Shown here in pieces: positions 1 through 34,988 of a DNA stretch of 34,988 nt (the first letter of the stretch is position 1; the number at the start of each line of letters is the position of its first letter). The translations under genes and the position numbers were made by a program. Source of the stretch: Bacilli bacterium (GTDB taxonomy: Bacteria; Bacillota_I; Bacilli_A; RFN20; CAG-826); contig JAKSVL010000003.1 in NCBI GenBank assembly GCA_024407995.1, positions 1 to 34,988 on the forward strand. Direction: 5' to 3'. The notes below the pieces were generated by a model. It was not told where the DNA came from. It saw nothing but the letters and a program-made list of their open reading frames with translations, and searched no databases.

Positions 1-53
1 AATTATAACTTTCAAAAAATGTCTCCAAGTAAAAGAAAGTTTACATCTTTTTC

Positions 54-82
54 TTGCCATACAAATAACAAAAATGTAATAT
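54..82 (+). promoter_or_regulatory. Putative sigma-A promoter of the HTH-glmM operon
   Basis: TTGCCA (54-59), 17-bp spacer, TAATAT (77-82); SD AGGAGG at 98-103 before ATG 112. Confidence 0.6.
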
Positions 83-111
83 TTTTCCATTCATACTAGG
101 AGGTTGCGTCT

Positions 112-1752
112 ATGACTATTGGTGAAAAGATTGTCCACTTGCGTATTGTTAATAACATTTCTCAAGAAGAATTGTCTAAAAACTTAAAAGTCTCAAGACA
201 ATCATTATCTAAATGGGAAAATAATGACACTTTACCTCCTTTGAATTCTATTAAGGATTTATGTCAAATCTTTAAAGTATCCGCTGATGAACTTATTGAT
301 GACAACATTGTCATTCATCGTGGCAAAAGAGTAGAACTCCCTGATGAAAATATCAAAACAAAATATTTCGGTACTGATGGTTTTAGAGGCGAGGCTAATG
401 AATCATTAAATTCAGATAAAGCTTATAAAATTGGTCGTTTCTTAGGTTGGTTCTATAGCAATCCTAAATACAATATGCAAAAGCCAGGATATCGTCCAAA
501 AATTGTTATCGGTAAAGATACAAGACGTTCTTCCTATATGCTTGAATATAGTGTCGCTGCTGGTGCGGCTAGTAGTGGTGCAGACGTGGAGTTACTCCAC
601 GTGACCACAACCCCATCTGTTTCATATATCGTGAGACAAGACTGTTTTGACTGTGGTGTGATGATCACGGCATCCCACAACCCATTCTATGACAATGGTA
701 TTAAAGTCATTAATGCTAATGGTGAAAAACTTGAAGATGGTGTGGCCTACTTAGCAGAAGCTTATTTGGATGGTGATTTTAAAGCCCTTGGTCTTGAAGA
801 TGAAGAAGATTTACCATTTGCTAAAAGAGGCGATATTGGCACAATCAACGATTACTCATCTGGTAGAAATAGATATATTGGTTATCTTATCTCTTTAGCA
901 AGACATTCCATGAAGAGATTAAAAATTGGTTTAGATACTGCTAACGGTGCTTCTTGGATGATTGCTAGAAGTGTTTTTGAAGCACTAGGAGCACAAGTGT
1001 TTATCGTTAACAACCATCCAGATGGTTTAAATATAAATTTCAATGCGGGTTCCACTCACATTGAACAATTCTGTAAATTTGTAAAAGAAAATAAATTAGA
1101 TGTCGGTTTCGCCTTTGATGGTGATGCTGATAGATGCATTGCCGTTGATGAAAATGGCAAAGAAGTCGATGGTGACAAAATCATGTATTTGCTTGCCTGC
1201 AAGTTACAAAGTGAAGGTTCCCTTGAAAAAGATACTGTCGTCGCCACAATTATGTCCAATAGTGGCCTTGAAAAGGCCCTTAAGAATATTGGCCTTAAAT
1301 TGGTGAGAACCAAAGTTGGCGATAGATTCGTCTTTGAAAAGATGATGAGTGATGGTTACGCTCTTGGTGGTGAACAATCTGGTCACGTTATTATTAGAAA
1401 ATATGCTACAACTGGTGATGGTGTTTTGACTGCTATCATGCTCGCTGAAGAAATGCTTGAAAGAAAAGAAACTCTTTCTAAACTTGTCTCACCAGTGAAA
1501 TTATTCCCACAAAAAACCAAAAATATCAAAGTCACTGATAAGAATGCAGCGGTAGAAGACGCTGCAGTCAAAGCTAAATTTGACGAAGTGAATAAAGAGA
1601 TTGGTGATAACGGGCGTGCGTTATTAAGACAATCTGGTACTGAGCCAGTCATTCGTATTACTGTGGAATATCAAACCTTACAAGGCTGTGATGAATATAT
1701 CGAGAAGATATATAACGTTGTGAAAAAAAGAGGCTTTGTCATCGATGAATAA
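112..1752 (+). CDS. glmM: Phosphoglucosamine mutase with fused N-terminal XRE-family helix-turn-helix domain
   Basis: aa ~1-65 XRE HTH (SQEELSKNLKVSRQSLSKWEN); GlmM from KYFGTDGFRG, phosphoserine loop TASHNP, metal loop FDGDADR, sugar loop GEQSGH, C-terminal RQSGTEP. Confidence 0.9.
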   Translation: MTIGEKIVHLRIVNNISQEELSKNLKVSRQSLSKWENNDTLPPLNSIKDLCQIFKVSADELIDDNIVIHRGKRVELPDENIKTKYFGTDGFRGEANESLNSDKAYKIGRFLGWFYSNPKYNMQKPGYRPKIVIGKDTRRSSYMLEYSVAAGAASSGADVELLHVTTTPSVSYIVRQDCFDCGVMITASHNPFYDNGIKVINANGEKLEDGVAYLAEAYLDGDFKALGLEDEEDLPFAKRGDIGTINDYSSGRNRYIGYLISLARHSMKRLKIGLDTANGASWMIARSVFEALGAQVFIVNNHPDGLNINFNAGSTHIEQFCKFVKENKLDVGFAFDGDADRCIAVDENGKEVDGDKIMYLLACKLQSEGSLEKDTVVATIMSNSGLEKALKNIGLKLVRTKVGDRFVFEKMMSDGYALGGEQSGHVIIRKYATTGDGVLTAIMLAEEMLERKETLSKLVSPVKLFPQKTKNIKVTDKNAAVEDAAVKAKFDEVNKEIGDNGRALLRQSGTEPVIRITVEYQTLQGCDEYIEKIYNVVKKRGFVIDE

Positions 1753-2419
1753 AAAAGCAGTTTTAACAAAAGATTTATTCAATATCGAAGAGCCTTCATA
1801 CATGAAAGAGTTTTTTGGCAGATATGAATATCCTTGGCAAATGCTTCCTCATATTAAGGATCTAATAAGTGAATTATTAGAAAAGGGCATTCCAGGATAT
1901 ACCTTACTCAAAGAAGGTGTTTTGATAGGTGAGGATGTGAGCATCGCGCCAACCGCGACAATTATTCCCCCTGCTATTATCGGTAGTCATACCGAAATTA
2001 GACCAGGTGCCTTTATTAGAGGAAACTTCATCTGTGGTGAGAACTGTGTTCTTGGTAATTCTTCAGAATTCAAAAATGCCATTCTCTTATACCACGTACA
2101 AGTCCCACATTATAACTATGTTGGTGATTCCATCCTGGGTAATTATGCTCATATGGGTGCAGGTTCAATCTGCTCAAACCTAAAAAGCGATGGAAAGAAC
2201 ATCACCATACATGGTGATACTGAAATCGAATCCGGTTTAAGAAAAATAGGGGCAATCCTAGGAGATTATGCAGATATTGGTTGCCAGTCCGTTCTTAATC
2301 CAGGAACAATCATTGGCAAACATACACAAGTGTATCCATTAAGTATGGTACGCGGTGTGGTCCCAGAAAATAGTATTTATAAAGCAAAAGATAATATTGT
2401 CGTTAAAGAAAAGAGGTAA
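1745..2419 (+). CDS. GlmU-related left-handed beta-helix acetyltransferase (probable glucosamine-1-phosphate N-acetyltransferase) with no nucleotidyltransferase domain
   Basis: Hexapeptide repeats; HYNYVGDSILG, GAGSICSN and KIGAILGD motifs of the GlmU C-terminal domain; only ~224 aa; ATG 1745 overlaps the glmM end. Confidence 0.8.
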   Translation: MNKKAVLTKDLFNIEEPSYMKEFFGRYEYPWQMLPHIKDLISELLEKGIPGYTLLKEGVLIGEDVSIAPTATIIPPAIIGSHTEIRPGAFIRGNFICGENCVLGNSSEFKNAILLYHVQVPHYNYVGDSILGNYAHMGAGSICSNLKSDGKNITIHGDTEIESGLRKIGAILGDYADIGCQSVLNPGTIIGKHTQVYPLSMVRGVVPENSIYKAKDNIVVKEKR

Positions 2420-2425
2420 AACAAA

Positions 2426-3148
2426 ATGAAAGTAGTTATCGGCACAAACGAAGAAATCAGCAAATTGATTGCAGAAGAATTTATCAAGCAAGTCCAAAAG
2501 AAACCAAATAGTGTTCTTGGTTTAGCAACAGGTACATCTCCAATTGATGTTTACGCTAATATGATTAAGGCTAATCAAGAAGGTCGTGTTTCATTTAAAG
2601 ATGTCGCCACATTTAACTTAGATGAATATATTGGCTTAGAAGGTACACACGATCAATCTTATCGTTATTTCATGAATAAATATTTATTCAATGGTTTAGA
2701 CATTGACAAAGCTCGCACACATGTTTTAAAAGGTGTTGGTGATTATTTAGCATATGCTAATCAATACGATGCTGAAATCGCTTCTTTCGGTGGCATTGAT
2801 TTACAAATCTTAGGTATTGGTAGTGATGGCCATATCGCTTTTAATGAACCAGGAACTCCATTTGATTCATTAACTCATGTTGCAGAATTAACCGAACAAA
2901 CAATTAAAGATAATTCTCGTTTATTCAATGATATTTCTGAAGTCCCAACTAAGGCTGTTACTATGGGTTTAAAGAGCATTATGAATGCAAGAAAAATCGT
3001 TTTAATTGCAACTGGTCAAAATAAAGCACAAGCAATTTATAATTTATTAAAAGGTCCAAAGACCGAAGATGTTCCTTGCTCAATTTTACAAGATCACCCA
3101 GACTGCACAATTTATTGTGATGCTGCGGCATATAGCTTAATTAAGTAA
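2426..3148 (+). CDS. nagB: Glucosamine-6-phosphate deaminase
   Basis: GLATGTSP, FNLDEY, GIGSDGHIAFNEPG motifs. Confidence 0.95.
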   Translation: MKVVIGTNEEISKLIAEEFIKQVQKKPNSVLGLATGTSPIDVYANMIKANQEGRVSFKDVATFNLDEYIGLEGTHDQSYRYFMNKYLFNGLDIDKARTHVLKGVGDYLAYANQYDAEIASFGGIDLQILGIGSDGHIAFNEPGTPFDSLTHVAELTEQTIKDNSRLFNDISEVPTKAVTMGLKSIMNARKIVLIATGQNKAQAIYNLLKGPKTEDVPCSILQDHPDCTIYCDAAAYSLIK

Positions 3149-3162
3149 AAAAAGCACCAAAT

Positions 3163-3190
3163 AAAAGCGGCTGAAACACGCCGCTTTTTT
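3163..3190 (+). terminator. Intrinsic terminator after nagB
   Basis: AAAAGCGGC-tgaaacac-GCCGCTTTTTT hairpin plus T tract. Confidence 0.85.
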
Positions 3191-3259
3191 ATTGGCAATT
3201 TTTAAAAATTAGGGTTTTACTTACAAAAAATGCTTAAAAATGCGATAATATAAACGTAA

Positions 3260-3751
3260 ATGTTTAAAATTAATGACTCTGTAATCCATTGCCGCGAAGG
3301 TCTTTCCAAGATAGTTGCTATGAACAGCATGAATGGAAAAGATTACTTTTTAGTGAGCGTTCAACGCAACAGTGGCGAAACAATTTATGTGCCAGTGGAA
3401 ACTGCTAGTAGTATCATTCGTCCTTTAATGAATGAAAAAGAAGCAGATGAGTTATTAAGATATATCAAGAAGATTCACAAAGAATTCAACACCAATACCA
3501 AACAAAGAAGAGACGCTTATAAAAAGATGCTTTCTTCTGGTGATGTGAAAGAAATTGCTTATTTATATCGTCAATTATTTTTCTATAACAAAATCGGTGG
3601 TGAAAATAACACCGAAATTAAATTAGGCCCAGTTGATATTGATATGCTAACTTATGCACAAAATATGTTGATGGATGAATTGTCAATCACTTATAACGTG
3701 AAATTAGAAGAAGTTAAAGACTTCGTTGAAAAGAGAATCGCTAAATTATAA
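3260..3751 (+). CDS. carD: CarD-family RNA polymerase-binding transcription factor
   Basis: MFKINDSVIH..G..KI, IYVPVE..IRPL RID motif, C-terminal L.SGD; 163 aa. Confidence 0.85.
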   Translation: MFKINDSVIHCREGLSKIVAMNSMNGKDYFLVSVQRNSGETIYVPVETASSIIRPLMNEKEADELLRYIKKIHKEFNTNTKQRRDAYKKMLSSGDVKEIAYLYRQLFFYNKIGGENNTEIKLGPVDIDMLTYAQNMLMDELSITYNVKLEEVKDFVEKRIAKL

Positions 3752-4402
3752 ATTAACCCACTTTAATAAGTAATCGGTTAGTTCTCTAATTGAAGAAAAC
3801 GGCATGTCGTTAGGACATGTTTTTTTAAGCTCATCAAGCGTTCTAAAACCATAGGCCACTAAACGATAATCTAGCTCTGCGTTACTCGCGCTTTCTTTAT
3901 CAATATCAGTGTCACCAATATATAAACATTCTTCTTTGTTAATATCATTTTCTTTAACTATTTTATTAATAAGATATGGATCTGGTTTTTTAGGATGATC
4001 CATATATGAACCTTGAATGACATCAAATATACCAGGGAACTCTTTATTAATAAGTTTTTGTGTTAAATCATTGTCTTTATTAGAGACCACAACTAGTAAA
4101 CATTTTCCTTTTAAAGATGTTAATAATTCCTTAATTCCTTCGTAAGGTTTTGTATAGATATCATAATGTTCTAAATAATAAGATTTAAATAAATAAAAGA
4201 CCTCTTTTTCTTTTTCTTTAGTAATACTATTACCAGTACATCTATTGATTAAAACTTGTGTGCCATTTCCGATTGCTTTTCTCACGAATTCAATGCACCT
4301 CTCCTCTAAATTGAAGGAAATTAAAGCGTGATTAACAGCGTTTGTTAAATCTTGTAAGGTATCAAGAATCGTGCCATCAAGATCAAAAATAATTGTTTTC
4401 AT
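3746..4402 (-). CDS. HAD-superfamily hydrolase (phosphoglycolate phosphatase-like)
   Basis: IFDLDGT motif I, VVSNK motif II, KKPDP, YIGDTDID motif IV. Confidence 0.9.
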   Translation of the reverse strand: MKTIIFDLDGTILDTLQDLTNAVNHALISFNLEERCIEFVRKAIGNGTQVLINRCTGNSITKEKEKEVFYLFKSYYLEHYDIYTKPYEGIKELLTSLKGKCLLVVVSNKDNDLTQKLINKEFPGIFDVIQGSYMDHPKKPDPYLINKIVKENDINKEECLYIGDTDIDKESASNAELDYRLVAYGFRTLDELKKTCPNDMPFSSIRELTDYLLKWVNL

Positions 4403-5130
4403 TATTTAATCTTTTTAATTACTTCAGCGACATCTTCGTTGAATACTAAATCACAGTTAGAATCATATGAAGTAGCTTCTTTGTTGATAACTACCAAATA
4501 ACGACCCTTGAAATAGCGAACAAAGCCAGCAGCAGGATACACTCTTAATGATGTACCGATAATAATCAAAAGGTCGCATGTCATTATAGCGTTGATGGAT
4601 CTACTGATTGTATCTTCATCCAACGATTCTTCATATAAAACAACATTTGGTTTAATCGTGCCAACACATTTATCACAATGCGGTACACCCTTAGAATTCA
4701 TCACATAATCTAAACCAAATAAGCGCCCACATTTTTGACAGAAATTTTGATGAACTGTGCCGTGCAATTCGTACACTAAAGATGAGCCAGCTTTTTGATG
4801 AAGGCCATCAATATTTTGAGTAACAACAATTACATTTTTACCCTTCTTTTCTAAATCTGCAAAAAACTTATGTGCGATGTTTGGTTCGGCATTTGGGTAG
4901 CACATTTTGTCTTTATAAAATTCGTAAAATTCTTCTGTGTGCTTGACAAAGAAGGTATGAGAAATGATATCTTCTGGTGTCGCACTAAATTTTGTTTTTT
5001 GATTATAGATGCCATCAGCGCTTCTAAAATCAGGGACGCCACTAGGCACAGATATACCCGCGCCAGTGAAAACGACGATATTTTGACACTCGCCGATCAT
5101 CTCTTTTAAATATTCATATTCGTTTTTCAT
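4402..5130 (-). CDS. cobB: NAD-dependent protein deacylase (sirtuin)
   Basis: GAGIS..SG.PDFRS, TQNIDGLHQKAG, ELHG, CxxC...CxxC zinc site, IGTSL.VYPAA. Confidence 0.95.
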   Translation of the reverse strand: MKNEYEYLKEMIGECQNIVVFTGAGISVPSGVPDFRSADGIYNQKTKFSATPEDIISHTFFVKHTEEFYEFYKDKMCYPNAEPNIAHKFFADLEKKGKNVIVVTQNIDGLHQKAGSSLVYELHGTVHQNFCQKCGRLFGLDYVMNSKGVPHCDKCVGTIKPNVVLYEESLDEDTISRSINAIMTCDLLIIIGTSLRVYPAAGFVRYFKGRYLVVINKEATSYDSNCDLVFNEDVAEVIKKIK

Positions 5131-5263
5131 GACACTATTTTAACAATTTATTGTTAGTTTGTTTAGGGCAATTGTTAATGAATTATATAAATTTAATATG
5201 GTCAAAATTATGTCGGCGTGTATAATACTCGTGGGACATCGGTCTCGCATTATTATTTGATAT

Positions 5264-6901
5264 ATGGGCAAATTAAGATTTACATTAACTAGTGTCGTAT
5301 TTTGGATAGTGTTAGTCCTATCCTGTATTTTGTCTGAAAGCTTTATTGTTTTTAATAGCGATCCACTTAAATCGTTCTCTAGTGATTCCGCTTTTTTCTT
5401 AACTGTCTCCATTATCATCTTATTAGTGTTTTATTATTTCCTCGAACATAAAAAGAATGGTCTTAAATTCGACAAAATTCTTTTACCAAGTTTTTGCATT
5501 ATTGGTTTATTGCTTATTCTTAATGTCTTCCGTCAAGGTGAACGTTCCTTCATTAGCTATTCAGGAATGTGGGACTTCATTATTACTTTTTCTTTTAAAG
5601 ATCGCTTTATGGCGGCCTTACAAATTGTTATATGGCTAGGGGTTGTTTATGGTCTAATTTTCTCTTACAATCGCTTGCGATTGAACAAAGAAAGCTTCAG
5701 ATGGATTGCTAAGATTTATTTGCTAGGTATCATCTGTGTTTCTTTTTTTGATCACTTTTTAGAAGCAGAAACTATCGGCGGCATCTTTAACGGCACATAC
5801 GAAGGCGAAGGTTTAGAGTTTGTCACGGGCAATCCTAATGTTTGGTCTTTATTAATATTCTCCGCTATATTGTGCGCTTTGCTTCTCTGTTATAAGAGGT
5901 TTAATTGGTACTATTTAGCAGCGATGATTTATTTATTCATCTTCAACATTCTTACGACTTGTTCTTCCACATTCTATATTTCATTTATCGCTATTACAGC
6001 GTTCATTATTTATGAGATTGTTTCAACATATAGACACGATAAATATCATCGTCGAAGATTGACTATTATTTATCTCAGTTGCCTTTTAGGCGCTGTTGGT
6101 TTATTTGCCTTTTTAGTATTGCTTCAAGTTCCAGTTTTTTCTAACATTTGGTCTTTCATTATTAGAGAACTATTCCAGAAAGATTTTATGACATTAACTG
6201 GCCGCACTGATATGTGGCAAAGAATCATTATTTTGATGAGTGGAAATCCACTAGATATTATTTTTGGTTTAGGCCATCAAACAGCCACTTTTGTTTTTAG
6301 AGAATATATGGGCACATCAGTTAAAAGTGCGCATAATGCTTTCTTTGAAATATTCTTAAGATATGGTCTAGTTGGCCTATTAATTTATGTTGGTTTAATT
6401 GGTGTAATTATTTATTGTTTTATTTTACAAATAAAGAAGAAAAATTATCGCTTCTCTTTCTTCTATGGTATTTGCTTCATCAGCATTTTCATGCATTCAT
6501 TATTAGAATCTACAACTTTGTTCACGCCTAATATTGGAGGTCTATTCTTCGGTGCGGTTTTTGTTTTACCAGTTATGAACATTCTTCAAGAGAAAAAAAT
6601 CGCAGAATTTAAAGCAGATATATTAACTATTAATGTTACTAAAGAAACAATTAAATCAACAACAGCTATATCACATGTGGTACAAATTGCGTATTCAGTA
6701 ACGTTAACAATTATATTAAAAAATATTTTTAATATTGGGCCATATCGCTTTATACTAATTCTTATCTTTTTGATAATGATTAATACAATTGTGATTTCTC
6801 GTTTGAGAAAAAATAAGAATTATAAACCATTACAAATTCTATCTAATAATATATTATTAAGATATCAAAACGCAGTGAAAAAGGAGAGAAACGATGAGTA
6901 A
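5264..6901 (+). CDS. O-antigen ligase/polymerase (Wzy_C/WaaL-like) polytopic membrane protein
   Basis: Many hydrophobic helices; GNPN, LTGRTDMW, IFGLG and SAHNAFFEIFLRYGLVG motifs typical of Wzy_C. Confidence 0.8.
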   Translation: MGKLRFTLTSVVFWIVLVLSCILSESFIVFNSDPLKSFSSDSAFFLTVSIIILLVFYYFLEHKKNGLKFDKILLPSFCIIGLLLILNVFRQGERSFISYSGMWDFIITFSFKDRFMAALQIVIWLGVVYGLIFSYNRLRLNKESFRWIAKIYLLGIICVSFFDHFLEAETIGGIFNGTYEGEGLEFVTGNPNVWSLLIFSAILCALLLCYKRFNWYYLAAMIYLFIFNILTTCSSTFYISFIAITAFIIYEIVSTYRHDKYHRRRLTIIYLSCLLGAVGLFAFLVLLQVPVFSNIWSFIIRELFQKDFMTLTGRTDMWQRIIILMSGNPLDIIFGLGHQTATFVFREYMGTSVKSAHNAFFEIFLRYGLVGLLIYVGLIGVIIYCFILQIKKKNYRFSFFYGICFISIFMHSLLESTTLFTPNIGGLFFGAVFVLPVMNILQEKKIAEFKADILTINVTKETIKSTTAISHVVQIAYSVTLTIILKNIFNIGPYRFILILIFLIMINTIVISRLRKNKNYKPLQILSNNILLRYQNAVKKERNDE

Positions 6902-7352
6902 TGATGCTGGAATTAAAATTATAACTTCGAACAAAAAAGCCCATTTTAATTATTTCCTTAGTGAATTCACTGAATGTGGTCTTTCTTTAATGGGCACAGA
7001 AATCAAGTCCTTAAGGACCCATGGTTGTTCCCTTAATGATTCTTATATTGTGATTAGAAACGGGGAAATGGAAGTCTTAAATATGCACATTAATCCTTAT
7101 GACAAAGGCAACATTTTTAATCACGATCCTTTAAGAACTAGAAAGCTCTTATTACATAAAAAAGAAATTAGATGGTTTGATGATAAAGTTAAAAGAGATG
7201 GCTACACTATCGTTCCTACGCGCGTGTACCTAAAGCGTGGTAGGGCGAAGATAGAGATTGCCCTTGCAAAGGGCAAAAAGCTCTATGACAAACGTGAAAC
7301 AATCAAACAAAGAGACATTAAACGCAGCCTCAAGAATGGAGATAATCTATGA
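6894..7352 (+). CDS. smpB: SsrA-binding protein
   Basis: NKKAHFNY, GTEIKSLR, RTRKLLLHKKEI, KGKKLYDKRE. Confidence 0.97.
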   Translation: MSNDAGIKIITSNKKAHFNYFLSEFTECGLSLMGTEIKSLRTHGCSLNDSYIVIRNGEMEVLNMHINPYDKGNIFNHDPLRTRKLLLHKKEIRWFDDKVKRDGYTIVPTRVYLKRGRAKIEIALAKGKKLYDKRETIKQRDIKRSLKNGDNL

Positions 7353-8560
7353 ATATAAAAGACTATTTTGAACAAGCCGACCGTGGTGATTATCAACGTG
7401 AAAACTTTGATGACTTTTTGAAGAAAGTCTCTTTTAAATATAACGTTCCTTCCATTCATATCGCGGGCAGCAATGGTAAAGGTACTACTGCGAACTATCT
7501 CGCTAACATTTATCAAGTTCATGGTTTAAAAGTTGGTCTATACACTTCTCCATATTTAAACGATGTAAATGAAATGATAAGCATCAATGGAGAAAACATT
7601 TCTGATAATGATATTGAATCCGCATTAAAAGAGAATGATAAATTGTTCCAAAAATATGGCTTGTCCGCTTTTGAAATTCAAACATTTATTGCCTTAAATT
7701 ATTTCCAAAAAAACAATGTTGATTTAGCCATTATTGAATGTGGAATGGGCGGTGAAATTGATGCCACAAATATCTTTGAACCAATCCTTTCAATCATCAC
7801 ATCAATCAGTCTAGAACACACAGCATTTTTAGGCCGCTCTTTGTGTGAAATTGCTTATCAAAAAGCCGGTGTTATTAAGGATGAAATTCCTGTTATCACA
7901 GGCATACTTGAAGACGAAGCTATTAACACAATCGTAGAAGTTGCAAAAGAAAGACATTCCCAAGTTATCGTTTCAGTCGAACCTGCAAATGTAGTTTATA
8001 GTGATTATGGTTATACATTTGCATATCTCACCTATACAGATCTTAGAATCAACTCTTCTGCAACATATTCATTAAAAGATGCTTGTATCGCTTTAGAAGC
8101 GGTCAATAAGCTACAAGATAGATATCAAATTAGCGAACAAGAAATTCATGAAGGACTCGCTAAAACATATATGCCAGTTCGTATGGAAATTATGAACGAG
8201 AAACCACTTATCATTATTGATGGTTCGCATAATCCAGAAGGTGTGTACAACATGGTTAAATCACTACCTTATGTCGTCGGAAATCGAGAACTTCACGTTT
8301 TATTCGCTTGTTTTAAAGATAAAAATGTTGAACGTATGTTGTCGTATTTAGGCGAATATAGTAAGGACATTACTTTAACAACATTCCCACATAAACGTGC
8401 TAGAACAGAAGAAGATTATTTCCTCTATTTAGACGATCATCATTTTAGCGAAGATGCGATTGCTGCTTTAGCTGAACTAAAGGAAAAATATCCAGAAGAT
8501 GTAATTTTAATCGTTGGTTCATTAGCGTTTGCAGCATATATGAAAAACACAATAAAATAG
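7349..8560 (+). CDS. folC: Folylpolyglutamate synthase/dihydrofolate synthase
   Basis: IHIAGSNGKGTT P-loop, GLYTSP, ECGMGGEIDATN, IDGSHN; ATGA overlap with smpB. Confidence 0.9.
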   Translation: MNIKDYFEQADRGDYQRENFDDFLKKVSFKYNVPSIHIAGSNGKGTTANYLANIYQVHGLKVGLYTSPYLNDVNEMISINGENISDNDIESALKENDKLFQKYGLSAFEIQTFIALNYFQKNNVDLAIIECGMGGEIDATNIFEPILSIITSISLEHTAFLGRSLCEIAYQKAGVIKDEIPVITGILEDEAINTIVEVAKERHSQVIVSVEPANVVYSDYGYTFAYLTYTDLRINSSATYSLKDACIALEAVNKLQDRYQISEQEIHEGLAKTYMPVRMEIMNEKPLIIIDGSHNPEGVYNMVKSLPYVVGNRELHVLFACFKDKNVERMLSYLGEYSKDITLTTFPHKRARTEEDYFLYLDDHHFSEDAIAALAELKEKYPEDVILIVGSLAFAAYMKNTIK

Positions 8561-8570
8561 GTTAAAACAA

Positions 8571-9341
8571 ATGCATTTAATTAAAACAAGATTAAGCGTT
8601 ATACAAAAGATTTGCCTTTCTGGTTTGATTATGGCTTTGGTCGTAATTTTACAAAAAGTTGTGGCAATAAATTACCTCGCGTTTGCGCCTTTTTTACGTG
8701 TCAGTTTAGGTGGGCCTGCACTCATCATGTTTGCCTCCATTTTATCAGGCCCTGTTTATGGTCTTTTTATCGGTATGGGCAGTGACCTTTTGGGCTATCT
8801 TGTTTTTGATCCAAGAGTGTATCCTCCTTACTTACAAATCACTGCGATTTATGCTCTTCTTGGTTTTGTGAGTTACTTTATTTTTTCTATCGTTTTTTCT
8901 ATCAAAAATCGTAAAGCAATGGCCATCACTGAGATTTGTTTTCTTGCCGCTATTTGGGCGGTAGTGGCCATTTTTACTTTGACCAGAAATGAAATCACTT
9001 TATTTAGCTCAACATATGAGCTTTCAGTTTTAAGCAAAACGCTAGTATGCACTGTTTCAGGCGTCATATTGCTCGCTATTATTCTTTTAAGTATTTTAAT
9101 CAAGCCAAAGGATGATAATGTCTTAGCGAGCCCATTACACATTTGCTTCGCCTCATTTATTTGTGATTTCTTTGTTTTGGTCTTGTTTGGCAGTGTGATG
9201 AAAGCTTGGGCATTTGGCTTTGCCACTTTCTTAGCAATTATTGTTTCACAATCGTTAGTAATGTTCTTTAACGTATTTATTGATACGTTCTTTATTTCAG
9301 CGTTCCAACGCTTCACTAAAAAGTTTTATGTGGGAGATTAG
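8571..9341 (+). CDS. ECF transporter S-component, folate (FolT-like)
   Basis: Hydrophobic; LRVSLG, ILSGPVYG..IG..SDLLG S-component pattern; directly follows folC. Confidence 0.7.
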   Translation: MHLIKTRLSVIQKICLSGLIMALVVILQKVVAINYLAFAPFLRVSLGGPALIMFASILSGPVYGLFIGMGSDLLGYLVFDPRVYPPYLQITAIYALLGFVSYFIFSIVFSIKNRKAMAITEICFLAAIWAVVAIFTLTRNEITLFSSTYELSVLSKTLVCTVSGVILLAIILLSILIKPKDDNVLASPLHICFASFICDFFVLVLFGSVMKAWAFGFATFLAIIVSQSLVMFFNVFIDTFFISAFQRFTKKFYVGD

Positions 9342-9342
9342 T

Positions 9343-9510
9343 ATGGAAGAAGAAAAGAAAACTCTTGATGAATTAGATGAAACTGAAGTCGTTCCTGTTG
9401 ATGAAAAACATGAAACATTTCATTTCCCTTGGGCAGTCGCTATTATCATTGGCGTTTTGATGCTTTTAATCATTGCCTGTTTTATTGTAATCATGATTTT
9501 GGAACACTAA
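9343..9510 (+). CDS. Small hypothetical protein (55 aa) with acidic N-terminus and a C-terminal TM helix
   Basis: ATG 9343 after GGAG; MEEEKKTLDELDE...FPWAVAIIIGVLMLLIIACFIVIMILEH. Confidence 0.65.
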   Translation: MEEEKKTLDELDETEVVPVDEKHETFHFPWAVAIIIGVLMLLIIACFIVIMILEH

Positions 9511-9620
9511 TTATTAGTGAATTTCCTCAAAATTAGCATGTAAAGAGATAAATATTTCTTTACAAAAAATAGATGGAGTGATAGTGTATTAAAAGTTAAT
9601 CGTATATAGGGGGTCAGGAG

Positions 9621-9767
9621 ATGAGAATAAAAGTTCTTTTGATTTGCGAGGAGTGCCTCTCCCGAAACTATACAACAACGATTAAAAAAGAAGGTGCTTC
9701 AAACCTTCAAATGAAAAAGTATTGTAAGCGTTGTAATAAGATGACGCTTCACAAAATAAGTAAATAG
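9621..9767 (+). CDS. rpmG: 50S ribosomal protein L33 (48 aa; absent from the ORF track)
   Basis: Manual translation [48 protein letters not shown]; RNY and KKYC motifs, two CxxC pairs; canonical position before secE. Confidence 0.93.
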
Positions 9768-9778
9768 GAGGTCCAACT

Positions 9779-9970
9779 ATGGGTCTTGGAAAATTTGCAA
9801 AAGATGTAGTTAAAGAAGGCAAGCGTGTTCGCTGGCCTAAGAGAGATGTGTTAATTCCATCAATTATTGTGGTCGTTATCATTTCTGCATTAACCGGCAT
9901 CATCTTGATGGGTGAAGACGCACTTGGTAAAAGTTTAATTGATGTTTTAAAACAAACCTTCAATAGATAG
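9779..9970 (+). CDS. secE: Preprotein translocase subunit SecE
   Basis: KEGKRVRWP motif plus a single TM helix; between rpmG and nusG. Confidence 0.92.
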   Translation: MGLGKFAKDVVKEGKRVRWPKRDVLIPSIIVVVIISALTGIILMGEDALGKSLIDVLKQTFNR

Positions 9971-9980
9971 GAGTAGTGTT

Positions 9981-10589
9981 ATGGCAGACGAAGTTAAATT
10001 TACAGATAGCACCACCGATTTAAGTGAAGGTGAATCAAATGTGACATTAGGCGAAAAAGCTTGGTATGTCGTTAATACTTATTCAACACACGAAAACAAA
10101 GTTAAAGAAAACCTCCGTCGTCGTGTCGAATCTATGGGTTTGGAAGATTTAATCTTCCGTATCATCGTCGCAGAGCAAGAAGTTCCTGTTATGAAAGATG
10201 GTATGCCTACAGATAAAACTAGAATGAAAAACCTCTATCCAGGTTATGTCTTCGTAGAAATGATTATGACAGACTATGCTTGGTACGTTGTCCGTAATAC
10301 TCCAGGTGTTACAGGCTTCGTTGGATCTTCTGGTAAAGGTACAACACCATCCCCAGTGCCACGTGAACAAATTGAACCAGTTCTTAAAAGAATGGGTGAA
10401 ATTGACGCTGATATGTTTGATCGTTATAGTGTTGATGACTATGTCAAAGTCATCCATGGTCCACTTGAAGGCACCGAAGGTAGAATCCTTTCTATCAACC
10501 GCGATACCAAAGTCGTTGAACTCGAAACCATCTTCTTTGGTAGAGCAACTAAAGTCGAAGTTGACTTCTCTGAAATCGATAAGATCTAG
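9981..10589 (+). CDS. nusG: Transcription termination/antitermination factor NusG
   Basis: WYVVNTYS, YPGYVFVEM, VRNTPGVTGFVG, KOW domain, FGRAT. Confidence 0.97.
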   Translation: MADEVKFTDSTTDLSEGESNVTLGEKAWYVVNTYSTHENKVKENLRRRVESMGLEDLIFRIIVAEQEVPVMKDGMPTDKTRMKNLYPGYVFVEMIMTDYAWYVVRNTPGVTGFVGSSGKGTTPSPVPREQIEPVLKRMGEIDADMFDRYSVDDYVKVIHGPLEGTEGRILSINRDTKVVELETIFFGRATKVEVDFSEIDKI

Positions 10590-10608
10590 AGTCGTTAATA
10601 ATAAGCAA

Positions 10609-10640
10609 CAAAAAAGGCTCCAATCGGAGCCTTTTGTTTT
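10609..10640. terminator. Bidirectional intrinsic terminator between convergent nusG and ktrA
   Basis: AAAAGGCTCC-aatc-GGAGCCTTTT with A and T tracts on both sides. Confidence 0.85.
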
Positions 10641-10651
10641 GCAAACAAATA

Positions 10652-11335
10652 TTAAAGAGTTCTCTTTTTCTTTCTGCCACCATTGATGGCTTCACGGAAG
10701 TTTCTGATTTCTTTTGTACCACCAACGACGAAGATTGTGTCATCTGGTAATAATGAGTCATTGCCACCTGGGACAAATGAACGGCCGTTTCTCATAACAA
10801 GAACGATACTGACACCATATTTATCTTTGGATGATAAATCTTTTAATTGTTCTGGCACATAACCATTGTTAATAACGATAGAAACAACAGAGTACTTATC
10901 ATCTAGTTTATAGAAGTCTTTAAAGTCTTCGTTACCAAGTCTATTTGCTAAAGCAACACCTGCAGCTTTTTGTGGCATGATAACTTCAGTTGCCCCTAAC
11001 TTTTTCATAATTGAGGTGTAATATGGATCGTCAACACGAACAATGATGGTTTTAACGCCTAATTCCTTAAGAATAACTGTAGTTAAGATGCTAGCTTCAA
11101 TGTGTGAACCATAAGCGACGATAGCAGCATCAACGTCCTTAATACCTAAATCCTTAAGAGCTTCTTCATCGGTACTATTAGCAACAGCGACAGTAGGAAG
11201 TAAGCCACTGATTTTTTTGACCGCTTCTTCATTGCTATCGATAGCGATGACATCCATGCCATTGTCTACTAATTCTTCAACGATAGAAATACCAAATTGT
11301 CCAAGTCCGATGACTGCAAATGATTTTTTAGCCAT
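10652..11335 (-). CDS. ktrA: Ktr/Trk K+ uptake regulatory subunit (RCK_N + RCK_C)
   Basis: VIGLGQFG Rossmann motif, VIAID, C-terminal RCK_C (VPGGNDSLLPDDTIFVVG). Confidence 0.9.
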   Translation of the reverse strand: MAKKSFAVIGLGQFGISIVEELVDNGMDVIAIDSNEEAVKKISGLLPTVAVANSTDEEALKDLGIKDVDAAIVAYGSHIEASILTTVILKELGVKTIIVRVDDPYYTSIMKKLGATEVIMPQKAAGVALANRLGNEDFKDFYKLDDKYSVVSIVINNGYVPEQLKDLSSKDKYGVSIVLVMRNGRSFVPGGNDSLLPDDTIFVVGGTKEIRNFREAINGGRKKKRTL

Positions 11336-11350
11336 ATAAAGATTCCTCCT

Positions 11351-12811
11351 CTAACCGATTAAAAAATCCTCTTCAACAAAACTATAATGTGAATTCGTTG
11401 TTTTGTCCAAGTTATTTTGGAATAATTGGAAAAAAGCCATTGGTCCCAAGTGACCAATTAACATTAATAAACATAACACTAATTTCGATCCTGTTGATAA
11501 GAATGGTTCTAAGCCTGTATAGAAACCAACGTTACCAAAGCAAGAGAATACTTCGTATAAATAGAAAGATGCTTTGTCATTAGCGATTTTTTCGCTTAAT
11601 ACATAACCATCGACATCTTTTACACCGAATAAAGAAACCAAGATAAATGACACAAATAAGAAGGTAACGATAATAAACACTAGTGACATACTCTTGGCCA
11701 CAAGATCATAACTATAACGGCGTTTGAAAGCAGATAATTTCTTGCCACTGAAATAAGAAATAATTGTCAAAACAATAATGAAAGCAGTGGTAATTTTTAA
11801 GCCACCCGCAGTAGAAAGCGGCGAGCCACCAACAAGCATCAAAAGACAGCAAATCATACGACCAGGAAGAGAAATATCTTCTTGAGGATAGATGGTAAAT
11901 CCAGCAGTTCTACAGTTGATAGATTGCATCAAAGCTTCATATAAATTCATCGGATTATTTGCCTTAAATCCTTCGGTGAAAAATAGTAAGAAAGTGGAGA
12001 TAAAAATCATACCAAAAGTCATGGTCAAACAGACCTTAGTAAAAGCCGACCAACGACGTAATGGTTTGTGCTCCACAATGATATCAATAATAACTAAGAA
12101 AGAGATTCCGCCTAAGAGGGATAAAATCGCCATGTAGATAGTGGAATAGTAGTATAAGAAATTGCTTGTAGAAATAAAAGTACCGCCAGTGGCGCTTAAA
12201 CCATCAATTAGCGAGGACGTACCGCTAAATAAGTCGAACCCCACATTGTTAAAAGCGGAAACGGCATAGAAAATAGAATAATAAATACCTTTTAAAGGAT
12301 TATCAGGGAAAACTTGTAAAAAGAAAGGCACACCGAGGGCAATTCCAATTGCTTCACATACCGCGGTAATTGCGATTAATCGACGCACGTACTTCACGAT
12401 TTCGCCAAAGTTATCAAAAGAAATAGCTTGAGAAATCATTAAGCGATCTTTAAATTGTAATCTTCCTCTAAAAATAGTAACTAAGAAGGTTAAAATTGTA
12501 ACGATACCTAAACCACCTGTTTGCACTAAGACGAGAACTATGATTTGACCTGCTAAAGATAAGGTGTTTGCAAGGCCATCTGGATAGGTAGTAACCCCCG
12601 TTAAAGTCATGGATGCCAGTGAGGTGAAAAAGGCGTCTAAATATGTACCAACATGACACCACTCATTGTTAGGGTTATCTCTAAAAGAAAATGGCATGCT
12701 CAATAGTAACGAACCGATTAAAGCAAATGTCAAAAATGAAACGATGAGTAGTAAATATGGATTGACCTTAAATTTTTTGGATTTCATTTGGCGATATAAT
12801 ACACTTGCCAC
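11351..12811 (-). CDS. ktrB: Ktr/TrkH K+ uptake membrane subunit
   Basis: Four pore-loop glycine motifs TLTG, NNVGF, RTAGF, GNVGF; GGSPLSTAGGLK; GTG start uncertain. Confidence 0.9.
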   Translation of the reverse strand: MASVLYRQMKSKKFKVNPYLLLIVSFLTFALIGSLLLSMPFSFRDNPNNEWCHVGTYLDAFFTSLASMTLTGVTTYPDGLANTLSLAGQIIVLVLVQTGGLGIVTILTFLVTIFRGRLQFKDRLMISQAISFDNFGEIVKYVRRLIAITAVCEAIGIALGVPFFLQVFPDNPLKGIYYSIFYAVSAFNNVGFDLFSGTSSLIDGLSATGGTFISTSNFLYYYSTIYMAILSLLGGISFLVIIDIIVEHKPLRRWSAFTKVCLTMTFGMIFISTFLLFFTEGFKANNPMNLYEALMQSINCRTAGFTIYPQEDISLPGRMICCLLMLVGGSPLSTAGGLKITTAFIIVLTIISYFSGKKLSAFKRRYSYDLVAKSMSLVFIIVTFLFVSFILVSLFGVKDVDGYVLSEKIANDKASFYLYEVFSCFGNVGFYTGLEPFLSTGSKLVLCLLMLIGHLGPMAFFQLFQNNLDKTTNSHYSFVEEDFLIG

Positions 12812-12894
12812 AGTTAAATGTCAAATAAAAACAAATCATTAATGATTTGATAGTATACAAATTGTCTATTAAAGAAGAAAAAGCAAAAAAACGC

Positions 12895-12924
12895 TTGCTA
12901 CGCTTGTACGTAATTTGATACGAT
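12895..12924 (+). promoter_or_regulatory. Putative rplK promoter
   Basis: TTGCTA, 18-bp spacer, extended -10 TGaTACGAT. Confidence 0.5.
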
Positions 12925-12982
12925 ATATAAGCGTGTTGTCTAGCGCTATGAGAGAGCGCAAGCGCACGTGAGAAATTACGTT

Positions 12983-13017
12983 CCGTGGAAGAGTGGCGAT
13001 CACTCAATAAACCACGG
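12983..13017 (+). promoter_or_regulatory. Ribosomal protein L1-binding leader of rplK-rplA
   Basis: CCGTGG-AA-GAGTG-gcgat-CACTC-AATAAA-CCACGG: two stems with an asymmetric purine-rich internal loop, in the usual position before rplK. Confidence 0.7.
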
Positions 13018-13050
13018 CACTGACAAAAACTACATAAGGAGGAAAGTCAA

Positions 13051-13461
13051 GTGAAGAAAATCGCGAAAGTCGTGAAAATGGAACTTCCTGGTGGTGAAGC
13101 AAAGCCAGGTCCAAAACTCGCTTCTGCTGGTGTTAACATGGGTAAATTCTGCACAGATTTCAATGCTAAAACCGCTGATAGACGTGGTGAAATCGTTCCA
13201 GTTATTATCACCGCTTATGAAGACAAGTCCTGTGACTTTGTCATCAAAACCTCTCCAGTAGCAGGTTTAATCTTAAAAGCTGCTGGCATTCAAAAAGGTA
13301 GCGCCACTGGCCGTAAGACCCAAGTTGGCAAAATTACCAGAGCTCAACTCAGACAAATTGCTGAATACAAGCTCCCAGATCTCAACTGCGATGACATTGA
13401 GGCAGCTATGAAGATCGTTGAAGGCAGTGCCAATAATATGGGCATTGCAGTCGTTGACTAA
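13051..13461 (+). CDS. rplK: 50S ribosomal protein L11
   Basis: GVNMGKFCTDFNAKT, IAEYKLPDLN, GSANNMGI; GTG start after AGGAGG. Confidence 0.97.
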   Translation: MKKIAKVVKMELPGGEAKPGPKLASAGVNMGKFCTDFNAKTADRRGEIVPVIITAYEDKSCDFVIKTSPVAGLILKAAGIQKGSATGRKTQVGKITRAQLRQIAEYKLPDLNCDDIEAAMKIVEGSANNMGIAVVD

Positions 13462-13472
13462 GGAGAATCGGT

Positions 13473-14156
13473 ATGTTTAGAAGCAAAAATTACAAAAACG
13501 CCGCTCAAAAAGTCGATGCTAACAAACTTTACACAATCGAAGAAGCTTGTGCATTAGTCAAAGAAACTTCCACAGTGAAGTTCGATGCTACTATTGATGT
13601 AAGCTTCAGACTCAATGTCGATCCAAAACAAGCTGACCAACAAGTCAGAGGAACTCTCATCCTCCCAAATGGTAATGGTAAAACAAAGAAAGTCTTAGCC
13701 ATCACCGACAAAGTTGACGATGCTTTAGCCGCCGGTGCTGATTTCGGAGGCGGTAACGAAATGCTCGAAAAGATCCAAAAAGAAAACTGGTTCGATTACG
13801 ATGTTATCGTTGCAACACCTAACATGATGGGCAATATCGGTAAATTAGGCCGTGTCTTAGGTCCAAAAGGCTTAATGCCAAACCCAAAGACTGGTACAGT
13901 TTCCCCAGATATCGCAAAAGCCATCAAAGAAATTAAAGCTGGTAAAGTCGAATATCGTGTTGACAAAGAAGCAAATATGCACGGTTGCATTGCTAAAGTG
14001 TCATTCGATACAGACAAGATTGTCCAAAACTTAAATGCTCTCGTTGATGCAGTTACAAAAGCAAAACCAGCAGTAGTTAAGGGCACTTACTTCAAAAAAG
14101 CTGTCATCCATACGACCATGGGTCCAGCCATTCAATTCACATTTGCTGGTCGTTAA
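13473..14156 (+). CDS. rplA: 50S ribosomal protein L1
   Basis: [32 protein letters not shown]. Confidence 0.98.
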
Positions 14157-14175
14157 TTAACAAAAGGTCAATATA

Positions 14176-14255
14176 CCTAAGACAGTAACGGACGAAATAG
14201 TCTTAATCATGTTACCGAGGCGTATGTATAAATACCCATCGTATATTGGAGCCTC
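14176..14255 (+). promoter_or_regulatory. L10 leader (autoregulatory RNA of rplJ-rplL)
   Basis: CCTAAGACAGTAAC...TAA...GTTACCGAGG core typical of L10 leaders, between rplA and rplJ. Confidence 0.8.
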
Positions 14256-14292
14256 AAAAAATCAATTTTTTAGAAAAAAGGAGGTCAAGAAT

Positions 14293-14778
14293 ATGAACCA
14301 AGCAGTCTTAGCAGCTAAATCCGAGACAGTCAATGAAATCAGTAGCAAAGCTAAAAATAGCCAAACAATCATTGTTTGTGAATATCGTGGCTTAACAGTT
14401 GCTCAAATTCAAGAAGTCAGACGTGCTCTCCGTAAGGAAAACGCTGAAATGAACGTTTACAAGAATTCTCTCGTTGAACGTGCATGTGATGAATTAGGCT
14501 ACACTGAACTCAAAGATGTTTTACAAGGTCCTAACGCTATCGTTTTCTCTGAAGACGTTATCGCCGGTGCCAAAGTCATCGCCAAATATGCTAAAAGACA
14601 TAGAGACGTTCTTGTTGTCAAAGGCGGTATCGTCGAAGGTAAATTCGTCGACGCTAAAGGCATGATCGAAGTTTCCAAACTTCCAGGCAAAGAAGGTCTT
14701 ATTTCCATGTTCTTATCGTGCTTACAAGCACCAATCCGCTCCTTCGCTTGCGCTGTCAAGGCAGTAGCGGACAAGTAA
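14293..14778 (+). CDS. rplJ: 50S ribosomal protein L10
   Basis: EYRGLTVAQ, VYKNSL, KGGIVEG; true start ATG 14293 after AGGAGG (ORF-track start lies within the leader). Confidence 0.96.
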   Translation: MNQAVLAAKSETVNEISSKAKNSQTIIVCEYRGLTVAQIQEVRRALRKENAEMNVYKNSLVERACDELGYTELKDVLQGPNAIVFSEDVIAGAKVIAKYAKRHRDVLVVKGGIVEGKFVDAKGMIEVSKLPGKEGLISMFLSCLQAPIRSFACAVKAVADK

Positions 14779-14802
14779 TGCCAATCTAGGAGGATTATTA
14801 TC

Positions 14803-15180
14803 ATGGCAAAATTAACAAATGAAGAAATCATTGCTGCATTAAAAGAAATGACAGTAGTGGAATTAAATGAATTAGTCAAAGCCGTCGAAGAAGAATTCGG
14901 CGTCACAGCAGCAGCCCCAGTCGGCGTTGTTGCAGCTGCTCCAGCAGAAGAAGAAGAAAACAAAGGTCCAGCAGAAGTCTCCTTAATCTTAAAGAGCTGC
15001 GGTGCCTCAAAGGTCCAAGTCATCAAAGCAGTCCAAACTATCACAGGTTTAGGCTTAATGGATGCCAAGAAGTTAGTTGACTCCGCTCCAGTCGCAGTCA
15101 AAGAACACATCTCCCCAGTTGAAGCTGAAGAACACAAGAAAGCTCTTGAAGCCGCTGGTGCAGAACTCGAAATTAAATAA
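14803..15180 (+). CDS. rplL: 50S ribosomal protein L7/L12
   Basis: [30 protein letters not shown]. Confidence 0.98.
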
Positions 15181-15231
15181 GTTCCAAATTTCAAACAAAT
15201 TTCATTATTACCAAGGGGGTAATTTCGCCTA

Positions 15232-15837
15232 ATGAGCCATTATTTCCAAGATGATCCAAATCTTGCTTCAAATTATAAAATGATCAGCTTTGAAGTTAAT
15301 GGTCTCACTATGAACTTACTCACTGATAATGGTGTGTTTTCCAAGAATAGAGTCGATGAGGGAAGCTTAGCCTTTTTAAAGGTTATCCTTCCCCTCAATC
15401 TTGGAAACAACATCTTAGATTTAGGATGCGGTTATGGCACGATCGGCTTAACGTTAGCCATGGCTAAAAAAGAGGCAAGGGTTACCCTTGCTGATATCAA
15501 TGCGCGCGCTCTTAATATGTGCAAAAAGAACGCTGAAGCGCTTAATTTAGGCCAACGAGTCACTATCCTTCAAAGTGACATCTATGAAAAGATTGAAGGA
15601 CCATATGATTCAATTGTTGTTAACCCGCCCATACGCGCAGGCAAGTCTGTGACCTATCGCATGTATGAGGAGGCCAAGCAATACTTAATTGATGGCGGCT
15701 CACTGTTTATAGTGATTAGAAAAGCCCAAGGCGCTTTAAGCGCTAGCCAATATATTGAGTCAATCTTCGGTAATGTTAAGCTACTAGATCGACACAAGGG
15801 CTATCACATCTATCAAGCAGTTAAGAGCAACAAATAA
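15232..15837 (+). CDS. Class I SAM-dependent methyltransferase (RsmC/YbxB-like)
   Basis: [25 protein letters not shown]; conserved position between rplL and rpoB. Confidence 0.9.
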
Positions 15838-15854
15838 TCAAAAGGAGCCATTAT

Positions 15855-18800
15855 ATGATTAGAAATATTGAGAACTTAAACAAACTCAACAACAATCGTT
15901 ATGATTACAGCAAAATCTCTGGCAAACTTCCTTTACCAAATCTTGTTGAAATTCAAACGAAATCGTATGAAGAGTTTAAGGAAAAAGGATTGGACGAAGT
16001 CTTCAGAGAATCATTCCCAATTGTTAACTATACAAATACATTATCAATCGACTACGTCTCAATTCGTTTTGGTGAACCAAAGCATACATTTTTACAATGT
16101 AAAGCTCAAGACCTCACCTATAGCGCGCCTATCTATGTGATGTTACGTTTAACTCACCACGATACTGGTGAAATCCAAGAATCTGAAGTCTATATGGGTG
16201 AATTCCCACTTATGACTAAGTCTGGTACATTCATCGTCAATGGTGCAGAACGTGTCATCGTTTCACAATTAGTCCGTTCCCCAGGCGCGTATATGTCTTT
16301 AACAAAAGATATAAAAACCGGAAAAGTTACTTATGAAGCAGATCTCATCCCAGGTCGTGGCACATGGTTACAATTTGAAAGTGGCACAAAGGACTTATTA
16401 AGTGTCCGTATTGACCGTCAAAGAAAACTTAATGCCTCATCCTTATTAAGAGCTTTAGGTTTAGAAGAAACTAGCGATATCATCAAATTATTTGGTGATT
16501 CCGAAGCTTTAAGAAACACTTTAGCCAAAGATGATGATCAAAAGATCAAAACTGCCAAAGCTGCCCTTGTTGAAATCTTCAAAAAGATGAAACCAGGTGA
16601 ACCAGTCACTGAAGAAGGCACAGTTAATTTCTTAGTGCAAAAATTCTTCGATGCTAAACACTATGACTTAGGCAGAGCTGGTCGCTTTAAATACATTAAG
16701 AAATTAGGCGTTTACAATCGTTTAACCGGTCGCACTTTAGCAGAAAACCTCATTGATAGTGAAGGTGAAGTGCGTTTCAAGAAAGGTTATACCTTAACTG
16801 CACAAGATGTTGATGCATTAAGAGATGAAGACTTCTTTGAAAAAGGCGCTCACATGAAGAAGCTCAAAGTCAACGAAAGACTTGATAATCATGGCGTTAT
16901 CAATCTCGTCAAAGTTTATAACAATGAAAGAGAAAAGAAAGTTTGCCACATTATCGGTACTGACTTAAATAGCACATGCTCTTATGTCACAATCAGTGAT
17001 ATCATCGCTTGTTTCTCCTATTTCCTCAACGTGATGGATGGATTCGGTGATACCGATGATATCGACCACTTAGGTAACAGAAGAATCCGCTGTGTCGGTG
17101 AATTAATTCAAAACCAATTCCGCTTAGGTTTAGCGAAAATGGTGAAGACCGTGCAACAAAAGATGTCTATTTCTGATTTAGGCAATGTCAAACCAAAAGC
17201 TTTAATCAACCCACGTCCATTAAGTGCGAGTATTAGAGAATTCTTCGCATCTTCTCAACTCTCTCAATTTATGGATCAAACTAACCCTCTCGCGGAATTA
17301 ACTAACAAACGTAGATTATCCGCTTTAGGTCCTGGTGGTTTAACTAGAGACAGAGCCTCTACTGAAGTGCGTGACGTTCACGTTTCTCACTATGGTAGAA
17401 TTTGTCCAATTGAAACTCCTGAAGGTCAAAACATTGGTTTGATTAACAACCTTGCTTCGTACGCGAAAATTAATAAATATGGATTTATTGAAACTCCATA
17501 TAGACGCGTAGACAAGACTACATGCCGCGTTTTAAGCGAAGCTGAAGATTCCGTTTATTTATCAGCAGATGAAGAATGGGATTATGTTATCGCTGAAGCA
17601 AATATTAATTTAAGTCCAGAAGGCGAAATTCTTGATGAACAAGTTATCGCTAGATATAAAGGTGAAAACGTTATGGCGAGTAGAGAAGATGTTGACTATG
17701 TCGACGTTTCTCCAAAGCAAATCGTTTCTATTGCTGCGGGTTGTATCCCATTCTTAGAAAACGATGACACCATGAGAGCACTCATGGGCTCCAACATGCA
17801 ACGTCAAGCCTTACCTCTTTTAAGACCACATGCCCCATTCGTCGGCACTGGTCTTGAACATCAAATTGCCCGTGACTCAGGTCTCGCTGTGGTCGCTGTG
17901 GAAGATGGTACCGTCACTTATACCGATTCCTGCACCATTGAAATCTTAGAAAAAGGCAATGTTGAACCAAGAATTTATCAATTACAAAAATTTGAAAGAA
18001 GTAACCAAGGCACTTGTATCAATCAAACATCAATCGTTAAAGTTGGTCAACAAGTGACAAAAGGTCAAATCATCGCTGATGGTCCAGCTATGGAAAAAGG
18101 TGATTTAGCCCTTGGTCAAAACGTCACAATCGCCTTCATGACATGGAATGGCTACAACTATGAAGATGCTGTCATCATGTCTGAAAGATTAGTGAAAGAT
18201 GATGTTTACACATCAATTCACATTGAAAAATATGAATTAGAATGCAGAAGCATTCCAAAATTAGGTGATGAAGAAATCACTCGTGATATTCCTAACGTCA
18301 GTGAAGCTGCTAAAGCTAACTTAGACGAAAGAGGTATTATCGTTCCTGGCGCAGAAGTGAAAGAAGGCGACATTTTAGTTGGTAAAGTCACTCCTCGTGG
18401 TCAAAGCGAACCAACTCCAGAAGGCAAATTATTAATGGCCATCTTTGGTGAAAAGACCAATGAAGGTAAAGATGCCTCCTTACGTGTCCCTCACGGTGGT
18501 GCTGGTATCGTCTTAGACGTTAAGATCTTCAAACGTGAAGGTAAATCAAAAGATGTCGAATTACCTCCAGGCGTTAACGAAGTCGTCAGAGTCTATATCG
18601 TCCAAAAGAGAAAGATCTCCGAAGGTGATAAGATGTCTGGTCGTCACGGTAACAAGGGTGTTATTTCCCGTATCTTACCAGAATGCGATATGCCATTCCT
18701 TCCAGATGGTACTCCAGTTGACATCATGCTCAACCCATTAGGCGTTCCATCTCGTATGAATATCGGTCAAATTTTGGAAGTCCACTTAGGCTATGCCTTA

Positions 18801-19475
18801 AAACAATTAGGCTATAAGATTGCCACTCCAGTTTTCGATGGTATTACCAATGAAGAAATCTTGGATATGATGGAAAAAGCCAAAATGGATCCAACCGGCA
18901 AAACTGTTCTTTATGATGGTACAACCGGTGAAAGATTTGATGAAAGAATTACTGTTGGCTGTATGTACATGATTAAGCTTGTCCACATGGTCGACGATAA
19001 ATTACACGCTCGTGCCACAGGCCCATATAGCTTAGTGACACAACAACCTTTGGGTGGTAAAGCCCAAAATGGTGGTCAAAGATTTGGTGAAATGGAAGTC
19101 TGGGCTCTTGAAGCTTATGGTGCTGCCCACGTCTTACAAGAAATTATTACAATCAAATCCGATGACCGCGTTGGTAGAAGAAAGACTTACGAAGCCATTA
19201 TTAAAGATCAACAATTACCAAAGCCAGGCATTCCAGAAGCCTTCAAAGTCTTGGTAAAAGAATTACAATCACTCTCCATGAACGTCACTCTTCTCGACCA
19301 AGAAGATAATGCCATCGATATGGATGCTCTTGCTAAAGAAGCAGAAAAAGAAGAAAGAAGAATCAATTCTAATATTCGTAACCTCGTTGGTGAAGGCGTC
19401 AACAATGATGCCGTCGTGGACGAAGATGCCGTCGGTATGTCCTATCGTGACATGGACGACGATATGTTGAATTAA
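15855..19475 (+). CDS. rpoB: DNA-directed RNA polymerase subunit beta
   Basis: [48 protein letters not shown]. Confidence 0.99.
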
Positions 19476-19490
19476 GGAGGATAAAAGATT

Positions 19491-22400
19491 ATGTTTGATG
19501 TTAAAAGATTAGCAGCGATTAAAGTCGGTTTAGCCTCCCCAGAAACAATTCGTGGTTGGTCACATGGTGAAGTCTTAAAACCAGAAACCATTAACTATCG
19601 TAGTCAAAAACCAGAAATGCAAGGTTTATACTGCGAAAAAATCTTTGGACCTAGCAAGGATTATGAATGTCACTGTGGTAAATATAAGAAAATTAGATTT
19701 GCCGGTGTCGTTTGTGAAAAGTGTGGTGTTGAAGTCACTTCTAAAGAAGTTAGAAGAGAAAGAATGGGCCACATTGAACTCGCTAGCCCATGCTCTCATA
19801 TTTGGTATTTAAAAGGTATCCCAAGCCGTATTGGCCTCATTTTAGATGTTTCTCCAAAACACTTAGAAGAAGTCACATATTATGCTGCCCATATCTGCTT
19901 AAATCCAGGTAAGAGCACAGTGCTCACATACCGTGAATTCATCAATGAACGTAACGGTAGAGATATCTTCATTAATGCTGTTAAAGAAATTCAACAAAAC
20001 GCTGCTGAATGGGGCTTACAAGAAGGTAGTGACGACTATGCTAGAAGTGAAGAACTCATTTCTCGTATGGAAAACAAAGGTGAAGTCTTTGACTTCCAAA
20101 CTGTCGCTAGATTCATTTGCAAGTACACAGGCGCGGAATTCTCTGAAGGTGCTGCTGCCATTAAGAGACTTTTACAAGAAGTCGACTTAGACAAAGAAGC
20201 GGCAGAAATTAACCGCAAGATGAAGGAAACCAAATCCACATCTCGTCAAAAATTAACAAAGAGACTTGAAGTTATTGAAGCTTTCCGTAACTCCGATAAT
20301 AAACCTGAATGGATGATTTTGGATGTCGTTCCAGTTATCCCACCAGATTTAAGACCTATGTTACAACTTGATGGTGGTAGATTTGCTACTTCCGATTTAA
20401 ACGATTTATATCGTAGAGTTATTTCCCGTAATAATCGTTTAAAGAAATTAATCGATATGAATTCTCCTCAAGTTATCTTGATGAACGAAAAACGTATGCT
20501 TCAAGAAGCCGTTGACGCTTTGATTGATAATGGTAGAAGAAATAAACCAGTCCAAGGTCCTGGTGGTCGCGCTCTTAAGTCCTTAAGTAGTGCACTTAAA
20601 GGTAAACAAGGTCGTTTCAGACAAAACTTACTTGGTAAACGTGTTGACTATTCTGGTCGTTCCGTTATCGCTGTTGGTCCATCATTAAAGATGTATCAAT
20701 GTGGCTTGCCAAGAGAAATGGCTATTCAATTACTTAGACCATTTATCGCTTGTGAACTCTTAAAGAGAGGCAGCGCTAACGCTCATAAACAAGCTGATAA
20801 GATTATTGATCGCTACGATGATGTTGTCTTTGATATCGTCGAAGAAATCATTTCTAAGCACCCAGTTTTATTAAACCGTGCGCCAACATTACATAGACTT
20901 GGTATCCAAGCCTTCCAACCAATCTTAGTTGATGGTCGTGCCATCCGTTTGCACCCACTCGTTTGTACAGGTTTCAATGCCGACTTCGATGGTGACCAAA
21001 TGGCCGTTCACGTCCCATTGTCTAAAGCCGCTCAAGAAGAAGCTTTACACTTAATGTTAGCCTCCAATAATATTCTTGGCCCTAAAGATGGTAAACCAAT
21101 CGTTACTCCATCCCAAGATATGGTTATTGGTAACTACTATTTAACTCTTGAAAGCACTAAAGAAGACTTCTTAAGAACTGCTAAAGAACTTCACTCCCGT
21201 AAGGATGAAGAAGAAGCAGAAAGATATGAACTTTATGCTGCTAGTGAAGGTAAAGTCTTCAAAGATGTCGATGATGTCTTAAGAGCATATCAAACAAAAC
21301 AAATTCACTTACATAACCGTATTGCCTTATTAGGTAAAGCGATGATGAAGAAGGATTTCACAGAAGAACAAAACAAGAGCTACTTAATCACTTCTGTTGG
21401 TAAAGTAATCTTCAACTTAATCTTCCCAAGTGACTTCCCATATTTAAACGAAGTCAGTAGTGCAGCTTTACGCGGTGACGCTGAAACAGTGAATAAATAT
21501 TTTGCCCCAAGAGGTACAAACATTCCTGAATTCATCGCTGCACGTCCTGTCTTAAAACCATTCAATAAGAAAGACCTCGGTTCTATCATTAACGAAATCT
21601 TCCAACGTTATGATCGTCAAGGTAATCCAAAGACATCTGCCGTTTTGGATAAGATTAAAGACCAAGGCTTCCATTATTCTACAGTCGCTGGTTTAACCGT
21701 TTCCTTAAGTGATATTCACGCGGTTAAAGGTAAAGAAGAAATTCTTAAATCCGGTGATGACAAGGTTGCTAACTTAAAAGAACTTTACGAAATGGGTATG
21801 TTAACCAATGATGAAAGACATAAACAAGTCGTTGAAGTTTGGGAAAAAGTTAAAGACCAAGTCCAAAAGAAACTTGAATCACAATTCAAACTCGATACAC
21901 GTAACCCAATCTTCATGATGTCTGATAGTGGTGCTCGTGGTAATATTTCCAATATTCTCCAATTAGCCGGTATGAGAGGCTTGATGGGTAGTACTTCTGG
22001 TTCAACCATTGAACTTCCTGTTAAATCTTGCTTCCGTGAAGGTATGAACGTGTCTGAATTCTTTATTGCTACTCACGGTGCCCGTAAGGGTGGTGCTGAT
22101 ACCGCTTTAAAGACTGCTGACTCAGGTTACTTAACAAGACGTTTAGTCGACGTTTCTCAAGACGTCATCGTCAGAGAAGAAGACTGCGGTACTGATCATG
22201 GCTTTGAAGTCTATGAAATCAGAGACTCCGCTAGAGATTCCGTTATCGTTAAATTAGAAGACCGTTTAGTCGGTAGATTCGCTCTTAACGATGTCGTTGA
22301 TCCACAAACAGGTGAAGTCATTGTGAAAGGTAACACAATGATTCACGAAAACGAAGCTAAGGCCATCGTTAACGCTGGCATTAAATCTGTCTATATCCGT

Positions 22401-23417
22401 AACTTATTCGGTTGCGAAACTAAAGATGGTGTTTGTGTCCACTGTTATGGTCGTAACTTAGCCACTGGTCGTCGTGTCCAAGTGGGTGAAGCTGTCGGTA
22501 TTATGGCTGCTCAATCCATTGGTGAACCTGGTACTCAATTAACCATGAGAACATTCCATACTGGTGGTGTTGCCGGTAGCGATATTACTCAAGGTTTACC
22601 TCGTGTTCAAGAATTATTTGAAGCTCGTACACCAAAGGGTGAAGCTTTAATTAGTGAAATTTCTGGTACAGTTACTAAGATCGAAGAAAAGAATGGTTGC
22701 TATCTTGTCACCGTCAAGAACGATCTTGATGAAAAAGAATACATCACAAACTTCGGTGCTAGATTACGTGTTAAGAAAGGTGATACTGTCAAAAACGGCG
22801 GTAAAATCACTGAAGGCGCTATCTCACCTAAGAAGTTATTAGAAGTCGCTGATGTGACTGCTGTAGAAAACTACATCTTAAAAGAAGTACAAAAAGTCTA
22901 TAGCGCACAATCTATTGGCATCTCTGATAAGCACATTGAAGTTATCGTTAGACAAATGTTAAGAAAAGTCTTAGTCATTGAAGCTGGCGATACAGATATG
23001 CTCTCAGGCACACGTGTGAACGTTAATACATTCACTCAAAAGAACACTGATGTTATTTTAGAAGGCAAGCATCCAGCCGTCTTCTCACCATTAATTCTTG
23101 GTATTACAAAGTCCGCTCTTGAAACAGAATCATTCTTATCAGCAGCGTCCTTCCAAGAAACAACTCGTGTCTTAACTGATGCCGCTATCAAGGGTAAAGT
23201 TGACTACTTACATGGCTTAAAAGAAAACGTCATTACTGGTCACCTTATCCCAGCAGGTCGTGGCTTAATGAACGAAACTGATAGTGATGATATCTCTAAA
23301 AACTTCGACGTCGAAGAAACAATGAGAGAAGTCAGTGATCGTTACATCGAAGAACACGAAAGAAAAGTCAAAGAAATTAATGAAAAGATTCGTGTCTTAG
23401 ACGAAGAAAAGAAATAG
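19491..23417 (+). CDS. rpoC: DNA-directed RNA polymerase subunit beta'
   Basis: Zinc finger, NADFDGD active site, [13 protein letters not shown]. Confidence 0.99.
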
Positions 23418-23441
23418 TTTCTAGATAAAAAAACAAAAATC

Positions 23442-23472
23442 AAGCGTGTCTATAATAAGGCACGCTTTTTTA
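23442..23472 (+). terminator. Intrinsic terminator after rpoC
   Basis: AAGCGTGTCT-ataata-AGGCACGCTT followed by a T run. Confidence 0.85.
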
Positions 23473-23529
23473 TACCAATAACTTTAAGTTATGGTATAAT
23501 TAAATTTAGAAATAAAGGAAATGATATTT

Positions 23530-24528
23530 ATGAGTCAATATAAAATTGTGATTGATACTTTAGGCTCCGATAAAGGACCAGAAGCCATCATTTTAGGCGC
23601 TGCTTTAGCGTTAAAAGAATTTCCAGATTTAAGCATTACATTAGTAGGACCAGAAGAACTCATTAATGAAAAGATTAAAGAGTATGAAGGTGATGCTAAT
23701 AGAATTAAAGTTATTAACACAAATGAAACTATTACCAATTATGAAAACCCATACACTGGTATTATGAATAAGCCAAACGCTTCCTTAGTCTTAGCGATGA
23801 AAGAAGCTGGAAAAATTGAAGAGAATTATGCTGGCATGATTACCGCTGGTAATAGTGGGGCTATTCTCATGGGTTCATTTAGATTTTTAAGCGATGAAAA
23901 TAAAACTAGACCATGTATGGCAGCAGTCCTACCTTGCGCAAATGGCTCATATACCTGTTTAGTGGACACAGGAGCGACGATTGACTGTACATCAAGTCAA
24001 CTCCATTCTTTCGCCCATTTAGGCAGCGATTTGATGAAAAAGATGTATCAAATTGAAAGACCACGTGTCGCTCTTCTTTCTAATGGTGCGGAACCTACTA
24101 AAGGTAATCATCTAGTTAAAGAAACATATCCAATACTTGCCGAAGATAAAGAATTAAATTTCATTGGCAATGTCGAAGGTAATAGAGCCCTTTCTGGTGA
24201 TGCCGATGTTCTTGTTTGTGATGGCTTTGCCGGTAACCAAGTGCTTAAAAACTCCGAAGGTATGGCCAAACAACTCATCACTGATATTGTGAAATTATCA
24301 AAAATGAGAAATAAACCAGAATTCATGGAAGTGGCCCAATATTTAATGAAAACATATGACTTAGGCGCTTTAGGTGGTGGTATTGTCTTAGGCTCAAGAA
24401 AAGTCATTATGAAAGCGCGTGGAAACTCCGATGAAAGAGCAATTGTTAATATTTCTAGAATGTTAATTAACTACGCAAACGGAGAAGCAGTTTTCACTAA
24501 AGAACAATTAGCAGAAGCTAGTCGTTGA
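23530..24528 (+). CDS. plsX: Phosphate acyltransferase PlsX
   Basis: IDTLGSDKGP, TAGNSGA, LSNGAEPTKG, NFIGNVEG, DVLVCDGFAGN; start at 23530 or 23521; own extended -10 TGGTATAAT at 23492-23500. Confidence 0.92.
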   Translation: MSQYKIVIDTLGSDKGPEAIILGAALALKEFPDLSITLVGPEELINEKIKEYEGDANRIKVINTNETITNYENPYTGIMNKPNASLVLAMKEAGKIEENYAGMITAGNSGAILMGSFRFLSDENKTRPCMAAVLPCANGSYTCLVDTGATIDCTSSQLHSFAHLGSDLMKKMYQIERPRVALLSNGAEPTKGNHLVKETYPILAEDKELNFIGNVEGNRALSGDADVLVCDGFAGNQVLKNSEGMAKQLITDIVKLSKMRNKPEFMEVAQYLMKTYDLGALGGGIVLGSRKVIMKARGNSDERAIVNISRMLINYANGEAVFTKEQLAEASR

Positions 24529-24575
24529 TAGAAAATTGATAATTTGTTAATATAACAAGGCTGAGGAAAAAGACT

Positions 24576-24803
24576 ATGTTAGAAAAATTAAAAAAATTAA
24601 TGAAAGGTGTCGATGAAAACATCAACCTCGATAACGTTACTTTAGAAACAAAATTAGTAGAAGATTTACATTTCGATTCATTAGGCTCAATGATGTTCGC
24701 TATGGCAATCGAAGATGAATTCGGTATCACATTTGATGAAGAGGCATTACACTTTGAAACAGTTGGTGATGTCGTTAAATGCATCGAATCAAAAACAAAA
24801 TAA
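24576..24803 (+). CDS. acpP: Acyl carrier protein (possibly AcpB-like)
   Basis: 75-aa acidic protein; DLHFDSL phosphopantetheine site, IEDEFGI, TVGDVV. Confidence 0.9.
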   Translation: MLEKLKKLMKGVDENINLDNVTLETKLVEDLHFDSLGSMMFAMAIEDEFGITFDEEALHFETVGDVVKCIESKTK

Positions 24804-24820
24804 GTTTCATTAATTATTAA

Positions 24821-24855
24821 GCAAGAATTAACGGGTTATCCCGTTTTTCTTTTGC
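24821..24855 (+). terminator. Intrinsic terminator after the ACP gene
   Basis: AACGGG-ttat-CCCGTT followed by TTTCTTTT. Confidence 0.75.
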
Positions 24856-24858
24856 AAT

Positions 24859-24888
24859 TAAAAACCACCGCAGTGACGCGGTGGTTTT
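24859..24888 (-). terminator. Intrinsic terminator of the minus-strand phosphatase gene
   Basis: AAAACCACCGC-agtgac-GCGGTGGTTTT perfect 11-bp stem. Confidence 0.8.
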
Positions 24889-24905
24889 GCTTAGTCAATT
24901 AACGA

Positions 24906-26588
24906 TTAGGCTTTTGCAACGTAACCAGGAACGAAGATTTCACGGATATGTTCAAGTGTGGATTTTTCAATACCGAAGCTCATTAAGTGGTTTTCCATCT
25001 TATCTGCAAATGTTGAACCATCACAAGCTTTTGTCTTTTCTAACCATTTTGGGAATTCAGCATCACTTTCGGTATATTTAACTGTTCTACCTTGAGTGAA
25101 TTGTGTCCAGAGGTAATCTCTAATCATATCTTCTTCATTCATACCTAATAAGGCTTCTAAGAAGAATGTGGTGATACCAGTTCTATCAGCACCATATGTG
25201 CAGTGCAACATAGCAGGCGCTGTATCACAGTTAGCTAATGTATCAAAGATGATTTTATATTGTGCGGCAATATCAGTTCCTTGATAAGAGCCACCTTCCC
25301 AACGTACTGGTTCGGAACCAGATGGGACGGCTGCACCAACGAATGTCACTGGCCAATCATTACTATTAGCAGCGGAGACATTACCTTGTGGGAAGTTATA
25401 GCTATCTCTCATGTCGATATCAACTTTAATGCCGAGTTCTTTAATAGCAGCTTTGCCTAAACCAGCGGTATCCAATTTAGAAGTTGTGTTGCCACCGCGG
25501 CCAGCATCGAGTTGAGCGCAACGGAAATATAAACCTTGATTAATCTTGGCGCCTGGAACTAATGTTGATTCCCAACCACCAATATCACGGAAGTTAAGAA
25601 TGTTTGGAACATTCACAACACGTGGTGCTAAATCAGTTGAAGTGATATTTTTAACTTCGGCACTAGCTAGAGCGCTTTCACTTGTGGCGGCTCTATAGTA
25701 ATACTTTGTGCTTAATTTAGCGTTTTGGAACATATAGTACTTGTTAGTAGATTCTCTAACGGTAGCATTGGCTAATGCTGCTTCGCTTTCAGCAACTTGG
25801 AAATAATATTTGCTAGCATCTTCAAGTTCCTCGTATCTTAATTTCATACCTCTTGGAGCGGATAAATCGGCACCAGTTGCGTATGTCTTATATTTGAGTT
25901 CATCTTCATCCATCAAATACTTATATTGTTGTAAGTTATGGAAATCATTATCTGGAATATCGTCTTCAGTAATTGTGCTTGGATCTACTGGAACGATGCT
26001 GGCATCAGTTGTTTTGAATTGAATGTAGTCAATACTGGCAAGAGATACTGGGGCTTCATCCTTAACAGTGATAGAAACGTTATAAGTACCTGGATATAAG
26101 TCTTGAGATTCATATGGTAATAAATCCCAAATTGTCGCGCTACTACGAGCAGCTAATGTTCCCTTACCTTCTGCGAATGAAAGTGGTGAAACCGTTTCAA
26201 TGTTGTAATGATAAACTTTGGACATGTCAAGTGCTTTAGCGATATCGCTTTCAACTTGAGCATATGCGGCAGAGATCACAACCTTAGAGAATTTCTTTAA
26301 TTCAAAGCTAAATTTTGCTTCCGCAGCAGAACCTGAAGCTGCAGCAGCAACATATTTACCACCAGAGGCATTAGCTTCTTCGATGATATTGTCATCATAA
26401 GATTCATCGGCTTCCCAACCTGATAAGTCGAAATCTTCAGCTTCCATTTTAAGAGTACCAAAATCTTCGATAACGATTTTGCTCTTATCATTGTTTTGTT
26501 TGGATGAGCCGTTGCCACCTTGGCCACTGCCACAACCTGTTAAACATGCTACAACTAACAATGAGAGTAGAATATTTTGTTTTTTCAT
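24906..26588 (-). CDS. Lipoprotein with CBM6/CBM35-like domain, beta-sandwich (FN3-like) domain and PtpB-like tyrosine/lipid phosphatase domain
   Basis: Start ATG 26588 after GAGGAG; lipobox LTGC; KMEAEDF...ASGGKYV...IDYIQF CBM-like pattern; NFRDIGGW, DIDMR, P-loop HCTYGADRTG, RDY. Confidence 0.8.
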   Translation of the reverse strand: MKKQNILLSLLVVACLTGCGSGQGGNGSSKQNNDKSKIVIEDFGTLKMEAEDFDLSGWEADESYDDNIIEEANASGGKYVAAAASGSAAEAKFSFELKKFSKVVISAAYAQVESDIAKALDMSKVYHYNIETVSPLSFAEGKGTLAARSSATIWDLLPYESQDLYPGTYNVSITVKDEAPVSLASIDYIQFKTTDASIVPVDPSTITEDDIPDNDFHNLQQYKYLMDEDELKYKTYATGADLSAPRGMKLRYEELEDASKYYFQVAESEAALANATVRESTNKYYMFQNAKLSTKYYYRAATSESALASAEVKNITSTDLAPRVVNVPNILNFRDIGGWESTLVPGAKINQGLYFRCAQLDAGRGGNTTSKLDTAGLGKAAIKELGIKVDIDMRDSYNFPQGNVSAANSNDWPVTFVGAAVPSGSEPVRWEGGSYQGTDIAAQYKIIFDTLANCDTAPAMLHCTYGADRTGITTFFLEALLGMNEEDMIRDYLWTQFTQGRTVKYTESDAEFPKWLEKTKACDGSTFADKMENHLMSFGIEKSTLEHIREIFVPGYVAKA

Positions 26589-26813
26589 AAAGTCTCCTCG
26601 ATTCATAGAATCGTATTATTGCGTATTAGAATAACACATTTGTTACGTATGTATACATATGCGTTTCCTAAGTTATAAATATAGTATACGCATATGCCCG
26701 TTAGTTGCACAAATAAAAATGAATATTAGGCTAAAAAAATTATGTTATTTCGTTAAAAAGTAGATGTATTTTTGGCATTTTTTTGGCCATTTTTCATTAG
26801 TAATTTTGGCTAT

Positions 26814-26959
26814 GATACACCAGGTATCGTGTGTATAAAAATAATTTTTTTATTGCGCAGTTTTTCCTGCTTATATATTATATATGAGCGTGTGCAATCC
26901 ATGCCTCGACCAATTTAGGTCATTTTTAATGGGAAGATACCGATACACCAGGTATCGTG
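26814..26959. repeat. Exact 18-bp direct repeat GATACACCAGGTATCGTG (26814-26831 and 26942-26959)
   Basis: Read directly; 128-bp period; each copy has the dyad GATAC-N5-GTATC. Confidence 0.95.
26853..26881 (+). promoter_or_regulatory. Putative str operon (rpsL) promoter
   Basis: TTGCGC, 17-bp spacer, TATTAT, preceded by an AT-rich UP-like tract. Confidence 0.65.
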
Positions 26960-26996
26960 GATACACAACATGAAATAGTTATTGAAAGGAGCAATT

Positions 26997-27416
26997 ATGC
27001 CAACAATTAACCAATTAGTTCGTCAAGGCAGACAAAATAAGACATTCAAGTCAAAATCTCCTGCTCTTGGACAAAGATGGAACTCCTTAAAGAAAAAAGG
27101 AACTGCTCAACCAGCTGCTCAAAAACGTGGCGTTTGCACCCGTGTTGGTACAATGACACCTAAGAAACCTAACTCAGCTTTAAGAAAATACGCTCGTGTT
27201 AGATTAAGCAACGGTTACGAAGTCACCGCTTACATCGGTGGTGAAGGACACAATTTACAAGAGCACAGCACCGTCATCATTCGTGGCGGCCGTGTCAAAG
27301 ACCTCCCAGGTGTGCGTTATCACATCGTTAGAGGTACATTAGACTGTGCAGGTATCGAAGCAAGAAGACAAGGTCGTAGCTTATACGGTACCAAGAAGCC
27401 AAAGGCTGAAGAATAG
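26997..27416 (+). CDS. rpsL: 30S ribosomal protein S12
   Basis: [29 protein letters not shown]; start ATG 26997 after AAGGAG. Confidence 0.99.
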
Positions 27417-27429
27417 GAGGTAAGAAAAT

Positions 27430-27897
27430 ATGCGTAAAGGAAATCCTACAAAACGTGATGTCTTACCAGATCCAATTTACAACTCAAAGTTAGTCACACG
27501 TTTAATCAACAAATTAATGCTCGATGGTAAAAAAGGCACCGCACAAAATATTCTCTACGGTTCCTTCAAGAAAATCGAAGAAAAAACTGGCAAACCAGCA
27601 ATGGATGTCTTCGCAACAGCCATTAACAACATCATGCCAGAAGTCGAACTTAAGATGAAAAGAGTCGGTGGTGCAAACTTCCCAGTTCCAACTGATGTTT
27701 CACCAGAAAGAAAAGTCACCTTAGGTCTCAGATGGTTAGTCAACTATTCACGTTTAAGAAATGAAAAGACAATGACCGACCGTTTAGCAAACGAAATCAT
27801 CGATGCCGCTAACGGCACTGGTGCTTCAGTCAAAAAGAGAGAAGATACACACAAAATGGCAGAAGCCAACAAGGCTTACTCACATTATCGTTGGTAA
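27430..27897 (+). CDS. rpsG: 30S ribosomal protein S7
   Basis: [25 protein letters not shown]. Confidence 0.98.
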
Positions 27898-27917
27898 TCA
27901 GTTAGGAAATCTTATCT

Positions 27918-29996
27918 ATGTCACGCGAATATGATCTAGCACATACACGCAATATAGGCATCATGGCCCATATCGATGCAGGAAAGACTACCACAACTGA
28001 ACGTATTCTCTACTTCACTGGCAAAATCCACAAACTTGGTGAAACTCACGAAGGTAGTGCCACCATGGACTGGATGGAGCAAGAACAAGAAAGAGGTATT
28101 ACAATTACCTCCGCCGCGACAACCGCCACTTGGAAAGGCAATCGTATTAATATCATCGACACTCCTGGACACGTCGACTTCACTGTCGAAGTGGAAAGAT
28201 CACTTCGTGTCTTAGATGGTGCTATTACCGTGCTTGATGGCAAAAACGGCGTTGAACCACAAACAGAAACCGTGTGGAGACAAGGCTCCAAGTACGGAGT
28301 CCCACGTATTGTCTTCGTCAATAAGCTTGACGCCATTGGTGCAGACTATGAAATGTCTATCGCTTCTCTTAGAGAAAGATTAGGTGCCAATGCGGAAGCA
28401 GTGCAATATCCAATCGGTATCGAATCATCCTTAAAGGGTTGGATCGATATCATCACTCAGAAAGCATATATTTATGCTTCTGATATGAATGAAGAACCAC
28501 ATGAAGTTCCTGTTCCTGAAGAATATCAAGATAAACTTCTTGAATTCAGAATGAGATTATTTGAAGCTTTATCAAATTTTGATGAAGAAATTCTCATGAT
28601 TGTTCTTGAAGGCAAAGAGCCAAGTGAAGAACAAACAAAGAGTGCTATCCGTAAAGCAGTTTTAACTGGTGAATTCCACCCTGTTTTCTGCGGTAGTGCT
28701 TACAAAAACAAAAACATTCAACCTTTATTAGATGGTGTTATTGATTACTTACCATCCCCATTAGACATCACACATGCTAAAGGCACTGATGATCGTGGTA
28801 ATGAATTGACTTGTGAACCTGATGACGATGCTCCTCTTGCTTCATTAGCCTTCAAGATTGCTACTGATCCATTTATTGGCCGTCTAGCCTATGTCCGTGT
28901 CTACAGTGGTACTCTAAAATCAGGTAGCTATGTCTATAACTCTGTTAAAGGTGTGAAAGAAAGAATTGGCCGTGTTGTCTTAATGCACAGCAATCACCGT
29001 CAAGAAGTTCCAGAACTTCACGCTGGTGATATCGGTGCGGTTGTCGGTCTTAAATCAACCATCACTGGTGATACACTCTGTGATGTCGGAAAAACCATCA
29101 TTTTGGAAAAGATGGAATTCCCAGCTCCGGTTATTGAAGAAGCTGTTGAACCAAAGACTAAAGCCGACCAAGAAAAGATGAACATTGCCTTACAAAAACT
29201 TGCGGAAGAAGACCCAACATTCCGTGTAAGAACAAACCCAGAAACCGGTCAAACATTGATCGCCGGTGTTGGTGAATTACACTTAGACATTATCGTCGAT
29301 AGAATGAAGAGAGAATTCAACGTTCAAGTCAACGTTGGTGCACCACAAGTTGAATACCGTGAAACAATCCGCGCTCAAGGCGAATGCGAAGGTAAATACA
29401 TTAGACAATCTGGTGGTCGTGGTCAATATGGTCACGTTTGGATCAGATTTGAACCAAATGATGGTAAAGGCTTCGAATTCGTTGATGCCGTTGTCGGTGG
29501 TACTGTTCCAAAGGAATATATCAAACCAACCGAAGAAGGCTTAAAAGATGCAATGAACCGCGGTATGTTAGCAGGCTTCCCGGTCATCGATGTCAAAGCT
29601 ACCTTATATGATGGTAGTTACCATGATGTCGATAGTAGTGAAGCGGCTTACAAAATCGCTGCTTCTATGGCTTTAAAAGAAGCGGCTAAAAAATGTCAGC
29701 CAGTTATCTTAGAACCAATCATGAAGATTGAAGTAACTGTCCCAGAACAATATTATGGTGATGTCATTGGTGATATCTCCAGAAGAAGAGGACAAATGAC
29801 TGGTGAAAGTCAAAGGGCTAATGCTAAGATTATCGAAGCAGAAGTCCCATTGAGCGAAATGTTTGGCTATGTTACTGACTTACGTAGTATGACTCAAGGA
29901 AGAGGCAATTACGTCATGCAGTTTGACCACTACGGTGAAACGCCAAGATACGTTCAAGACGAAATTTTGAAAAAAGTGGGAGCGATTGCCCGCTAA
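27918..29996 (+). CDS. fusA: Elongation factor G
   Basis: [34 protein letters not shown]. Confidence 0.99.
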
Positions 29997-30021
29997 AAAT
30001 AATTAGTGTAATATCAAATGA

Positions 30022-30050
30022 TATTGCACAAACAAATCAAATGCTATAAT
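30022..30050 (+). promoter_or_regulatory. Internal tuf promoter
   Basis: Extended -10 TGcTATAAT (30042-30050) in the fusA-tuf spacer; -35 weak. Confidence 0.6.
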
Positions 30051-30101
30051 ATGATTTCGTTGCAAAATTGTTATTAACGAAAGAAAGGAGATCTCAATTT
30101 T

Positions 30102-31286
30102 ATGGCAAAACAACATTTTGACAGAAGTAAACAACACGTCAATATTGGTACCATCGGTCACGTTGACCACGGTAAAACAACATTAACCGCCGCTATTACA
30201 TCTGTCTTAGCAAAAAAAGGTGGCGCAGTCAAAACTGATTATGCTTCAATCGACTCCGCACCAGAAGAAAAAGCTCGTGGTATTACAATCAACACCGCTC
30301 ACATCGAGTATCAAACAGAAACAAGACACTACGCTCACGTTGACTGCCCAGGACACGCTGACTACATCAAGAACATGATTACTGGTGCTGCCCAAATGGA
30401 TGGTGCTATCTTAGTCGTCGCAGGTACTGATGGTGTTATGCCACAAACACGTGAACACATCTTATTAGCCCGCCAAGTCGGTGTCCCATATATCGTCGTG
30501 TTCATTAATAAAACTGACTTAGTCGATGATCCAGAATTATTAGACTTAGTCGAAATGGATGTCCGTGAATTATTAAATTCTTATGGCTTCCCAGGTGATG
30601 ATGTTCCAGTTATCCGTGGTTCCGCAAGAGCAGCTCTTGATGGCAACGCAGAACAAGAAAAGAACATCGAAGAATTAATGGCAGCATGTGATGCTTACAT
30701 CCCAGCTCCAGCTCGTGAAAACGACAAACCATTCTTATTAGCTATCGAAGACGTCATGACAATTTCTGGTCGTGGTACAGTCGTTACAGGCCGTGTTGAA
30801 CGTGGCCAAGCTAAATTAGGCGATGCAGTTGAAATCGTCGGTATCAAACCAACAGTCAACTCCGTCATTACAGGTCTTGAATCCTTCCGTAAGATTCTTG
30901 ACTACGCCGAAGCCGGTGACAACGTTGGTGTCCTTTTAAGAGGTATCAACCGTGACCAAGTCGAACGTGGCCAAGTCTTAGCAAAACCAGGTAGTGTTAC
31001 TCCACACTCCAAATTCAAAGGTCAAGTCTACGTTTTAACAAAAGAAGAAGGTGGCCGTCATACAGCTTTCTTAAGCAACTACCGTCCACAATTCTACTTC
31101 CGTACAACCGACGTCACAGGTGTTATCACACTTCCTGCTGGTGTCGACATGGTTATGCCTGGTGATAACGTTGAACTCACAGTTGAACTCATTCACCCAA
31201 TCGCCATGGAAAAAGGTACCAAATTCTCCATCCGTGAAGGTGGCAGAACCGTTGGTGCTGGTACAGTTAGCGAAATTATTAAATAA
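30102..31286 (+). CDS. tuf: Elongation factor Tu
   Basis: [34 protein letters not shown]. Confidence 0.99.
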
Positions 31287-31308
31287 TTTAACTAATCAAA
31301 CTAAATTT

Positions 31309-31340
31309 AAAGCTCACCCATTAAAAGGTGGGCTTTTATT
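31309..31340 (+). terminator. Intrinsic terminator after tuf
   Basis: AAAGCTCACC-loop-GGTGGGCTTT followed by TATT. Confidence 0.8.
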
Positions 31341-31423
31341 ATTTAAAGAATCTAAAACGATAAGAATAACAAACCTTATTTTTCAAATAAAACAATTTAT
31401 GATATATTTTTTATTAGGAAATT

Positions 31424-32572
31424 ATGAAAAAAGTTTTGCTCTCATTATTAGCCGTTGTGCCGCTAGTATCTTGTACTACGGCATCAATCCCTACAATAAA
31501 TCAATTAAAAGTGGCTTCTAAAGGCCATTTTAGCGATGCACAGTTAAATTATCTTTCTAGCGATAATTACACCGATACGACCCCATATAATGGCAATATG
31601 TCGGTATCTAAACCTTTGCCTATTAATATTTCATGGGAAAATTTAGAAAATAAAGCATATAAGATCGAAATATATCATGATCAATCATGTAATGATTCTT
31701 CATTAATTACCTCCTACGTCGTAGAAGGAAATGCTTTTGATTTTTATAATCCAGAATTTAATAAAGAATATTATGTCAAAGTAGTTTCTAAAGAGAACGA
31801 AAAAATCACCGCTCAAAGCGAGGCGGTTTCTTTCAAAGAAATTCCAGCTGTACCAGGTCCAAGAAATCTTTTTGTGGACGGCGTTGAAAACTTCCGTGAT
31901 ATTGGTGGTTGGGGTAAATTTGTTAACAATCAATATCAAACATATATGAAGCAAGGAATGCTTTATCGTTCTGGTCGTTTTAATGCAGACTCGGTAGAGC
32001 AAGTCAATGTCACGATTACTAATAACGGATTACAAGAAATCAATAATCATTTAAAAATTAAAACTGAAATTGATTTAAGAAGAACTTCCACGAATGAAGT
32101 TGGTGCTTTAACTAATAAATCTCCTTTAGGAGATAATGTGAATTATATTCAAATACCAATGGCTTTCGGTGGTAAAAACATTCTAACGTTCAAAGGCACT
32201 TTGAGTAATGATTCATATCAATATGATAATCCAAGCGCAATCAAAAACTTCTTTGAAGTACTCGCTAATGAAAATAATTATCCAATCAATTTTCATTGTT
32301 CTATTGGTAAAGATAGAACAGGCTGCATGGCTTATCTCATTGAAGGTTTGTTAGGCTTCAGTGAAAAGGATATGTGCCGGGATTATATGTTCACCAATTT
32401 TGCCGATGCTGGAATGTGCAAAATCAGCGATATTAATGATCGCTATGGTGATACTATTTCCAAATATGAAAACGGCAACACAATTAATGAAAAAATATAC
32501 AATTATTTAAACGAAGTTATCGGTGTATCTAAAGATAATCTCGATAAAATCATTAATATTTTAAAAGCATAA
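31424..32572 (+). CDS. Lipoprotein with beta-sandwich domain and PtpB-like tyrosine/lipid phosphatase domain
   Basis: Lipobox LVSC; NFRDIGGW, LYRSG, EIDLR, P-loop HCSIGKDRTG, RDY. Confidence 0.85.
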   Translation: MKKVLLSLLAVVPLVSCTTASIPTINQLKVASKGHFSDAQLNYLSSDNYTDTTPYNGNMSVSKPLPINISWENLENKAYKIEIYHDQSCNDSSLITSYVVEGNAFDFYNPEFNKEYYVKVVSKENEKITAQSEAVSFKEIPAVPGPRNLFVDGVENFRDIGGWGKFVNNQYQTYMKQGMLYRSGRFNADSVEQVNVTITNNGLQEINNHLKIKTEIDLRRTSTNEVGALTNKSPLGDNVNYIQIPMAFGGKNILTFKGTLSNDSYQYDNPSAIKNFFEVLANENNYPINFHCSIGKDRTGCMAYLIEGLLGFSEKDMCRDYMFTNFADAGMCKISDINDRYGDTISKYENGNTINEKIYNYLNEVIGVSKDNLDKIINILKA

Positions 32573-32573
32573 A

Positions 32574-33707
32574 ATGGAAGAAAATAAAGATAACATCATT
32601 GAAATTAGACCAGTTAGTAAATGGAAAAGGTTTCTCGCTTTCTTAGCGGACTTCTTTATTGCGTTTATTATCGCTTTTACTTTATTTAATTTAGCAACTT
32701 TTCCTTTAGCGAAGCTTATTTTTAATACACAAAAACAAAGTGAACAGGCTTTGGTACTAGAAAGAAAAGCCACCAACTTATTAATTAATGATGGCTATTT
32801 ATATTCGCCTGCAATGGATGCTTCGTTTGAAGATGATGTGAACTATACGTTTAAAGTGTTTTTGTCTTATTACGCTTTTGATGAAGAAACTCCAGAATCC
32901 ACTAAAGCGCAATTTGGTCACAAGATAGAAAATGAAGTAATTTTGAAATATTACAAAAATGTGATAAAAGACACAGATTTATATATAAACGACTTTAAAG
33001 AGATCAATCAAGAAGATGAAATGTTTGAAATCGGCAGTACTCTTGATGAAATCACTTTAAAAAGTGATTATAAGACCATATTAGCAAACGAACTATTAGA
33101 AGTAGTGAATGAAGATAAATATAGTGCCACAATGACCAATTTTAGAGATCATGTTTTTGCTAAACTATTCTATTTAAAAGTTTATGACCATATTCTTACT
33201 AATGATTATGTTGCTGATGGCGTTTCGTTTAAAGAGTGTTTAGAAGAGTCTAGAGACATTATGCGCTCGCTCCAATGGATTGCCACTGGAACAGCTTTAT
33301 TTACAACTTTATTAGCGTGGGCTATTTGCTTTGTTATATATCCTTTAATTAATAAAGATCATAAAACTATTGGATTAAGTGCAATGCATATTTCAAAGTT
33401 GAACTATCGCACCCTTGGACCAATCAGTCGTGGTAGTGTGATGATTCAATCATTTTATCAATTTGTGTTCTTGTTAAGTGGCAATTTATTCTTACCTATT
33501 TTGTTCTTTGGAATGTCTTATATATTTAACCTTCCTTTGCTATTTGTTTTAAGTTTAATTTCGTTTATCTTAATTCTTGTTTCAGGTCTATTTATTATCA
33601 CTAGTGGATATAACCGTAGTGGTGCTGATATATTAACAAATATCGTTTTGCTTCCTGATAGTGAAATCGATATGATGTATAGAGTTGAGGTCGATCATGG
33701 AGAATAA
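32574..33707 (+). CDS. RDD-family membrane protein with a large extracytoplasmic insertion
   Basis: KWKRFLAFLADFF N-terminal RDD motif, KTIG, RSGADIL; ~190-aa soluble loop between TM segments. Confidence 0.7.
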   Translation: MEENKDNIIEIRPVSKWKRFLAFLADFFIAFIIAFTLFNLATFPLAKLIFNTQKQSEQALVLERKATNLLINDGYLYSPAMDASFEDDVNYTFKVFLSYYAFDEETPESTKAQFGHKIENEVILKYYKNVIKDTDLYINDFKEINQEDEMFEIGSTLDEITLKSDYKTILANELLEVVNEDKYSATMTNFRDHVFAKLFYLKVYDHILTNDYVADGVSFKECLEESRDIMRSLQWIATGTALFTTLLAWAICFVIYPLINKDHKTIGLSAMHISKLNYRTLGPISRGSVMIQSFYQFVFLLSGNLFLPILFFGMSYIFNLPLLFVLSLISFILILVSGLFIITSGYNRSGADILTNIVLLPDSEIDMMYRVEVDHGE

Positions 33708-34773
33708 TCAAAAAGAAATTGAAAGGAACGAAGTAGTTAATGTCAATTACGCTCAGCCTAAATTCTGGCATCGTGTGATGGCAAACTTTGTTGACTTCTT
33801 TTTATTCATTCTTCTTTTTCTTTCTGCCTTCATCGGTATGCGTACGATAGCTTTGAACATTCCTTCCTATCAAGCGGTAGAGAAAAAGATAAATGATATA
33901 CAAATAGCGTCAGGTATGTATGTTAAAGATCCTAACGATTCTAGCAAAAATATTGATACCGTGTATTATTTAGACCGCTACGTTAGTCTTTATGGTAATG
34001 AATTTGATGGTGTAGGAGAAGATGGAGGAGCGCCAACTGGTAAAATTGGTATCATTGTTTCTTCTATTAATAAGTTAATTAATTATTGCGGTGATGAATC
34101 GGTCACTCCAAAAGAGAGATATTTAGAGCTTGTTAGCTACTATGATAACATGCGTTTAGAAGCGATAACTGATGACGGTGTCCATTATTTTGTTAAAGAT
34201 GGCGAAAATATCATCCCTAATGAAACACTCGCAGGATCTGCAGAAAAAAGACAACTTTATTACAAAAATGTCTATGTTCCTATTGTCGAAAAAAGATGTA
34301 TCCCATTTTTGGAAAGCAACGTGACTGAATATCGCGAATCTTATCGCACTGAATTTAATTATTTGGTTTTCTTTGAGCTACCAGTATCATATGTTATTGC
34401 CGCTATTCTTGTTTACTATATTCCACCTTTAATTATGAGAAGAGGCAGGATGACATTAGGCAAAGCACTCTATCGAATTGGCCTTGTTGATGATCGTGTT
34501 TTATCACCAACTTTCTGGCGCTTTACTGTACGTTTTCTTATCTTATTAGTTGGTGAATTTATCCTTTCATTATTCACATTTGGTTTACCCTTCATTATCT
34601 CATTCTCGCTAATGGCGTTTTCTAAGAAAAAACAAGGCTTCCCAGATTACATGCTTCACCTATATGAAATCGATGCATCTAAGGCAAATATCTATATGGA
34701 TTATGTTGAAGCCGCTCTTAAAAATGAGCTTCATGGTGATGCCGTTGACTTCTCAATGGAAAAGCCATTATAA
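33697..34773 (+). CDS. RDD-family membrane protein with a large extracytoplasmic insertion
   Basis: FWHRVMANFVDFF, RMTLGKALYRI, RF, QGFPDY; ATG 33697 after GAGG, overlapping the upstream gene. Confidence 0.75.
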   Translation: MENNQKEIERNEVVNVNYAQPKFWHRVMANFVDFFLFILLFLSAFIGMRTIALNIPSYQAVEKKINDIQIASGMYVKDPNDSSKNIDTVYYLDRYVSLYGNEFDGVGEDGGAPTGKIGIIVSSINKLINYCGDESVTPKERYLELVSYYDNMRLEAITDDGVHYFVKDGENIIPNETLAGSAEKRQLYYKNVYVPIVEKRCIPFLESNVTEYRESYRTEFNYLVFFELPVSYVIAAILVYYIPPLIMRRGRMTLGKALYRIGLVDDRVLSPTFWRFTVRFLILLVGEFILSLFTFGLPFIISFSLMAFSKKKQGFPDYMLHLYEIDASKANIYMDYVEAALKNELHGDAVDFSMEKPL

Positions 34774-34817
34774 GACACCTTTATAAATAAAAATATGCGC
34801 GCTACACGCATACGCAT

Positions 34818-34847
34818 TTGACAATTTTCATATTTAAGTCATATAAT
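34818..34847 (+). promoter_or_regulatory. Consensus sigma-A promoter
   Basis: TTGACA (34818-34823), 18-bp spacer, TATAAT (34842-34847). Confidence 0.75.
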
Positions 34848-34879
34848 ACTTATGTATTAATTGTATAAGGCGGCTACAT

Positions 34880-34988
34880 ATGAAACATCTTGTCAAAACA
34901 ATGTCGCGTTTCTTGTTACTAGGGCTCACTGTCGGCTGTGGCTTTCTTGCGTTATCTAGAAATAATCAAACTATCGCTCCTGCCCTAG
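34880..34988 (+). CDS. 5' fragment of a probable secreted protein (runs off the window)
   Basis: AAGGCGG SD; open frame MKHLVKTMSRFLLLGLTVGCGFLALSRNNQTIAPAL with signal-peptide character. Confidence 0.6.
   Translation, partial: MKHLVKTMSRFLLLGLTVGCGFLALSRNNQTIAPAL

Follow-up and report, generated by a model that had tools for sequence, protein, structure and literature searches.

The DNA analysed here, referred to as the window, is a stretch of 34,988 nucleotides. The features near its beginning are listed below, with the strand given where one applies.

2..8, no strand: ATTATAA, right half-site of the 17-bp palindrome TTATAAT-AAA-ATTATAA, whose left half-site is on the neighbouring contig C47
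28..45, no strand: IR-A, an 18-bp palindrome, AGTAAA-N6-TTTACA, agreeing at 11/12 positions with TGTAAA-N6-TTTACA; candidate operator of the helix-turn-helix domain
54..82, forward: promoter-like site, TTGCCA (54-59), 17 nt, TAATAT (77-82), matching the consensus
98..103, forward: Shine-Dalgarno sequence AGGAGG, 8 nt 5' of the ATG at 112
112..306, forward: XRE-type helix-turn-helix domain, residues 1-65 (Pfam HTH_3 and HTH_19)
307..360, forward: linker, residues 66-83, conserved in the genus (DDNIVIH[RK]G...), predicted coil
361..1752, forward: complete GlmM with stop codon, residues 84-546 (above the TIGR01455 cut-off; four PGM_PMM domains)
667..684, forward: TASHNP loop with Ser188, residues 186-191
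1736..2419, forward: stand-alone left-handed beta-helix acetyltransferase of 227 residues (Pfam Hexapep), similar to the C-terminal half of GlmU; putative GlcN-1-P N-acetyltransferase
2426..3148, forward: nagB, glucosamine-6-phosphate deaminase of 240 residues, third gene of the operon, in conserved synteny (TIGR00502, 262.6 bits, cut-off 236.9)

Domain anatomy and translation of the fusion

The gene at 112..1752 on the forward strand is a single open reading frame of 546 codons with zero internal stops, in which an XRE helix-turn-helix (HTH) domain is followed by a linker of 18 residues and a full GlmM. In Pfam, HTH_3 was matched at residues 14-61 with 43.7 bits (cut-off 23) and HTH_19 at residues 4-63, and PGM_PMM domains I-IV were found in order, spanning residues 84-534. 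The NCBIfam model TIGR01455 (glmM) was matched with 486.2 bits against a cut-off of 447.55, residues 86-538 covering model positions 1-441 of 442. In the AF2 model the HTH has five helices (3-13, 18-25, 29-36, 44-54 and 58-62; block-mean pLDDT 78-93) and the linker has no secondary structure (pLDDT 58-66). With its score above the gathering threshold and its five-helix fold, the domain is of the XRE / Cro-CI type (HTH_3, PF01381). The anatomy described in the earlier note, an HTH, a linker of about 18 residues and a complete GlmM with its motifs and no intervening stop, was borne out by Pfam, TIGR01455 and the reading frame, and the strong Shine-Dalgarno sequence it placed before the HTH is the AGGAGG at 98-103.

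The four-domain phosphohexomutase architecture and all loop motifs are common to the fusion and to stand-alone GlmM (7ojr, 3pdk, 6gyz), whereas the N-terminal HTH and linker, 83 residues together, exist only in the fusion. A stand-alone GlmM has about 450 residues and starts at KYFGTDG; residue 2-3 of the solved chains aligns to residue 83-84 of the fusion, and none of them carries an N-terminal extension. The best solved relative of the GlmM part is 7ojr (E 6e-120, residues 84-539). Across 43 aligned fusions, four groups of loop residues show no variation, namely T186-A187-S188-H189-N190, D336-G337-D338/D340-R341, G420-E421-Q422-S423-G424-H425 and R506/S508-G509-T510-E511-P512. These are taken here to be the serine, metal, sugar and phosphate loops of the enzyme, and Ser188 is presumably the phosphoserine position of the superfamily. 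The fusion is the only GlmM-like gene in its own assembly and the sole GlmM found in its own genome and in the relatives searched. From the motifs and this sole status, the GlmM part would be catalytically competent in interconverting GlcN-6-P and GlcN-1-P. The HTH has been overlooked because public annotation labels the fusion proteins simply as "phosphoglucosamine mutase".

Production of a plain GlmM from an internal start, considered in the earlier note, is rejected. Between codons 2 and 130 of the window gene, the only in-frame ATG, GTG or TTG codons are TTG at 10, 21 and 44 and ATG at 122; with no usable internal start, a GlmM without HTH therefore could not be produced. In 42 of 59 fusions no ATG lies within 14 codons of the GlmM start; in the remaining 17 an ATG lies 5-11 codons before the FGTDG motif, and in none of these 17 is it preceded by an SD-like motif. 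An SD-like motif 4-20 nt 5' of the first ATG is present in 56 of the 59 loci. Judged by its start sites, the protein appears to be made as a fusion.

Distribution and conservation

Among 23 genomes of the genus, a full-length match was found in 19, the gene was cut by contig ends in 3, and it was not found in 1. In the order scan the fusion occurred in 55 of 401 genomes, all of family f1 (54/264), and in 0 of 136 genomes of the other seven families. In a sample of the class it occurred in 6 of 40 f1 genomes and in 0 of 359 genomes of 29 other families; all these counts are over related genomes and are non-independent. Identity across many assemblies and genera is 49-100% over residues 1-140. 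The junction is bridged without indels by contigs of two other studies, X2 record 14 (45-1157) and X4 record 22 (81-3200). The two doubts of the earlier note, that related genomes might lack the fusion and that the junction might lack support, are both settled by these findings. X12 record 1 (131-397), a contig of an RNA library, also crosses the junction, which is weak support because such libraries can contain DNA.

In a quick unrooted tree of the GlmM parts, a branch with an SH-aLRT of 100 divides the 59 fusions from stand-alone GlmMs of the same family (7 sequences), to which the fusion of the window is only 37-44% identical. A protein search with residues 1-140 returned tandem-HTH proteins and fragments as its top matches. 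Four of the fragments (P0122, P0124, P0130, P0132) consist of HTH plus PGM_PMM_I at 50-57% identity, and no full-length independent fusion from another lineage was seen among the matches. The fusion is old and real.

Purifying selection acts on the HTH no less strongly than on the enzyme. Within the genus, dN/dS is 0.065 for the HTH, 0.075 for GlmM and 0.17 for the linker, which is itself strongly conserved within and between genera. The recognition helix lies at about residues 28-37 (SRQSLSKWEN). In the 43 aligned fusions R29, Q30, W35 and E36 are invariant, and S31, S33 and K34 are conserved in at least 90%. The HTH is thus not degenerating in its homologues, a point on which the earlier note had been cautious.

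A domain-1 dimer, as in stand-alone GlmM, was also predicted for the fusion. The model of residues 1-245 scored 0.59, against 0.01 for the best of 3 controls; in a benchmark, 20 of 30 proteins solved as same-chain pairs scored as high, compared with 1 of 23 solved as single chains. Contact agreement between runs was at least 98% and partner pLDDT at least 88. The score may reflect memory of solved GlmM dimers, and thus likeness rather than binding. The predicted interface comprises residues 94-105, 139-154, 192-193 and 233-245. Since the HTH lies outside it and the linker is of low confidence, a structural route for allostery is not visible in the model.

The operon and its upstream palindromes

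The fusion heads a conserved operon of glmM, a GlmU-C-like acetyltransferase gene and nagB. The acetyltransferase gene overlaps glmM by 17 nt and is kept 3' of the fusion in most of 27 loci read. Its product aligns to positions 216-393 of 393 of TIGR03992 and scores 136.9 bits, short of the cut-off (292.1) because just the C-terminal half of GlmU is matched.

Upstream of the operon, IR-A ends 8 nt before the -35 element. Its core GTAAA-N6-TTTAC is unique in the own genome except for the overlapping contig end, and a score of at least 11/12 was reached in 44 of 59 fusion loci, compared to 0.6% of shuffles and 1/59 for the reversed pattern. Across the own genome (69% complete), sites of this quality numbered 8 against 7 for the reversed control, giving no signal, and neither glnA nor glmS was found in it. 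The promoter consensus match alone is at chance level (13 found, 13.1 expected); by our reading, relatives have TTGnCA-17-TAAGAT/TAATAT at the equivalent place.

The strict 20-mer ATGTAAA-N6-TTWACAT was found 30 times in fusion genomes: before the fusion gene 12 times, before glnA 7 times, and before glmS and a nagB paralogue once each. By this manual tally of site coordinates, 21 of 30 strict palindromes precede genes of the pathway of the enzyme or its supply, as would be seen for the operators of a trigger enzyme if the fusion were the binder. An unbiased look at glnA gave IR-A in 8 of 17 fusion-genome loci (9 with the 17-mer form) and in 1 of 8 non-fusion loci. The palindrome also exists outside fusion genomes. 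In the sister genus g29, where the fusion is present in 0 of 40 genomes, the strict 20-mer occurs in 17 of 40, and in 6 of 12 loci fetched it lies 69-106 nt before a stand-alone XRE gene with the helix V[ST]RQ-x-[IL]-[SI]-[KN]-WE. Such a placement is classically a mark of autoregulation, and through it this type of palindrome is linked to this type of HTH.

Stand-alone XRE regulators of the same family (263-423 residues; L145, L148-L151, L157) share helices 2-3, SQEEL...VSRQSxSxWE, with the fusion. They have 22-24 identical residues over 59-62 aligned to its HTH, and their start codons are preceded, at a distance of about 70-106 nt, by the same palindrome. In contrast to the fusion, their C-terminal part is not GlmM, and the genes that follow their palindromes are their own and tldD-like ones, not hexosamine genes.

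Two other palindromes were rejected as operators. The reverse complement of C47 overlaps window positions 1-55 exactly and supplies the left arm of the 17-bp palindrome at 2..8. A related form, TTATAAC-N3-GTTATAA, is found 5' of the fusion in genus relatives. In the four loci read it also sits in the gap from aspS to tkt, and about 11 more genomes of the genus carry near-identical matches. As an operator of the HTH it was rejected, being restricted to the genus, present also before tkt, and shifted in form in a sub-clade with an unchanged recognition helix; the 17-bp palindrome may perhaps stand outside the HTH-GlmM system. The second, GCAAC-N5-GTTGC beside the SD, scores at least 9/10 in 19 of 59 fusion loci (shuffles 0.08%), 17 of them at 7-19 nt before the ATG, and also occurs 5' of other XRE genes. 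It was rejected as the operator of the window because it is absent from the genus of the window, and it may alternatively be read as an RNA hairpin. In the five fusions that diverge most (L071, L073, L081-L083) the helix is kept, IR-A reaches only 7-9/12 and GCAAC-N5-GTTGC is present instead; helix and operator are therefore not one-to-one.

Rfam at gathering threshold, run over the window and 10 fusion loci, hit only an L10 leader in another part of the window, and a known RNA element in the leader of the fusion was accordingly rejected. None of 53 genomes of the family gave a glmS ribozyme, which was detected in the Bacillus subtilis control. MerR_1-type (GlnR/TnrA-like) proteins were found in only 12 of the 53.

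Proposed regulation, alternatives and known systems

The reading favoured here, with a probability of roughly 0.55, is that the fusion is a bifunctional "trigger enzyme" that autoregulates hexosamine supply. The GlmM dimer, formed through domain 1, which starts about 10 residues past the linker, would bring two HTHs together. The pair would bind TGTAAA-N6-TTTACA (window 28-45) adjoining the -35 element of its own promoter and would thereby autoregulate the operon of glmM, the acetyltransferase and nagB. In relatives the fusion would also control glnA-glmS, glmS and nagB, a joint hexosamine supply. We infer that its own HTH, rather than a paralogue, binds IR-A. As for the sign of control, repression or occlusion of a UP-like T-rich spacer seems slightly favoured, and activation from about -54 would be equally possible. 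Coupling of DNA binding to GlcN-6-P, GlcN-1-P, GlcN-1,6-bisP or the phosphoserine state is purely conjectural. Of what the earlier note had proposed, self-regulation of the operon gains indirect comparative support from the palindrome, which stands in the promoter of the fusion, ahead of stand-alone XRE genes that share the recognition helix and, in fusion genomes, ahead of glnA, glmS and nagB. The near absence of other candidate regulators of the pathway, with no glmS ribozyme and few MerR_1 proteins in the 53 genomes, also speaks for the reading. The fusion probably switches its own amino-sugar operon, and a cell-wall precursor enzyme may double as a regulator of its own amino-sugar pathway. 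Against this reading stand the occurrence of IR-A in genomes without the fusion (17/40 in g29) and its presence in only 8 (or 9) of 17 fusion-genome glnA loci. So do the paralogues with an identical recognition helix in genus relatives, the poor IR-A scores of the five divergent fusions, the missing excess of sites in the own genome and the position of the HTH outside the predicted dimer interface. The site counts, too, come from related genomes and are non-independent.

In a wider and rather doubtful form of the same reading, HTH-GlmM would be the master regulator through which a family of gut Bacilli with reduced genomes, without the glmS ribozyme and mostly without GlnR, controls its supply of hexosamine and glutamine. 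Flux through the catalytic cycle of this essential, active enzyme, as phosphoserine state or GlcN-1,6-bisP occupancy, would then set the occupancy of TGTAAA-N6-TTTACA before glmM-glmU(C)-nagB, glnA-glmS, glmS and nagB.

The alternative that survives best, itself unlikely, is that the HTH binds DNA uncoupled from catalysis. GlmM would then only take the place of the dimerising or sensing portion of an XRE ancestor some 260-300 residues long, giving a constitutive autoregulator through which expression of the operon would follow the concentration of the protein. Stand-alone XRE relatives that share helix and operator, a predicted dimer of GlmM domain 1 alone and a linker modelled as a flexible coil are all in line with this, and none of the findings requires allostery. 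However, the conservation of the linker (dN/dS 0.17) exceeds the needs of a passive tether, and a regulon of glnA-glmS, glmS and nagB, being the route by which the substrate of the enzyme is made, fits sensing.

It is also conceivable, with a distinctly low probability, that stand-alone XRE paralogues or some other regulator recognise the palindromes and that the HTH of GlmM no longer binds DNA, having some other role (such as protein contact) or none. Paralogues with the same recognition helix do exist in relatives within the genus of the window (5/5 such loci fetched; L098-L101, L107) and could be the true binders of IR-A; IR-A in genomes without the fusion and GCAAC-N5-GTTGC sites before other XRE genes point the same way. 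Yet selection on the HTH is as strong as on an essential enzyme, with invariant residues within the recognition helix. Moreover, this helix signature was seen in no further HTH of the own assembly (69% complete), and hexosamine or glutamine genes follow 21 of the 30 strict sites, which is more in keeping with a regulator linked to GlmM than with a generic XRE protein.

Another explanation, improbable on present evidence, is that IR-A is a nitrogen-regulator site like those of GlnR/TnrA and is recognised by a MerR-type protein, so that the site before glmM would represent mere nitrogen control. IR-A resembles such a box, which is taken here to be the 17-bp TGTNA-N7-TNACA; 8 of 17 glnA loci of fusion genomes have IR-A upstream, and the non-fusion genome G041 has the 17-bp form before glnA. 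Nevertheless, nearly all copies are spaced one base longer (TGTAA-N8-TTACA), the palindrome in g29 precedes XRE genes and not glnA, and 41 of 53 family genomes gave no MerR_1 hit, among them G017, G274 and G337, where sites do lie before glnA. An artefact of assembly or gene calling, or a mutation that recently fused the frames in a single genome, has no support among the findings, although the window does begin just 111 nt 5' of the gene. It has a negligible probability given the recurrence in many assemblies and genera, the bridging contigs without indels and the continuation of the upstream region on an overlapping neighbouring contig.

Regulators that combine a DNA-binding domain with a still-active enzyme are few (NadR, BirA, PutA) and represent the textbook route from enzyme to transcription factor. 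In these enzyme-repressors the DNA-binding domain is fused, the operators precede own-pathway genes, and effector control is established; NadR has an XRE-type domain and a box that is an 18-bp 6-6-6 palindrome. The fusion, as read from sequence, resembles them in joining enzyme and DNA-binding domain in one chain and in its candidate operators before own-pathway genes, and IR-A resembles the NadR box. It differs in enzyme family and pathway, and the catalytic parts are non-homologous. The glmS ribozyme is the usual Firmicute feedback device on hexosamine supply. The pathway and the need for feedback on GlcN-6-P are the same here, whereas the fusion would act transcriptionally through an enzyme-borne DNA-binding domain in a family with the ribozyme in 0 of 53 genomes. 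The predicted regulon would span the supply steps of GlcN-6-P and its conversion to GlcNAc-1-P. In this widespread group of uncultured gut bacteria the enzyme concerned is the only GlmM found and is presumably essential. If both binding and metabolite coupling are true, the fusion would provide a compact, easily testable model of enzyme flux sensing, a new control logic for cell-wall precursor supply and a ready-made sensor part for GlcN-phosphates.

No published description of an HTH-GlmM fusion was found in a literature search, in agreement with the earlier note, which knew of no characterised example. A comparable design is that of BzdR, in which an XRE HTH and a linker precede a shikimate-kinase-like domain and for which the abstract of the study argues that regulators arise through enzymes recruiting DNA-binding domains (PMC3602430). 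According to the same abstract, the kinase-like domain of BzdR has lost its activity, whereas the GlmM of the fusion keeps all catalytic motifs and is the sole GlmM found. In this respect the fusion resembles the bifunctional intermediate that was built artificially in the BzdR study (PMC3602430). If the master-regulator reading were true, it would be a natural example of the stage at which an enzyme recruits a DNA-binding domain, so far known only as an artificial reconstruction.

GlmM is also known to moonlight as a regulator through protein contacts, as it inhibits the c-di-AMP cyclase DacA/CdaA (PMC6368335). In the present family, the stand-alone glmM directly follows cdaA in 6 of 7 loci, whereas the fusion gene is unlinked to cdaA, which is retained elsewhere in the genome.

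The fusion protein and its distribution

HTH-GlmM consists of an XRE-type helix-turn-helix (HTH, aa 1-65), a linker (aa 66-83) and GlmM (aa 84-546), with the following features.

112..1752, + strand: HTH-GlmM open frame, 546 aa
98-103, + strand: Shine-Dalgarno (SD) sequence AGGAGG, 5' of the frame
aa 4-63: HTH_3/HTH_19 (Pfam)
aa 84-534: four PGM_PMM domains (Pfam)

The GlmM equivalog model (NCBIfam) scored 486.2 bits (cut-off 447.55), and the residues of the four loop motifs, whose functional names are those of the phosphohexomutase superfamily, are all present and do not vary among 43 aligned fusions. Residue 83-84 aligns with residue 2-3 of every solved GlmM, so residues 1-83 are an addition that no solved GlmM has; alone, they resemble XRE antitoxin/repressor domains such as PezA. 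The earlier note had described an HTH, a linker and a complete GlmM in one frame behind a strong SD, and this description is correct on every point. It had also considered that GlmM might be made from an internal start. As the only in-frame starts in codons 2-130 are TTG at 10, 21 and 44 and ATG at 122, a complete GlmM without the HTH cannot be made from the window gene, and this objection falls away. An in-frame linker ATG, mostly within MSIGED..KTKYFGTDG, exists in 17 of 59 fusions (loci L034-L056, fetched from related genomes; codon 76), none of the 17 having an SD-like motif before it; GlmM may originally have started there.

Searching a word-indexed protein set with aa 1-130 gave 7662 matches, the best 120 of which were clusters at 75-100% identity, all with both HTH and PGM Pfam domains; those that their source had named were called "phosphoglucosamine mutase", from Erysipelotrichaceae/Erysipelotrichia metagenome bins. 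In contigs of two other studies the junction is intact, with neither insertions nor deletions, which argues against an assembly artefact. Positions 131-397 are also covered by a short contig of a metatranscriptomic library; since such libraries can contain DNA, this hints only weakly at transcription.

Conservation in related metagenome-assembled genomes was likewise found. Of the 23 genomes of the genus, the window's own included, 19 have the full-length fusion, 3 have it truncated by a contig end and one (G013, 88% complete) gave no match; in a second genus of the family its identity is 70%. Both parts were matched (query aa 1-140) in 55 of 401 genomes of the order, all in family f1 (54/264), and in none of the 136 genomes of the other seven families. 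In a class-wide sample, 6 of 40 f1 genomes and 0 of 359 from 29 other families had the fusion, one genome not being scored. Spread inside the family is patchy (genera g28 13/13, g23 8/9, g33 11/21, g27 7/37, g22 2/50, g29 0/40). A quick, unrooted maximum-likelihood tree of the GlmM part, to which long-branch warnings apply, separated the 59 fusions from 7 stand-alone family GlmMs by a long branch with full support, as would fit a single origin.

GlmM was also looked for in ten family genomes that lack the fusion. Seven have a stand-alone GlmM, only 37-44% identical, and three gave none at E 1e-20. In six of the seven loci (L074-L078, L080) glmM directly follows cdaA, the diadenylate-cyclase gene, in the classical Firmicute order, and no cdaR lies between the two; the seventh reads glmM-glmS. 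Since cdaA is kept elsewhere in fusion genomes (contig C57 in the window's own), GlmM has been uncoupled from the c-di-AMP cyclase operon in the fusion lineage. Regulation of the cyclase by GlmM through protein contact is already known (PMC6368335). Fusion genomes otherwise show only distant phosphohexomutases (~28% identity), so the fusion is the only GlmM found in those searched.

Conservation and predicted structure of the HTH

For HTH, linker and GlmM in turn, dN/dS (Nei-Gojobori) was 0.065, 0.17 and 0.075 within the genus and 0.18, 0.33 and 0.11 over 43 aligned fusions, all rough values because dS is near saturation. In the third HTH helix, R29, Q30, W35 and E36 are among the invariant residues, and S31, S33 and K34 are at least 90% conserved. 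From the within-genus values and these invariant residues, the HTH is not degenerating in homologues, as the earlier note had allowed it might be.

AlphaFold2 on the fusion alignment gave a mean pLDDT of 86.4 and a pTM of 0.82, with five helices in the N-terminal domain (block-mean pLDDT 78-93) and a coil for the linker (58-66). Modelled as a pair, aa 1-245 scored 0.59 (best of 3 controls 0.01); of proteins solved as one-chain pairs 20 of 30 reach this value, and of those solved as single chains 1 of 23. Because GlmM dimers are already solved, this pass may be the predictor's memory of them and indicates likeness only. At least 98% of contacts agreed between runs, with partner pLDDT of at least 88, and the predicted interface (residues 94-105, 139-154, 192-193 and 233-245) belongs to GlmM domain 1. 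Given this dimer, both linkers would exit the body ~10 residues from the two-fold interface, which would bring the two HTHs next to each other, the arrangement that a palindromic operator needs.

In its would-be mode of action HTH-GlmM is like NadR, BirA and PutA. In build it is like BzdR, which joins an XRE HTH to a shikimate-kinase-like domain; the enzyme portion of BzdR is reported to be inactive (PMC3602430), whereas HTH-GlmM keeps all its loop motifs. No description of an HTH-GlmM fusion came up in the openly searchable full-text literature, in agreement with the earlier note, which knew of no characterised example.

The operon and its neighbourhood

The fusion gene is followed by an acetyltransferase-like gene and nagB.

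1736-2419: left-handed beta-helix protein, 227 aa, overlapping the glmM end by 17 nt

Of archaeal-type GlmU, this protein covers just the acetyltransferase half (model TIGR03992, positions 216-393; at 136.9 bits it stays below the cut-off), and nagB matches TIGR00502 (262.6 bits vs 236.9). The trio is kept across genera, the most divergent fusions included. Window 1-55 is matched exactly by the reverse complement of C47, a 2935-nt contig of the same assembly, so the locus continues upstream; the 55 bases look like an assembler k-mer overlap. Through C47 are found a glutamate-dehydrogenase-like gene, a terminator-like hairpin and a ~300-nt intergenic region, as well as an aminotransferase-like gene. 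An end overlap of this kind also seems to link contigs C15 and C48.

In relatives, glmS lies ~3 kb upstream of the fusion, and in one genome (L055) HTH-glmM, glnA and glmS are consecutive genes. The gene immediately before glmS in fusion genomes is glnA or purA. No glmS ribozyme was detected in 53 family genomes, with or without the fusion, the Bacillus subtilis control being positive. It may be, judging from sequence, that glnA and the fusion spread together. Fusion genomes mostly have a glnA of type MNKEEIKK.., 70-95% identical among themselves (L125-L139); non-fusion genomes have type MAKYTK.. (L117-L124, L140, L141), 57-67% identical to the former. Further along the window, a ribosomal protein L10 leader (14158-14279, + strand; Rfam RF00557, 53.3 bits vs threshold 44) precedes rplJ-rplL.

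Promoter palindromes and the candidate operator

Upstream of HTH-GlmM are the following elements.

28-45: IR-A, 18 bp, consensus TGTAAA-N6-TTTACA
54-82: promoter-like site TTGCCA-17-TAATAT
2-8: right arm of TTATAAT-AAA-ATTATAA, the window organism's form of another palindrome, TTATAAC-N3-GTTATAA

IR-A emerged from a visual alignment of the upstream regions, followed by scoring. It is present at 11/12 or better in 44 of 59 fusion loci (0.6% of shuffles; 1/59 with the reversed pattern), a count that is not a probability because the loci are relatives. The gap from its end to the -35-like hexamer, read by eye, is 8-10, 18-19 or ~26 nt across loci, spacings that differ by about one turn of the helix and so suggest positioning on one face of the DNA.

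Hand tally of the 30 copies of the strict 20-mer (ATGTAAA-N6-TTWACAT) in fusion genomes of the order sample
Before the fusion gene: 12/30
~70 nt before glnA: 7/30
Before glmS: 1/30
Before a nagB paralogue: 1/30
Elsewhere or unverified: 9/30

In an unbiased check at glnA, IR-A at 11/12 or better was found in 8 of 17 fusion genomes (9 with the 17-mer form) and 1 of 8 non-fusion genomes. A MerR-type GlnR/TnrA is an unlikely binder, MerR_1 occurring in only 12 of 53 family genomes and being missing from three (G017, G274, G337) that all have sites before glnA; the GlnR box is also spaced one base shorter than IR-A.

The sister genus g29, without the fusion, has the strict 20-mer in 17 of 40 genomes (~4 with a reversed control). 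In 6 of 12 g29 loci fetched, IR-A stands 69-106 nt before a stand-alone XRE gene whose helix 2-3 is that of HTH-GlmM (SQEEL...V[ST]RQ-x-[IL]-x-x-WE). A palindrome in the promoter of the gene for a regulator commonly points to autoregulation, and IR-A thus seems to be the kind of operator that goes with this HTH type; HTH-GlmM has it at the same distance from the start codon. IR-A also precedes tldD-like genes in three or four other g29 loci, lying ~72-75 nt before tldD-like peptidase genes in L143, L144 and L147.

HTH-GlmM would then be a bifunctional enzyme-regulator that autoregulates the glmM/acetyltransferase/nagB operon through IR-A and, in many relatives, would also control glnA-glmS, glmS and nagB. 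This is the best-supported explanation, with a probability of roughly 0.55; metabolite coupling on top of autoregulation is a doubtful addition. Autoregulation is weakened by the occurrence of IR-A in genomes without the fusion, by stand-alone paralogues with the same helix in genus relatives (5 of 5 paralogue loci fetched), by the five most divergent fusions, which have no IR-A, and by the window's own genome, which gives no regulon signal beyond its one IR-A site.

No Rfam family matches the leaders of the window and 10 fusion loci. GCAAC-N5-GTTGC, absent from the window's genus, adjoins the fusion SD at a distance of 7-19 nt from the ATG in 17 loci, all of other genera (among them L041-L045, L048, L052, L055, L057, L058, L066, L068, L069, L071, L073, L081). 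Stand-alone XRE genes (234-261 aa, helix SRQAVS[KR]WE; L089-L091, L094, L095) have it upstream too, and it could represent another class of operator or a hairpin in the 5' region. The 17-bp palindrome TTATAAC-N3-GTTATAA (variant end GTTATA[AC]), confined upstream of the fusion to the genus, recurs in the short aspS-tkt spacer (four loci read, L022-L025), with near-identical matches in ~11 further genus genomes, which suggests a second regulator common to the glmM operon and transketolase.
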